Origin: Clostridiales bacterium
GTDB taxonomy: Bacteria > Bacillota > Limnochordia > Darwinibacteriales > B1SED10-159
Length of the DNA stretch: 53,499 bases
Reading direction: 5' to 3'
Assembly: GCA_003551965.1 (NCBI GenBank)
Contig: PUOC01000206.1
Location: 1-53,499 of the forward strand
The position numbers and the translations under genes were made by a program. The stretch's first letter is position 1. The number at the start of each line of letters is the position of its first letter. Under the pieces are notes generated by a model. That model saw only the letters and a list, made by a program, of their open reading frames with translations, searched no databases and was not told the origin of the DNA. This document shows positions 1-53,499 of the stretch, one piece after another.

Positions 1-610
1 ATCCTTCCAAAGCAAAGTGCAGGTTTTCAGCCACAATCGTGGCGTCTGCGATGTTGAGCCAGTGCCGAGTCAGGAAATGGCTGACCGGCATCGGCAGTGC
101 ATGGTATGGCTGGCCCATGTCCTGCATATAATGCAGGGAGCGGGCAAGAAATCGAAAAGCCCAATACAAGTCTTCTTCGGCGTGGGCATGCAGTGCCATT
201 TGATAGAAATGTTCAGCACGCTCTGGTGCGACACCCAAAACGATGACGCCGCCGAGCAGAGCATAACGTTGGTGACGCCAACCGTGGCTTCCTCCGGTCA
301 TCACTTGCAGGCGGCTCAGCTGCAGATTGGTGTCCAGATCCCAATCGGGTTCCGAGGCATAGGCGGTCAGCACATCCAAGGCACTGAAGGGCTCGCCGTC
401 GGCATGCAAGTAGACCAGTTCGAATTCGAGATTATACATGCTGTCGTCCACGTCATCATATAGGTATGGCGTTTCTTCCAGCATGAGCTCCAGCTGTTCG
501 AAATCTCTGAGGCTTTGATGGGTAATGATATCGTGGCCGTCCCATGCCTGGACGGAACCGGCCCATACCAGCACAACAGCCGCTAACGCTACCCAAAGGA
601 TTCTTTTCAC
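1..610 (-). CDS. Secreted zinc-dependent phospholipase C / S1-P1 nuclease family protein (partial, runs off the left edge)
   Basis: Not in the ORF track; translated by hand from GTG at 610 (RBS GGGAGG): MKRILWVALAAVVLVWAGSVQA-WDGHDIITH...EPDWDLD...HGWRH...HYMQDMGQPYH.... The signal peptide is followed directly by the W-x-x-H mature N-terminus and an HYxxDxxxPxH Zn-ligand motif. No stop codon before position 1. Confidence 0.8.
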   Translation of the reverse strand, partial: MKRILWVALAAVVLVWAGSVQAWDGHDIITHQSLRDFEQLELMLEETPYLYDDVDDSMYNLEFELVYLHADGEPFSALDVLTAYASEPDWDLDTNLQLSRLQVMTGGSHGWRHQRYALLGGVIVLGVAPERAEHFYQMALHAHAEEDLYWAFRFLARSLHYMQDMGQPYHALPMPVSHFLTRHWLNIADATIVAENLHFALEG

Positions 611-810
611 CGTTCATCCCTCCCGGATTCCATGGACTGTCTCGGTGTCCCGGTTCCCTGTTGCTTCCTTCCCCGCCGGACGCGAAATACCTTCCCGGGT
701 TTGCCCTCCATCCGGGCGGATTATGCAAAAAACAGTTCAGCACAAGGAGTCCAAAACCAACACCTCGAATACGCTGGTAAATGCTCAACCATGGAAAGGT
801 GGTTATTGTT

Positions 811-2079
811 TTGTCCCATCCCAGCATCTCCGATCTGCGCCAACGCATTCTTCCCCTGCGCCAGCAGGCCGATATCACCGACCGCTGGCTGTCATACCGG
901 CTGCAGCATGTTTTGCCCGAAATCATGATGCGGGAAGGCATCGACATGTGGCTCGTCCTTGCCAGAGAATACAATGAAGACCCTGTCGTCATGAGCCTGC
1001 TGCCCGCTGCCATGCTTACTGCCCGCCGCCGCACCTTGCTTGGTTTCTACCTTCGTCCAGACAGAACTGTGGAATGCATAAACATGGGGCGTTGGGAACG
1101 GGGTTTAAACCAATTCTACACCGGCGGATGGGACAAGACCAAGGAAACACAGTGGGAATACGCTGCCCGCGTCGTCCGAGAGCGGAAACCTGATACAATC
1201 GGGCTCAACGTCTCTAACACGTTTGCCTTTGGTGACGGCCTGACAAAAACCCAGTATGATGAACTGACAGCCGCGTTGGACCCCCAGGACGCCGAACGGG
1301 TTCAGTCTGCTGAACGTCTAGCCGTGGGCTGGTTGGAGAAGCGGACAGAAGAGGAGCTGCAGGCCTACCAGGGCATAAACAAGCTGGCCCATGACATCAT
1401 CGCTAAAGCGTTCTCCCACGAAGTTGTGCATCCGGGAGTCACCACGGGAACCGACGTAGCCTGGTGGATTCGCCAAGTCATAAACGACATTGGGCTGGCA
1501 TCCTGGTTCAGCCCGACAGTAATGATCCAGCGGCGGGGCGTAGCGATGCCGGACCCGGATACAATTATACGGCCCGGCGACCTGCTCCATTGTGACGTGG
1601 GGCTGCACTACCTTGGCCTGGCCACGGATACCCAGCAGATGGCCTATGTTCTCCGCCTGGATGAGGCCGGCGTTCCGGCAGACATCCAGCAGGCATTGGC
1701 GGCCGGGAACCAGCTGCAGGATATTTTTGCCGCCAGCTTCGTTGCCGGCCGCACCGGCAACGAGATCTTCCAAGAAGCCATTGAACAGGCGAAAGCACAG
1801 GGCCTAGAGGCCATGATCTATACCCATCCCATTGGCTACCATGGACATGGAGCAGGCCCTACCATCGGTCTGTTCGATCAGCAATCCTTTGTCAAGGGAA
1901 GCGGAGAATACCCGCTGCATGAAAACACCTGTTATGCGGTGGAACTGAATGTGAAATACCGCCTTCCATCATGGGATGATCAGGAAGTCATGATTGCCCT
2001 CGAACAGACAAGCCTGTTCAACGGCGATTCCGTTCAATATCTGGGCGGGCGGCAGACAGCCTTCCATGTAATTCAATAA
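811..2079 (+). CDS. M24-family metallopeptidase (Xaa-Pro aminopeptidase-like)
   Basis: Pita-bread metal ligands CDVG..TDTQQ, HPIGYHGH, ELN and LEQ. Likely TTG start at 811 after GAAAGGTGG (ORF track starts at 781). Confidence 0.85.
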   Translation: MSHPSISDLRQRILPLRQQADITDRWLSYRLQHVLPEIMMREGIDMWLVLAREYNEDPVVMSLLPAAMLTARRRTLLGFYLRPDRTVECINMGRWERGLNQFYTGGWDKTKETQWEYAARVVRERKPDTIGLNVSNTFAFGDGLTKTQYDELTAALDPQDAERVQSAERLAVGWLEKRTEEELQAYQGINKLAHDIIAKAFSHEVVHPGVTTGTDVAWWIRQVINDIGLASWFSPTVMIQRRGVAMPDPDTIIRPGDLLHCDVGLHYLGLATDTQQMAYVLRLDEAGVPADIQQALAAGNQLQDIFAASFVAGRTGNEIFQEAIEQAKAQGLEAMIYTHPIGYHGHGAGPTIGLFDQQSFVKGSGEYPLHENTCYAVELNVKYRLPSWDDQEVMIALEQTSLFNGDSVQYLGGRQTAFHVIQ

Positions 2080-2096
2080 GGATCGCACAGCCGAAT

Positions 2097-2135
2097 CAAA
2101 CAGAAACAACCGCCGGCCGCGGTTGTTTCTGTTTG
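2097..2135. terminator. Bidirectional terminator-like hairpin between convergent genes
   Basis: Perfect 17-bp inverted repeat CAAACAGAAACAACCGC / GCGGTTGTTTCTGTTTG with a 5-nt loop. Confidence 0.75.
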
Positions 2136-2164
2136 TGTCCATTACCTTTCTGTACAGCTTCGTT

Positions 2165-4273
2165 CTAGCGGTTATCGATATACACGATGCGAGCATCATC
2201 GTCGCCCAAGTTTACTGTCAGCTCCAGCCGGCTGCCTACCAGCTTCCAGTCATCGGCGCCGGTCACGGCGGTCTTCGCGGTTGTTTCCAGGGGCTGTGTA
2301 TAGTGTTTCGCCTCGGTTGCTTTGACAGTGAAGAACACCACCATTCCCCGGCCGGTTTTGGGATCGATCTTCTCATAAATCTCAGGGCTCGATCCGATGA
2401 AACCCTGCACACGAGGATAGCTGTTGAGCACCGCATCAGCCACAGACTTATAGCGTTGAATGTGACTGCGGAAAAACGCCGCATCGCCGCTGTCCAAAGC
2501 CACGAGATCACCCCAGATGCCATTTCCTCCCAGGACCATCGCGGCAGCACTGTTAATCTGTGACAGCCGGGGTTTGTCCGGCAGGAAATGGGTCAGGAAT
2601 AGGCTCGACGGCAGATAACGGTCATAGAGTATGCTTTGGCGGCAGATCCGGGGACGAACCGGACCCGGATAGAAGAAGGCATTGATTGTATTGGGCTCTA
2701 TGCTGACCCAGGACGGTATATCGAAATTGTGAAAGTAGGGGCCGTTGTTGATAAGAAAATACTTCCCCGCCGAGAGAAAGCCCAATCCAACGAACCGTCC
2801 GGCTTCCGTAACGTCGAAGTCCATGATTGCACCGGGACACCGCCGGCCCACCTCTTCTGCTATGCGGATCATCTGCCGTCCCATTTCGTAGGCATAGCAT
2901 TGCCGACGCTCTTCGGAACTGTTGGCCTCTGTGCCGTGCCGGTGATAGGGGGAGTCGCATCCGTATTGGCCAATCCCATCCCACTTGAAATAGGAAACAC
3001 CCAACTCGCCATGGAGACTTACCAGCTTCTCAATGAACCAATCGGCATAGCCCGATGCCAGGCACATGCCGTAACTGGCCTCTGTTTCCCAAATCTGCTC
3101 ATGGTAGCGGGGCTTGCAGCCGTCTGACATGATATACTCCGGATGGGACCGCACGATTTCACTGGTCTTTGCAGCGACAATGGGGTTGAACCACAGGCCT
3201 AGTTTCATCCCGTGATGCTCTAGCCTTTCCCGAACCGCCCGCATATTCTCCGGGAACCGCTCCTGATTGACCAGCCAATCGCCGGTCTTGTTATACCAAC
3301 CGGTGTCGATAACAAAGACATCAATACCCATGGCATGGGCTGCATCAATTTCCTGCAGCATGCGCCCACTGTTCATCTCCGCCAGATAAGGTTTATTCTT
3401 GAAATAGCGATTGCGTTCCTGGTAGTTCCAGCTGTTGTAAAAGATGCAGGGATGCCGAGATGCCTTGGAATCCGCCATGTAGTGGAGGGTGAACTGGCGG
3501 TAATGCTGCAGCAGGTCGTCCAAGGAACCGTCTGCGGCAGCCAACTGCAGCCACACGGTCGTGAAGGGCTGGTCTGGCCCAATGCTCTGACCTTCATAGT
3601 AATTGCCCTTCAGAGCCTGGACGGTCAGCTCCCCTCCATCGAGAGTACACTGCAGGAAGCTGTCGGGAGAGTCACAGCCGTGCTCATAGGCAGCAAGCAT
3701 GGAACCGCCATCACCGCTCAACACGGCCATGGGACCGGGAAAGCCATAGGGCTTGATCAGATCTGCTGTGGAACAGCTTTGTTCATGGGGTACATAGGAG
3801 TGTACCAGCGGGTTGAATTGGCTGAACTGGATTTCTGTCAAGGTGCAGTAGTTGTCGGCCCCGCCAACCCGCAGATACTCGGCATCGTTCTTCCCGCGGT
3901 GGTTTGTAAGCACCGAAGCTGCAGTGCTGTAGAGCTCATAGCGAAACCGAATCACAGGATTGTCCCTGCTGACCCGCATGCGCAGATACAGCTCCAAACT
4001 GGGCTTCAACTCTGTCCCATAGCGAAGCAGATGTTCCTCAACCCCGGGCATGATGGTTTGTGAACCGAGAGACTGGACAAAGCGGAAATCACTGCGCCGC
4101 TGACCGTCCACTCGGAAGACCGGCGGCGAAACGATATGGGACTGCAGGCGGAACGCAGCCTGGGAAGGAAATTCGATAGCACCGCTGCCCGTTTTTATGA
4201 TCAAATTCTCAACCTCCCATCGGTGATGTTCAAAAAGGAAGCACCCCGGCTCCAACCGGGATGCTTCCGCCAT
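2165..4273 (-). CDS. Glycoside hydrolase, GH36-like (alpha-galactosidase/melibiase clan GH-D)
   Basis: YNSW, FVIDTGW, GDW...RFP, GMKLGLWFNP and YFKWDG (nucleophile Asp) motifs. No signal peptide. Confidence 0.75.
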   Translation of the reverse strand: MAEASRLEPGCFLFEHHRWEVENLIIKTGSGAIEFPSQAAFRLQSHIVSPPVFRVDGQRRSDFRFVQSLGSQTIMPGVEEHLLRYGTELKPSLELYLRMRVSRDNPVIRFRYELYSTAASVLTNHRGKNDAEYLRVGGADNYCTLTEIQFSQFNPLVHSYVPHEQSCSTADLIKPYGFPGPMAVLSGDGGSMLAAYEHGCDSPDSFLQCTLDGGELTVQALKGNYYEGQSIGPDQPFTTVWLQLAAADGSLDDLLQHYRQFTLHYMADSKASRHPCIFYNSWNYQERNRYFKNKPYLAEMNSGRMLQEIDAAHAMGIDVFVIDTGWYNKTGDWLVNQERFPENMRAVRERLEHHGMKLGLWFNPIVAAKTSEIVRSHPEYIMSDGCKPRYHEQIWETEASYGMCLASGYADWFIEKLVSLHGELGVSYFKWDGIGQYGCDSPYHRHGTEANSSEERRQCYAYEMGRQMIRIAEEVGRRCPGAIMDFDVTEAGRFVGLGFLSAGKYFLINNGPYFHNFDIPSWVSIEPNTINAFFYPGPVRPRICRQSILYDRYLPSSLFLTHFLPDKPRLSQINSAAAMVLGGNGIWGDLVALDSGDAAFFRSHIQRYKSVADAVLNSYPRVQGFIGSSPEIYEKIDPKTGRGMVVFFTVKATEAKHYTQPLETTAKTAVTGADDWKLVGSRLELTVNLGDDDARIVYIDNR

Positions 4274-4290
4274 GACACGGAGTCTTTGTC

Positions 4291-6198
4291 TTATTCATCG
4301 AAGAACATCTGCTCTGGATCGTGATTCGTCGTCCACTGTGTCTCCCAGCCCCATAGGCCCTGCTCGGGGATGTTGCGGAGATTGTTGGTGGCAATGATGG
4401 GATAGGGCGCTTCACCAATGGTTCCGATGGCCCAGAGATTTTCCGCCTGGGATTGCAGAATGTTGGCGGCCAGCTCAGCCCGGACTTCCGGATCGGGCTC
4501 GACAATGACCTGTTCATACCAGTCCAACAGCTGCGCCACCTTCTCCGGCGGCTCTTCTCCCATCTCACCATCGCTAAGGTAGTAGGAAGCCCACTCCATG
4601 AAATTGACGTTCGCGGCGTAGGTTCCCACGGGGATGATGAAGTTGTTCTCGGCAGGGAACAAGAGATCGGTCTCTGCGGAACCATGCCAAACGGTCATAT
4701 CCAGCAGATTGGCCGGTCCCCGCTGCCAGATGAGCTCGCCCGATATTTCTTCCATCCGGACATCAAGGCCCAATTCCTGCCAGTATTGGACGACCAACTC
4801 TACATTGGGCCTTTTATCTGTCTCCGCATGCTGGTACTCAATGGCGAATCGGAAGGTTTCACCATCGGGGTGCAGACGCCATCCATCACCGTCCCGTTCC
4901 TGCATACCCATTTCGTCCAGCAGCGCATTGGCCCGCTCGGGATCGTATTCCACATAGCTTTCGGCAAACTCGGGCTGATAATGCTTACTGCCTTCCATGA
5001 CCGTGTACTGCATAGGACGGGCCTGTCCGAAATACACGATGTCATTGATTTCTTGGCGATCAATACCCAATGACAGCGCCTTGCGGAAATCCAGGTTCTG
5101 GAACACTTCGCGCATTCTTTCCTCCTGGTGGGTCAAGGCCGGGAAATAGATAACTTCATTGCCGTGGCCGCTCTGCCAAAGTATTGTCCGGTATCCATAC
5201 TCCTCTTCGAACCGCCGATAAAGAGGGTAGTTCTGGATTTCCGTACTGAAGGCTGCGAAGTCCAATTCGCCGGAAATGGCTCGCCCGTGATACACTTCAT
5301 CGTCCGCCACCAGCTCGGCCTCGATTCTATCGATATAGGGCAGCTGGTTTCCTTCGGTGTCGACCTTCCAGAAATACGGGTTTCTTTCATATATCCGCAG
5401 ATCAGAGGCCAGCGAAACCAACCTGTACGGTGCCAAGGTCGGCAGGTCCACACGGATGGGCACATTGATAATGGTATCACTCATGTAACTGAAGAGCTCA
5501 TGCCAGTATTCGAAGCCGGCTTCGTCCACCTTTTCGGCTAGTTCCTCGGCATCGGCGTAATCGATGTGGAACTGCTCCATATAGTGCCGCGGATACACCG
5601 CACCCCAGCGTCTGTGAATGAACTGCCCTGGAAAATACGGTTTCGGCTCGGCAAATCGAAATTCCAGGGTGAAGTCGTCGACCTTTACCAACTCCATCAC
5701 TTCGCCGCCAGCCCGCCAGGCCGGATTAATCGCTGTAGTCAGCTCCTCGTTGAGAAGCACATCCTCATACCAAAACATGACATCATCGGCGGTAAACGGT
5801 TCTCCGTCAGACCACTTCACGCCTTCGCGCATTTTAAGCGTCCAGACATCATACTCGTCATTAGGCTCGAAACTCTCGGCCATGTGCGTCACATAGCCGG
5901 CTCCATCGGGATCAGCCTGGATAAAGTCCGTCCAGGCAGACATCATCATGGTGTCATCACCAATGCCTTCAATCGTCCCAATCACGCCCGTGCGAGCGGT
6001 GCCGCCATAGCGGCCGATTTCCTCGATAGGTTCCACCACATAGGGATTGTCCGGGAGCCTTTCCTCCACAGCAGGAAGTTCGCCTTGTTCAACCAGCTCC
6101 TGCAGCATGGGTGCTTCATTGAAGGAAGTCCCAAAAACAGGGACAGCCAACAGCAAAACCGCCGCCAGGGAAATCGAAGTCAGACATGTCCTTTTCAC
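4291..6198 (-). CDS. ABC transporter solute-binding protein, family 5 (oligosaccharide-binding type)
   Basis: EAPML..LV..GELP.VEERLP, YGG, REGVKWSDGEPFTADDV and RNPYFWKVDTEGNQLPYID motifs. GTG start at 6198 with RBS GAAAGGAG. Sec signal peptide without a lipobox. Confidence 0.9.
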   Translation of the reverse strand: MKRTCLTSISLAAVLLLAVPVFGTSFNEAPMLQELVEQGELPAVEERLPDNPYVVEPIEEIGRYGGTARTGVIGTIEGIGDDTMMMSAWTDFIQADPDGAGYVTHMAESFEPNDEYDVWTLKMREGVKWSDGEPFTADDVMFWYEDVLLNEELTTAINPAWRAGGEVMELVKVDDFTLEFRFAEPKPYFPGQFIHRRWGAVYPRHYMEQFHIDYADAEELAEKVDEAGFEYWHELFSYMSDTIINVPIRVDLPTLAPYRLVSLASDLRIYERNPYFWKVDTEGNQLPYIDRIEAELVADDEVYHGRAISGELDFAAFSTEIQNYPLYRRFEEEYGYRTILWQSGHGNEVIYFPALTHQEERMREVFQNLDFRKALSLGIDRQEINDIVYFGQARPMQYTVMEGSKHYQPEFAESYVEYDPERANALLDEMGMQERDGDGWRLHPDGETFRFAIEYQHAETDKRPNVELVVQYWQELGLDVRMEEISGELIWQRGPANLLDMTVWHGSAETDLLFPAENNFIIPVGTYAANVNFMEWASYYLSDGEMGEEPPEKVAQLLDWYEQVIVEPDPEVRAELAANILQSQAENLWAIGTIGEAPYPIIATNNLRNIPEQGLWGWETQWTTNHDPEQMFFDE

Positions 6199-6283
6199 AA
6201 TGAACCGTCTCCTTTCAAGATGATAGAACCCAAGAACCACCGCCAAAGGCTGCTTCCCTCACCTCCTTGCTCGGACGGTGATG

Positions 6284-8131
6284 CTACAAAGGTGCCTCCA
6301 AGCCTTCCAGCCAGCCCGCTTCCATCAGTGCGATCAGTGCCAACAGACCGCCCCAGTGATAAAAACGATCGCTATTGCGTTTATTGCAGCCTGCTCCGGT
6401 GTCGGCGCAGTAGTTTTCGTGGACATGGCCCTTTTCCTTCCACTCCTTGAGAATGAGCCGCGTCGAACGCTCGGCCAAATCCCTTTGGGCCTGCACCAGT
6501 CCGCTCCGACGCAGACCCAGATAAACCAGGAAATTCATGGGAGCCCAGATGCGTCCCCGCCAGTAGTCTTGGTCGGCATAGGCCGGGTCGCTGCGGGCAA
6601 TCGACGGCAGGATCCAGTCGCCCCAGAAGGATCCAGGATCGTAGAAGTGCCGGCTCACAGCTCTCTCCGCAGCCTGCGGAGAGGTTCCCTGGGACAGAAG
6701 GGCATAGAAATTCGTGGGAGACAGCCGGTGGCTGAACTCTCCCGTGTCCATGCGGCGGTTCAGGAATATTTCCGTTTCCTCATCCCAGAGACTGTGCAAT
6801 CCATCTTCCACGGCTGATGCCCGCCTACCCAGTAAAGCTGCGTCCTCATGGCGCTCAAGCACTGACGCAATGTCAGCCAAGGCGCGGCAGTCCATGGCAT
6901 ACAACCCCATCAAGCCCACGTCAGCCAACTGCATCAGTTCATTTTCCTGGTCAAAGGGCACACCATCATACATAGGTGAATTGTCCAATCCAGACTCTAA
7001 GGCCGCCCCAAAGGTGTCGCTTACGCCGGCGTGTTCCCAATGGGAATCAAAGGCCGGTTTGAAGGCATTAGAACCCCACGCCAAAAGGCCTGGCCGGATC
7101 TGCCGGTTTTCAAAGAACCACGTATTCCATTCCATGAGGCCTTCATACACTTCTTCCAGCAGCCACGTCTCCCGATAGCGCCGGTACAGCTCACGCACGA
7201 CCATCGATCCCACCGGCGGCTGTGAACGGTCCTCGCTTTTCCTGTCCTCATCCGCTGCAAAATTAGGCACAAAACCCCGGGCGGTTCTTTCTTGCGTCAT
7301 TTCCACGGCGTTGGCATAGGCCAGGTCTTTGTAGTCCAGCGATGCCATGTAGGCAGCAAAGTACGTATCCCAGCAGAAAAGCACATAGCCGCCCCACTGT
7401 ATGTTCCAGAGTCGGCTGACAGGCGTAACCACGCGCTCCTTTTTCGGTTCGTAGATCGTATCCCAAGCCATACAAACCTGCATGGCTTGGTAGACATCGC
7501 CATCTTCCCCAAACTCCTGCACCCGCCGCTCATATGCTGCGCGCTGGGCATGGATGATTTCCCCGATGCGATCTATGCTGCACGGCTGTCCCGTGGAAAT
7601 TCCAACGGGCCTGTCAAGGGTCATGGCCAGGTATGGCGATTGGACGGCGATATTGGGCTCGTCGCGCAGATCACCCGTGGTATGCACCCGGACTTGGCCG
7701 GTATCGAAAACAGCCTGGAGTGTGTCATCCTTCCTGGAAATCGTCCCGGGCCGATTCCAGAGCATGGCTGCTTCTACCACCAAGGCAGGCGGATACAAGG
7801 GAAGTCTTTCCGGAGTAATTCGCATATAGAGCTGGTTTTCCTCTACCGCTGTTTCTACTGTAATGTCCACACCCTTCCAACAAAGCTGCAGACTGGTGTA
7901 ACTGCCGTCATAGGTCCGGGGGCCGGGGCGCACGACTTCCACATCCTCGCCGATCCGCCCGATCAGCGCTTCCTTGAGGTACTGGCCGCCGGCATACTCT
8001 TTGATCCCCAGGTTGACCGCAAATCCCTGGGGCAGGCAGACATGGGACAGAACGCTGCGCGTGTTCCAAGTATTCCAGCCCTGTGCCAATCTGCGTTTCA
8101 CTGCCTCATAGTTCCGGGACATAGCTTTCAT
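6284..8131 (-). CDS. (alpha/alpha)6 glycoside hydrolase, GH63/MGH1/trehalase-like
   Basis: FCWDTYF, RSQPPV, ESGLDNSPMYD, YWRGRIWAPMN, HENY and YHWG motifs. Confidence 0.8.
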   Translation of the reverse strand: MKAMSRNYEAVKRRLAQGWNTWNTRSVLSHVCLPQGFAVNLGIKEYAGGQYLKEALIGRIGEDVEVVRPGPRTYDGSYTSLQLCWKGVDITVETAVEENQLYMRITPERLPLYPPALVVEAAMLWNRPGTISRKDDTLQAVFDTGQVRVHTTGDLRDEPNIAVQSPYLAMTLDRPVGISTGQPCSIDRIGEIIHAQRAAYERRVQEFGEDGDVYQAMQVCMAWDTIYEPKKERVVTPVSRLWNIQWGGYVLFCWDTYFAAYMASLDYKDLAYANAVEMTQERTARGFVPNFAADEDRKSEDRSQPPVGSMVVRELYRRYRETWLLEEVYEGLMEWNTWFFENRQIRPGLLAWGSNAFKPAFDSHWEHAGVSDTFGAALESGLDNSPMYDGVPFDQENELMQLADVGLMGLYAMDCRALADIASVLERHEDAALLGRRASAVEDGLHSLWDEETEIFLNRRMDTGEFSHRLSPTNFYALLSQGTSPQAAERAVSRHFYDPGSFWGDWILPSIARSDPAYADQDYWRGRIWAPMNFLVYLGLRRSGLVQAQRDLAERSTRLILKEWKEKGHVHENYCADTGAGCNKRNSDRFYHWGGLLALIALMEAGWLEGLEAPL

Positions 8132-8223
8132 CCTCTCTAATCGTATGTTAACATGTATCTAAAGCCCGATGTTGCACACTTACCGGTCAAAAATAGTACG
8201 ATTCTGTCAAAGGAGTGGCTTGC

Positions 8224-9159
8224 ATGGACAGCACGCAACCCCTGACCTTTGAATACCGCCAACCGTCGGACTTTCCTTTTCTGCTCTGCCGCAACGAAAG
8301 CCGCCCCCATCGCCACAGCCAAGGCAACCTGATCTATTTCCACTGGCACCGGGAAATGGAATTTCTGTATGTAAGACAAGGCCGAATGCTCTTTGATATT
8401 CAGGGCCAAGCGGTTGCCGCCAAGGCCGGAGAAGCCGTTATGCTCAACCGAGAGGTCCTGCATGGAGGACGCCCCCAGGGAAGAGAACGCTGCATCGTTT
8501 ATGCCATGGTATTTGAACCGAGTCTTCTGCGCTTTGCCGCCACCGATGAGTGTCAAACCCTTTATGTCGACCCCTTTGTCCACAACCGCCTGCGCATGCC
8601 CCATCATATCTCCGGCTGCCGCCCTTGGGAGCGGCGGATCATCGCTGCGCTGGAAGATATTGCGGTTGTCGGCGCCGTTCCTGCGCCTGGGCGCAAACTG
8701 CGGATCAAACTGAAGTTGTATGAGATCTTCCTGGAATTGGTTCTCAGCGGCTGCTGCTGCGCAGAGCCTCCCAGTGCCGCATCCGAAGCCGTGGGCCGCT
8801 GGAAACAGGTGACCAACTTCGTAGAGGAACACTACCAGCGGCGCATTTACATCGAGGAGCTGGCTGACGCGGCAGGTTTCAGTACCGACCATTTCTACAG
8901 GCGTTTCCGGAACGTCTTCCGCCAAACGCCCCTGGCTTTTATCAATCGTTACCGCACTTCAAAGGCTATGGAACGCCTTTGGTATACCGACACGCCCATT
9001 CAGACGATTGCACTGGATGTGGGATTCTCCAACGCCAACTACTTCACTCGGGTATTCAAGGCCGTCAACGGCTGTACTCCCCGCCAGTACCGTCGCATGG
9101 CAGCAGGTCAAAGCCACTCCAGTCGGACGGATCCGCACTATTCTTTCTATCTGCACTGA
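8224..9159 (+). CDS. AraC-family transcriptional regulator
   Basis: N-terminal cupin (HWHREMEFLYV.QG) and C-terminal double HTH (ELADAAGFS..HF.R.F, IALDVGFSNANYFTRVFK..GCTPRQYR). Divergent from the glycosidase genes. Confidence 0.92.
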   Translation: MDSTQPLTFEYRQPSDFPFLLCRNESRPHRHSQGNLIYFHWHREMEFLYVRQGRMLFDIQGQAVAAKAGEAVMLNREVLHGGRPQGRERCIVYAMVFEPSLLRFAATDECQTLYVDPFVHNRLRMPHHISGCRPWERRIIAALEDIAVVGAVPAPGRKLRIKLKLYEIFLELVLSGCCCAEPPSAASEAVGRWKQVTNFVEEHYQRRIYIEELADAAGFSTDHFYRRFRNVFRQTPLAFINRYRTSKAMERLWYTDTPIQTIALDVGFSNANYFTRVFKAVNGCTPRQYRRMAAGQSHSSRTDPHYSFYLH

Positions 9160-9335
9160 TACCTGGCTTGGGTACAGATCCGCGGAAGACAAAAAAGACC
9201 TTTCGGTTGTGGCAAAAGGCCTCGCCCAGTGATTCTGACGGTGATCATACCTCAAGATAGTTCGCTTCATCTCCAAAAAACCTCTGCAGCCAAAACATCC
9301 AAGGCGCGCCAGCGGCAAAGCCAAAACCGTCCGTC

Positions 9336-10115
9336 CTAAGGCTGCACCGCCCGCTCTAGTTCCTTGTAGACATCGCTATGGAGCAGAAACAGGTTTTCCT
9401 GCGCATGATCATAGGCGGTGCGGCCTTTGGAATCCACGGCCCTCGGATCTAAACCGGAATGGAGCAGATAGCGCACTACATTGGGATTTTCGTTGAGAGC
9501 AGCTGCCGCCATCAGTGGTGTGACGCCATCCTCAGCCTTCACGTCCAGTTCTGCCCCAGCCATGAGCAGCGCCGTCAGAACCTCGGGATTGGAGTTGAAG
9601 CCCGCGGCAAACAGGACGGGCGGCCAACCGCTTCTAGTTCGGTGGCTGACATCGGCCCCAGCGTCGATTAGACAAGCGGTGATCTCTGGATTTTTGTTGC
9701 TGATTGCAGCGAACACCAACGGTGTCCAACCGGCTTCGGTCGTCTGACCAACATCAGCACCGGCATCAAGCAGCGCTTTTATCACAGTTCTGCTGGGATT
9801 TTCCATGGCAGCCAGCATCAAGGCCGTGCCGCCGCCGGCGTTCTCAATGTCCAGCTCCGCTCCGGCATCCAGTAGAATTTCAATCACGTCCACGGTTGTG
9901 TGTTTGAGGGCGGCTACCATCAGGGGCGTCCCGCCATTCAAGTTCTGCACATTGACATCAACACCTCGTTCAACAGCTTCTTTCACAGCTGCAGTGTTTT
10001 TCTCCTCAACATAACGGAAAAACTCTGCCATAGTGACAGCCTCTGCGCTGGGAGCAATCCATGCCACAGCCAAAACGACCGCGAGCAGAAGCGATGTCTT
10101 GTGCATACGTACCAT
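9336..10115 (-). CDS. Secreted ankyrin-repeat protein
   Basis: Signal peptide ending AEA, followed by repeated G.TPLM.AA...N..V...LL.AGA units (five clear, plus partial flanking ones). Confidence 0.9.
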   Translation of the reverse strand: MVRMHKTSLLLAVVLAVAWIAPSAEAVTMAEFFRYVEEKNTAAVKEAVERGVDVNVQNLNGGTPLMVAALKHTTVDVIEILLDAGAELDIENAGGGTALMLAAMENPSRTVIKALLDAGADVGQTTEAGWTPLVFAAISNKNPEITACLIDAGADVSHRTRSGWPPVLFAAGFNSNPEVLTALLMAGAELDVKAEDGVTPLMAAAALNENPNVVRYLLHSGLDPRAVDSKGRTAYDHAQENLFLLHSDVYKELERAVQP

Positions 10116-10188
10116 CCTTCCCTCTGCAGGACAACTCTTTCAACTCTTGACTCCCTGCTTTTAGTTGGAGCATAGGATACAATGGACC

Positions 10189-10959
10189 CTATGGATTGCG
10201 CATGATCTCTCTGGCTGCATCGCGATCAAGAAACAGTGTGGCGTCACGGTGTGTCCGCAGAATAGATGCCGGGCATGCAGTGGATATGGGGCCCGCTAGG
10301 CATTTCTTAACGGCCTGGGCTTTGCGTCCCTCGGGAACAATGGAGAGGATCTTCTTCGATGCCATGATCGCAGGTATAGTCAAAGTGATCGCCTGTTTGG
10401 GAACATCGTCAAGGGTATCAAACCAGCCTTCACCCAACTGCTGTTTGCGGCAAGTTTCATCGAGTTCAACGATTTTCACCCAATGCGGATCGTTGAAGTC
10501 AGCCACCGGCGGGTCGTTGAAGGCGATATGCCCATTCTCCCCAATGCCGATAAACCCAAGATCGATGGGGTTGTCCTTCAGCAGCCTCTCATAGCGCCGG
10601 CATTCGGCGTCCACATCGTCTGCATCGCCTTCAATATACTCGAATCCAGCTGGCTGAAACGGCTTCTCTACCCGCTCGCGCAGCCAGAGGCGGAAACTAG
10701 CAGGATGGTCCGGGGCCATGTCCTTATACTCGTCGAGATGATAGCCATGCACTCGCTGCCATGGTATCGTCTGTTGAGAGAGCCCCTCAATAAACGGAAA
10801 TTGGGAAGCACCCGTGGAAAACAGCCAATTCACCAGGGATGTACCGCCTCCCGAAAGGGTTGCGGCGGCTTCCCGGGCAGCCGCCTCACCTGCTTCCTCT
10901 TTGTCTGCGTAGATCTTCACGCGCAGATTGTCAATGATCTTTTCGTCCAGTGGTTTCAT
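10189..10959 (-). CDS. Glucosamine-6-phosphate deaminase/isomerase-like protein (NagB family)
   Basis: STGASQ, HLDEY, GIGENGHIAFNDP, AITLTIPAI and CPASIL motifs. ATG at 10959 with RBS AGGAGG. FNDPP variant rather than the canonical FNEP. Confidence 0.8.
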   Translation of the reverse strand: MKPLDEKIIDNLRVKIYADKEEAGEAAAREAAATLSGGGTSLVNWLFSTGASQFPFIEGLSQQTIPWQRVHGYHLDEYKDMAPDHPASFRLWLRERVEKPFQPAGFEYIEGDADDVDAECRRYERLLKDNPIDLGFIGIGENGHIAFNDPPVADFNDPHWVKIVELDETCRKQQLGEGWFDTLDDVPKQAITLTIPAIMASKKILSIVPEGRKAQAVKKCLAGPISTACPASILRTHRDATLFLDRDAAREIMRNP

Positions 10960-11236
10960 GCCAAAACCTCCTAATTTTCGCAAGACCGCGGTCCAGAAAT
11001 GATGAATGGCTGAACATGCACCGCGGGACAGGGCTGTCAGCTCCGCCAACCGCACGCGCCCCGGCGTGCGGCGCCCATCCAGCGGACGACAGCGGCTGCC
11101 GGGTGCAAGGTACGGCAGCGATCCGGGAACAACATGATCGTCCGGTTATCTGGTCCGGCGCTATTGATGCAGTGCTGTGGCAAGGCCTTTTTGTCCTGTT
11201 GAAAATGCGCGGGCCTCTCAGTTTGGTAAGGAGCCG

Positions 11237-12049
11237 TCAGTTTTTGGGAAACTGCGTGTCCAAAAACCCGTCGATATATCGGCGGCAGGCCTCCACATGG
11301 GCTTCGGGATCGATGGATTTTGAAGGCACTTCCTCTAATTCCGAACCGGGAATGTCGTGCTTGAGCTGTTGGGCATAGGCAAAGGGGTGAATCGGGTCCT
11401 GCTGGCAGCCAAGAATCAAAGTCGGAATTTCTAGTGACTGCAGCTGTTCGCGATTTTCCACGGGAACCTGTTTGGGAAAGGATTCCAGGCGAATCGCCCG
11501 TTCCTGGGCCGCTTCCTTTTCGAACTGATCCAACAGCGACTGTGCCGCAGCGGGGTATTCCCGTTCCATCAGCGTAAAGCCTTCAAACTTGGTAAAAATC
11601 TGCCGGCCCTGTTCGGGGCCGAACTTGCGGATCAGCGCACCGACATAGGCGAACACCTGCAGGTGTTCGGGAAAGGGAGTATACAAAAAAGCGGGGCGGG
11701 AAAGAACAAGGCCCTTGACCCGGGTGCGGTGGCGAACGGCCAGCGACAGGGCCACAGCCGCGCCGAGGGAAATACCGCCGATCACAGCCGACGAAATGTT
11801 CAAGTGATCCAGCAAAGCAACCACATCATCGCCAAAGGTAACAAAGTCCATGCGATCCGGATCCCCCATGGGACGGGTGCGGCCGTGGGCTCGGAAATCC
11901 ATGCTGATCACTCGCTGCTCCGGTCCCGGTGGATATACGTCTAACGTCTGCTGGCAGTCGCCGCCTAAACCATGTTGGAAAACAAAGGGCATGCCTTCGC
12001 CTGCATCTTCGTAGTAGAACACGATGCCTTCGTGTTTGAACTCAGGCAT
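11237..12049 (-). CDS. Alpha/beta-fold hydrolase
   Basis: HGLGG oxyanion loop, DFRAHG and GISLG nucleophile elbow. ATG at 12049 overlaps the upstream gene end. Confidence 0.85.
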   Translation of the reverse strand: MPEFKHEGIVFYYEDAGEGMPFVFQHGLGGDCQQTLDVYPPGPEQRVISMDFRAHGRTRPMGDPDRMDFVTFGDDVVALLDHLNISSAVIGGISLGAAVALSLAVRHRTRVKGLVLSRPAFLYTPFPEHLQVFAYVGALIRKFGPEQGRQIFTKFEGFTLMEREYPAAAQSLLDQFEKEAAQERAIRLESFPKQVPVENREQLQSLEIPTLILGCQQDPIHPFAYAQQLKHDIPGSELEEVPSKSIDPEAHVEACRRYIDGFLDTQFPKN

Positions 12050-12896
12050 GGAAATGGCTTCCTTTCCCTCGTCCTTGAAGCTTTCTGCGGGCAAACTCTA
12101 TGGAGGCCGCAGCATCTTCTTCGGCGAAACCGTGCAGGATAAAGGGTCCCTGATACGGCGTCTCCTCAATCAGGCTGAGGTACAGATCCACATCGAGCAT
12201 TCCCTGGCCAAAGGGCACATCACCCGTATGGCCCTGGAGGAAGTCTTTGCCGTGAACCAGCACCAGATCATCACCGAGCAGATCAAATGCTTCGGTCAGC
12301 ACCGCGTCCATGTCATTCGGTTCGCAGTACAGCAGTATATTTGCCGCATCCATGATCACCTTTAGGCGCGTACTTTCCATGGTATCCAACAGTGTTCGTC
12401 CCGCCTGGGCCGAGCAGACGACGTTGTGATACTCCGGCTCAAAACCCAAGATAACCCCGCTGTCCTGGGTGCGCTCCAGCGCTTCTTCCACCGACGCCAG
12501 CATATCCTCCCAGGCCTCGGGCGTGCGGTTATCCGGATGGTGTTTCCACATATTGTCGGGATCCCTGGTTCCAGTACACAGAGTCAGACAGTGCGTGCCC
12601 AAGTCCACGGCAGCCTGTGACAGTTTTTCCAGATAATTCATTCCGGCACGCCGTATTGAGGGGTCGGGATGGGCCATATTGTAGGTGGCCGACAGCGCAG
12701 CAATTGCCAGGCCGCGGTCGTCAACAGCTTGTTTAATCTTTCTAAGACCCGCGCGCCGTTCTGTTTGGGGCTGGTCCAAGAGTGAAGGATCCGGCAGCTT
12801 GAACTGCATCCATTGCAGGCCATGTTCGGACACGGCCGCCAGCGTTTGTTCCACATCGTCCCGGTCAAAGGTCCGAGCTAAAATACCTAATTCCAT
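12042..12896 (-). CDS. Sugar phosphate isomerase/epimerase (xylose isomerase-like TIM barrel, AP endonuclease 2 family)
   Basis: LGFEPE, MDAAN, VHGKD and G.G.LD metal-binding motifs. Confidence 0.85.
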   Translation of the reverse strand: MELGILARTFDRDDVEQTLAAVSEHGLQWMQFKLPDPSLLDQPQTERRAGLRKIKQAVDDRGLAIAALSATYNMAHPDPSIRRAGMNYLEKLSQAAVDLGTHCLTLCTGTRDPDNMWKHHPDNRTPEAWEDMLASVEEALERTQDSGVILGFEPEYHNVVCSAQAGRTLLDTMESTRLKVIMDAANILLYCEPNDMDAVLTEAFDLLGDDLVLVHGKDFLQGHTGDVPFGQGMLDVDLYLSLIEETPYQGPFILHGFAEEDAAASIEFARRKLQGRGKGSHFHA

Positions 12897-13973
12897 TCAA
12901 ACACGTCCTTCCGATATTTCCTGCGGCCGCTGCGGCTTGCCGGTTTCCACCGAACGGTTAATCGCCGCCATGATGCGCATGGCGGCCACTCCATCGCCGA
13001 CATGGGGGTTTGGCACGGTTCCCTGGACAATGCAGCGGGCAAAGGCTTCCACCTGCCTGCGGTAAAAATGGGCATCGGCTCCAAGAAGCCGGTGATACTG
13101 ACCGGTTTCCGTCGAAAAACACTCGACATCGCTGGACTTTAAGTACCAGGGAAGATAGGTTTTGCCCACAATGCTGCCCTTTTCTCCATAGATCTGGAAC
13201 CCTTCGTGCCAGTCCATGCGCACAGCCACGGTTAGGTCCAAGTGGCCGACACTGCCATCGGCAAAGTCTGCAGAGACAAACCAGCAGTGCGCTCCGAACT
13301 TCTCTGCCAAACGCGCCTGGACCATCACGATCTCCCCGCCGAGAAATCGGGCGGTGTCGATGAGGTGGCTGCCGTGGGTAAGCATGTAATAGCGGCGCCG
13401 ATCGGTCTCTTTGGGGTTTTCCTCGGGAACCCGTCTCTGGCTGCTGGTGACCGCAACGGGCAGCAGGTTGTCGGTCATCGTATAGCGATAGGTCGAATCA
13501 CAATACCACGCCTTTAAGGCCAGCATGCCCCCCATCTCTTCGTCTATGAACCGCTTGGCAAATTCGATGCCTGGATCGTACCGCTTCATATGGCCCACCT
13601 GGAGAACACAGCCAGACTCCTCCACAGCCTTTTCCAGCTGCAAGCACTCTGCGATGTCCAATCCGAGCGGTTTTTCCAGCAGCACGTGTTTTCCGGCCTG
13701 CAGGGCGCACAGTGCCAAAGGAACGTGGAACGCGTCCGCCGTGGCAATGATCACGGCATCGACCTTTTGGTCCGCGAGCATGTCATCATAGTCCAGATAG
13801 CTTCTCTGCGGTTCATGGATCGAAGCCATGCGCTCCACCAGATCCGGGGCCGAGTCGCAGATGGCGTAGAGCATTGCATTGTCTGCTTTGCGGCAGGACT
13901 CAAAATGTGCGTTCTGTGCAATAGGCCCGCACCCCAAAACACCCATGCGGATGGGAACCGAAACCTTTGTCAC
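12897..13973 (-). CDS. Gfo/Idh/MocA-family NAD(P)-dependent oxidoreductase
   Basis: GVLGCGPIA Rossmann motif, AGKHVLLEKP, VGHMKRYDP and HGSHLID. GTG start at 13973 with RBS AAAGGAGG. Confidence 0.9.
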   Translation of the reverse strand: MTKVSVPIRMGVLGCGPIAQNAHFESCRKADNAMLYAICDSAPDLVERMASIHEPQRSYLDYDDMLADQKVDAVIIATADAFHVPLALCALQAGKHVLLEKPLGLDIAECLQLEKAVEESGCVLQVGHMKRYDPGIEFAKRFIDEEMGGMLALKAWYCDSTYRYTMTDNLLPVAVTSSQRRVPEENPKETDRRRYYMLTHGSHLIDTARFLGGEIVMVQARLAEKFGAHCWFVSADFADGSVGHLDLTVAVRMDWHEGFQIYGEKGSIVGKTYLPWYLKSSDVECFSTETGQYHRLLGADAHFYRRQVEAFARCIVQGTVPNPHVGDGVAAMRIMAAINRSVETGKPQRPQEISEGRV

Positions 13974-14102
13974 GACAACGCCTCCTTTTCCCTGCGGGAT
14001 CAGCATTACTCTGCCATTGCTTCGACTCCTGGCAGTTCGAACCCTGCATAATCACTCGTCTGTGCATTCGGAAGGCATAAACCGCTGCGCCCGAAGGCAT
14101 TG

Positions 14103-15191
14103 CTAGACTGGCTTCGGGGGTGTGACGCCTACTTCGGCGCCGATCTCCTGCAGCTCTTGCCATACCTTTTCCGGAAGCGGTATGCCTTGCTGCGCGCATT
14201 CCTGTTCATGGAGGTACTCCTTGAACCCCGCATAGTACACTTGGCTGTGTCCCTGGGCAGGAGGCGCCTCCCGCAGTGCCTGCAGCATCTGGTCCATGTC
14301 CCGTTTCACGTCCTTTGGATCCCGAAACAGGTCGAGGCGGAGGGCTGCAAAGAAATGGCATACCCGCCCCGCCGTTTCGCCCGCGTCGGAAACATCCTGG
14401 CCAAATGTTCCGCCGGATAAGACAGCTGTGAAAATGTCGACCATGGCAGCTAGTCCGTAGCCCTTATGGCCGCCTCTGATCTCTCCAAGGCCGCCCAAGG
14501 GAAGTATGCCGCCGCCAAGTTGGCGCACGATGCCATCCAGCAATTTTTCCGCATCGCGGGTGGGTTGGCCGTCTTGCCCCACAGCCCAGCCCTCGGGCAG
14601 CGGCTGCCCCTCTCTGCGGTATGTTTCGATCTTGCCCCGGGTCACCGTGGTGGTTGACATATCAAGCACAAAAGCGGGCTGTTGTTCGGCGGGCACAGCC
14701 ACCGCCAGCGGGTTGGTCCCAAAAAACCGGTCTCTGGCAAACGTGGGCACGCCCAATGCCGCCGTGTTCGTCATGGCAATACCAATCATGTCCCGGGGCA
14801 GAGCCATCATGGCATAGTAGCCGGCAATGCCGAAGTGATTGGAGTCGCGGACCGCTGCAAGTCCTGCTCCGTGCTCTGCGGCCCGTTCCACGGTATCTGC
14901 CATCACCCTGCGGCTTATGTGCAGGCCAATGGCACCTTCCGCGTCCACCGTGGTGGAAATCGGCGTGCTCTTCAGCACCCGTCCCTGTGTACCAGGGATC
15001 ATGATACCTTGGCGGATGCCGTTGATGTAGCGTCTCAGCCTGGCGGTCCCATGGCTTCCGATCCCTCGGGCATCGGCAGCCACCAGAATTTCTGCCGAGT
15101 CCTCCGCTTCTTCGGCCGAGAGGCCTTCATGCAGAAAAATGGTCCGGCAGAAGTTCGTCAATTCTTGGTTCGAGATTCGTGTGTGGGTCAT
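14103..15191 (-). CDS. Ldh_2-family (type 2 malate/L-lactate-like) 2-hydroxyacid dehydrogenase
   Basis: ADARGIGSHG, SNHFGIAGYY, GTNPLAVA, LDMSTT and GGHKGYGL motifs. Start is ATG 15191 or GTG 15230. Confidence 0.88.
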   Translation of the reverse strand: MTHTRISNQELTNFCRTIFLHEGLSAEEAEDSAEILVAADARGIGSHGTARLRRYINGIRQGIMIPGTQGRVLKSTPISTTVDAEGAIGLHISRRVMADTVERAAEHGAGLAAVRDSNHFGIAGYYAMMALPRDMIGIAMTNTAALGVPTFARDRFFGTNPLAVAVPAEQQPAFVLDMSTTTVTRGKIETYRREGQPLPEGWAVGQDGQPTRDAEKLLDGIVRQLGGGILPLGGLGEIRGGHKGYGLAAMVDIFTAVLSGGTFGQDVSDAGETAGRVCHFFAALRLDLFRDPKDVKRDMDQMLQALREAPPAQGHSQVYYAGFKEYLHEQECAQQGIPLPEKVWQELQEIGAEVGVTPPKPV

Positions 15192-15342
15192 TGTGGAGCT
15201 CCGGTAACCTAAGACCGGAGCCCTCTTCACCTCACTTTCAGCTTTTGGGGAACCGTTCGCTGCCAGCGTCCGAAAGCCCTGTTAGCCCCGGATACCAAAT
15301 TGATAGCAGGCACGGAAACGGTTCCCAGGAGGTATGGATCCA

Positions 15343-15837
15343 CTATCCAAACAGGAAGTGGGCAATGGTGCCGCTCAATGGGGGAACAAGAATCACGGCC
15401 GCCAGCTTCAAGACAACGAAGCGCGGCCCCAGAAAAGCAAATTCGAAGGGCAAATGCCCGACATTGTGCATGGCCCAGCCGGTAATCATGGCGATGGCGG
15501 TACCGGTCCCTACCGCGTCTCGAAACACCGCGTCAAATAGGGGAAAGAAGGAAAACGGACCGCCCTGGACTAAAGCACCGATGAACGGTGCAATCACAAT
15601 ACCCCGCCAACCCGCCTCCTCGCCCAGCCAACGGGACAGTGCTTCCCCCGGGAGCACGGTCTGCAGAAGACCGGCAACCGTGAAGGCCGCAGCCAGAATC
15701 GGCAGTACATTGACAAACATGTCGCGCCCTGTCTGCACGGCCTTCTTATGGGTATCGTCACCGCGGCGATACGCAACGGCAAATAGCACCGCCGCCAGGA
15801 TCAAAAGCGCCACAAAGGCATTACGCACGGCTGTCAC
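15343..15837 (-). CDS. Predicted permease (DUF318/ArsP-like), subunit 2
   Basis: Hydrophobic protein with ..SRWLGEEAGWRG....IGALVQGGPF.FFP motif. Overlaps the upstream paralog. Confidence 0.7.
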   Translation of the reverse strand: MTAVRNAFVALLILAAVLFAVAYRRGDDTHKKAVQTGRDMFVNVLPILAAAFTVAGLLQTVLPGEALSRWLGEEAGWRGIVIAPFIGALVQGGPFSFFPLFDAVFRDAVGTGTAIAMITGWAMHNVGHLPFEFAFLGPRFVVLKLAAVILVPPLSGTIAHFLFG

Positions 15838-16381
15838 CGCCCTTGTTCGTCTGCTTCAGGGCTTCCGCGTCCAGGCGAATTTTTTCAGTCAATCCCGGCA
15901 GCAGCGTATTGACGAGAATGCCCAGCAGAATCGGAAATAGGAAGGTCACAGCGAGCCGGATCAGTGTTAGATCAACGCCCACAATGGCCAGTTCCAAGGG
16001 AATGCGCCCCAGGCTCCACGCCGTCTTGCCGGTCACGAAGCTGATCACCGTCCCAATCTGCGCCCCGGATACAAGCAGGGTTGCCATCAGCGGATAGAAG
16101 AAGAACGGACCGCCGGGAACGATGGCTCCAGCTAAAGCACCCAGGACAGGGCCTTTCCAGCCGGCCTGTTCACCAAGCCAACGGGATATCAGCTCCCGAG
16201 GAATCAAATTGAAGATAAGTCCGGCCACGAAAAAGGCTACCACTAGGAGAGGAAATAGGGTGACAAGCATGCGCACGCCTCGGAATAGACCGTCGAAAAG
16301 GAGTTCAAAACCTCCTTGATACATGGCCGCTCCAGATAACAGGACAACAGCAACCAACATGCCCCTAAACGTCGACTTCAC
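15821..16381 (-). CDS. Predicted permease (DUF318/ArsP-like), subunit 1
   Basis: LIPRELISRWLGEQAGWKG....AGAIVPGGPFFFYP motif. GTG start with RBS GAGGAG. Confidence 0.72.
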   Translation of the reverse strand: MKSTFRGMLVAVVLLSGAAMYQGGFELLFDGLFRGVRMLVTLFPLLVVAFFVAGLIFNLIPRELISRWLGEQAGWKGPVLGALAGAIVPGGPFFFYPLMATLLVSGAQIGTVISFVTGKTAWSLGRIPLELAIVGVDLTLIRLAVTFLFPILLGILVNTLLPGLTEKIRLDAEALKQTNKGGDSRA

Positions 16382-16622
16382 GGTAATCTCCTCACTCCAC
16401 GCATAGACAGAATATCACAGAAAAGCGGTGGAAGGCCCGCACGCCATAGGCTCTGCAGAACAAACCACAGCCCCCTCTAAGGTGATATTCTATCTCGACC
16501 AGGCAAGTCCTTCGTGTGGCGAGAAATCCCTGGACCTGTCCCTATGACCCCACAAGCCACCCCGGCAGGGAGCCCGGCAACCAAGGCCGGCGCCGGGAAT
16601 CTGTCCCGCCGCTGGGACCGGG

Positions 16623-17969
16623 CTATATCAGACCGGATCGGAATATGGACGTTTTCAAGAGCTGCCAGGCCTGGTCAGGGTAGCTTCGGGCCAGGGTACC
16701 AGCAGCCGCCATGACATAGTCTCTGTCCACATGATAGGCCGCGTTTCTAGGCAGAAGCAGCTCCCGATCCAGCTGCTGCACTGCACGGCCCAAAAGGGCT
16801 CCATCGGGGTCCAAAAAGGCAAAGACGCCTCCCGTCCCGACCATATGCTGCACGGCGGTGAGATCCTTCCCCCATGCCGAGCGCTGCCGTCCGGTGGGCC
16901 CGTAGCGGTAGCGGAGACGGCCCGCATGTCGGGAAAGGCCGTAGGACAGCGCGGCTGCAGACAAGGTCTTCACCCGTTCCCTTTCCGCCGCTGAACGGGG
17001 AATGGCCTCTCCCTGATCGAGGTTCGAAGACGGTGTCTGCAGCAGCTGTGCAATTCTGGCGCGGTTGATATAGACCCCTAAATCTCCTTCCACAGTGCGC
17101 TTCGCCCTTGGCTCCGGGGCCGCGAGTATTTCCTGAATATCCGGACTGCCCTCGGTAACGGAATGAACGTCCGTGGTGGCACCGCCTACATCAATGACGA
17201 CCACATCGCCGACTCGCTGGCAAAATAGCTGTGCGCTCTGCATCACGGCAGCCGGGGTGGGCCACACGGTACGGCCCCACAAATCCTTGACCCTGTCCAT
17301 CCCTGGTGCCGTGACAATGTGCTCTTCAAAGATCCGCTGGATGGCGGCTCGGGCGGGTTCGACGACCAGCTCATCCACACGGGGATATACATTGTCGCAG
17401 AGAAAGACAGGCAGCCCGTGACGGGTCAGCAGAGTTTGGATATCCCCCTGCAGAACAGCGTTCCCTGCATACACCACAGGTATTTTCAGATCCGCCTTGC
17501 TGAGAGCCTCTGCGATGGCCTCTGCATTGTGGTAGGCCGTCTCTTCATCGCCGTAGTCGATACCCCCGGCCAGAAGAATCAAATTCGGTTCTTCCTCTAT
17601 CAGCGCGGCCAGTTGCCGAGCGCCCAACATACCAGCGGTAACCATCTTCACCACAGCCCCTGCTCCTAAAGCGGCTTCGCGGGCAGCACGGACGGTCATA
17701 TCGTAAGCCAGGCCGTGGACGGTCATCCGCAGGCCTCCCGCTGCACTGGATGCAGCCGTACGCAGTTCTGCCTCGACACCCTTCTCGCCTAGGCCATGGG
17801 CCAGATCATCGAGAGCTGCTTCCAGGCCCCGAAAGACGTCTCCCTGGCTGGCCGTAGTCACGGCACTGCCCTGTCCTAGGAGTCTAGCGGACGGGCTGTT
17901 CATACCATCGACGGCGTGAACCATGGTTGTGGTACTGCCAATTTCGGCCACCAGCAGATCAATTTTCAC
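16623..17969 (-). CDS. GlmL/MutL-related reactivating factor of ornithine aminomutase (ASKHA ATPase fold)
   Basis: LVAEIGSTTT, SSAAGGLRM, LAGGIDYG, PTPAAV, IDVGGATTDVHSV and KRTVEGDLG motifs. Directly after oraE; GTG start at 17969. Confidence 0.88.
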   Translation of the reverse strand: MKIDLLVAEIGSTTTMVHAVDGMNSPSARLLGQGSAVTTASQGDVFRGLEAALDDLAHGLGEKGVEAELRTAASSAAGGLRMTVHGLAYDMTVRAAREAALGAGAVVKMVTAGMLGARQLAALIEEEPNLILLAGGIDYGDEETAYHNAEAIAEALSKADLKIPVVYAGNAVLQGDIQTLLTRHGLPVFLCDNVYPRVDELVVEPARAAIQRIFEEHIVTAPGMDRVKDLWGRTVWPTPAAVMQSAQLFCQRVGDVVVIDVGGATTDVHSVTEGSPDIQEILAAPEPRAKRTVEGDLGVYINRARIAQLLQTPSSNLDQGEAIPRSAAERERVKTLSAAALSYGLSRHAGRLRYRYGPTGRQRSAWGKDLTAVQHMVGTGGVFAFLDPDGALLGRAVQQLDRELLLPRNAAYHVDRDYVMAAAGTLARSYPDQAWQLLKTSIFRSGLI

Positions 17970-20136
17970 TGTTCTGCTCCTGGAGAAAAAGTGTTTCCAC
18001 CAAAAAGCTGGCCACGTCAATGCCTTTGGTGCCGCGCCCAAATCCGGCATCCATACCGTTTGCCTTGGCCATTTCGTCAGTCACCTGGGTTCCGCCCGCC
18101 ACCAGCAGAAACTTGTCCCTGACACCTTTTTCCTGGCAGAGGCTGTGGAGCTTGCGCATATTCCACTGGTGTACGTCATTGTGAGAGATGATCGTGCTGA
18201 TCAGAATCGCATCAGCACCAGCTTCCACAGCAGCATCCACCACTTTCTCCACTGGAACCGATGTCCCCAAATAATGGCAGTCTATGCCGAAGCCCTCAAG
18301 ACCCCCGTGTTTGATATCCAATATTTCCCTCAAGCCCACAGAATGCTCATCTTCACCGACTGTTGCCCCCACCACTTTCAGTCCGTGACCGGCCACCTGC
18401 TCTGTAATGGTCCTCTCGCTGAGCGGTTCTTTTTCTTCCGGCAGGTCCAGTTCGCTGCTATCGATGGAGCCGTCCCAAACGCCCCTGACTTCCAGATAGG
18501 TCCCTTCCGCCGGATGCATGCACTCACTGTGAATGACTTCGGCATCGGCCAGGCCCATCTTCTCGGCCATGGCCAGCGCTGCATACTTCGCCGTACGCGA
18601 ATCCGCAGGAAGGAAGAAATTCACCACCACCACACCGTCACCGGCCCACTGGACTTCCGGGCGAAGCCAGTGGCTGCGGTATGGCCGGCTCTTTTTCAGC
18701 CGCTGGTGCGCGTTGTCCTCTGCATCCAGCTCATCGATATATTGGATCTTCTCCGGACGGCAGAGGGTGCATCCGCCGATGGAATCACAGGAATCGGCGG
18801 TATTGTATCCATAGTGATGGCAGACAGGTGCCCAATAGTCCGCATCGCGCTGCACAATCGTGCCCGCCGAAATGCCGCCCTCCATGGTCCGTACGATGCC
18901 GTCGCCGGCTCGTTCTGGATAGAACCCCGAATCCACAAAGAAACCCCGCTCCAACGCAGCCCCATATCCACCGGTTTCCAGGATTTCTTCAAGAAACAAA
19001 ATGGCCCGTTCCTTGATTTCCCGGATCCTGTCTCCCAAATATCCCTGGCGTTTCAGCTCGACCAAATCGCTAAGGCCATCCATTCCTACGAGTGCCTGTT
19101 TGGCTGTGTCTACCGCTTGGACATTGTAATGGTGCCAGGGCACATTGCGGCCCTCGTCCGGTGTGATGGTTGACTGTATATCCGCCGACGTCAGACGGGA
19201 AATCAGGAGGTTGAGGACATGGGTTACCGTCGCCTCCCGGGTGGAAGATTCCATATACCGGGTATTCATCTGGGCACGAAAGCGGAATCCATCGAAGAAC
19301 TCCCGCAAAGCTACGGCATAGGGGAGATCGATGCTGATGCAGGGTGCCGGCGGGGCAGTGGGCGGAACCGTCGAAAGTGCTATCTGCTGGGAATCCATGC
19401 CGATCCCGCAGGAAAAAGCACAATTGATGGCATGCTGTACCAGCAGTTCCGGCATCACCTTCCAGGCCTCTCGAGCGGTGGCATTGGCGTTGTGGGCTCC
19501 GTCAATCTGGAGCATGCAGCTGCCGGCCATAATCGCCTTAGCCGCGGCAGCATCCACAAAGGAGCGAAACACGTTGATATTACGGTAAAGCACATTGTAC
19601 TGCGGATCTTGGTGCGCCCCCGCCACCCCTTCCTCGGAAAAGAGAACGGCAATTTCTGGGCCCGCCACACCGCTGACATAAGAGTGGAAATTGATGGGTC
19701 GCCCTACTTCGTCCTCGATGACGTCCAAGGCTTTACGGGTGGCCCGCAGTTGTTTGCGGGTTATGGGCACACCGCCGACCCCCTCCGGGGTTCCTTCCAG
19801 CAGCCCGTCAAAATGGCTTTGGCCCGCCGTGCGGATAACCATCATGTGATCTGCCCCGTGCCACGCAGCCATGCGCATCCGGCGTATATCATCTTCAAAC
19901 CGGCCCGAAGCGATTTCCGTGGTTATGACTGTATCGGGCTGCGGATCGATGTCTTCGAAGTACCGGCTGGCCGGCAGTCCGATACTCCTGTCCAGATCCG
20001 CACTGATCTCCCTGTACGAAAAGGGACCCCGCTGGCCCGGGGCCGTTTTGCGCCACAGCCAGCCCTGCCGGGGAGGCCTGTAATGCTCGAGATCCGCCAG
20101 CAGCGACTCCAAGTCCAGCTTATGATTGGGCTCCAC
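17959..20136 (-). CDS. oraE: D-ornithine 4,5-aminomutase, large subunit (PLP- and adenosylcobalamin-dependent)
   Basis: EIASGRFEDDIRRMRMAAWHGADH, HSYVSG, HQDPQYN, EDEHSVG (B12 His motif) and DIKHGG (PLP Lys). Confidence 0.96.
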   Translation of the reverse strand: MEPNHKLDLESLLADLEHYRPPRQGWLWRKTAPGQRGPFSYREISADLDRSIGLPASRYFEDIDPQPDTVITTEIASGRFEDDIRRMRMAAWHGADHMMVIRTAGQSHFDGLLEGTPEGVGGVPITRKQLRATRKALDVIEDEVGRPINFHSYVSGVAGPEIAVLFSEEGVAGAHQDPQYNVLYRNINVFRSFVDAAAAKAIMAGSCMLQIDGAHNANATAREAWKVMPELLVQHAINCAFSCGIGMDSQQIALSTVPPTAPPAPCISIDLPYAVALREFFDGFRFRAQMNTRYMESSTREATVTHVLNLLISRLTSADIQSTITPDEGRNVPWHHYNVQAVDTAKQALVGMDGLSDLVELKRQGYLGDRIREIKERAILFLEEILETGGYGAALERGFFVDSGFYPERAGDGIVRTMEGGISAGTIVQRDADYWAPVCHHYGYNTADSCDSIGGCTLCRPEKIQYIDELDAEDNAHQRLKKSRPYRSHWLRPEVQWAGDGVVVVNFFLPADSRTAKYAALAMAEKMGLADAEVIHSECMHPAEGTYLEVRGVWDGSIDSSELDLPEEKEPLSERTITEQVAGHGLKVVGATVGEDEHSVGLREILDIKHGGLEGFGIDCHYLGTSVPVEKVVDAAVEAGADAILISTIISHNDVHQWNMRKLHSLCQEKGVRDKFLLVAGGTQVTDEMAKANGMDAGFGRGTKGIDVASFLVETLFLQEQNSEN

Positions 20137-20488
20137 GGCCAGGACCCCCTTCCATCAATGTCTTCACTTCGTCCCAGTTGTCCAGGACAGCCAGCTGGCG
20201 GCCCGCCTCCAGGAGATCCAGCTGTTTTTCCTGACTGAAACGGTACACCACATGGCCAGCCCCCTTGCCCAACAGACCATGGGCATGAACCCCTTTGACA
20301 ATACTTCCCGCCTCCAGGCTGTTGAAACCCATCCGGAGCAGTACAGAACGCTCAATGGAGGGCGTCGTATGGTTGTAGGACATGGTGAGAAGCGGCTCAA
20401 CGACCTCCTCAGCCAACTGCCAAAATCGCTTTTTAAGTTGTTCTTCGCTCAGATCCTTGAGATGCTGGCGGCGCTGTCCATAGTCCAT
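20120..20488 (-). CDS. oraS: D-ornithine 4,5-aminomutase, small subunit
   Basis: RRQHLKDLSEEQL..RFW.L, HTTPSIERSVLLRMGF and LLGKGAG motifs. TGATG coupling with ortB. Confidence 0.95.
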   Translation of the reverse strand: MDYGQRRQHLKDLSEEQLKKRFWQLAEEVVEPLLTMSYNHTTPSIERSVLLRMGFNSLEAGSIVKGVHAHGLLGKGAGHVVYRFSQEKQLDLLEAGRQLAVLDNWDEVKTLMEGGPGRGAQS

Positions 20489-21891
20489 CAGCCATCCTCC
20501 TCCCCAATAGAGTGCAGCTGTTCCTCTACCCACTGCCGCTTGGTGTTGAGGTCCTCCGCAACGAAATCCAGGTCAGCAGTGGAAAAGGTCCCCTGCTGTG
20601 CTGCCGCGCGCCGCAGGTAAGAACGGCGCAATTGGTCCAAATCGACCGGCGTCACACCCAGCTGCTGCCAGTTCTCCGGAATGGCTATCCTCTCCCCGGG
20701 CTTGTCCAGATTTCGCGGCCCAAGGGTAATCTCAATACCCAGCGAACGGGCTAGGGCCAGCTGCGCCGTGGGATGTTTGCCCGCTCCGGTATACTCGGTC
20801 TCCTGCACAACAACCACTTCGTCTTGGTCCAAATCAGCAGCCAGAACGCAGGCTGCGGCCAATGACGTGTTGCCGGCCGGGCCCCGTTCGAGGCCTTCCA
20901 GCTGTGCCAGTGCCTCGGTAATGTAAAACACTTCCCCTTGCGTCACCGTGCAATAGCTGTCCAAATACCGGAGGCTGCGCGCGGCATTAAAGGGAACGTC
21001 GCTTCGGTCCGGCCAAGAAGCAAAGGGTATGCCAAAGCCCGTATGACCGGTGGTAAAGGATTTTCGGTTAAAGTCGCTGTCACTGGCCATATGCAGTCCG
21101 GACAGATCAACACTCACACCGACAATTTCCGTATTTCCCGCCCCGGCTCTGCGGAGCCCTCGGGCCGTCCCTGTCACATTTCCTCCTCCCGCATGGGTAA
21201 CCATGACCATGCGGGGATATTTTCCGGTTTGTGCCTTTGTCTGTTCCGCGAGCTCGTATCCTAGTGTCTCAACCCCCTGCACCGCAAAGGGTGTATAAAG
21301 CGATCCATTGAAATAACCGGTCTCTTCCAATGTTGCCAGAGCGACCGCGAACAACTCCGGACCCACACTCAGCTGCATTACTTCTGCGCCAAAGGCTGCG
21401 CAGCGCCGCCCTTTTTCCAGAATTTCCGGCTGTCCCAACCCGCGGCTATCAAAGGCTTCCTGTACCACGATCACAGGGAGGCTGCACTTCGCCGCCTGAC
21501 ATGCTACCGCCGCGCCGTAGTTGCCGCTGGTGGCCGCCAATACCCCGGGATATCCCCGGTGCTTGGCATAGTGTCCCGGCAGACTGGCCCGACGGTCTTT
21601 GAAGCTGCCCGACGGATTGGCTGCTTCATCTTTGATGAAGAGGCGCGCTCCTTTGCCGGGCTCTGCATAGCGACGCACCAAGGCCGTGAGATTGGTCAAT
21701 TCCACCAAAGGAGTGCCGCCCACCCCCATACCACGCTGGATCTGAAACACCTGATCGAGATTGTAACCGGTACAGCCCATTAGAGCCTCGTAGTCGACTC
21801 CACAGCCCCGGTGTGCATACCCGGCATAGTCAATCCCCGTACTGTCCTGCAGAATGACCTCTTTCCTGCCTAACACTTCGGCGACATTCAA
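20488..21891 (-). CDS. ortB: 2-amino-4-ketopentanoate thiolase, beta subunit (PLP, fold type II)
   Basis: KDEAANPSGSFKDRRA, ATSGNYGAAVA, HAGGGN and ETEYTGAGKH motifs. TTG start overlapping the ortA stop. Confidence 0.93.
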   Translation of the reverse strand: MNVAEVLGRKEVILQDSTGIDYAGYAHRGCGVDYEALMGCTGYNLDQVFQIQRGMGVGGTPLVELTNLTALVRRYAEPGKGARLFIKDEAANPSGSFKDRRASLPGHYAKHRGYPGVLAATSGNYGAAVACQAAKCSLPVIVVQEAFDSRGLGQPEILEKGRRCAAFGAEVMQLSVGPELFAVALATLEETGYFNGSLYTPFAVQGVETLGYELAEQTKAQTGKYPRMVMVTHAGGGNVTGTARGLRRAGAGNTEIVGVSVDLSGLHMASDSDFNRKSFTTGHTGFGIPFASWPDRSDVPFNAARSLRYLDSYCTVTQGEVFYITEALAQLEGLERGPAGNTSLAAACVLAADLDQDEVVVVQETEYTGAGKHPTAQLALARSLGIEITLGPRNLDKPGERIAIPENWQQLGVTPVDLDQLRRSYLRRAAAQQGTFSTADLDFVAEDLNTKRQWVEEQLHSIGEEDG

Positions 21892-22199
21892 TGTTCGCCA
21901 TCCCCCTTCAGCGCACGGCGCAATGTCGGCCCCACGGCCTGGAGTTCCGGCAGAAATGCACCGAAGCCGTGGCTGGGCTGCACACGCCTGTGGAGCAACG
22001 TCCCTTCCCAAATTCTTCCTGCGGGTGTTTGAATGCGGGCTTTGTCGCCGGGTGCAGCCGATGCATCCAGAAGAAATCCGGCTGCACGCATGGTGAGGGG
22101 AACGGCTTTGGTATCGTCGGGAATGTGATCTGCGCGCTGCTGCGGGGTAAGCAGTACGCGTTCGATCTCAACCCACTGCCACTGGGTTTGTTTACTCAT
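21888..22199 (-). CDS. ortA: 2-amino-4-ketopentanoate thiolase, alpha subunit
   Basis: WVEI...LL.P.QRA..IPDDTK.VPL.M...GFL, T..GR...G.L and HGFG motifs. Lies between ord and ortB. Confidence 0.92.
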   Translation of the reverse strand: MSKQTQWQWVEIERVLLTPQQRADHIPDDTKAVPLTMRAAGFLLDASAAPGDKARIQTPAGRIWEGTLLHRRVQPSHGFGAFLPELQAVGPTLRRALKGDGEH

Positions 22200-22208
22200 A
22201 CAGTCACC

Positions 22209-23207
22209 TCATTGCCTGCAGGATGGTATAACAAGATCGGCCATGGTACGAAGGCCAGGAGCGGCGTGAACGAGCTTTTCCATGGCATTGACGGTTACGG
22301 CTACGGTGCCGGTACCCCCGGGAATTTCCGGTTGAATATCCATGCTCAGCGAAGGTTCACCGGTAATGGTGATATGATCCCCTGTCGATACGCCTTCTAC
22401 ATCAGGACATACCTGCTGGGGGTGATCCAATTGGATCACGCACCTCCCCCCGCTGTAGCCCCAGGCACGGTGGCGACAACCCGCGGTCTGTCCCGGCTCT
22501 ACCGTGATAAAGGGTGTCTCCCGTTTGGTGTTGGATATGATCGGCTCCCGCTCCTGTTCAATCCGGTCGATAGTCCAGCCCAGCATGGATGCAGCAAGAT
22601 GGATGGACTCGGGGAAGCCAATATGGCCCACAATGGTACCGTCTTCCAAGCCATCGGCAAATTCCTGCGGTGTCACGGCCACACCCTGGCTTTTCAGGAC
22701 GGTGGGACCGAACGGCGACAGGTCGTTCACGCGGCTGGCATACACCGATTCTACCCGGGAACAACACGCTGACAAAAATCCAATCAATGCATCCAGCACA
22801 AAACCGGGATTAATACCCGTACCCAGGACCGACACTCCCTTGGCCTGCGCGGCCCCGTCAATGTTCTCTGCCAACTTTTGGTGACTGGCCCATGGATAGG
22901 CCATTTCTTCGGCGATTGTAAGCACGTGCTGGCCTGCATAGAGGCCTTCCATGATCTGCGGATACACTTCGGGCACGAACGAACCGGTGGCAATGATGAG
23001 CACATTTCCCGGCGGCGGATAGTTTTCGTCGGGCTGCGAAACAAAGACACCGTTTCCGAGACCGTCGCCGAGCAGTTGACCTACACTTGTCCCCACTTTT
23101 TCCTGATCGCGGTCCCACACAGCGGCGATGGGGATGCCGCGTCTGCGCAGCAGTTTGGCTATGCCGCTCCCCATCGATCCCAATCCCCACAACGTTACCT
23201 GCTTCAT
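22209..23207 (-). CDS. ord: 2,4-diaminopentanoate dehydrogenase
   Basis: WGLGSMGSG, ATGSF, IAEEMAYP, GTGINPGFVLD, RVNDLSPFG, GHIGFPES and PGGTGT motifs. ATG at 23207. Confidence 0.93.
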   Translation of the reverse strand: MKQVTLWGLGSMGSGIAKLLRRRGIPIAAVWDRDQEKVGTSVGQLLGDGLGNGVFVSQPDENYPPPGNVLIIATGSFVPEVYPQIMEGLYAGQHVLTIAEEMAYPWASHQKLAENIDGAAQAKGVSVLGTGINPGFVLDALIGFLSACCSRVESVYASRVNDLSPFGPTVLKSQGVAVTPQEFADGLEDGTIVGHIGFPESIHLAASMLGWTIDRIEQEREPIISNTKRETPFITVEPGQTAGCRHRAWGYSGGRCVIQLDHPQQVCPDVEGVSTGDHITITGEPSLSMDIQPEIPGGTGTVAVTVNAMEKLVHAAPGLRTMADLVIPSCRQ

Positions 23208-23468
23208 GGGCTGCCCTCCATTCCTACTTCCCATTCCTGCACAACAGCGGATATCGATTCATCTGCGGCGCATAAATTTACACTTATTTTACCCAGCAGT
23301 AACATTCTTCTGGATTGCCCAGTGCAAATCCTTCCGCGTTGGGCTGTTTCTATCCCGTTGACAGCCCGCGTCACGGCGTACGCCGCAATACTTTCATCCC
23401 CTTCCGAAAAGCCTGCACCAGGCGGGAGTGAAATGTCGCCAAAACGCAAAAAAACCGGCCGCATACAA

Positions 23469-23497
23469 TTGCATTCGTGACGGAAGTGTGCTATAGT
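23469..23497 (+). promoter_or_regulatory. Sigma70/sigmaA-type promoter of the T-box/alaA unit
   Basis: TTGCAT-17 nt-TATAGT with an extended TG. Confidence 0.65.
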
Positions 23498-23521
23498 ATG
23501 GGAAATAACTGCATCATACAC

Positions 23522-23788
23522 GAAAGGCCATGACGGAGAGGAGTAGGTATAGTCATCCTCTTAGCGAGCTAGAAGACGGTGAAAGTCTAGCAGGAAGCTA
23601 TGCTGAACGCAGCTCCCGAGCTTCGTCTCCAACGGCTCAGCCCCCGGGCTGCTTAGTAGAGAACGACGTTTCCTTACGTTACAAAGGCACAGTATGTCTG
23701 TACTGGTTGAGGTGAGCTTTTTTAAGCTAACAAGGGTGGTACCGCGGAGTAAACTCCTCCGTCCCTTTTTGGGACAGAGGAGTTTTTT
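23522..23788 (+). ncRNA. T-box riboswitch, probable alanine specificity (specifier GCA)
   Basis: Stem I with GA motif, AGTA/GAA S-turn, AGCGA box and GGTGAAAG loop. T-box AAGGGTGGTACCGCGG at 23732-23747. Terminator AAACTCCTCCGTCCC/GGGACAGAGGAGTTT plus T tract. Specifier loop GAACGCAG closed by GGAG/CTCC. Confidence 0.93.
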
Positions 23789-23837
23789 GCTGCCTTTTAA
23801 TACTGACTTCGAAAATCTTGAGAAAGAAGGTTTTACC

Positions 23838-25085
23838 ATGTTCAAGAAGTCTTCTAAGCTCAATCACGTGAGTTACGCGATTCGCGGACCTATTTTGGAA
23901 GAGGTGCAGAAGCTGGAGCAAACAGGCCAGTCTATCACGAAATTGCACATCGGAAATCCAGCCCCTTTCGGATTTCAGGCACCGCCGGCTGTCCTGCACA
24001 AACTGCAGCAGACCTTGGAATACGCCCAAGGATACAGCGATTTTCGAGGCTGTGCCGAGGCGTGCAGTGCCATTGCCAGTTACTACCGGCGTTTGGGCAT
24101 CCATGGCGTGAGTGAAAACCATGTCTATACCGGCAATGGAGTCAGCGAATTAATTCTCATGTCCATGCAGGCCCTTTTGAATGCCGGCGACGAAGTCCTG
24201 GTTCCGGCGCCGGATTACCCCCTTTGGACTGCGGCCGTCACCCTTGGCGGAGGCACGCCGGTGCACTACTGCTGTGATGAAACCGCCGATTGGGCGCCGG
24301 ACCTGGCAGACATGGAAGCAAAGATCAGTTCCCGGACCAAGGCCATCGTCATTATCAACCCCAATAACCCCACCGGTGCCGTGTATTCCCGTGCGGTCCT
24401 GCAGGGAATTGTGGACTTGGCTGCAAAACACCAGCTGGCAGTCTTCAGTGACGAAATCTACGAAACCATTGTCTTTGACGATGCAGAGCATATTCCAACG
24501 GCTTCTCTGTGCGATGACGTGTTCTGTGTAACATTGTCCGGTCTGTCCAAGTCGCACTTCTTGGCCGGCTATCGGGCGGGATGGATGGTTGTCAGCGGAG
24601 CTCTTGAAACCGGCCTGGACTACATGCAGGGACTCAATATGCTGGCCTCCATGCGTCTGTGCAGCAATGTGCCGGCCCAGCACACCATCGGGGCGGTAAT
24701 GGAGCATCGCAACCAATACCGTGACGAATTTCCCCGGGAGCAGCTGACGCGCCAGCGGGACTTGGTCTGGCAAAAACTCAATGCCATACCGGGAATTTCC
24801 TGTTCAAAGCCCCAGGGCGCTTTCTATGCTTTCCCGAAAATGGACTGCAAGCGCCTCGGGATACACAGTGACGAACAATTCGTCCTCGATCTCCTGCGGG
24901 AAAAGCGTATCCTGATCGTACAGGGAACGGGTTTTAACTGGCCCGAGCCGGATCACTTCCGAATCGTTTTTCTCCTCAATGAGCAAGACCTAGGCGCTTC
25001 CCTCGACGAGCTCGGCGATTTCCTGCAGAGCTACTGTCAACAATCCAGCATAGCCTCGCCCAAAACCGCGGCCCTGTCCCGGTGA
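23838..25085 (+). CDS. alaA: Glutamate-pyruvate (alanine) aminotransferase, class I/II, AlaA type
   Basis: SSKL..VSY.IRGP, LHIGNPAPFGF, GNGVSELI, PDYPLWTAAV, INPNNPTG, SDEIY, GLSKSH..AGYRAGW and SMRLCSNVP motifs. ATG at 23838, after the T-box terminator. Confidence 0.88.
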   Translation: MFKKSSKLNHVSYAIRGPILEEVQKLEQTGQSITKLHIGNPAPFGFQAPPAVLHKLQQTLEYAQGYSDFRGCAEACSAIASYYRRLGIHGVSENHVYTGNGVSELILMSMQALLNAGDEVLVPAPDYPLWTAAVTLGGGTPVHYCCDETADWAPDLADMEAKISSRTKAIVIINPNNPTGAVYSRAVLQGIVDLAAKHQLAVFSDEIYETIVFDDAEHIPTASLCDDVFCVTLSGLSKSHFLAGYRAGWMVVSGALETGLDYMQGLNMLASMRLCSNVPAQHTIGAVMEHRNQYRDEFPREQLTRQRDLVWQKLNAIPGISCSKPQGAFYAFPKMDCKRLGIHSDEQFVLDLLREKRILIVQGTGFNWPEPDHFRIVFLLNEQDLGASLDELGDFLQSYCQQSSIASPKTAALSR

Positions 25086-25166
25086 GCGGCAACTATCAAG
25101 GGGCTGCGCTGGCTCCGGTGGGCTCGAGCGTGTACGACTAAGCCAGCAGCAATCCTACGCAGCCGG

Positions 25167-25198
25167 AGAGCGGCCGGCATTCCACCGGCCGCTCTTGT
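25167..25198 (+). terminator. Putative intrinsic terminator after alaA
   Basis: 11-bp stem AGAGCGGCCGG/CCGGCCGCTCT with a weak T tail. Confidence 0.5.
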
Positions 25199-25309
25199 AT
25201 TGCCAACGTGTGCTGTCGCCAGTAACCCTGGCGTTCGTGCAGGAAGCAGCCGTGCGCCGACGAATATGCACTGCATATGCAAGACAAGACAGAAAGGGCG
25301 TGAGTTGTA

Positions 25310-26746
25310 TTGACCCATCATGACAAAGAACGGCCCAACATCGTCTTTGTCCTCACCGATGATCAGGGATATTGGGCCTTGGGAGCGGCAGGCAATGCCG
25401 AAATTGAAACCCCGACACTGGATCGGCTCGCAGAGGAAGGCATGCATTTTACCAACTTCTTCTGCGCTTCGCCGGTCTGCTCGCCGGCCCGTGCTTCGAT
25501 CCTGACCGGACGGATACCGTCCCAACACGGTGTCCACGACTGGATCCGGGCTGGAAACACAGGTACGGACGCAGTGCAATACTTAGAAGGGCAGACGTCG
25601 TATACACAGATTTTGGCTGAAAACGGTTATATTTGCGGTCTGGTGGGAAAATGGCACTTGGGTGACAGCATAGTCCCCCAGCATGGGTTTTCCCACTGGT
25701 TTGCCCACAAGCAGGGCGGCGGGCCGTACTACGGCGCAGAACTGAGCCGCAATGGAGGCCCCTTTAAGTCTTACCCAGAATATCTTACCGATGTTATCAC
25801 CGACGAAGCCATAGATTTTCTGCAGCAACAGGAGGACGGCACTCCGTTCTATCTTGGAATTCATTACACAGCCCCGCACAGTCCGTGGGACAAGGAACAG
25901 CACCCCGAAGAACTGCGCAATCTATACAAAGACTGCCCCTTCCTTTCCTGCCCCAACGAACCCATGCATCCTTGGCAGATCAACAGCGCACCTTGGGGGA
26001 CGAGCGATCGCCGCCACGAATTTCTCAGCGGTTACTATGCGGCTGTCACTTCCGTTGATCGCAATCTGCAGCGCGTCCTCAACAGCCTCAAGGAACAGGG
26101 CCTAGACGAAAATACCATGATCGTTTTTACGAGCGACAACGGCATGAACATGGGACACCACGGTATCTACGGCAAGGGCAACGGCACATTTCCCCAAAAT
26201 ATGTACGATACATCGGTCAAGGTGCCCATGATTATCTGGCAGCCGGGCGAAATTGCAGGCGGCCAACGCCCTGACAGCCTGTTGAGCCAATACGACATCT
26301 TTCCCACACTCCTGGAATACCTCGGACTCAGCCATCCCTGCCCCAACCTTCTACCCGGGCGCAGTTTTGCTCCTCTGCTGCAGGGCAGGCCATGGGATCC
26401 ATCCGACGCCGTGATCGTATTCGACGAATACGGCCCGGTGCGGATGGTACGCACTAAACAGTGGAAGTATGTGCACCGCTACCCCTATGGGCCTCATGAA
26501 CTCTACGACCTGGTCAGCGACCCCGACGAAACCAGCAACCGCATCGATGACCGTGAACTGCAATCGACCAGGGAAGGGCTGAAGGCCACATTGGACTCCT
26601 GGTTCTTGCAGTATGCCGATCCCAGCATCGATGGAACCCGCGAAGCAGTAACCGGCCGCGGACAGCTGGGGTTGGCCGGAAAGCACAGCGACGGCAGACA
26701 AACTTATGCCCAGGACTTCGAGCTCTTGAAAGGCAAAGACCAATGA
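25310..26746 (+). CDS. Formylglycine-dependent (Cys-type) sulfatase, cytoplasmic
   Basis: PNIVFVLTDDQG, CSPARASILTG, GKWHLG, TAPHSP, TSDNG and VPMII motifs. No signal peptide. Confidence 0.92.
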   Translation: MTHHDKERPNIVFVLTDDQGYWALGAAGNAEIETPTLDRLAEEGMHFTNFFCASPVCSPARASILTGRIPSQHGVHDWIRAGNTGTDAVQYLEGQTSYTQILAENGYICGLVGKWHLGDSIVPQHGFSHWFAHKQGGGPYYGAELSRNGGPFKSYPEYLTDVITDEAIDFLQQQEDGTPFYLGIHYTAPHSPWDKEQHPEELRNLYKDCPFLSCPNEPMHPWQINSAPWGTSDRRHEFLSGYYAAVTSVDRNLQRVLNSLKEQGLDENTMIVFTSDNGMNMGHHGIYGKGNGTFPQNMYDTSVKVPMIIWQPGEIAGGQRPDSLLSQYDIFPTLLEYLGLSHPCPNLLPGRSFAPLLQGRPWDPSDAVIVFDEYGPVRMVRTKQWKYVHRYPYGPHELYDLVSDPDETSNRIDDRELQSTREGLKATLDSWFLQYADPSIDGTREAVTGRGQLGLAGKHSDGRQTYAQDFELLKGKDQ

Positions 26747-26749
26747 AAC

Positions 26750-26786
26750 TAAGCCCCTGTGGTGGCCAGGCCACCGCAGGGGCTTA
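26750..26786. terminator. Long hairpin between the convergent sulfatase and ABC permease genes
   Basis: TAAGCCCCTGTGGTGGC / GCCACCGCAGGGGCTTA, 17 bp including one G-U pair. Confidence 0.6.
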
Positions 26787-26868
26787 ATAATGCGTTCAAC
26801 CAAGCCACACCAGGATCGTTTCAGCCTGCTGAGGCCTTTGGCCAAGAGCTTCTATGGGAAAGGGTCCA

Positions 26869-27729
26869 TCAGGTCCTGGGATCTAGCGGATCCAGAGCAT
26901 CCCTGAGGCCGTCGCCTAGGAGGTTGAACCCGAGAACAACCAGCATAATCGCGATTCCCGGAAATGTCGATATATGCGGCGCCACCATCAGGTAGTCCCG
27001 TCCGCGGCTGAGGATGGTTCCCCACTCAGGGGTCGGCGGCTGCGCCCCTAAACCGAGAAAGCTCAGGCCTGCGGCCCACAGAATCGACGAAGCAATCAGA
27101 AGCGTGGACTGTACAAGAATGGGGCCCATGCAGTTAGGAACAATGTGCCGAAACACCACGGCCGCATCCGAACGGCCGATGGCTTTAGCCGCCGAGACAA
27201 AGTCCCTTTCTTTCAGCTGCAGAACGGTCCCCCTTACTAGACGGGCGTACTTCGGTATCGATACCACCCCGACGGCGATCATGACGTTGTTCAGCCCCAC
27301 CCCGAGTACACTGACTAAAATAATGGCCAGCAGAATGCCAGGAAAGGCCAGCATAATGTCGATGAACCGCTGCACGATGATATCCACTTTTCCTCCATAA
27401 TATCCGGAAATGGCACCTACGGGCACGCCGACAGCGGCACCGATAATGACAGAGATAACTCCAATGGTCAAGGAAATCCGAGAACCCCATATCATACGGC
27501 TGAGAAGATCACGGCCCATCTCATCCGTGCCTAACCAATGACCGGCCTGAGGAGCCTGCAGGACCATTCGGAAGTCACCGCGGATATGGCTGTGCAAATT
27601 CAAATACGGAGCCAATACCGCTAAAATTAAAAATCCGACAATAATGGCTAAGCCCAGCACCGCCGATTTCCTCCGAAAAAGACGCTTCCAGACATCCCGG
27701 GTCTGCCGGGATATAATCCGTTCCCACAC
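26869..27729 (-). CDS. Peptide/glutathione ABC transporter permease (DppC/GsiD-like)
   Basis: HWLGTDEMGRD..SR, AFPGILLA, EAA-like loop FVSAAKAIG and AQPPTPEWG. Start GTG 27729 or 27750. Confidence 0.9.
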   Translation of the reverse strand: MWERIISRQTRDVWKRLFRRKSAVLGLAIIVGFLILAVLAPYLNLHSHIRGDFRMVLQAPQAGHWLGTDEMGRDLLSRMIWGSRISLTIGVISVIIGAAVGVPVGAISGYYGGKVDIIVQRFIDIMLAFPGILLAIILVSVLGVGLNNVMIAVGVVSIPKYARLVRGTVLQLKERDFVSAAKAIGRSDAAVVFRHIVPNCMGPILVQSTLLIASSILWAAGLSFLGLGAQPPTPEWGTILSRGRDYLMVAPHISTFPGIAIMLVVLGFNLLGDGLRDALDPLDPRT

Positions 27730-27819
27730 GTGTCCGACCTCCCAACACAAGATTTATCTTCACTGCAGCCGCATGTCCGGCCCCCATGCAAGGCTGACGA
27801 CCCTGCGGCGGCATGGCAA

Positions 27820-28740
27820 TCAATCGTATTTTATGGCCGGGTCAAGGTAGACATAGAGAACGTCCACAATCAAGTTCATGACAATAAATGTCAATGACAC
27901 TGTGAGGACCGCACCCTGGACCACGGGATAGTCCCGGGCCATGATCGATTCCACCATCATCCGCCCGATGCCTGGCCACGCAAAGACAGTCTCCGTCAAG
28001 ACAGATCCGCCTAGAAGTGTTCCAAACTGCAGACCCAAAACAGTCACAACGGGAATCAGGGCATTTTTCAGCGCATGCTTGTTCACAATGCGGAACTCGG
28101 CCAGACCCTTGGAACGAGCTGTGCGGATGTAGTCCTGCCTCAGTACTTCCAGCATGGAGGAGCGTGTCATACGGGCCATGATAGCTGCAGACGACATGCC
28201 AAGGGTGATCGCCGGCAGAATAAAGTGCGCCCATGTACCCATGCCCGCCGTGGGAAGCCAATTCAGCCTCACCGAGAAGACAAGCATCAGCATCAGCCCC
28301 AGCCAGAACACGGGCATAGAGACACCGAACAGCGCAATAAACATACTGAGGTTGTCCACCCAGGTGTCCTTCTTAACCGCCGATAAAATCCCGGCACTGA
28401 CTCCCACCACCACCGCCACAGCCATGGCAGCCGTGGCCAACTTTATGGTATTGGGGAACATCTCCGCGATTTCTGCGGCCACCGGCCGGCGCGTACGGGT
28501 ACTGCGGCCTAGATCCCCCTGCAGTGCATTACTGATAAACACCCAATATTGTACAGGCAGTGGCTGATCAAGCCCAAAGCGGGCCCGGATCATGGCTACC
28601 GTCTCTTCATCAGCCCGTTCCCCCGCCAGTGCCTGCGCCGGATCACCGGGAATGGCGCGCACCATGAAGAAGACAACCAGTGAAACACCTATAATCACAG
28701 GCAAGATCATAATCAATCTACGGATAAGATATTTGCTCAT
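27820..28740 (-). CDS. Peptide/glutathione ABC transporter permease (DppB/GsiC-like)
   Basis: PGDPA, GLDQPL.VQY, GDLGRS, SMPVFW, RSSMLEVLRQDYIRTARSKGL and ETVFAWPGIG motifs. Confidence 0.92.
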   Translation of the reverse strand: MSKYLIRRLIMILPVIIGVSLVVFFMVRAIPGDPAQALAGERADEETVAMIRARFGLDQPLPVQYWVFISNALQGDLGRSTRTRRPVAAEIAEMFPNTIKLATAAMAVAVVVGVSAGILSAVKKDTWVDNLSMFIALFGVSMPVFWLGLMLMLVFSVRLNWLPTAGMGTWAHFILPAITLGMSSAAIMARMTRSSMLEVLRQDYIRTARSKGLAEFRIVNKHALKNALIPVVTVLGLQFGTLLGGSVLTETVFAWPGIGRMMVESIMARDYPVVQGAVLTVSLTFIVMNLIVDVLYVYLDPAIKYD

Positions 28741-28776
28741 GAGTCCACCTCACCAAACAATCGTATCTACGGCAAT

Positions 28777-28803
28777 GGCGGGGCTTCACAAGGAAACCCC
28801 GCC
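28777..28803 (-). terminator. Intergenic hairpin after the solute-binding protein gene (mRNA stabiliser or partial terminator)
   Basis: GGCGGGGTTTC / GAAGCCCCGCC on the minus strand, with no T tract. Confidence 0.45.
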
Positions 28804-28852
28804 GGTACATCATCTGTTCCTGCAGTTCAAACGAAACTGTCGGTGTCGAGGT

Positions 28853-30382
28853 CTATTCAAACGTGACACCGGCCGCTTGAAGACGCTCAGCCGGGTGAAC
28901 CACGAGTCCATGGACATCGGAACGCACAGCGGTAACCTGCCGCTCTACATGAAGGAACAGCCAAGGCGCTTCTTCCATAATCAAGGACATGGCTTCAAGG
29001 TACGCTTCCCGGCGGAAATCTTCGTCCGGATTGGTACGAGCCTCGTCCAGCAGTTGATCGACCCGTTCGTTGGAATAGAAGGAACGGTTAGAACCATCCG
29101 GAACGTGCTCTGAAGTGTGGAACAACGCATAGAGGCCATAGTCGGCGTCGCCGGTGACAGTACCCCATCCGAGCATCAGCATAGGCGCTTCGCTTTCTTC
29201 CTGGGGAAGCCCGGTAACATCCAAGTACGTGGACCATTCCAGGGTCACGATCTCGGCATCAATGTTGACGTCGGCGAGCATACTCTGGATCGCCTCTGCA
29301 ATCTGAATGTCCTGCATATAGCGGCCGCTCGGCGAGTACAGCTTCGTTTCAAAGCCGTCTTCAAAGCCTGCTTCAGCCAGCAGCTCCATAGCCCGATCCG
29401 GGTCATACTCGTACTTTTTAATCGGTTCATGGCCGAATACGTCTGGGGCCACGGGTGCATCCACGGGCTGTCCTACTCCGCCGAGTATAAACTCGACAAT
29501 GGCTTCTTTATCCACTGCATGGTTCACGGCTTGGCGAACCAACGGATCTGTGAACGGTTCCATGGTTACGTTAAATGCCACATAGATAGTCCGCAGGCTG
29601 GGCGTCATTACAATATCGACGTCTTGATCAGCTTCCAGCCGCTCAATATCGTGGGGAGGAACGCGCACAGCTACGTCGGCATCACCGGATTGCACCATCA
29701 TCATCCTGGCCCCGCCCTCTGGAACTGCCTGGAATACAAGCCGCTCGTAGGCAGGCTGCTCGCCCCAGTAATTTTCATTGCGGACGAGGGTCACTTCCGA
29801 ACCGCGGCGCCATTCGGAGAACTCAAAGGGGCCCGTACCGATACTGACGATGTCGCCGTAGTCCTCGCCATAATCTTCAATGGCACTGGGGCTCTGCATA
29901 GAGATGGACGTATGGGTCAGATGGGCCAAAATCGGAGCAAAGGGTTTTTCCGTAACGAACCGCACGGTGTACTCATCAACCACTTCGGTCTCGATGATCT
30001 CTGTCAGCAGGAAGCGGAAAGTAACACTTTCGTCCGGGTCAAGAATCCGATCAATGTTGTACTTCACTGCTTCGGCGTTAAACGGTGTACCGTCGTGGAA
30101 CTGGATCCCCTGCTTTAAATGGAGATCCCAGACCAAACCATCCTCCGAAACATCAAAGGAATCGGCCAGCAGAGGGACAATCTCGCCCTCGGGGGTCAAC
30201 TCAAACAACGTCTCCGATATGTGCTCGGTCACTGTGGAAGTAGGCGAATCGGTCGAGTGATGTGCGTCTAACGTCACCGCATCGGTTCCCTGTGCAATGA
30301 TCAGCGTATCTCGGGCTGCAACAGAACTTCCCATGCTCAACACCAACAGTACGGCTAAAAACAACCATCCTACTCTTCGCAT
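28853..30382 (-). CDS. ABC transporter solute-binding protein, family 5 (GsiB/DppA-like)
   Basis: FHDGTPFNAEAVK, GTGPFEF, VRQAVNHAVDK and GW.TVTGDADYGL motifs. ATG at 30382 with RBS AAGGAGG. Signal peptide without a lipobox. Confidence 0.92.
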   Translation of the reverse strand: MRRVGWLFLAVLLVLSMGSSVAARDTLIIAQGTDAVTLDAHHSTDSPTSTVTEHISETLFELTPEGEIVPLLADSFDVSEDGLVWDLHLKQGIQFHDGTPFNAEAVKYNIDRILDPDESVTFRFLLTEIIETEVVDEYTVRFVTEKPFAPILAHLTHTSISMQSPSAIEDYGEDYGDIVSIGTGPFEFSEWRRGSEVTLVRNENYWGEQPAYERLVFQAVPEGGARMMMVQSGDADVAVRVPPHDIERLEADQDVDIVMTPSLRTIYVAFNVTMEPFTDPLVRQAVNHAVDKEAIVEFILGGVGQPVDAPVAPDVFGHEPIKKYEYDPDRAMELLAEAGFEDGFETKLYSPSGRYMQDIQIAEAIQSMLADVNIDAEIVTLEWSTYLDVTGLPQEESEAPMLMLGWGTVTGDADYGLYALFHTSEHVPDGSNRSFYSNERVDQLLDEARTNPDEDFRREAYLEAMSLIMEEAPWLFLHVERQVTAVRSDVHGLVVHPAERLQAAGVTFE

Positions 30383-30433
30383 GGTTCTCCTCCTTTTTCC
30401 TATTCTTCTGGACAAACGCCTGTTATGTTACTA

Positions 30434-30462
30434 ATCTTACTCACTGCCGGGTCATTTGTCAA
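30434..30462 (-). promoter_or_regulatory. Promoter of the ABC operon
   Basis: TTGACA-17 nt-TAAGAT on the minus strand. Confidence 0.7.
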
Positions 30463-30661
30463 TGGCATATTGCGGAGCCCTTGCGGTTTTTCGTCTTTAT
30501 GAACAAACAATTCTCCTGAAAACAACATGGCTGGAGCAAACGATGATTGAAAACGCAGTGGGCTGCCGATCTGCCGCTGTCCTTTGCACGGCATCAGGCA
30601 CCGTGTCCCCAAGGCCCCCACTCCGTGCGATCGGATCGTATTTCGATGAAGCAGGAAAGCA

Positions 30662-30711
30662 TTGACAATCGCCAGCTCAATCCATTATAATTAAAACTGA
30701 CACCAGTGTCA
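30662..30711 (+). promoter_or_regulatory. tetR promoter with a palindromic operator candidate
   Basis: TTGACA-18 nt-TATAAT (30662-30691), followed by the inverted repeat TGACAC-CA-GTGTCA (30698-30711) over the expected +1. Confidence 0.72.
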
Positions 30712-30728
30712 AAAAAGGATCTGTGCCT

Positions 30729-31340
30729 ATGCCGAAAATCGTAGATCACGACCAGAAGAAATGGGAAATTATGAACGAGGCCGCCACGCTTTTTGGCCAG
30801 CAGGGATATTATCATACTTCACTGGCAGATATTGCATCCCAGTGCGGCCTGTCTAGGACCGCCCTCTATCAATACTTCCAAAACAAGGACGATGTGTTTC
30901 GCTCCGTTCTCACGCATATCCTCGGTACCCTGCTTGCAGAGCTGGAGCGTATAGAAAGAAGCTCCGCGGGATCCGCGGATCAACTGCGAGAAGTTTTTGA
31001 AATGCTTGGGAGGCGGTTCCGGGAAGAGAAGCACCTGCTTTTGGTCTTGGCTGAGGCCAAGCCCATGGTCCGTGTCGGCCACGCCGAAGTATGGGAAGAA
31101 ATTCTTTCCTTTCGCAGCCGCGTCACTGCCCTGTTAGCGTCCATCTTGAGACGAGGCGTTGCCGGTGGTGAGCTGCAGCCTATTGACCCGGAAGGAATGG
31201 CCTCGACCATCTACCTTTTGGTAGAGTCGCTGCTAGTTCATTTATCCGTAACCGAAAATGCCAATCTAGCTGACCATTTGAGTAATCTCGACTTCTTTCT
31301 CGGTCGTTTGGAAAGGACAGATACGGAAACAAAATCCTGA
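30729..31340 (+). CDS. TetR/AcrR-family transcriptional regulator
   Basis: LF.QQGY..TSLADIA..CGLSRTALYQYFQNKDDVF HTH. Confidence 0.92.
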   Translation: MPKIVDHDQKKWEIMNEAATLFGQQGYYHTSLADIASQCGLSRTALYQYFQNKDDVFRSVLTHILGTLLAELERIERSSAGSADQLREVFEMLGRRFREEKHLLLVLAEAKPMVRVGHAEVWEEILSFRSRVTALLASILRRGVAGGELQPIDPEGMASTIYLLVESLLVHLSVTENANLADHLSNLDFFLGRLERTDTETKS

Positions 31341-31400
31341 CAGGAGGTGAAGGTGTACCCATTGTCGGAGGTTCTATATTACAATTAGGAGGTATGCTAA

Positions 31401-31700
31401 ATGGCCGATTTCAGCTGCAATATCAACGCGACTATCGAACCGCCGTCGGCGAAACCCGGAGACACCATTCGCATCAAGGCAGATGTCAGCGATGTTCAAG
31501 GGGAGATCCGGCACGTTATTTTGTCGGTTCCCCAGTACGGCATGGTAGAAACGCTGAAGCCCCAGGGCGACGGGAGTTATTCCCTCAGCTATACCATTCC
31601 GTGGGAAGCCCCTTCGACCACATATGATCTGCGTCTGTATGCCACAAGCACCGAAGGTGAACGCAGCGAGCCTGAGCGCCTGAACTTTACTGTCATGTAA
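31401..31700 (+). CDS. Small hypothetical protein, beta-strand-rich (possibly Ig-like)
   Basis: AGGAGG RBS at normal spacing, alternating hydrophobic pattern (PGDTIRIKADV..., GDGSYSLSYTIP..A....YDLRLYA), followed by a terminator. Confidence 0.65.
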   Translation: MADFSCNINATIEPPSAKPGDTIRIKADVSDVQGEIRHVILSVPQYGMVETLKPQGDGSYSLSYTIPWEAPSTTYDLRLYATSTEGERSEPERLNFTVM

Positions 31701-31706
31701 CGGACA

Positions 31707-31745
31707 AAACCCGGTTTCTCCAAGAGAAGCCGGGTTATTTCTTTC
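31707..31745. terminator. Bidirectional intrinsic terminator
   Basis: AAAACCCGGTTTCTC-CAA-GAGAAGCCGGGTT-ATTTCTTT between the convergent small ORF and leuB. Confidence 0.75.
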
Positions 31746-31767
31746 ACTGCCGATGGCTGCATACGAA

Positions 31768-32844
31768 CTAGAGCGCTTCGCAGATCAGCTGCCCCATTTT
31801 CCGGGTGCCCACCAACGTTGTACCGGCACTGGCAATATCTCCCGTCCGATACCCTGCCTGCAGTACTTCAGACACAGCCGCTTCCACGGCGTCGGCTTCA
31901 GCGGCCAAACCAAAGCTATAGCGCAGCATCATGGCCGCTGATAGGATTGTGGCAATGGGATTGGCCTTGTCCTGGCCAGCGATGTCCGGTGCCGAGCCAT
32001 GAATCGGTTCGTACATCCCCAACCTCTCCTTGCCAAGACTGGCAGACGGCAGCATGCCGATGGAACCGGTGATCATGCTGGCTTCGTCGGACAAGATATC
32101 GCCGAACATGTTGGTGGTCACAAGCACATCGAACTGGGATGGATCACGCACCAGCTGCATGGCGGCATTGTCCACATACATGTGCTCCAATGTCACATCA
32201 GGGTACTCACCAGCTACGGCCACGACAACCGATCGCCACAGCCGCGAGCTCTCCAGCACATTGGCCTTGTCCACACTGGTCACGTGCTTCTTCCTCTTGC
32301 GGGCAATATCAAAGGCTGTGCGGGCAATACGCTCTACTTCGGCCTCACCATAGGCTTCTGTGTCGTAGGCCTCCTCTCCATAGCGCCCTTGCCTGCGGCC
32401 GCGATCACCAAAATAGATCCCTCCGGTCAATTCCCGTACAACCATGATGTCAATGCCGCCGGCCGCGATGTCCGCCTGCAGCGGACAGGCTTCCCGCAGC
32501 GGTTCATACAGCACTGCAGGACGGAGGTTGGCATACAATTCCAATGCCCCTCTCAGGCCCAACAGGGCCCTTTCCGGGCGATCACTGCCGGAAAGATGGT
32601 CCCACTGCGGCCCTCCCACCGCACCCAACAGGATGGAATCGCTGGCGCGGCAGCCGGCCAGTGTCTTTTCGGGCAGAGGCTCACCTAGCTTGTCAATGGC
32701 GGCACCACCGGCGTCATATTGCTGGCATTCAATCCTGTGGCTGAACTTCTCCGCCACTCGCTCTAGAACCGACTGCGCTTCCTTTACTATATCGGGACCA
32801 ATACCATCCCCGGGCAGGACTGCAATGGACAACTGCATGGGCAT
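31768..32844 (-). CDS. leuB: 3-isopropylmalate dehydrogenase
   Basis: [48 protein letters not shown] and [12 protein letters not shown] motifs. Confidence 0.97.
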
Positions 32845-32853
32845 CGACTCCTT

Positions 32854-33348
32854 CTAAGTAGCTTTTTTCTGGCGGATGTAGGGAATTAGACCGCCGGCTG
32901 TAATCAGCTCCTGCATAAATTCCGGAAACGGCTCCGCCTGATAGATCTGGCCTTTGGTAGCATTGCTTATTTCACCGGTGGTGAAATCCACCTCAACAAC
33001 ATCGCCTTTTTCGATACCCCGCACAGCTTCACTGCATTCTAGGATCGGCAGCCCAATATTGAGGGCATTGCGGTAAAATATCCGGGCAAAGGTACTGGCG
33101 ATAACCACGGATACTCCCGCTGCCTTAATGGCCATGGGGGCGTGCTCCCGCGACGAACCGCACCCGAAATTTTTGTCGGCCACGATCAGATCTCCTGTCC
33201 TGACCTCTTTGACAAACTCGCTGTCAATGTCCTCCATGCAGTGTTTGGCCAATTCTGCGGGATCGGACGTGTTCAAATAGCGGGCGGGAATGATGACATC
33301 CGTATCCACATTGCTGCCGTATTTGAACGCTCTGCCTTTCGCCTGCAT
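32854..33348 (-). CDS. leuD: 3-isopropylmalate dehydratase small subunit
   Basis: [25 protein letters not shown] and FARIFYRNA motifs. Confidence 0.96.
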
Positions 33349-33360
33349 ACTTTTTCCTCC

Positions 33361-34626
33361 TTACCCCGACACACTGGCGGGATCGGTAATTCGTCCGGTT
33401 ATGGCCGTGGCCGCTGCCACCGCAGGACTGGCCAGATACACCTCTGACTCCGGGTGGCCCATGCGGCCCACAAAATTCCGGTTGGTGGTGGCCACGGCCC
33501 GCTCACCTTTGGCCAAGATGCCCATATGCCCGCCCAAACAGGGGCCGCAGGTAGGTGTGCTGAAGGCGGCGCCGGCTTCCACCAGTGCCTCCACCAATCC
33601 TTCCCTGAGCGCCTGCAAGTAAATCCTCTGCGTAGCTGGGAACACAATCAAGCGCACGCCCTTGGCTACCTTTCTGCCCTTGAGAATGGCCGCCGCCGTT
33701 CGGATATCACCGATGCGCCCGTTGGTGCACGATCCGATGACCACTTGATCCACTGTCACATCACCCACCTCATCGATCGTCCGTGTGTTGTCCGGCAGAT
33801 GGGGGAAGGACACCGTCGGACGGATGGCGCTGAGATCTATGGTATGGCAGGTATCATAGTCTGCATCCGGATCGGCTTCATAGACGGTATAGTCCCTGTA
33901 GGAATGTTCCTTTACATAGGCCACGGTCTGTTCGTCCACGGGAAATATGCCGTTCTTGGCGCCCGCTTCGATGGCCATGTTGGCGATGGTGAAACGGTCA
34001 TCCATGGACAGCTGTGACACCCCTTCACCGACAAACTCCATCGATCGGTAAAGCGCACCATCCACTCCAATCCGGCCGATAATGTGCAGGATAACGTCTT
34101 TGCCGCTGACCCATTCCTGCAGGGTTCCCGTCAAACGGAACTGCATGGCGGCAGGTACTTTGAACCAGGTTTGGCCAGTGGCCATGCCCGCTGCCATGTC
34201 CGTGCTGCCAATACCGGTGGAAAAAGCACCCAAAGCGCCGTAGGTGCATGTATGGGAGTCTGCGCCAATGACCACATCGCCCGGTACAACCAGGCCCTTT
34301 TCGGGCAGCAGTGCATGTTCAATGCCCATTTCACCAATTTCGAAGTAATTTTCTATCTGTTTTTCTTGGGCAAAGGAGCGCACGACCTTGCACTGTTCCG
34401 CTGCCTGAATATCCTTATTGGGAGTGAAATGATCCGGAACAATGGCCACCTTGCCGCGGTCAAACACCCCGTCGACTCCGATCTTCTCAAACTCCGTAAT
34501 CGCCACAGGCGCCGTAATATCATTGCCAAGCACCAGATCGAGATTGGCCATAATCAGCTGCCCGGCCTTTACTTCTTCATGCCCTGCATGGGCCGCCAGG
34601 ATCTTCTGGGTCATTGTCATTCCCAT
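33361..34626 (-). CDS. leuC: 3-isopropylmalate dehydratase large subunit
   Basis: [26 protein letters not shown] and NRNFVGRMG motifs. Confidence 0.96.
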
Positions 34627-34641
34627 GAGGAAATGCCTCCC

Positions 34642-36261
34642 TTACATAAATACACGCATTTTCTTCTCCATGTCCTTGAGCAGTTTGTGCTCGATGGAAT
34701 CCACTAAGGCAATCCAACTGGCTTCAATAATATCCGGCGACACTCCAACCGTCGTCCAGGAATCATCGCCGTCGGTCGACTCAATCAGCACCCGTACTTT
34801 ACTGGCTGTAGCCGACTTGGTATCGAGCACGCGCACTTTATAGTCCGTTAAGTGTACCTTCTTCAGTTCGGGATAGAAGATCTCCAGGGCCTTCCGCAGT
34901 GCCTTGTCCAAGGCATGGACCGGGCCTTCACCGTCGGCAGCCGTTATCTCTTCACGATTGTCCACCGCCAGCTTAATCATCGCCGTGGAACTGGCCTTTT
35001 CGCTGCGGGGCTGTTCGCCCAGTATTTTGAAATACCCCAGCTTGAAAAAGGGCTGATATTTGCCCAAATGCTTGTGCACCAAAAGCTTGAAGCTGCTTTC
35101 GGCGCTTTCAAACTGGTATCCCATGTGCTCAAGCTCCTTGAGCCGCTGAATTATGCCCTCGGTTTCCGGTGAGTCCTTCTTAACCGAAGGAACTACACTT
35201 TGTATGCGGCTAAGGATGTTGGAACGGCCCGACACTTCGGACATCAGAAAACGTCTTTCATTGCCGACCTCGGCCGGATCAACATGCTCGAATGACTTCG
35301 ATGCTTTGCTGACACCGTCGATGTGCATACCGCCTTTGTGGGCAAAGGCACTCTTCCCAACGTACGGATCCCGCTCATTCAGCTTAACATTGGCTATTTC
35401 ACTGGCATAGCCTGCTATCTGGGTCAGCTTCTGCAGTTGGTCGGGGAAAATGCATTGGAAACCTTTCTTCAACTGCAAATTGGGTATGATTGTGCAGAGA
35501 TTGGCATTGCCGCAGCGTTCCCCCAGCCCATTGAGTGTACCCTGGACATGGGTGGCGCCAGCATCCACCGCCATCATGGTATTGGCCACCGCCATACCTC
35601 CGTCATTATGGCAATGAATACCGATCTCGATATGGGGATTTCCAGCAAATTGTTTCTTGACCAGAGCCGTAACTTCGTAGATTTCATCGGGGAAGGCGCC
35701 GCCATTGGTGTCACAAAGGCAGAGAACACCGGCACCGCCTTCAACCGCTGCGGACAGTGTGGCTAGGGCATACTCCGGGTTGTGTTTATAGCCGTCGTAA
35801 AAATGCTCGGCATCGAAGATGACCTCCTTACCGCGCTCTTTGAAAAAGCCCAGTGTATCTCGGATCATATTGAGGTTTTCGTCCAAACTAGCCTGAAGCA
35901 CCTCCGTCACGTGAAAGTCCCAGCTTTTTCCAAAAATGGCCACCGCCGGCGTACTGGCCTTCAGCAGTGATTGCACGTTTTTGTCCTCTTCCACAGGGAT
36001 ATTTCTGCGGCGCGTACTGCCAAACCCCGTTAAAATGGAGTTTTTCAATTCCAAGCCGGCGGCTTCCGCAAAGAAGTCCAGTTCTTTAGGGTTAGAACCG
36101 GGATTGCCCGCTTCAATATACTGGATTCCCATGTCGTCGAGGGCTTCCACAATCTTGAGTTTGTCCGGTACGGAAAAGGATATTCCTTCGGCCTGCGCGC
36201 CGTCCCGCAGCGTCGAATCAAACATATGCAGTGCCCTTTCCTGGCTGCTCCCTTTACTCAT
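34642..36261 (-). CDS. cimA: Citramalate synthase
   Basis: [56 protein letters not shown] and DYKVRVL motifs. ATG at 36261 overlaps the leuA end. Confidence 0.92.
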
Positions 36262-37822
36262 GGGCCATACTCTCCTCTGCCCCAGCTTCCTTCCCGCTGG
36301 CTTGACGTATCTCGTCATACATTTTGTTAATCGCGTTCAGATAGGCGTTGACACTGGCCTCGATCACGTCGGTACTCAGGCCGCGCCCGTTGTAGAGCTT
36401 CTGTTCGCGCTTGATTTTTACCAGTACCTCACCTTGGGCATCGGTGCCCTCGGTCACAGCATTGAGCCCGTAGCTATCCAATTCAAATTCCAAACCGACG
36501 ATCTCGTCAATGGCCCTATAAGAGGCATCAACCGGGCCGTCGCCGGTGGCTACCGCTTCTTTCACCGCGCCGCCTCCATTGACCAGCGTTACGCAGGCCG
36601 TCGACGTGATCGAATTGCCGCTGTTTATGACAAAACGCTTCAAGGAATAGGTCTCCGGGATATGGGCCGCCTTCTGTTCCACAAGCGCTTCCAGATCTGC
36701 GTCGGCTACGATCTTCTTCTTATCGGCCAATGCTTTGAACTGCTCAAAGGCCTCATCGAGCTGTTCCTTGGGCAGACTGTAGCCCATGGTTATGAGGCGG
36801 TCCTCAAAGGCATGCCGTCCGGAATGCTTACCAAGCACCATGCGGTTGGCCGCCAAGCCGATGGATGCGGGAGTCATAATTTCATAGGTGCTCTGGTTGG
36901 CCAGAACCCCGTGCTGGTGGATGCCAGACTCATGGGCAAAGGCGTTAGCGCCCACAACGGCCTTGTTCACCTGCACCTGCGCGCCAGTCAGCGTGCTTAC
37001 CAAGCGGCTGGCGCGGTATATTTGCGTGGTGTCCACATTGGTATCGGCGTTATAGAAGTCCTGGCGGGTCTTCAGCCCCATCACTATCTCTTCCAATGCG
37101 GCGTTGCCCGCCCGTTCCCCGATCCCGTTTATGGTGCATTCCAACTGCGTCACGCCCTGACGCACAGCCGCCATGGTATTGGCCACAGCCAATCCCAGGT
37201 CATTGTGGCAGTGCACGGCCAGCTCAGTCTTGTCTAGGTTCGGCACATTGTTCCTAATGCCTTGAATCAGTTCGGTGAACTCCCAGGGAGTCGTGTAGCC
37301 CACTGTATCAGGGATATTGACGACTGTAGCGCCCGCATCGATCACAGCTTCGAACAGACGATAGAGAAATTCTGGTTCGCTTCTGGTGGCGTCTTCGGCC
37401 GAAAATTGGACATCAGAACAGTACTGCTTGGCATAGCGGACCATATCGACGGCCTGCTCCAGCACCTGATCGGGTCGTTTTCTCAGCTTGTGCTCCATAT
37501 GGATAGGCGAACTGGCAATGAAGGTGTGCAGCCGCGGCGCGGCCGCTTCCCGCACGCCGTCCCATGCGTGGTCAATGTCCTTCGGCAGTGCCCGGGCCAG
37601 GCTGGCAATGACGCAGTCTTTAACCTCTCGGGATACCGCCTTGATAGCTGCCAGATCATCCGGTGATGCGATGGCAAAGCCCGCCTCGATCACATCCACC
37701 CGCAGACGTTCCAGCTGTCTGGCCACTTCCAGTTTTTCCTTCAGGTTCATGCTGCATCCCGGTGACTGTTCCCCATCCCGGAGGGTGGTGTCAAATACCT
37801 TCAGCGTGTTTGCGGCGGTCAT
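36254..37822 (-). CDS. leuA: 2-isopropylmalate synthase
   Basis: FDTTLRDGEQSPG, FSAEDATRS, PDTVGY, HCHNDLG, GERAGN, HESGIHQ and LGKHSGRHA motifs, with a C-terminal regulatory domain. Confidence 0.97.
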   Translation of the reverse strand: MTAANTLKVFDTTLRDGEQSPGCSMNLKEKLEVARQLERLRVDVIEAGFAIASPDDLAAIKAVSREVKDCVIASLARALPKDIDHAWDGVREAAAPRLHTFIASSPIHMEHKLRKRPDQVLEQAVDMVRYAKQYCSDVQFSAEDATRSEPEFLYRLFEAVIDAGATVVNIPDTVGYTTPWEFTELIQGIRNNVPNLDKTELAVHCHNDLGLAVANTMAAVRQGVTQLECTINGIGERAGNAALEEIVMGLKTRQDFYNADTNVDTTQIYRASRLVSTLTGAQVQVNKAVVGANAFAHESGIHQHGVLANQSTYEIMTPASIGLAANRMVLGKHSGRHAFEDRLITMGYSLPKEQLDEAFEQFKALADKKKIVADADLEALVEQKAAHIPETYSLKRFVINSGNSITSTACVTLVNGGGAVKEAVATGDGPVDASYRAIDEIVGLEFELDSYGLNAVTEGTDAQGEVLVKIKREQKLYNGRGLSTDVIEASVNAYLNAINKMYDEIRQASGKEAGAEESMAHE

Positions 37823-37837
37823 CGAGATAACCTCCCT

Positions 37838-38830
37838 TTATTTCTTTGCCCAGCTCATCATCTTGCGAAGTTCTTCACCCACCTGTTCAATGGGGTGTTG
37901 TGCTTCTTGAGCCCGCTGTCGGTTAAAGCTTGGACGGTTGGCCTGGTTTTCCAAAATCCAGCTCTTAGCAAAGCGGCCATCCTGAATGGCTTCAAGTACG
38001 CGGCGCATTTCTGCTTTGGTATCGTCGGTGATGATCCGTTTGCCCACTTCATAGTCACCGTATTCGGCTGTATCACTGATGGAATAGCGCATATAGCTCA
38101 AACCGCCCTCATTCATCAGGTCCACAATCAATTTCAATTCATGGAGGCACTCAAAATAGGCGCTTTCCGGCTGGTATCCCGCTTCGACCAATACCTCGAA
38201 ACCGGCTTTAACGAGGGCGCTGACGCCGCCGCAGAGCACCGTCTGCTCACCAAACAAGTCAGTCTCTGTTTCTTCCTCGAAGGATGTTTCTAGAATACCG
38301 GCCCGGGCACCACCAATACCGGCAGCGTAGGCCAGAGCCATTTCCTTGGCCGTTCCGGATGGATCCTGTTCCACAGCAATCAAGCAGGGAACTCCTCTAC
38401 CTTCCTGGTACTGGCTGCGGACCGTGTGGCCTGGCCCCTTAGGAGCAACCATGAACACGTCAACATCCGCCGGCGGTTGAATCTGGCCGTAATGAATATT
38501 GAAACCATGGGCAAACACCAGGGCTTTCCCCGGCTTCAAATGCGGTTCTATGGCCTGCTTGTACAGAGCCGGTTGTTTTTCGTCATTCAGCAGCAAAATG
38601 ATAATATCCGCCATCTCAGCGGCCTGGGAAGAAATCGCCACCTTAAGGCCCGCCTGCTCAGCCTTGGGCCAGGAACGACTTCCCTCGTAGAGGCCTACCA
38701 CCACATCGACTCCCGACTCGTGCAGGTTCAAGGCATGGGCATGTCCCTGGCTGCCATAACCAATCACCGCTACCGTTTTCCCCTTGAGCAAATCGAGGTT
38801 GCAGTCCTGTTCGTAATACATTTCAGCCAT
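37838..38830 (-). CDS. ilvC: Ketol-acid reductoisomerase
   Basis: [34 protein letters not shown] and SDTAEYG motifs. Confidence 0.97.
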
Positions 38831-39386
38831 GATGCGGTGTCCTCCCTATTTCTGAATAGTTTTCGTCCAGCTCGATATCATCCAATCCAATAGTTCTGTT
38901 GCCCCGCTGCAGGGCGGTCAATCCCGTGCGTACCAACTCTTGTATGCCGTAAGGCTGCATCAATTCTACAAAAGCTTCAATTTTTGATTGGTCACCGGTT
39001 AGTTCTACGGTTACGGCATCGGGGGCCACATCAATAATGCCCCCCCTAAAGATGTCCACAATGCCCGATATCGCAGACCGATTTTCTGCATCGGCATTCA
39101 CTTTGACCAAAACAAGCTCACGGTAGACGGAACTTTCTGGCGGCAGAAACACCACCTTGATGACGTCCACCAATTTGTCCAGCTGCTTTTTGATCTGTTC
39201 CAACGTGGCATCGTCACCCCGGGCCACAATGGTCATTCGAGAAATGTCTTCTCGCTGCGTAACACCCACAGACAAACTGTCAATGCTGTATCCCCGGCGG
39301 CTGAAAAGTCCTGCAACCCTGCTGAGTACGCCGGTCTGGTTGACCACCAGCACAGATAACACATGGCGGTTGACGTTTTCATTCAT
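38823..39386 (-). CDS. ilvN: Acetolactate synthase small (regulatory) subunit
   Basis: [43 protein letters not shown] and ELVRTG motifs. Confidence 0.96.
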
Positions 39387-39432
39387 CGTGTGACAACGCT
39401 CCTCTCACTCTGCCCATTCGAAGGCAGGATCG

Positions 39433-41109
39433 CTATTCTTCCGTAATAATGTCCTCAATGGCCGCTCCCGGAGGAACCATGGGAAAGACCTTGTCGTTAG
39501 GATCGACTTCACAGTCTATCACTACGGTGCCATCAGCATTCATGGCCTGCATCAACACATCATCCACGTCTTCGGTGCGGCTGAGGCTCAGCCCAGTGGC
39601 ACCGTATGCCTCGGCCAACTTAACGAAATCGGTGGTGCGGTCAATGGTCGTCTGGGAGAAGCGGCGGTCAAAAAACAGATCCTGCCATTGGCGTACCATG
39701 CCTAAGGCGCGGTTGTTAAGGATCACTACGATGATGGGCAGATTGTACTCCACAGCGGTCGCCAGTTCATTACAGTTCATGCGAAAGCTGCCGTCACCGG
39801 CAATGTTGAATACCTGTTTTTCAGGTCGCCCGATCTGGGCCCCAATGGACGCTCCCAGGCCGAACCCCATGGTTCCGAGGCCTCCCGAAGAGATCCATGT
39901 CCGCGGTTCCTGGTATTTATAGAACTGCGCTGACCAGATCTGGTTCTGGCCTACTTCCGTGGCAATCACGGCATTGCCTTGGGTCAGTTCATAGATCCGC
40001 TCTACGACATACTGGGGCTTTAGGCCGTTCCCCTTGGGATAGGTGAGAGGATATGCCTTCTTCAACTGGGCAATTTCCTGCAGCCAGTCCTGGTTTGGTT
40101 CCACTGCGCTGTTCTGCAGCCGTTCATTGAGACGCTGCATAACATACTTCAGATCACCCACGATATGATAGTGCGTCTTGATATTCTTGTTGATTTCCGC
40201 CGGGTCGATGTCAATATGGAGGATTTTGGCATCGGGGGCAAACCGCTTGGCATTGCTTACGACGCGATCACTGAAGCGAGCCCCCACGGCAATGAAGAGA
40301 TCGCATTGGGTGGCAGCCACATTGGAGGCCTTTGTCCCGTGCATGCCGATCATACCGCAGAACTGGCCATGGTTGCCGGGAAATCCGCCCAAGCCCATCA
40401 GACTGCAGCTGACAGGAGCTCCGACCCGTTCAGCGAACTCCAGCACATCCCTGTGGGCACCGGAACAGATGACGCCGCCGCCGGAAAAAAGAAAAGGACG
40501 CCTGCTCTCGGTGATCATCTCTATGGCGCCTTCTAAAGAGTCAGCTGTTACCTGTTCATTGTGTTCTGCCAGAGGAAGCGGTTCCTGGCGCCGGTACTCG
40601 GTCTTGTTGACGGTAACATCCTTGGGAACATCGACCAATACCGGCCCGGGACGCCCTTCCCGTGCAATCTGAAAGGCCCTGCGGACGACATTGTGCAGTT
40701 GATTGACATCGCGCACGATGAAATTGTGTTTGGTAATCGGCATCGTCACGCCGGTAATATCCACCTCTTGAAAACTATCCTTCCCTAAGAGCGGCCCTCC
40801 CACGTTGCCGGTGAACGCCACCACGGGACTGGAGTCCATGTAGGCCGTGGCAATGCCTGTGACTAGGTTGGTCGCCCCCGGACCGGAGGTGGCCAGGCAC
40901 ACTCCCACCCGGCCGGTGGCCCTGGCGTAGCCATCCGCTGCATGGGCTGCTCCCTGTTCATGGGACGGCAAAATATGGCGAATGTCATCGGAATGTTTGG
41001 CTAAGGCATCATAGATGTTCAGCACGGCTCCGCCGGGATAACCAAAGATCGTATCGACGCCGTGCTCCTTAAGGCATTCCAGTATAATTTCAGCTCCTGT
41101 CAGCTGCAT
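39433..41109 (-). CDS. ilvB: Acetolactate synthase large subunit (biosynthetic)
   Basis: FGYPGGA, HEQGAAHAADGYAR, TSGPGATN, FQEVD, SGGLGTMG, GDGSF.MN and LGMVRQWQ motifs. Confidence 0.97.
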   Translation of the reverse strand: MQLTGAEIILECLKEHGVDTIFGYPGGAVLNIYDALAKHSDDIRHILPSHEQGAAHAADGYARATGRVGVCLATSGPGATNLVTGIATAYMDSSPVVAFTGNVGGPLLGKDSFQEVDITGVTMPITKHNFIVRDVNQLHNVVRRAFQIAREGRPGPVLVDVPKDVTVNKTEYRRQEPLPLAEHNEQVTADSLEGAIEMITESRRPFLFSGGGVICSGAHRDVLEFAERVGAPVSCSLMGLGGFPGNHGQFCGMIGMHGTKASNVAATQCDLFIAVGARFSDRVVSNAKRFAPDAKILHIDIDPAEINKNIKTHYHIVGDLKYVMQRLNERLQNSAVEPNQDWLQEIAQLKKAYPLTYPKGNGLKPQYVVERIYELTQGNAVIATEVGQNQIWSAQFYKYQEPRTWISSGGLGTMGFGLGASIGAQIGRPEKQVFNIAGDGSFRMNCNELATAVEYNLPIIVVILNNRALGMVRQWQDLFFDRRFSQTTIDRTTDFVKLAEAYGATGLSLSRTEDVDDVLMQAMNADGTVVIDCEVDPNDKVFPMVPPGAAIEDIITEE

Positions 41110-41187
41110 GATCCCACCTCAAATCGTTTGTACTCATGTATACACCGAAAGACAACGAAACGCAGTATTTGACACACACTGCCGCGG

Positions 41188-42864
41188 TCAATCCTGGAGA
41201 ACAGCGCCGGTATTGGCCGAGGTCACCAGCTTCGAGTAACGGGCCAGATATCCGCGGCTTATCTTTGCTTGCGGTGCCCGCCAGGCGTCCTTGCGCTGGG
41301 ACAGCTGTTCTGCATCCACTTGCAGCTCAATGGTGCCGGCGTGCATATCGATGGCGACGATATCCCCGTCCTGCACCAATGCAATGGGGCCGCCCTCAGC
41401 CGCTTCCGGAGACACATGGCCGATAGACGCCCCCCGGGTGGCACCGCTGAACCGTCCATCGGTAATCAACGCCACGTCCTTATCCAAGCCCATTCCGGCC
41501 AACGTCGATGTGGGAGCTAACATCTCCCTCATGCCCGGACCGCCCTTGGGACCCTCGTAGCGTATGATCACCACATCGCCTTTTTTTATTGCGCCGGCAG
41601 AGATCGCCTCTGATACTTCTTCTTCGGATTCGTATACCCGGGCCGGACCGGAATGGACAAGCATTTCTGAAGCCACGGCCGAGCGCTTCACCACACAGCC
41701 ATCGGGGGCAAGGTTGCCATAAAGAACCGCTATGCCACCGGTGCTGCTGTGAGGTTCCGCAATGGGGCGTATCACATCTTTGTTCCGGTTTTCGGCTGTT
41801 TTTATATTGTCACCAACGGTTTTGCGGGTCACGGTTGCCAGGTCGAGATAGAGCAGCTGCTGCTCTGCCAACTCCTTCATCACAGCCTGAACACCGCCGG
41901 CATGATAGAGATCTTCAATGTGGTGCGGGCCGGCGGGAGACAGCTTGCACAGATTTGGAGTCCGAGCACTGATTTCATTGGCCAGATCCAAGTCAAGGGT
42001 TAACCCCACCTCGTGGGCAATGGCGGGCAGATGCAGCATACTGTTGGTGCTGCAGCCCAAAGCCATGTCAACAGTCAGCGCATTGTGAAACGCTTCCTGG
42101 GTCATGATATCCCGAGGCTTGATATCCGCCTTCCATAGGGACATCACCGCCTCACCCGCCTGCTTGGCCAGCCGCACGCGTTCGGCGTAGACCGCTGGTA
42201 TCGTGCCGTTGCCCGGCAGTCCAAGGCCAAGCACCTCGGTCAGGCAGTTCATACTGTTTGCCGTAAACATGCCGGAACACGAACCGCACGTCGGGCAGGC
42301 ATGCTCTTCGTAGTCACGGAGTTCTTCTTCATCGATGGTCCCCGCCTGAGCCGACCCCACAGCTTCAAACATATTGGAGAGACTCAGCGCTCTTCCGGAA
42401 GAGGCGCCTTGTTCGGCGCGCCCCGCCATCATTGGCCCGCCGCTGACCACCACCGCGGGGATGTTGAGACGTCCCGCAGCCATGAGCATACCGGGTACAA
42501 CCTTGTCACAGTTGGGAACCATGACCAGAGCATCGAAACCATGGGCCATGGCCATCGTTTCAATGGAGTCGGCAATCAGTTCCCGGCTGGCCAGGGAATA
42601 ATGCATGCCCCGATGGCCCATGGCAATACCGTCGCAGACCGCGATGGCAGGAAATTCCATAGGCGTCCCGCCCGCTCGTTGGACACCGGATTTGGCAGCG
42701 GCGGCTATGGTATCCAAGTGAATATGGCCAGGAACCACATCGTTCTTAGAATTGACAATGCCTACCAAAGGAGCTTCTATTTCGCTGTCGGAATAGCCCA
42801 TGGCCTTAAAAAGAGAGCGATGCGGCGCTCGGTTGATCCCTGTCTTGACCATATCACTGCGCAT
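41188..42864 (-). CDS. ilvD: Dihydroxy-acid dehydratase
   Basis: [56 protein letters not shown] and GHVSPEAA motifs. ATG at 42864 with RBS AAGGAG. Confidence 0.97.
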
Positions 42865-43236
42865 TGTACGGATGCTCCTTTGCTTTTTTGCGAATATCGG
42901 CCTCATAACATGAAAACTCACGGATTCCGCCAGCATGGCTTTGGTTTATAAGCGAATTTCCTTTAGGGTTTAGCTAACTTGTATTCTCGCTCCACAGCGA
43001 AATCCCTTGAACCTTTTTGTTACTTTTTCGTAAGAATCCTATGTTTTTTGCACAAATACCCAGAGACCGAAAAGCCCGGCCATGGAGGATCACCGCCGCA
43101 TGGCAGCGTGCCGTATACTCGTCCGGCCTATGCACCCCCTATGAATTTCTCCAGCGGGAAGACGATTATCGCAAGGGCGGGCCGAGAGGCTGGCCAAGAT
43201 AACTTCCCATGCAGCCCAGAAACACGAAATTCGCCA

Positions 43237-43265
43237 TTGACAAATGGCATCATTATGCATATAAT
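43237..43265 (+). promoter_or_regulatory. Consensus promoter of the leader-aroF unit
   Basis: Perfect TTGACA-17 nt-TATAAT. Confidence 0.85.
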
Positions 43266-43295
43266 TATGGAACTAACAGAAAGGGCGGGCGTGTT

Positions 43296-43406
43296 ATGAC
43301 TGCGAAGCAAACACCTACCCAGCAATACGGACTGTCGTCAAATCGATTCCGCTTCTTTACCAGCCGGGGCTTTTTTAGCGCCGGCTATTCGAAGTTGAAT
43401 CGATGA
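43296..43406 (+). CDS. Putative Phe(/Tyr)-rich leader peptide of aroF (36 aa)
   Basis: MTAKQTPTQQYGLSSNRFRFFTSRGFFSAGYSKLNR: 5 Phe in residues 18-27 and 2 Tyr. Purine-rich GAAAGGGCGGG upstream. Lies between the promoter and a terminator that precedes aroF. Confidence 0.65.
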   Translation: MTAKQTPTQQYGLSSNRFRFFTSRGFFSAGYSKLNR

Positions 43407-43465
43407 TTAGCTCTTCCGTATTCGTATAAGAAAGCGGCGCAGCCTTTCACATCTGCACCACCCAC

Positions 43466-43494
43466 GGGAGACTTTGGACAAAGTCTCTTTTTTT
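43466..43494 (+). terminator. Attenuator (intrinsic terminator) upstream of aroF
   Basis: GAGACTTT-GGAC-AAAGTCTC followed by TTTTTTT, about 30 nt before the aroF start. Confidence 0.8.
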
Positions 43495-43526
43495 GTTTCT
43501 ATACATCAAATTGGGGAGGTATCAGC

Positions 43527-44585
43527 ATGGTTATTGTCATGAAACCCGGTGCACCGCAAAGTGAAATGGAAAAACTGAGTAAGAAGTTCGAATCCATGGG
43601 TCTGTCGGTCCATCCAACCATTGGAGAAAACTACTCCATTCTAGGTCTTGTGGGAGACACCCAGCTTCTCACAGAAAGCGAAGTGGCGGCCAGCAGCAGC
43701 TATATCGATCGCATCATCCGCGTGCAGCACCCCTTTAAACTGGCCAGCAGACTGTTCCATCCAGAGGACTCCGTGATTGACGTGGAGGGCGTTAAGATAG
43801 GTGGCGGGAATCTCACGTTTATCGCCGGCCCCTGCGCGGTCGAAAGCCGCGACCAAGTCTTTGCCATTGCCGAGCAGGTAAAAGCGTCGGGAGCACACAT
43901 GCTGCGGGGCGGTGCCTACAAACCGAGAACGTCCCCTTACAGCTTCCAAGGTCTGCAGGAAGAAGGACTGCAGATCCTCAAAGAAGCCAAGGAAAAAACC
44001 GGCATGCCCATCGTTACGGAAATTATCACCCCCGATTTGGTGGAGCTCGTGGCTGATTACGTCGACGTTCTCCAGGTAGGGGCGCGCAACATGCAAAATT
44101 TTTCGCTGCTGCGCACCGTCGGCCAGACAAATAAGCCCATTCTACTCAAACGGGGCATGTCTGCAACCATTGAAGAGCTGATCATGGCGGCCGAGTACAT
44201 CATGTCGGAGGGCAACCCCAACGTCATCCTCTGCGAACGGGGCATTCGCACCTTCGAGACCTATACAAGAAATACACTGGACATCAGCGCTATACCCGCC
44301 ATCAAGGAGCTGTGTCACCTGCCAGTCATTGTGGATCCAAGCCACGCCGCCGGACGCTGGCATATGGTGGAACCGTTGGCCAAGGCTGCCATTGCCGCCG
44401 GAGCCGACGGTCTGATCGTGGAAGTGCACCACAAACCCGATGAAGCGCTGTCCGACGGAGCACAAAGCCTAAAGCCAGAAAAGTTCAACCGCCTGATCTC
44501 TGCCGTCCGTCAGATCGCAGCCATTGATGAGGATGTGCATCACCGGCATGTACCAGCCCAGGTGCGGGACAACGGGCTGCGTTGA
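43527..44585 (+). CDS. aroF: 3-deoxy-D-arabino-heptulosonate 7-phosphate (DAHP) synthase, type I-beta with N-terminal ACT-like domain
   Basis: [53 protein letters not shown] and SDGAQSL motifs. Confidence 0.95.
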
Positions 44586-44599
44586 GAGGAGAGAACGCT

Positions 44600-45448
44600 T
44601 TGGAACAGCATTGGCATAGCATAATCAGTCAGCAGTGGATCGCCGACAACCTAGACAGCGACACATTGATACTGGCAGACTGCCGCTTTTCTCTGGCCGA
44701 CAGCGGTGAAGGGCGCAGGCTTTACCAAGAGGGCCATCTGCCCGGAGCCTATCACTTCGACCTAGAACAAGACCTTTCGGGCCCTCTGCAGGCCCATGGG
44801 GGCAGACATCCCCTGCCGGATCCGGAATTGCTGGCGGGAAAACTTCGCCAAGTAGGCATTGATGAACAATGCCTCGTTGTCGCCTATGATGACCAGCTCG
44901 GTGCCGGAGCGGCGCGGTTTTGGTGGCTGCTGCGGTATCTGGGGCATGGCAACGTCGGCGTCATGGACGGAAGCTTTGATCTGTGGGTACGGCAGGGATA
45001 TCCTGTCAGCACGGATATTCCCCATTCCAAGCCTGCACCCTTCGCCGCCCATGTCCAGCCGTATCGAAAGGCAGAGGTTGACGATGTTCGGAAGCAGGTA
45101 CCGAACGGCAAAGCAATCTTGGTGGATGCCCGGGAAGCTACTCGATTTCAGGGAATCGAAGAGCCGATTGATCCCAAAGCCGGACACATCCCCGGCGCCG
45201 TAAATGTGTTTTGGAAAGACAATGTGGACAGCCAAGGACGCTGGCACTTCCATGCCGTGAAAGATATGGCACGGCATCTGTCTCCTGATCAGGAGATCAT
45301 TGTATACTGTGGATCAGGCGTGACAGCCTGCCCCGTCATTCTTGGGTTCGAAGAACTGGGTTTCACCCATGTCCGGCTCTATGCAGGCAGCTGGAGCGAT
45401 TGGATCTCCTATCCGGACAACCCGGCCGCCGGCCTCGGGCAGACATAG
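44600..45448 (+). CDS. Tandem-domain rhodanese / 3-mercaptopyruvate sulfurtransferase
   Basis: GHLPGA, GGRHPLP, AARFWW, VDAR...RF.G..EP.D..AGHIPGA, YCGSGVTAC and LYAGSWSDW motifs. TTG start at 44600 (RBS GAGGAG) or at 44582. Confidence 0.9.
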   Translation: MEQHWHSIISQQWIADNLDSDTLILADCRFSLADSGEGRRLYQEGHLPGAYHFDLEQDLSGPLQAHGGRHPLPDPELLAGKLRQVGIDEQCLVVAYDDQLGAGAARFWWLLRYLGHGNVGVMDGSFDLWVRQGYPVSTDIPHSKPAPFAAHVQPYRKAEVDDVRKQVPNGKAILVDAREATRFQGIEEPIDPKAGHIPGAVNVFWKDNVDSQGRWHFHAVKDMARHLSPDQEIIVYCGSGVTACPVILGFEELGFTHVRLYAGSWSDWISYPDNPAAGLGQT

Positions 45449-45469
45449 CAAAACGACCGGACAACGAAG

Positions 45470-46054
45470 TCACGGCCGTGTCAGTGCCAGTTCGTCAAAA
45501 TGGCAGCGAAAACTGCTCGTCTGCGGACTGCAGGCATAGACGCCCACATAGACATCGGCATCTGCTGCCGGCAGGTGGGTAATACGCATCTGCCGGTATG
45601 TCTGCCCATCTTCGGAGTGATATAGGAAGAAATCTCGGCGCTGGCGGACCACGCGGTACCAAAGCGCAGAGATGTCCGACGCCGTATCGGTGGTAGCCCA
45701 ATCGGAGTAGCCGTGATTGGTCACCACCGAGCCAAGGCGGCCCAGAGAGGCATCTTCGTACTCTAAAGACTGCTTGATCCAATTCTCCCCATCGATCCGG
45801 ACCATCAGGCCGCACTGATCAAATTGGCCGGCGTAGCGAAAACGAACCCGGGCGGAAAAACAGAAGTCTTCTTTGACACTGCGCAGCAGGGCGTGGCCGT
45901 TGTCGCGCTGGAATCCATAGTGGGTGCGCTGCCAGAAATCGGTAGCGGGTTCTGTGGTAATCGTCAAGCCGCTTTCTCCTGTTCTGTAAACCGTTGGTTC
46001 GCAGAACCAAAAAAACGGCCGGGGAATTCCGTTGTCAAAAACATAGCTGGTCAC
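45470..46054 (-). CDS. DUF1349 (ConA-like) domain protein
   Basis: TDFWQRTHYGFQRDNGH, FDQCGL, WIK.S.EY, GSVVTN.GYSDW and GVYACSP motifs. Confidence 0.8.
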   Translation of the reverse strand: MTSYVFDNGIPRPFFWFCEPTVYRTGESGLTITTEPATDFWQRTHYGFQRDNGHALLRSVKEDFCFSARVRFRYAGQFDQCGLMVRIDGENWIKQSLEYEDASLGRLGSVVTNHGYSDWATTDTASDISALWYRVVRQRRDFFLYHSEDGQTYRQMRITHLPAADADVYVGVYACSPQTSSFRCHFDELALTRP

Positions 46055-46220
46055 GAGCGGTTTCCTCCCATAGGCGACGCCGCAGACAGCTGCCGATATG
46101 TAATGGGGCGCCGATTCACCACCCCGAGAATCCAGGATGCTGCATCGGCGCCGGGCACCTGCAAGGCAGTCCGAGTTTCAAACACATCTTCGGCACTGGC
46201 CATGAGCCAGCGTCAGCGTG

Positions 46221-46733
46221 TTAACGTACAGTCAAGACAAGGCTGCTTCCCTCTTCAATGCCCTTGTCGGCCAGCGCGCCGGATTTGGCAATCAGGATAT
46301 ACTGATAGCGGTCGTCTGGACGATAGCCATCGGTGGAACCGCTAGAGACGTTAAACACCTGCAGCAGTTCACCTTCTCTGTCGAAGAAGGCCATGTCCAC
46401 ATCGGTTCTCAGGTTCTCGAAACTGCGGGCGGCTGTGGCCTCGAAGGGAAAGACAAGATAAAGAAAGAGATCTTCCATGGCTTCCGCAGGCAAGCCCCGA
46501 AATGCGGCTGTGCGGCCGTCGGGGGTGGCTGCGTGGCGAACATCGATCTGCACTTCATCGCCATCGGCGGTTTCCAGCGTCACTACCATTTCGGGAAGTT
46601 CCATAACAGCCCGCACGGCCGGGTCACCGCGGCCTACGGTCATGAACAATACAATGGCCACAACAACGACAACGGCAACACCCACAATGATTACCTTTGG
46701 AGACAAGCCTTTTTTTGCTTCTGCACTCATCAA
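46221..46733 (-). CDS. Membrane-anchored DUF192-like protein
   Basis: N-terminal TM helix, then A.TP..R....GL, L.LVFP, F.NL...VDMAFFD.EG and Y.L.A.SG patterns resembling DUF192. RBS GAGGAGG. Confidence 0.55.
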   Translation of the reverse strand: MMSAEAKKGLSPKVIIVGVAVVVVVAIVLFMTVGRGDPAVRAVMELPEMVVTLETADGDEVQIDVRHAATPDGRTAAFRGLPAEAMEDLFLYLVFPFEATAARSFENLRTDVDMAFFDREGELLQVFNVSSGSTDGYRPDDRYQYILIAKSGALADKGIEEGSSLVLTVR

Positions 46734-46818
46734 ATATCCTCCTCTTTTCCACTCTTATTCGCAATGCATGATCGCCGGTGCCAGGCACAAGCGGCGCTTT
46801 CCTCCCTGGTGCACCCCT

Positions 46819-48381
46819 TCATCTGCCTTCGGTTGCAGCGGCCAACTTCTCCCATTCTCTGCGGTTTAACTGTATCCCTAAGCACGAGAGCAATTTGCGC
46901 TGGCCTACACTGCAATCACCCAACTGGCAGCGAAGTGAACCTCCGTATCGGAACCAACCCAACGTAAAACGAGACAGCTCATCCCATATTTCCATATATG
47001 ATTCCAAAGGGTCTGGACACGAGGTAAAGAGCCGCCTCAGTCGAACCTCTGCCTCCCCACTGACAAACAGTGCCAGCGAACACAGGACCCCATATCCCCT
47101 AACTACGCACTGCAGGTCCGTGTCGTGTGCCAAGGAAGCCTTGTCAAAGCAGACTGACCGAAAATGACGGTCGATCAAGCGTGTTACAGCTGCACATTCC
47201 CAGCAGTCCTGCAGGGACGCTGCGGGCTTCGGGCCCTGCCCGTCGAATCCATCACATGGACAACCCTCCCTTCTGGTGTAGGAGAACTTTCCGTCTCCTA
47301 CTTGCACGGAAAACCAAGGCTCAGCACACCAGCGGTTGTTCCATTCCGCCAACCGGCGCCGAATTGCTTCGGTACCTTCCAGACGACCATCGCTCACCTG
47401 AGCGCCGAGTTCCGCCAACCCCTGCTCAGCTTCTCTCAAACGCCTTTCTGCAGCGGTGTACGGGCCGCTTCGGACACTGCCATCGCCATCGGGTACATGG
47501 CAGCACACTTCTCCTTCTGTCTTCACGGCTGCCCCGCCGCGGGGAGCGTCCGGAAGGTGATCCACAGGGTGGGCTTGGCCTCTGGGGAAATCACCGCCGC
47601 CGGCAGAGCTTGGATCCCGGGCGGACCTTCCGACGGCAGCCGCCGCATGCGCTGTTCCGTCGCCAAGCACAAGCATACTGGGCAGATCAAACTGGCTCAC
47701 ATAGCTGGCTAAGGACGGCTCCAGTTCTTCAGCGGACCCGGAGAAGACACGCACCGAGCGAGGGCGGTGGCTATCGTCCGTAGCCAGGGCCACCACAAGT
47801 TTTCCTCCCCCCCCTTGAGGGACCACTTGATGCAGGTATAGAGTTCGTGCACGGTTGCGATTTCGGTGGTGGTCGTAGAGCGCATTGTCTATATTTTCTT
47901 TCTTTGCGCCTAACTCCTTCAGAGCACCATACCAGAACTCCAACCGGGGTGCCACCGAACGTCCCAGCAGAACGGGCCAAGCCGTTTGATTCCATCTGCG
48001 TACCAGCTTGTCGAAAACCATCGGATTGCTGTGGCAGACCAAATTCCAGATCATGACCGCCACCATATCCTGTTGAGCAGCCGTCAAACATTCGAGACTG
48101 GAGGTTACGCCAAGCTTTTTCATAAGACGCATAACGGCCATGCAGTCGCCGAAATTGGCTGAAAATTGGTACTTCATGGAGCCCACGTCGAATTTTGGCG
48201 GATCGCCATACTGCAGAGCCTCCTCCAAGGCTGCAATGGCATGGGCAGGCAAATCGGAAAGATTGAGAACGGTCTTGTTCCGCGGAACACCGCTCTCATC
48301 GCGGTACGATGTAACTAACAGGGGAGTCACATATACCTTATCCTTGTACCGCCGCTTAGCATAACTTACTCGCAGTTTCAT
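46819..48381 (-). mobile_element. IS1634-family transposase-derived protein, intact ORF with degenerate catalytic core
   Basis: The N-terminus Y...LLVTSYRD.SG.PRNKTVLNLS.LP is typical of IS1634 transposases. Recognisable remnants: LVVALATD..RP..VRVF.G, LGDG, IDRHFR and VRGY..LCSLA. No terminal inverted repeats seen. Confidence 0.7.
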
Positions 48382-48398
48382 AGCTACATTATACCACA
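48382..48398 (-). promoter_or_regulatory. Extended -10 promoter giving a probable leaderless mRNA for the transposase-derived ORF
   Basis: TGTGG-TATAAT-GTAGCT-ATG on the minus strand: 6 nt between the -10 and ATG, and no SD. Confidence 0.65.
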
Positions 48399-48738
48399 GA
48401 TCCCGAAAAAATACCCATGTTTTTAACTTTTCACTCGCGACTTTTTAAACCGATTCCGGTGCAGACAAGGGGAGCGCTGCTGCACCAGAAAAGCATGGAT
48501 GCAATGACCTCTAAGAGAACAGCTCCGTGGCGGACCATTTGTGGAGCAGCCCGACCAGTCCCGGTTTGACATCGCAAGGGAAAAACGCATGCCTGCCGTT
48601 TGCATGAACCTTTTCCCGCGAAAACGGCTGAGCCGCTGTGGGAGAGAACGCTTGGAAATGGCGCCTACCCCTCGCGCTCCAGCCGCCGGCCGGAAGAAGG
48701 AAGCAGAGAGGCCGAACACCACTCAGCGCCAGGCGATG

Positions 48739-49170
48739 TCACTCCTCACCGCTGCTGTCGATCCAGACGTCGAAGAAACTGAGATCCGTTCGCTGGCTCC
48801 AGTGAAGTGCTTTCCAGAAATCTTTGGCCCGTTCATTGTCCCCATAGGTCACTAGGGAAGCTTTTCGAATGCCTTCTTCTGCCAGGCTGTCCAAGGCGGC
48901 CTGGACTAACGCACGCCCTACTCCTTCGCGGCGGTGCGCTTCATCGACACAGGCATGGTAGATATGGCCGCGCCGGCCATCGTGGCCACACAGGATGGCT
49001 CCCACCAATTTCTTGTCTACCAAGGCCACGAAGCACGAGCGAGGATTCCGCCGCAAAAACCGGGCCACTCCTTGTCTGGAGTCGTCCTCGCGGCGCATGC
49101 CTACACCCGGAGTTTTCTGCCACAGTGCAACCACTGCATCATAATCGCTTAGGTCCATCAATCGGATCAT
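48739..49170 (-). CDS. GNAT-family N-acetyltransferase
   Basis: IR.M...DY.AV.ALW, FL.RNP, GHDGRRG.IYH and RREGVG.ALV motifs. ATG at 49170 with RBS GGGAGG. Confidence 0.88.
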   Translation of the reverse strand: MIRLMDLSDYDAVVALWQKTPGVGMRREDDSRQGVARFLRRNPRSCFVALVDKKLVGAILCGHDGRRGHIYHACVDEAHRREGVGRALVQAALDSLAEEGIRKASLVTYGDNERAKDFWKALHWSQRTDLSFFDVWIDSSGEE

Positions 49171-49385
49171 GGGCTGTGTCCTCCCTTCCACATGGTCACA
49201 GGGACAGCGGCAGGCCATCGACTGCATCGCGTTGTCTTCTGATTCGACGCCCGCCCTCCCGCTCCTGCCCCTTGGCCATGCTGCCCCCGTATCGTTACAT
49301 GAGTAAGAAAAACCAACGCCCGTAGGAATTATTCTCCGAACAGCGAACCAGGACATATGGCTGAATTTTGAGGAGGAACCAATCC

Positions 49386-50072
49386 ATGACTGCCCATGTC
49401 TACGATCAGTTTTCTGTTAATATCGACCGAGGAAAGCTTTTTGAGCAGCTTCACGTCGTCGCCGGCAGCGATGATGCCGGTGTGCTTGATGAAATGTGCA
49501 GAGAGGCTGAACAGATAGGCCGCCCTAAGGTAATGGCTCGAACGTCCTACATCGAAGAAAAGGGCACAGACTTCGTGGTGGTCGACGGAATCCGCTTGTC
49601 AAGCCGGGTCCTGCGGGTGAACGTGGACCGGGCCTACAAACTCGTTCCTTACGTGGCCACCTGCGGCTTAGAGCTCGAACAGTGGTCAAAGGGGTATACG
49701 GATTTCCTGGAGCAGTATTGGGCTGACGCGGTCAAGCAGTGGATGATGCGTCAAGCTGTCAACGCGTTTCGCAGTACGCTTGGGGACGAGTTTGGCCTCA
49801 CACAGACAGCCACCATGAACCCCGGCTCCTTGGAAGATTGGCCTATTTCCGAACAACAGCATCTCTTTAAGCTGTTAGGTGACCCGGAATCCGCCATTGG
49901 CGTTACGTTAACGGATAGTTTCTTGATGATTCCATCCAAATCCGTCTCCGGAATCTGTTTCCCCACGGAAGTTAACTATTCCAACTGCCAGCTTTGTCCC
50001 CGGGAGGAATGCCCTGGGCGCATAGCCCCCTACGACCATGAACTCTACGAAACAAAATACACATTGCCATAG
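49386..50072 (+). CDS. Stand-alone cobalamin methionine synthase activation-domain-like protein
   Basis: YVATCG.ELE, MNPGSLEDWPISEQ..LF.LL, IGV.LT.S.LM.P.KSVSG and C-terminal CQLCPREECPGR. RBS GAGGAGG. Confidence 0.75.
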   Translation: MTAHVYDQFSVNIDRGKLFEQLHVVAGSDDAGVLDEMCREAEQIGRPKVMARTSYIEEKGTDFVVVDGIRLSSRVLRVNVDRAYKLVPYVATCGLELEQWSKGYTDFLEQYWADAVKQWMMRQAVNAFRSTLGDEFGLTQTATMNPGSLEDWPISEQQHLFKLLGDPESAIGVTLTDSFLMIPSKSVSGICFPTEVNYSNCQLCPREECPGRIAPYDHELYETKYTLP

Positions 50073-50226
50073 CGTTGTTTGGCCTGGCCAAGGCCGCTCT
50101 CCTCTCGCAAAGGGCAGAAGAGACTGGGTACATGACCGCTGTTTCATTGCAGGAAACGGCATAGGACATGGCGAAGACAGCACTTTCAGTTTCACCACTT
50201 TATATTATGAAGGGTTGCGAGAGACT

Positions 50227-51705
50227 ATGAAGCGCTGTCTATGGTTTGTTCTTATGCTGCTGTTACTGCTTCAAGGTACCGGTGTTTCCGCTGCCGAAGC
50301 GGAAACCACGGACATCCGAGATGCCATTGTCAAGATCTACTCTGTGTTTAATACGCCGGACTACTACAATCCTTGGAATATGCAGGGGCCTCGGAGTTCT
50401 ACAGGATCCGGTGCTGTCATCGAGGGGAACCGGATCTTGACCAATGCCCACGTAGTCAGTGACGTCACATTCCTGCAGGCGCGTCGCTACGGCGACACCG
50501 AACGATACCGGGCGCATGTAGCCTATGTATCACACCAGTCGGATTTGGCTGTGGTTGTCGTGGACGATCCCAGTTTCTTTGAAGGCATCACGCCCCTGTC
50601 CATTGGCGGACTTCCCGAAACCCATAAGGAAGTCGCCGTATACGGTTTTCCCATGGGCGGCGACACACTCAGCATCACCAAGGGCGTCGTGTCCCGTATT
50701 GAACACCAGCCCTATGTTCACAGTTCCTTCGGCCTGTTGGCAGGGCAGATCGATGCTGCAATCAATCCGGGCAGCAGCGGCGGGCCGGTGATTGTCGATG
50801 GTGAGCTCGTTGGTGTCATTATGCAGGGCATTCCTTCGGCGCAAAGCCTCGGATACATGGTACCAACGCCCATAATCCAACACTTTTTCGACGGTATTGC
50901 CTCAGGAAATTACCCCGGTTTTCCTAGTTTGGGGATCATCTGGCAGCGCATGGAAAATCCCGATCTGCGCTCCAAACATCAGATGCAGCCAGGCCAGACA
51001 GGCGTTTTGGTCAACCAGACCTATCCTGGCTCACCGGCCGATGGCAAGCTGCTGTCGGGCGATGTCGTCCTAGCCGTGGACGACTCTACGGTGGCCAATG
51101 ACGGAACGGTGGAATTTCGCAGCCGCGAACGGACCAGCATGTCCTACGTTGTCCAACAATACCAGGTGGGGGACACCATGTCCGTGACAATTCTTCGTGA
51201 CGGCGATGAGCTGACGATCCCCATCGAGCTCCATCGGCCGGCTGACAGGAACTGGCTGGTCCCGCACGAACAGTACGAAACACAGCCGCGGTACTTTATC
51301 TACGGCGGCTTGGTCTTCACGCAACTGACCAAGAACCTGCTGCAGGTCTGGGGAAGCGACTGGCGCAGTATCGGGCCTACGGAGCTTATCAGCTTCTATC
51401 GGAACAACATTCCTGAAGAGGAAGGCGATGAAGTGATCGTCCTGCTTCGCATCCTGCCCGATGATGTCAATACAGGCTATGAATCGGCGGCACCGATGGT
51501 CATAACCGATGTGAACGGCCAATCTGTGCGATCCCTGCAGGAGCTGGTGCAGGCGGTTGAAGGCCAAGAAGAACCCTTTACTACATTCCAGAGCGGGAGG
51601 GGACAGCTGATTGTCCTGGATCGGGCCAGTGCAGAAGAAAGCCGGGAACGCATCCTAACCTCCTACCGCATTGCGGCGGACCGTTCCGATGATCTGCTGC
51701 CATAG
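50227..51705 (+). CDS. Secreted HtrA/Deg-family serine protease with PDZ domains (Deg2/Deg9-like architecture)
   Basis: Signal peptide; TGSG.VI, LTNAHVV, DLA, GFPMGG..SIT.GVVSR and QIDAAINPGSSGGP motifs; PDZ domain and second PDZ-like region P.YFIYGGLVF. Confidence 0.9.
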   Translation: MKRCLWFVLMLLLLLQGTGVSAAEAETTDIRDAIVKIYSVFNTPDYYNPWNMQGPRSSTGSGAVIEGNRILTNAHVVSDVTFLQARRYGDTERYRAHVAYVSHQSDLAVVVVDDPSFFEGITPLSIGGLPETHKEVAVYGFPMGGDTLSITKGVVSRIEHQPYVHSSFGLLAGQIDAAINPGSSGGPVIVDGELVGVIMQGIPSAQSLGYMVPTPIIQHFFDGIASGNYPGFPSLGIIWQRMENPDLRSKHQMQPGQTGVLVNQTYPGSPADGKLLSGDVVLAVDDSTVANDGTVEFRSRERTSMSYVVQQYQVGDTMSVTILRDGDELTIPIELHRPADRNWLVPHEQYETQPRYFIYGGLVFTQLTKNLLQVWGSDWRSIGPTELISFYRNNIPEEEGDEVIVLLRILPDDVNTGYESAAPMVITDVNGQSVRSLQELVQAVEGQEEPFTTFQSGRGQLIVLDRASAEESRERILTSYRIAADRSDDLLP

Positions 51706-51714
51706 GAAATAGAT

Positions 51715-51750
51715 AAGCGGCCCTCAAAACTCGGGCCGCTTTTTTCTTTC
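51715..51750. terminator. Intrinsic terminator between the convergent protease and sulfatase genes
   Basis: AAGCGGCCC / GGGCCGCTT followed by a T tract. Confidence 0.75.
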
Positions 51751-51753
51751 CGT

Positions 51754-53061
51754 CTATTCAGGCTTCTCCCACCATGCCGTGCGATGGGCTTCAGCTGTCT
51801 GCTGCAGTTGTTTTCCTATTTCTGGATAGCGGTCAAACACGTTTGTCGTCTCTAAGGGATCCTCTTCCATGTCAAAGAGGGATAGATCAATGAAGGCATC
51901 CTCGTAGCGTCCCGGTTTACCATCCTGGCCCGCTTCTGCCACTGTTTTGTAAGTATGGGGAAGGTGCAGTTTCCACTTGCCGTCGCCGGTGATAATGCCT
52001 TCGAAGGTCCGGGCCGTGGAAAAGGGATAATAGGTGTGCGGATTGCTTGCCCCGGGCTGGTTGGTCAACAGGTCCCAGACATCACGGCCGTCAACGTCCT
52101 CTTGGGACAGCTCAGCGCCGGCCAGGCGAGCCCATGTGGGAAGCAGGTCCACTGTGTTGAATGCCTTGGTTGACACCGTTCCTGCCTCAATGTGCCCGGG
52201 ATAGGCCATAACGCAGGCACTCCGGGTACCGCCGTCGAAGGCCGTGGCCTTACCCTCTCGGTAGGGGGTGGAACCGGCGTGATTTCCATAAGAGAGCCAG
52301 GGTCCGTTGTCAGAGGTGAAGATAACCAACGTCTCCTCCATTTGGCCGGTGCTTTCCAGGGCGTCCATGACCTGGCCGAGGGACCAGTCGATTTCCATGA
52401 TCACGTCTCCATAGAGACCTGCCTTGGACTTTCCGTCAAACTTGTCACTGACATGCAGGGGGACGTGGGGCATATTGTGGGGGACATACAAGAAGAACGG
52501 CTGTTCTTGATGGCGGTGTATGAAATCCACCGCATCCTCTGTGTACCACGTGGTGAGCATCTTCTGCTGCTGTGGACTGACGTCGTCAATAATGACCTCA
52601 TCGTTCTTCCAATACTGCAGGGCGCAGGAATCGAAACGCCGGACCTCAGGATGATGCCTCCACATATCATTGGAATACATAAGTCCCGACGACTCGTCAA
52701 AACCGCGCTGCGGCGGCCGTGTTTCGGGCTGATCACCTACATGCCATTTACCGACGACAGCAGTGGCGTAGCCCGCCTTCTTGAGAACTTCTGCCGCCGT
52801 GGCAAAGGACGGATCAAGTCCCCGGGCCCGGGGCGGAATGGCCCCGTATACCTTATGCCGCTCCGGAAAGCATCCCGTCAGCAGTGAAGCTCGGGAGGCC
52901 GAACACACGGCCTGCGGAACATAACACTGCTGATAGGCACAGCCCATACCAGCCAACCGTTCCACATGGGGCGTTGGATACGGGGTCTCGCTAAAGGGGC
53001 GGAAGTCATTCCAGCCAGAGTCATCGAGAAACATGACAACGATATTCGGTTGTTTTTCCAT
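51754..53061 (-). CDS. Formylglycine-dependent (Cys-type) sulfatase, arylsulfatase A-like
   Basis: PNIVV..LDD.GW.D, CSASRASLLTG, GKWHVG, YSNDM, PHVPL, TSDNGPW and GK...FDGG.R motifs. Confidence 0.92.
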   Translation of the reverse strand: MEKQPNIVVMFLDDSGWNDFRPFSETPYPTPHVERLAGMGCAYQQCYVPQAVCSASRASLLTGCFPERHKVYGAIPPRARGLDPSFATAAEVLKKAGYATAVVGKWHVGDQPETRPPQRGFDESSGLMYSNDMWRHHPEVRRFDSCALQYWKNDEVIIDDVSPQQQKMLTTWYTEDAVDFIHRHQEQPFFLYVPHNMPHVPLHVSDKFDGKSKAGLYGDVIMEIDWSLGQVMDALESTGQMEETLVIFTSDNGPWLSYGNHAGSTPYREGKATAFDGGTRSACVMAYPGHIEAGTVSTKAFNTVDLLPTWARLAGAELSQEDVDGRDVWDLLTNQPGASNPHTYYPFSTARTFEGIITGDGKWKLHLPHTYKTVAEAGQDGKPGRYEDAFIDLSLFDMEEDPLETTNVFDRYPEIGKQLQQTAEAHRTAWWEKPE

Positions 53062-53170
53062 AGCTCACCTTCCTCACGAAATCGAGATCGCGCCTTGAAT
53101 ACTTCTCAACAGTGGAAGCTTGTCTCTGATCTCCTCTGAATGATCTTCCTCATTTTCCCGCCAACACCTT

Positions 53171-53200
53171 CTCTTCCCAACTATTCCCAACTCTTCCCAG
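53171..53200. repeat. Three tandem 10-bp direct repeats in a divergent promoter region
   Basis: CTCTTCCCAA CTATTCCCAA CTCTTCCCAG. Confidence 0.7.
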
Positions 53201-53222
53201 CATCCTACCAAAGCCGCCGGTC

Positions 53223-53251
53223 TTTACCCATGGAATTTCTTGCTGTATAAT
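53223..53251 (+). promoter_or_regulatory. Putative promoter of the last gene
   Basis: TTTACC-17 nt-TATAAT. Confidence 0.5.
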
Positions 53252-53322
53252 AACAGCAAAGCAAATACTTACTAAGTTACTTTTGTTTTTTGTTCTGACT
53301 TCACGAAAGGAGCGAACCTCTG

Positions 53323-53499
53323 ATGATGAGAAACCGCCGACTTTCCCGCACAACTTTGGTGGTGCTCTTACTAATTCCGACCCTGGTTCTAGGTTGGGCG
53401 CCAAGTATTTCCGCCGATGGGCAGGCTCTACATTCCGTCGATGACGTCGCTTTCACCATGTACCTAGCGCCGGCACTGCCGTTCCCCGCTGACAGCGAA
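53323..53499 (+). CDS. Secreted protein, N-terminal fragment (runs off the right edge)
   Basis: Not in the ORF track. RBS AAAGGAG; MMRNRRLSRTTLVVLLLIPTLVLGWAPSISA-DGQALHSVDDVAFTMYLAPALPFPADSE; open to the window end. Confidence 0.7.
   Translation, partial: MMRNRRLSRTTLVVLLLIPTLVLGWAPSISADGQALHSVDDVAFTMYLAPALPFPADSE

Follow-up and report, generated by a model that had tools for sequence, protein, structure and literature searches.

The gene aroF, which codes for 3-deoxy-7-phosphoheptulonate (DAHP) synthase, lies within the 53,499-nucleotide stretch of DNA analyzed here (the window), where it is preceded by a leader that carries a promoter, a short upstream open reading frame (uORF) rich in phenylalanine codons, several strands capable of alternative base pairing, and an intrinsic terminator (Table 1). 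The predicted protein contains a DAHP_synth_1 domain (PF00793) and an N-terminal ferredoxin-like domain (PF18152), and it matches PDB entries 4grs and 1rzm over its full length.

A preliminary interpretation of this DNA, made from its letters alone (the sequence-only reading), had described a perfect promoter, a 36-codon ORF with two Tyr and with five Phe in the segment FRFFTSRGFF, an internal hairpin (AGCCGG..CCGGCT) over the later Phe codons, a pair of complementary strands at 43412-43419 and 43464-43471, and a terminator with a T7 tract that is followed by aroF. Each of these parts is indeed found where it had been placed. The internal hairpin proves to be the tip of a longer hairpin, and the list lacked one strand, the upstream anti-antiterminator strand at 43322-43331.

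Table 1. Features of the aroF leader in the window, with the leader of the second aroF gene of the same genome
Feature	Position	Strand	Details
Sigma-70-type promoter	43237..43265	+	TTGACA 43237-43242, 17-nt spacer, TATAAT 43260-43265; 12/12 consensus matches
Purine-rich stretch, putative ribosome-binding site	43280..43289	+	AAAGGGCGGG; 6-10 nt upstream of uORF ATG; assigned from sequence
Leader peptide uORF (predicted)	43296..43406	+	ATG 43296; 36 sense codons, MTAKQTPTQQYGLSSNRFRFFTSRGFFSAGYSKLNR; TGA 43404-43406
Region 1, anti-antiterminator strand	43322..43331	+	partner 43415-43425; 8 nt perfect; -10.3 kcal/mol
Long hairpin over Phe codons	43342..43404	+	-33.0 kcal/mol; tip is the conserved core hairpin, 43362-43386
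Core (inner) hairpin	43362-43367 : 43381-43386	+	AGCCGG : CCGGCT; -17.7 kcal/mol
Region 2, antiterminator 5' strand	43409..43419	+	AGCUCUUCCGU; begins 5 nt past first base of stop codon
Region 3, partner of region 2	43464..43473	+	ACGGGAGACU; overlaps 5' arm of terminator
Intrinsic terminator	43466-43489 (hairpin), 43488-43494 (T7)	+	10 pairs, loop of 4
aroF, DAHP synthase	43527..44585	+	NF006421, 517.5 bits
Leader of paralogous aroF	G000:C199:7481-7615		

A TTGACA sequence and a TATAAT-like box are present at the equivalent position in nine of ten aligned leaders of relatives, the tenth of which ends at a contig end. Similarly, the purine-rich stretch that presumably serves as the ribosome-binding site has a counterpart before the ATG in all 18 leaders of our alignment (A1). 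A 65-codon version of the ORF, beginning at ATG 43209, was rejected because its start precedes the promoter. The five Phe codons of the 36-codon version occupy 43347-43349, 43353-43358 and 43371-43376, and its Tyr codons lie at 43326-43328 and 43386-43388. Clusters of at least five Phe per ten residues occur 177 times in the six-frame translation of the genome (7.73 million residues), and at that rate the chance expectation for a 231-nt leader is 0.005. The profile made from A1 matches the uORF at E 1.0e-6 in a search of its own genome. The uORF product has no match among Pfam or NCBIfam families, and none of the other aromatic-rich small ORFs examined in the same genome is similar to the leader family.

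In classical attenuators, a leader peptide carries the regulatory codons and ends near the second of four RNA strands, which engage in alternative 1:2, 2:3 (antiterminator) and 3:4 (terminator) pairings. We assign this classical architecture to the window leader on the basis of its region 1:2, antiterminator and terminator pairings. Specifically, TCTTCCGT (43412-43419) is complementary to ACGGGAGA (43464-43471), with a duplex energy of -11.9 kcal/mol, and this region 2:3 pairing belongs to the minimum-energy fold when the 3' arm of the terminator is omitted. The terminator has an energy of -10.4 kcal/mol when folded as a hairpin and of -15.0 kcal/mol as a duplex of its arms. The leader as a whole folds with a z score of -4.7 relative to 200 shuffled sequences.

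The sequence-only reading had suggested looking for conserved Phe/Tyr-rich uORFs upstream of aroF orthologs. When the 500 nt upstream of each of 18 full-length aroF homologs were inspected (a set that includes the window, the second aroF of the same genome, on G000:C199, and one locus in G001, from a sister genus), ten loci were found to carry a homologous, in-frame, aromatic-rich uORF together with a terminator. The other eight lack a homologous uORF: one (L016, in the relative G026) has a T-box directly before aroF, another (L014) has only a short leader and a terminator, and six have no leader of this sort. The consensus of the leader peptides in the 18-leader alignment reads F..FFSWGYYFSAGYF, and the core shared by the family abounds in Phe, Tyr and Trp. 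A search with the profile of this alignment against 1.84 billion cluster representatives yielded 153 matches at E <= 0.001; among the top 150 of them, 148 are ORFs of 35-122 amino acids that contain the same core motif.

Of 41 related genomes, 39 encode the AroF protein, and just one besides the window genome has the leader at the DNA level. Whole-genome searches for the peptide returned matches in 8 of 41 genomes at the level of the order, in 8 of 95 at that of the class, and in 11 of 401 from a sample of the phylum. In the taxonomic family that holds the record of Clostridium tyrobutyricum, the peptide occurs in 90 of the 196 genomes scored; with nearly half of these sampled genomes carrying the leader, the family of leaders is evidently widespread. 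A DNA scan with a degenerate pattern of the core revealed eight true family members among the 120 matches listed, and the named hosts among the matches listed are Clostridium tyrobutyricum, Pelosinus and several Megasphaera.

Of nine loci in the phylum sample that lie outside the window's order, seven have a terminator and then a DAHP synthase gene downstream; the remaining two are a locus that ends at a contig end and a false match with an internal stop codon. In genomes with multiple copies, the leader is also found before genes for prephenate dehydrogenase, shikimate dehydrogenase, a second type of DAHP synthase, and a shikimate-kinase-like protein, and the third copy in G001 precedes the gene for 3-dehydroquinate synthase (aroB). 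Judging from these comparisons, in-frame conservation of the aromatic-rich uORF ahead of aroF extends across families and phyla-level groups.

Conservation of the RNA was assessed with a set of 27 leaders, which are related sequences and hence not independent of each other. All 27 have a terminator and a reading frame that runs uninterrupted through the aromatic core. The core hairpin is paired in 98.3% of the cells of this alignment, and four of its pairs have changed on both sides. The observed values are not attained in any of 500 shuffles, and pairing falls to 16-54% when the partner strand is slid along. Compensation is evident within the stem, as when UGG is replaced by UUG along with GCU by GCA, or UGG by CAA along with GCU by GUU. 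Pairing is thereby retained even as the peptide changes, for example where W becomes L, Q or R and A becomes V or T. Codon choice in the core stem is also restricted, such that Ser is always encoded by AGC or AGT and never by TCN, and Gly is encoded by GGC or GGT even in AT-rich genomes. From the alignment, the leader is conserved both as a coding frame and as an RNA stem.

The two long-range pairings covary as well. Near the 3' end of each uORF, and just after the stop codon in the window and its nearest relatives, is an equivalent of region 2 that complements the terminator of the same leader along its 5' arm and loop. The antiterminator strand tracks the terminator from member to member, with pairs such as CUAAAAG:CUUUUAG, CCAAAAG:CUUUUGG, CGAAAGG:CUUUUCG, CUAAUGAG:CUCAUUAG and ACAUGAG:CUCAUG, and in the window AGCUCUUCCGU:ACGGGAGACU. 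On average, the antiterminator strands pair with their own partners at -11.94 kcal/mol, versus -9.35 +/- 0.46 with swapped partners, and no permutation among 20000 does as well. P values for the antiterminator from shuffles of single loci are modest, ranging from 0.002 to 0.59. Likewise, the anti-antiterminator strands pair with their own partners at -13.39 kcal/mol, versus -9.53 +/- 0.53 when swapped, again with none of 20000 permutations as good. Among the members, the antiterminator strand occurs in all three reading frames, contributing the peptide LMS in some leaders and xNE in others, and is therefore conserved as RNA rather than as peptide.

Together, we take the window leader to be a ribosome-mediated transcription attenuator of aroF that belongs, as a derived copy biased toward Phe, to a family of aromatic leader peptides spread across the Firmicutes; we put the probability of this reading at roughly 0.85. 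RNA polymerase would start at the perfect promoter, with ribosomes translating the 36-codon uORF behind it as it advances. When charged tRNA-Phe is plentiful, the ribosome would reach the TGA codon at 43404. Because region 2 begins 5 nt past the first base of this codon, a ribosome terminating there would cover most of region 2. Alternatively, region 1 may re-pair with region 2 after the ribosome is released. With region 2 covered or paired, the terminator would form and transcription would end before aroF.

When charged tRNA-Phe is scarce, the ribosome would be expected to stall at the Phe codons (43347-43376) within the long hairpin, and a shortage of charged tRNA-Tyr should have a lesser effect. 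A ribosome stalled in this way would leave region 2 free to pair with 43464-43473, permitting polymerase to read through into aroF. If the uORF were not translated at all, the 1:2 pairing and the terminator could both form, such that termination would be the default outcome. Thus, the leader most likely switches aroF on only under phenylalanine shortage. The sequence-only reading had already proposed that a ribosome at the stop codon covers the antiterminator strand and that stalling at Phe codons frees it, and the conservation and covariation described above argue for this proposal.

Some details of the geometry deserve attention. A ribosome that stalls at the first of the Phe codons in the window leader would leave region 1 slightly beyond its footprint, and blocking of the 1:2 pairing would presumably call for a trailing or queued ribosome or for steric hindrance. 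In the sister locus L004, the antiterminator strand begins approximately 15 nt past the stop codon, where a terminating ribosome could barely reach it; this leader, however, has a strong 1:2 pairing (-21.4 kcal/mol), and its strand 1 directly adjoins the first Phe codon. In equilibrium folding calculations in which a 30-nt ribosome footprint was masked at every codon of the window uORF, no switch is seen. Once complete, the terminator prevails in every case, and the extent to which its 5' arm is paired changes little with ribosome position; long-range pairings dominate. An absence of switching in such scans is as expected of a kinetic device. The scans thus lend no support to the attenuator model, which rests on kinetics and on comparison among leaders.

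Could the conserved RNA act without being translated? An untranslated switch, whose core hairpin and alternative pairings bind a protein or a small ligand while the open frame is incidental, would account for the conservation of the core stem as RNA, with its restricted Ser and Gly codons and its compensatory changes, and for an antiterminator strand that is independent of frame. An incidental frame, on the other hand, would not be expected to remain uninterrupted and to keep its ATG and purine-rich site in 27 of 27 leaders, nor would the lengths of the hairpin loops be expected to differ by three or six bases, which are multiples of three. Moreover, the codons between the stem arms are mostly TAT, TTT or TAC, with synonymous TAT/TAC variation (some rows of the alignment are mis-registered here), and the stretch 5' of the hairpin remains aromatic-rich though its sequence is variable. 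The leader also matches no Rfam family and has no triplet array of the TRAP type. We consider an untranslated switch to be improbable.

An even slightly less probable reading makes the peptide itself the functional product, either as a small protein with its own role or as a nascent chain that, inside the ribosome tunnel, detects aromatic amino acids in their free form. TnaC is a precedent for a nascent peptide that senses a free amino acid inside the tunnel, and the core SWGYYFSAGYF is conserved unusually well for a leader peptide. Yet the RNA stem is maintained by compensating bases where the peptide core changes, such that the stem accounts for much of this conservation, and toward its C terminus the peptide is not conserved. 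The ORF always lies between a promoter and a terminator before genes of the shikimate pathway, and there is the lack of Pfam and NCBIfam matches noted above. In addition, it is shortage that should induce a biosynthetic gene, and in textbook fashion codon-based stalling delivers this response directly. Finally, a chance ORF flanked by a strong promoter and by a terminator that is leaky, with no regulation at all, is hard to credit given the low chance expectation for such a Phe cluster, the conservation across hundreds of genomes and the three covarying pairings; of these readings we regard it as the most remote.

The sequence-only reading had placed this leader in an organism that uses T-boxes, and the genome does have 16 matches to the T-box model (RF00230), of which 13 are above the Rfam cut-off. 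T-boxes in this genome include ones before trpE, trpS, tyrS and pheS. In contrast, the T-box model has no match at E <= 10 within 42930-43600. Rfam includes amino-acid leader families for Phe, Trp, His, Leu and Thr, along with a leu/phe leader. When all Rfam models were compared with the window leader, only three chance-level matches to unrelated families were observed (E 2.5-9.4), and five other members of the leader family yielded no match at E <= 1, indicating that Rfam does not hold this family. A binding site for TRAP is a series of (G/U)AG triplets with spacers of 2-3 nt, and the 255-nt leader contains four such triplets, none of them in series. For lack of a model match or a triplet series, a T-box, other Rfam families and a TRAP site were all rejected for the window leader. 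Since the leader family is missing from Rfam, Pfam and NCBIfam alike, annotation pipelines miss it or label the uORF as a hypothetical protein.

T-boxes perform the same task as that proposed for the window leader and have the same output, which is a choice between terminator and antiterminator made according to tRNA charging. The difference is that a T-box senses tRNA by direct binding, whereas the window leader would do so via the translating ribosome. With T-boxes on trpE and the aromatic tRNA ligases, and with leader peptides on both DAHP synthases of this genome, two kinds of sensors for tRNA charge appear to divide the pathway between them. A genome that is rich in T-boxes would therefore also employ classical leader-peptide attenuation at the entry step of aromatic synthesis.

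Both the window genome and G001 carry two aroF paralogs. The corresponding enzymes are 82% and 78% identical within each type and 64% identical across types, and the leaders of the two types differ in codon content. The core of the window leader has five Phe codons, one Tyr codon and no Trp codon, giving a value for F/(F+Y) of 0.83, which only 4 of 147 family members reach. The core of the paralog leader has three Phe, six Tyr and one Trp codon (F/(F+Y) of 0.33), and only 13 of 147 members are as low. The same split between Phe and Tyr is observed in G001, where the third leader copy, before aroB, is Tyr-rich. The codon bias of the paralogs, along with the T-boxes on the Trp branch, suggests that each isozyme may be subject to its own sensing by codon content.

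How might this arrangement have come about? An ancestral leader with mixed Phe, Tyr and Trp codons might have split after duplication of aroF, with the window isozyme acquiring a Phe sensor and the second isozyme, plus aroB in the sister genus, acquiring a Tyr sensor. We offer this scenario tentatively, at slightly less than even odds. In E. coli, isozyme-specific control by end products is exerted by allosteric and repressor mechanisms. If our scenario is true, isozyme-specific end-product control would here be accomplished purely through differences in codon content between homologous leaders. Both the bias of the paralog leaders and the three-strand architecture, with its covariation, lend themselves to simple reporter experiments.

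The sequence-only reading knew of no described case of a leader of this kind on such a DAHP synthase. This view has to be revised, as candidates from Firmicutes have already been described under the names uORF-13 (Stav et al., 2019, BMC Microbiol 19:66, PMC6429828) and uORFC-13-1 (Brewer et al., 2021, RNA Biol 18:2417, PMC8632094). The uORF-13 motif came from an intergenic region of Clostridium novyi NT and is listed with 336 unique examples from Bacillales, Clostridiales, Thermoanaerobacterales and three orders of Negativicutes, with genes for 3-deoxy-7-phosphoheptulonate synthase and other shikimate genes located downstream (PMC6429828). The legend to Fig. 6 of that report points out notable Phe and Tyr in the uORF (PMC6429828). 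As described there, uORF-13 shares with the window family its location upstream of genes for DAHP synthase and the shikimate pathway, its F/Y-rich uORF and its occurrence in Firmicutes. The hosts overlap as well, with Clostridiales, Selenomonadales and Veillonellales given for uORF-13 (PMC6429828) and with homologs of the window leader in Clostridium, Pelosinus and Megasphaera.

A further pointer comes from genome G545, in which the A1 profile has a single match (C1:2308985-2309110, minus strand) that is followed by a terminator and aroF. This match falls inside the published coordinates of the uORF-13 type region and on the same strand, a correspondence in coordinates rather than in alignment (PMC6429828). 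We therefore take the window leader to be, very probably, a member of uORF-13. Compared with uORF-13 as published, the window copy is shorter, with its stop codon before rather than after the antiterminator strand, and it has lost the Trp codon (CGG in place of TGG) and is biased toward Phe. The published record of uORF-13 consists of a table row and a consensus drawing, and the row carries no description of the three covarying pairings (PMC6429828). The window element is thus a somewhat derived addition to a catalogued family, whose mechanism is that of textbooks and whose motif stands in a published supplementary table. In a full-text literature search, with subscription papers outside its coverage, we found no experimental study of this Firmicutes leader family.

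The second motif, uORFC-13-1, is reported with 24 examples, exclusively from Acholeplasma and environmental DNA (PMC8632094). It is described as combining a promoter and a ribosome-binding site with a uORF that contains Phe codons, an additional base-paired substructure and a terminator next to it, and as residing exclusively before aroF (PMC8632094). We liken it to the window family by this description only. An experimentally supported precedent is the aroR-aroF attenuator of Corynebacterium glutamicum, where a leader peptide with Phe-Tyr-Phe precedes an operon that includes a DAHP synthase gene, and where transcription increases on Phe limitation (Neshat et al., 2014; PMC11802643). This system is from Actinobacteria (PMC11802643) whereas the window leader is from Firmicutes, and again the two are likened by description only.

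The classical attenuators are pheL-pheA and trpL-trp of E. coli (PMC11802643), and the window leader shares their four-strand logic. The family differs from them in where its regulatory codons reside, which is within and ahead of a distinct, conserved hairpin that lies between regions 1 and 2, whereas those of E. coli are in region 1. Also unlike the pheL and trpL leaders, those of the family would sense a mix of aromatic residues.

The core hairpin of this family, with the UAUUU sequence that follows it, resembles a transcription pause signal, and we speculate that polymerase might pause here. An automated terminator finder took this combination for a terminator in six loci.

The genome from which the window derives carries a second aroF gene, 64% identical to the first, which is preceded by its own homologous leader. 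The peptide encoded by this paralog leader is rich in tyrosine and contains …YFTFCSWGYYYGAGYFAY…, and the RNA includes a terminator together with a covarying antiterminator pairing, CCAAAAG:CUUUUGG. Another Tyr-rich copy is found in a genome of the sister genus, where the next gene encodes 3-dehydroquinate synthase instead of DAHP synthase (aroF). In both this third leader and the leader in the window, the Trp codon of the family is replaced by CGG (Arg).

Leader features and associated genes
Feature	Location	Remark
Paralog aroF leader	G000:C199:7481-7615 (locus L033, 1282-1431)	genome of the window, outside the window
Third leader copy	G001:C311:2589-2711 and downstream (locus L163)	sister genus
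Divergent leader	locus L093, 649-771 and downstream	Megasphaera MAG
T-box	window 23521-23769	123.8 bits
Class I/II aminotransferase gene	window 23769-25082	directly after T-box
Rhodanese-domain gene	window 44582-45448	TTG start overlaps aroF stop codon

Within the family that includes Clostridium tyrobutyricum, some genomes possess up to five leaders each (loci L216-L222 and others; L223-L242). These copies reside 5′ of differing aromatic-pathway genes, and no clear Phe or Tyr specialization according to the downstream gene is evident among them.

In a short leader approximately 90 nt upstream of aroF in a related genome (L014, G013:C45), the promoter is preserved, as is a terminator (GAGACT…AGTCTC), but an aromatic uORF is absent; this leader may be a decayed attenuator. 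The divergent Megasphaera leader carries …SWGCFWSGVGYF… and a terminator, and its best antiterminator pairing does not exceed that of shuffled sequences (p 0.59). Judged by eye only, the gene that follows looks like one for an ACT-domain protein, not aroF.

The conserved core hairpin, which spans aromatic codons, is followed by UAUUUU in the window (43362-43392) and, for example, in loci L008, L009, L061, L099, L153 and L166. Our terminator-finding script scored the hairpin and this tract as terminator-like, and together they may constitute a transcription pause site that couples the ribosome and the polymerase. When the full-length window leader is folded, the ribosome-binding region of the uORF (43287-43297) is predicted to pair with nucleotides at approximately 43440-43462, just 5′ of the terminator.

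Among NCBIfam models, the aminotransferase encoded downstream of the T-box best resembles those for alanine and tyrosine/nicotianamine-family aminotransferases, with every score below the respective cut-off. The rhodanese-domain gene, whose top NCBIfam match is 3-mercaptopyruvate sulfurtransferase (likewise below cut-off), may be co-transcribed with aroF.

Follow-up and report, generated by a model that had tools for sequence, protein, structure and literature searches.

The 520-amino-acid (aa) open reading frame (ORF) at positions 46819 to 48381 of the window, the whole 53,499-nucleotide stretch of DNA that was analysed, is a single-copy derivative of an IS1634-family transposase; it has lost the catalytic motifs of that family, has kept its frame, its −10 element and its start codon, and has changed at very different rates from one domain to the next. 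The unbroken frame and the strict conservation of the first 60 residues suggest that the bacterium retained this remnant for a new use. We consider it slightly more probable than not that the ORF encodes a catalytically dead transposase that has been exapted, with purifying selection acting on its N-terminal module. The features of the locus, all on the minus strand, are listed here in the direction of transcription.

48739 to 49356, minus strand: GNAT acetyltransferase gene, upstream of the ORF; homology begins at residue 64 of the listed ORF
48523 to 48529, minus strand: left inverted repeat remnant CACGGAG, compared with family AACGGAAGTTRAGTAA; roughly where the left end of the former IS lay
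48428 to 48442, minus strand: degenerate sub-terminal box AGTCGCGAGTGAAAA, a copy of the conserved family box TTGTCGCTAGTAAATA
48388 to 48396, minus strand: promoter −10 (TGgTATAAT), ending 6 nt before the ATG, with the same geometry in 8 of 8 aligned relatives
46819 to 48381, minus strand: 520-aa ORF, a full-length, apparently catalytically dead derivative of an IS1634-family transposase
48202 to 48381, minus strand: residues 1 to 60 (N1), basic, beta-rich, the most conserved part (68–80% identity, branch of 0.10 substitutions/site)
47839 to 48201, minus strand: residues 61 to 181 (N2), helical, aligned to the beginning of the Tn5 transposase structure
47806 to 47838, minus strand: residues 182 to 192, vestige of the first catalytic motif; directly after it the GYNRD loop has been deleted in frame (19 residues)
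47659 to 47805, minus strand: residues 193 to 241, recognisable RNase-H-like core island ending in G240-D241 (second Asp kept, rest of GDRGM lost)
47455 to 47658, minus strand: residues 242 to 309, G/A/P-rich, predicted to be disordered, no family-profile match in any frame
47266 to 47454, minus strand: residues 310 to 372, conserved island of helices and beta strands, scoring 36.7 bits against the family profile
47107 to 47265, minus strand: residues 373 to 425, what is left of the Glu motif region (I403-D404-RHFR; A at the Y397 position), no profile match
46846 to 47106, minus strand: residues 426 to 512, helical C-terminal region scoring 26.1 bits on the profile
46888 to 46902, minus strand: Q494-RKLL-498, aligning with family Q-x-x-[ILV]-L
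46734 to 46818, minus strand: spacer of 85 nt between the ORF and the DUF192 gene, with no recognisable right inverted repeat
46221 to 46733, minus strand: DUF192-family gene, downstream of the ORF

Ancestry and catalytic centre of the ORF

The ORF starts with ATG and contains zero internal stops. Intact IS1634-family transposases aligned with it over its full length, in a single frame, at 32–35% identity; tblastn with P0002 gave an E value of 4e-83 in a single frame covering residues 1 to 557 of P0002, phmmer of the ORF against P0002 gave 1e-69, and the family HMM built in this analysis gave 1.4e-69. These matches demonstrated common descent with IS1634-family members along the entire protein, and the Atlas features also pointed, with a very high score, to IS1634 transposases. 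On NF033559, the NCBIfam profile of the IS1634 family, the ORF scored 18 bits (E 1.1e-3, residues 45 to 175 only), below the curated cut-off of 100 bits; nine intact relatives scored 282–321 bits. Pfam DDE_Tnp_1 gave no match to the ORF at E up to 1, and the ORF is 37–40 residues shorter than its 557–560-aa relatives P0002 and P0004 to P0006. An origin from the genome's own IS1634 copies was rejected: the four intact IS1634 transposases of the same genome belong to other subfamilies, and blastp and tblastn comparisons with the ORFs of loci L002 to L007 gave a best E of 0.03.

The intact relatives that we compared form the 'MKLRV(S/A)YAKRRYKDKVY' subfamily (P0002 to P0006, loci L027 to L031), hosted by MAGs of Hydrogenedentota, Verrucomicrobia, Planctomycetota and Latescibacterota. 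The ORF shares with them collinear homology, the −10 and leaderless geometry, the position of the box and a Q-x-x-h-L motif. In contrast, the relatives keep D1, GYNRD, GDRGM, Y...VE..FR..K and clear inverted repeats (28 nt at 82% in L029, 17 nt at 94% in L031), all of which the ORF has lost.

The preliminary description of this DNA, made by eye, had read the first catalytic Asp motif as replaced, the GYSRD loop as missing, GDRGM as GDGTA, VE.AFR as IDRHFR and part of the core as a low-complexity G/A/P stretch, and alignment with the relatives bore out all of these readings. The family sequence LYLYDITSSYFEG appears in the ORF as L181-YLHQVVPQGGGG-193, with Q185 in the D1 column, which holds D in 31 of 33 relatives, and a 19-residue gap takes out the GYNRD(G/K)KKGKK loop. 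The second Asp is retained as D241 within G240-D241-G-T-A, where G replaces R242 (R in 29 of 33 relatives) and T replaces G243. The family VEQxFR is represented by I403-D404-RHFR, with D in a column that is E in 31 of 33 relatives, and the Y397 position, Y in 33 of 33, is A. Residues 242 to 309 contain 12 G, 11 A and 7 P among 68, and AlphaFold gave pLDDT values below 50 for residues 242 to 308. A complete DDE triad with its flanking motifs was not present in the ORF.

The predicted fold was closest to that of Tn5 (IS50) transposase (VIA-align: 1mm8_A, Z 10.6, rmsd 4.2, 242 aligned, model residues 79 to 489), followed by matches with Z of 7.7, 7.2 and 7.1; the AlphaFold model, and its confidence, leans on the family alignment and is disordered at residues 242 to 308. 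Foldseek with the whole model returned zero matches at E up to 0.001. The N-terminal 180 residues gave as best VIA matches the ORC/Cdc6 winged-helix domains (Z 4.3–5.0, residues 89 to 161), and residues 1 to 63 gave Z of at most 4.3, both below a meaningful level. At the other end of the protein Q494-RKLL-498 may be a sliding-clamp-binding motif, judging from its alignment with the family; sliding-clamp binding has been examined for other IS1634 transposases (PMC4549789).

Copy number and remains of the insertion sequence

The ORF DNA was found once in its 3.87-Mb genome, a draft of 329 contigs from which repeats can be missing. No cognate IS copies and no cognate inverted-repeat motif were found in this genome (the motif gave one match versus five for the control), and a search of it with P0004 as query returned only the ORF locus and distant IS1634 cores. 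In the copy-number check proposed in the preliminary description the gene came out as single-copy and immobile, as a domesticated transposase would be, and this draft genome yielded no further copies or other evidence of the mobility that marks an active IS1634 element. Near-identical copies (P0001, P0011, L015 and runs X1 to X4) were 98–100% identical, and all came from one species-level population. The search for syntenic orthologues between the GNAT and DUF192 genes, proposed at the same time, found none among 60 related genomes, nor was any orthologue of the ORF detected in them (0 of 2 from the same family, 0 of 38 from the same order); two matches among the 20 same-class genomes were ordinary transposase homologues at 27–31% identity. 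GNAT and DUF192 homologues in three of the genomes (G001 to G003) lie on separate contigs, with 31–55% identity in the two same-family genomes, and are too divergent for an empty site to be defined.

IS1634 insertion sequences are described by De Palmenaer et al. (2008; PMC2266710) as 1.5–2.0 kb long, with terminal inverted repeats and a 5–6 bp AT-rich target duplication. At our locus only a 7-nt left remnant was detected, by alignment, and the span from it to the inferred right end is ~1.77 kb, within the IS1634 size range. No flanking inverted repeat was found around the ORF, and the family inverted-repeat motif was absent there at up to 3 mismatches; its 2 matches in the window, at 3 mismatches, were distant, and 7 of 100 shuffles equalled them. 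The earlier statement that no IS ends are visible held for the right end, which is unrecognisable, but not for the left, where aligning 8 relatives revealed a degenerate end (CACGGAG, 48529 to 48523, against family AACGGAAGTT) and the internal box. A regulon of box-like sites was rejected: TGTCGCKAGTRAAWA with up to 2 mismatches had 19 genome matches versus 31 for the reversed control, and hence no enrichment. The searches with the box and the inverted-repeat motif thus yielded no DNA target for the protein.

The promoter had been called strong. It does have a perfect TATAAT (48393 to 48388) and an upstream TG (48396 to 48395), but it lacks a good −35 and was missed by a consensus scan. Its position 6 nt before the ATG implies a leaderless mRNA. 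Retention of the −10 and of this geometry while the adjoining left inverted repeat (IRL), box and −35 eroded speaks against the 5′ end having been replaced recently. Downstream, the DUF192-like gene reported to follow by about 85 nt does so by exactly that distance, with a ribosome-binding site, GAGGAGG, at 46744 to 46738. A consensus scan of the spacer revealed no terminator-like or promoter-like site, although the promoter scan is insensitive, having missed the −10 of the ORF itself, and DUF192 is probably co-transcribed with the ORF. Contigs from metatranscriptome run X7 matched 47223 to 47811, 46251 to 46413 and parts of 49409 to 49992, and none matched elsewhere in 6 kb; such contigs show neither strand, ends nor level, and the library may carry DNA.

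Selection on the frame and on the protein

The ORF and five relatives were 68–80% identical in N1 (mean among family members 67%), 22–38% in N2 (38%), 23–28% in the core (60%) and 25–37% in the C-terminus (40%); the first ~60 residues do look, as had been claimed, like a normal IS1634 N-terminus. To express the divergence as branch lengths, we used a fixed topology and compared the terminal branch of the ORF with those of P0002, P0003 and P0004. The values, in substitutions/site, were 0.10 versus 0.12–0.33 for N1, 1.11 versus 0.44–0.65 for N2, 1.88 versus 0.18–0.36 for the recognisable core islands, 1.44 versus 0.27–0.49 for the C-terminus and 8.1 (saturated, and so to be read as at least 8) versus 0.10–0.44 for the three catalytic segments. 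N2 evolves near the normal rate of the family (branch 1.11 versus a median of 0.96). N1 is conserved at the amino-acid level, with dN of 0.18–0.33 and saturated synonymous sites relative to the five relatives with DNA; because dS was saturated against all five, per-domain dN/dS is informative for residues 1 to 60 only.

The family HMM matched the ORF frame only, in four collinear pieces, and the best of the other five frames reached −5.3 bits. Compensating frameshifts as the source of the core divergence were rejected, since the six-frame HMM search hit the frame of the ORF only and tblastn with five relatives yielded frame −1 only. A net 46 alignment columns have been deleted from the core and 6 inserted, all in frame. 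In neutral simulations of a relative's core, in which indels were ignored, the frame stayed open in 2.7%, 0.7% and 0.3% of 300 runs when substitutions had reduced identity to the ancestor to 70%, 55% and 42%, respectively. Codon composition at the N-terminus is still that of a coding sequence (GC1/2/3 of 0.56/0.39/0.59), but GC2 has climbed to 0.60 in the catalytic segments, equal to GC3 (0.61), relative to GC2 of 0.36–0.38 in the cores of relatives. The claim that the frame is under selection was supported by the one-frame homology, the domain-specific divergence, the rarity of open frames in the simulations and the confinement of variant indels to non-coding DNA. From the branch lengths, the frame test, the simulation and the dN of N1 we infer, indirectly, that purifying selection has acted on the frame and on at least one domain after mobility was lost.

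Among the population variants, P0001 differs from the ORF at 11 residues, all within 205 to 460, leaving residues 1 to 204 without amino-acid polymorphism; the chance of all 11 changes falling within 256 of 520 residues is, by our estimate, ~4e-4. Run X2 had 7 non-synonymous and 1 synonymous differences in codons 252 to 425, and 2 and 4, respectively, in codons 426 to 520, and the population variants of the DUF192 neighbour comprised 1 non-synonymous and 6 synonymous; these contrasts rest on small counts, 6 to 14 sites. The amino-acid changes in the core look neutral. Across 6 kb of four runs just two indels were seen, each the loss of 1 nt (at 48469 and at 48489) and each lying within the non-coding remnant of the IS. 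A metagenome scan yielded one locus (L015), which covers residues 396 to 520 and shows one non-synonymous difference, not enough material for a test.

Translation through the ORF could itself be what selection preserves. The frame would then be open only so that transcription reaches DUF192, the protein being functionless, an explanation that we regard as rather unlikely. It supposes that the IS landed an estimated 25–30 nt before the DUF192 start codon and separated the gene from its own promoter, leaving it to be transcribed from the IS or GNAT promoter through the 1.6-kb former transposase gene; since a premature stop would break the coupling of translation to transcription and bring on Rho-dependent polarity, selection would purge stops and frameshifts and ignore the protein sequence. 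The arrangement of the genes is favorable: ORF and DUF192 share a strand and are separated by 85 nt, in which the consensus scan (for promoters, a scan that overlooked the known −10) detected neither a terminator-like nor a promoter-like site, and the −10 promoter of the ORF is conserved. In all three relatives whose 3′ ends are complete, the IS right end lies 56–60 nt past the stop; the same geometry here would put only ~25–30 nt of host sequence, ribosome-binding site included, in front of DUF192. The catalytic segments also behave as any stop-free sequence would (GC2 close to GC3, 7 non-synonymous to 1 synonymous, saturated divergence). However, selection of this kind leaves unexplained the amino-acid conservation of residues 1 to 60 (branch 0.10, dN 0.18–0.33 with dS saturated), the near-normal rate of residues 61 to 181, the missing polymorphism in residues 1 to 204 and the C-terminal non-synonymous to synonymous ratio of 2:4. 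Selection on translation and exaptation can both hold at once. We tentatively entertain such a dual role, in which the host would keep a nuclease-dead, full-length protein whose conserved N-terminal module recognises the conserved end or box DNA of its family. The protein would serve as a repressor, or as an immunity factor against renewed entry of the widely transferred cognate IS, and its translation would also be needed to bring transcription into DUF192, so that the frame would be selected at two levels. The exaptation model does not by itself account for the ~340 further open codons if the N-terminus is all that counts.

Luck, instead of selection, might have kept an ordinary decaying IS relic open, aided by a GC-rich core in which stops are rarer and perhaps by a later active copy that refreshed the 5′ part to give a mosaic. 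We judge this unlikely. The ORF was chosen for being open, and a few open ones among many IS relics are expected by chance; 0.3–2.7% of neutral runs did stay open, and 132 random codons at ~64% GC are, by our estimate, stop-free ~3% of the time. Confinement to one species-level lineage, neutral-looking core polymorphism and eroded ends also fit a relic. But uniform decay is incompatible with a branch of 0.10 in N1 beside one of at least 8 in the catalytic segments, a refreshed 5′ end should have brought with it a fresh IRL, box and −35, all of which are eroded next to conserved coding sequence, and luck does not account for a core in which a net 46 deleted and 6 inserted columns are all in frame, for other frames devoid of family signal or for variant indels lying in the non-coding remnant only. 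That the protein is still an active transposase, with an unconventional centre made of D241, D404 and another acidic residue, seems to us scarcely credible: D241 is kept, an Asp occupies the Glu position and the overall predicted fold is Tn5-like, but deletion has removed the D1 strand motif and GYNRD loop, the ORF no longer has Y397, R242 or G243, residues 242 to 308 are predicted to be disordered, the profile score is 18 bits against a 100-bit cut-off, and the gene is single-copy, with eroded ends and no cognate inverted repeat elsewhere.

Possible roles and comparison with known systems

Exaptation of the dead transposase, the reading that we favor, could have proceeded as follows. An IS1634-family IS of the 'MKLRV...' subfamily would have inserted between the GNAT and DUF192 genes, and mobility would then have been lost as the ends eroded and a single copy was left. 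Catalysis would have been lost through deletion or replacement of D1 and destruction of the Glu motif. Decay into a pseudogene would not have followed; a full-length, probably expressed protein would have persisted, with purifying selection on its N-terminal module, strict for residues 1 to 60 and largely maintained for 61 to 181, while the three catalytic segments drifted to randomness without the frame ever being broken. By homology with Tn5-type transposases the N-terminus would bind DNA and the C-terminus would multimerise, which makes a non-cutting DNA-binding protein the most likely working mode; as the IS1634 C-terminus binds the sliding clamp, some C-terminal interaction may also have been kept. 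Such a protein could act as a repressor at the leaderless promoter and sub-terminal box of its own gene, or it could bind the ends of incoming cognate IS copies. Expression of the protein, its DNA binding, its target and its benefit to the host are inferred. An inhibitor of active IS1634 copies had also been suggested; no active cognate element on which an inhibitor of the Inh or InsA type could act was found in the genome assembly, and no target for a dominant-negative inhibitor was found in it, the four intact IS1634 transposases not being significantly similar to the ORF (blastp and tblastn, best E 0.03).

Tn5 transposase, the best structural match to our model (1mm8_A), has such an inhibitor. 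Tn5 Inh, which an active element produces in N-terminally truncated form, targets the active transposase present alongside it. Like the ORF protein it is a catalytically incompetent product of a transposase gene, which could interfere with, or substitute in, end binding or multimerisation; in contrast to Inh, the ORF has its conserved part at the N-terminus, its mutations in the core and no active cognate in the assembly. IS1 InsA and IS911 OrfA are short N-terminal DNA-binding regulators from active, multi-copy elements. They resemble the ORF in using an end-binding N-terminal module without catalysis, repressing a promoter or competing for ends, whereas the ORF reads through 520 aa of a gene that is dead, immobile and present in one copy.

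Transposase domestication is well documented in eukaryotes and, in bacteria, for HUH (RAYT) and TnpB (TldR, Cas12) proteins. Our narrow literature search found no described bacterial case of a catalytically dead DDE IS transposase kept as a host protein. TldR proteins are nuclease-dead, TnpB-derived DNA-binding repressors (PMC10705468), RAYT/TnpA-REP is a domesticated bacterial transposon protein (PMC3333891), and ALP1/ALP2 are eukaryotic domesticated DDE transposases without catalytic residues (PMC7282668). As these accounts present them, TldR and RAYT are, like the ORF, immobilised single-copy transposon proteins kept by the host, and TldR has also lost its nuclease residues; they differ in being of the RuvC-type RNA-guided TnpB and HUH Y1 types rather than the DDE IS4/IS1634 type, and in being known from many species with demonstrated functions, whereas the ORF comes from one species-level lineage and is known from sequence alone. 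By the same accounts ALP1/ALP2 parallel the ORF as diverged DDE transposases that lost catalysis while the full-length protein was kept, but they are eukaryotic, deeply conserved and part of known partner complexes.

The locus would provide a compact, testable example of a dead DDE transposase kept in bacteria, in which domain rates that run, in a single gene, from 0.1 to at least 8 substitutions/site mark the part still used. It could also serve to separate selection on a protein from selection on translation itself, through polarity on the downstream gene, two levels rarely distinguished for open mobile-element relics. Alignment of the relatives also defined the architecture of leaderless promoter and sub-terminal box for one subfamily of IS1634, a family whose regulation is poorly characterised.

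Family membership and catalytic centre

The ORF, a 520-aa IS1634-type transposase derivative, lies between two genes on the same strand.

46819-48381, minus strand: ORF of 520 codons with an ATG start and no internal stops
48739-49356, minus strand: GNAT acetyltransferase gene, upstream of the ORF
46221-46733, minus strand: DUF192-family gene, 85 nt downstream of the ORF

With E up to 1, Pfam detected no domain within the ORF, and the NCBIfam IS1634 profile gave 18 bits, over residues 45-175 only, relative to a cut-off of 100 bits; from library scans alone the ORF would have been labelled hypothetical. Six matches came from a word-indexed search of 5.8 billion proteins: P0001, a 520-aa protein 98% identical to the ORF, and P0002-P0006, intact relatives of 557-606 aa which carry PF01609 and are 28-50% identical. 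Searched exhaustively with phmmer, 1.84 billion representatives yielded 107 matches at E up to 1e-3, of which 32 had E up to 1e-10; since nine full-length matches scored 282-321 bits on NF033559, these are ordinary IS1634-family transposases. In tblastn searches against 46000-49500, each of five relatives aligned over its whole length in a single frame (P0002, residues 1-557, E 4e-83), and Atlas features of the ORF likewise indicated IS1634 transposases.

For the AlphaFold model, built from a 34-sequence alignment (mean pLDDT 75.8), the best structural match was 1mm8_A, a Tn5 transposase (Z 10.6, rmsd 4.2, 242 aligned), with model residues 79-489 aligning to Tn5 residues 5-467; the next structural matches had Z of 7.7, 7.2 and 7.1, and Foldseek returned no match at E up to 0.001. 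In the relatives the catalytic motifs read LYDITSSYFEG...GYNRDGKKGKKQ, FVGDRGM and Y...VEQxFRxxK. The first of these is L181-YLHQVVPQGGGG in the window, with Q185 in the column of the first catalytic Asp, D1 (D in 31 of 33 relatives), and a 19-residue gap follows where the GYNRD loop has gone. GDRGM has become G240-D241-G-T-A, in which the second Asp, D2, is retained and positions 242 and 243 are G and T (R in 29/33 and G in 31/33 relatives, respectively). The Glu motif reads I403-D404-RHFR (E in 31/33), and position 397 is A in place of a Tyr invariant in all 33 relatives. Residues 242-309 are G/A/P-rich and disordered in the model. The alignments thus bore out every motif change that the preliminary description had reported by eye, at D1, the GYNRD loop, GDRGM, the Glu motif and the G/A/P stretch.

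Several observations concern the surrounding genes. For the GNAT protein, homologues from four relatives began to align no earlier than residue 64 of the 205 aa listed; translation probably starts near the methionine of MIRLMDL (codon 63), and the gap to the divergent gene at 49368 would then be longer. That gene, a 234-aa ORF at 49368-50072 on the plus strand, aligned to PF02965, the methionine synthase activation domain, only towards the C-terminal end of the profile (positions 211-254 of 273, E 2.9e-7) and appears to be a stand-alone, fragment-like protein. Of eight DUF192 homologue matches in related genomes, three (G003:C443:2104-2601, G002:C359:1058-1555 and G003:C30:2855-3319) were reported to contain a single in-frame TAG. 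A T-box leader (RF00230) at 23521-23769 on the plus strand scored 123.8 bits, with the model matched full-length.

Copy number, element ends and upstream region

The 2.1-kb stretch occurs as one copy in the 3.87-Mb, 329-contig genome, which also has four IS1634 transposase genes that are intact, exceed the family cut-off and belong to other subfamilies (C82:56-1621, C98:280-1773, C23:254-1708 and C251:11112-12599). The ORF showed no significant similarity to these four by blastp or tblastn (best E 0.03), and a P0004 query matched only the ORF locus and the catalytic cores of these distant copies. Three of the four genes sit within ~300 nt of a contig start, and many assembly breaks are probably caused by ISs; a fragment at C305:34837-35211 contains an in-frame TAG.

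Nineteen relatives' loci were taken from species-representative genomes, two of which (L029 and L031) have clear terminal inverted repeats containing AACGGAAGTTRAGTAA. When the upstream regions of eight relatives were aligned with the window, AACGGAAGTTRAGTAA was found in seven, starting ~150-160 nt before the ATG; a 16-nt box, TTGTCGCTAGTAAATA, also in seven, lay immediately 5' of a TTGACA -35. All eight had a TTGACA-like -35 and a TATAAT-like -10 ending 6-7 nt before the ATG, and none had a Shine-Dalgarno sequence. Because of this spacing and the missing Shine-Dalgarno, the geometry implies that transposase mRNAs of this subfamily would be leaderless. This layout of left inverted repeat (AACGGAAGTTRAGTAA), box, -35 and -10 is conserved in the subfamily, as seen in the 220 nt preceding each transposase start of loci L026-L034; the corresponding part of the window is 48382-48530. 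The box might serve as an operator, or as a site inside the element at which the transposase binds. In the same alignment the window retained the following.

48396-48388, minus strand: -10, TGgTATAAT, followed by gtagct and the ATG
48442-48428, minus strand: degenerate box, AGTCGCGAGTGAAAA
48529-48523, minus strand: CACGGAG, sole remainder of the left repeat

No -35 was found upstream of the -10 in this alignment. Where the 3' end is complete, in three relatives, the right repeat always extends to 56-60 nt past the stop, and nothing similar occurs in the 85-nt ORF-DUF192 spacer. With the left repeat reduced to CACGGAG, the box degenerate and the right repeat absent, the former IS is immobile. 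The earlier statement that no IS ends are visible was nearly right: a right end could not be recognised, but alignment reveals a left-end relic.

Constraint on the frame and competing explanations

Domain-specific constraint provides evidence independent of frame openness. Identity to five relatives was 68-80% for residues 1-60 (mean among relatives 67%), 22-38% for 61-180 (38%), 23-28% for 181-440 (60%) and 25-37% for 441-520 (40%). Terminal branches, estimated per partition on a fixed topology (LG+G4, 14 sequences) and compared with those of P0002, P0003 and P0004, were 0.10 for the window versus 0.12-0.33 in residues 1-60; 1.11 versus 0.44-0.65 in residues 61-181, where the family median is 0.96; 1.88 versus 0.18-0.36 in the recognisable core islands; 8.1 (saturated) versus 0.10-0.44 in the three catalytic segments; and 1.44 versus 0.27-0.49 in residues 426-520. 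The core is the slowest-evolving part in active elements and the fastest in the ORF, whose first 60 residues have not moved. As dN was 0.18-0.33 in residues 1-60 despite saturated synonymous sites against all five relatives with DNA, this segment is conserved at the amino-acid level. GC at codon positions 1/2/3 was 0.56/0.39/0.59 in the N-terminus (0.63/0.42/0.64 in long host ORFs); in the unmatched segments GC2 rose to 0.60, equal to GC3 (0.61), relative to 0.36-0.38 in the relatives' cores, a composition that agrees with domain-specific constraint. A fresh N-terminus would also be expected if an active copy had recently overwritten the 5' end, but such an event should have renewed the left inverted repeat, box and -35 as well, and all three are eroded.

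A family HMM of 33 relatives, run unfiltered on six frames of 46701-48500, matched the ORF frame alone, as four collinear segments (residues 1-181, 151.8 bits; 193-241, 3.9; 310-372, 36.7; 426-512, 26.1); the top score in the remaining frames was -5.3 bits. This excludes a shift into another frame as the source of the divergent stretches in the core. Relative to its relatives the core has a net 46 deleted and 6 inserted alignment columns, in frame throughout. In neutral simulations of a relative's 286-codon core (61% GC, 300 runs, indels ignored), frames remained open in 2.7%, 0.7% and 0.3% of runs at 70%, 55% and 42% amino-acid identity to the start, with 3.8-7.0 stops on average. Across 6 kb, population variants in four of 11 listed runs showed only two indels, each a loss of 1 nt (at 48469 and at 48489) from the non-coding remnant that separates the left-end relic from the box; the 1563-bp ORF had none. 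These four lines indicate that the openness of the frame exceeds chance and, with the domain-specific constraint, support the original proposal that the frame is under selection; the roles suggested with it, DNA-binding regulator or dominant-negative inhibitor, are candidate functions. Selection bias tempers the frame evidence: the ORF was flagged for openness, and among many IS relics a few will be open by luck.

The main rival is that the frame is a translated conduit, kept open without protein function. Family geometry places the IS end ~25-30 nt before the DUF192 start codon, and an insensitive scan found no terminator-like or promoter-like site between the two genes, so premature stops could silence DUF192 by polarity. 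This accounts well for a randomised yet open core but leaves the conserved N-terminus unexplained, and protein selection and the conduit may both act together. A chance or mosaic relic is less likely, and so is a still-active enzyme, for all that D2 persists. We conclude that the ORF is best classed as a domesticated, catalytically dead transposase. A narrow full-text literature search found no bacterial precedent for a domesticated dead DDE/IS1634 transposase; TldR and RAYT are bacterial precedents for domestication but belong to other enzyme classes. The domain rate contrast is striking and the locus experimentally tractable; the case concerns one lineage and metagenome-derived sequences, and any function is a predicted one.

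Population variants, distribution and proposed mode of action

The cluster holding P0001 contains two other versions of the protein, P0001 itself with 11 differences and P0011 with a later start call and one difference; three unrelated 40-aa hydrophobic peptides (P0008-P0010) in this 90%-identity cluster look like a clustering artefact of the collection. All 11 differences fall within residues 205-460 and none in 1-204; by our arithmetic the chance of 11/11 in 256 of 520 residues is ~4e-4. The salt-lake run X2 carries a variant near P0001 with, among the differences listed, 14 in codons 252-520 (nine non-synonymous and five synonymous), divided 7:1 in codons 252-425 and 2:4 in codons 426-520; the ratio in the adjoining DUF192 gene was 1:6. 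These small counts point the same way: the core looks neutral and both termini look constrained. In the rhodanese-like gene at 44582-45448, compared with metagenome contig L015, six of 12 differences were non-synonymous, all in codons 231-288 (45273-45443, plus strand), and the C-terminal tail seems to be changing far more quickly than the remainder.

Among 60 related genomes only ordinary transposase homologues matched the ORF (same family 0/2, same order 0/38, same class 2/20, at 27-31% identity). Both genomes from the same family are distant (identity 54-55% for GNAT and 31-34% for DUF192) and showed no synteny of the region. Public metagenomes from soda lakes, salt lakes and alkaline sediments contain the stretch, whole or in part (11 runs listed), and all four runs compared had pieces at 98-100% identity. 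Because of this distribution, retention is evidenced within one species-level population, over several places and years, and not across species.

In the ORF, catalysis and mobility have been lost, the N-terminal module is conserved, the -10 and start persist, and the frame is intact. Most economically, its product would be a non-cutting DNA-binding protein, which might act at the neighbouring box as a repressor of its own promoter, or cover the ends of cognate elements that enter the cell; the subfamily spans at least five phyla among the loci fetched. Inverted-repeat and box motif searches found no target sites in the source genome. In Tn5-type transposases the N-terminal domain binds the element ends and the C-terminal domain multimerises. 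A C-terminal motif, with Gln as its first residue and hydrophobic residues as its fourth and fifth, is reported to attach IS1634 transposases to the beta sliding clamp (PMC4549789). Q494-R-K-L-L498 in the window aligns with the family's Q-x-x-[ILV]-L and may be the same motif; the Q494 column holds Q in 23 of 33 relatives, and the final motif position is L or F in 32.
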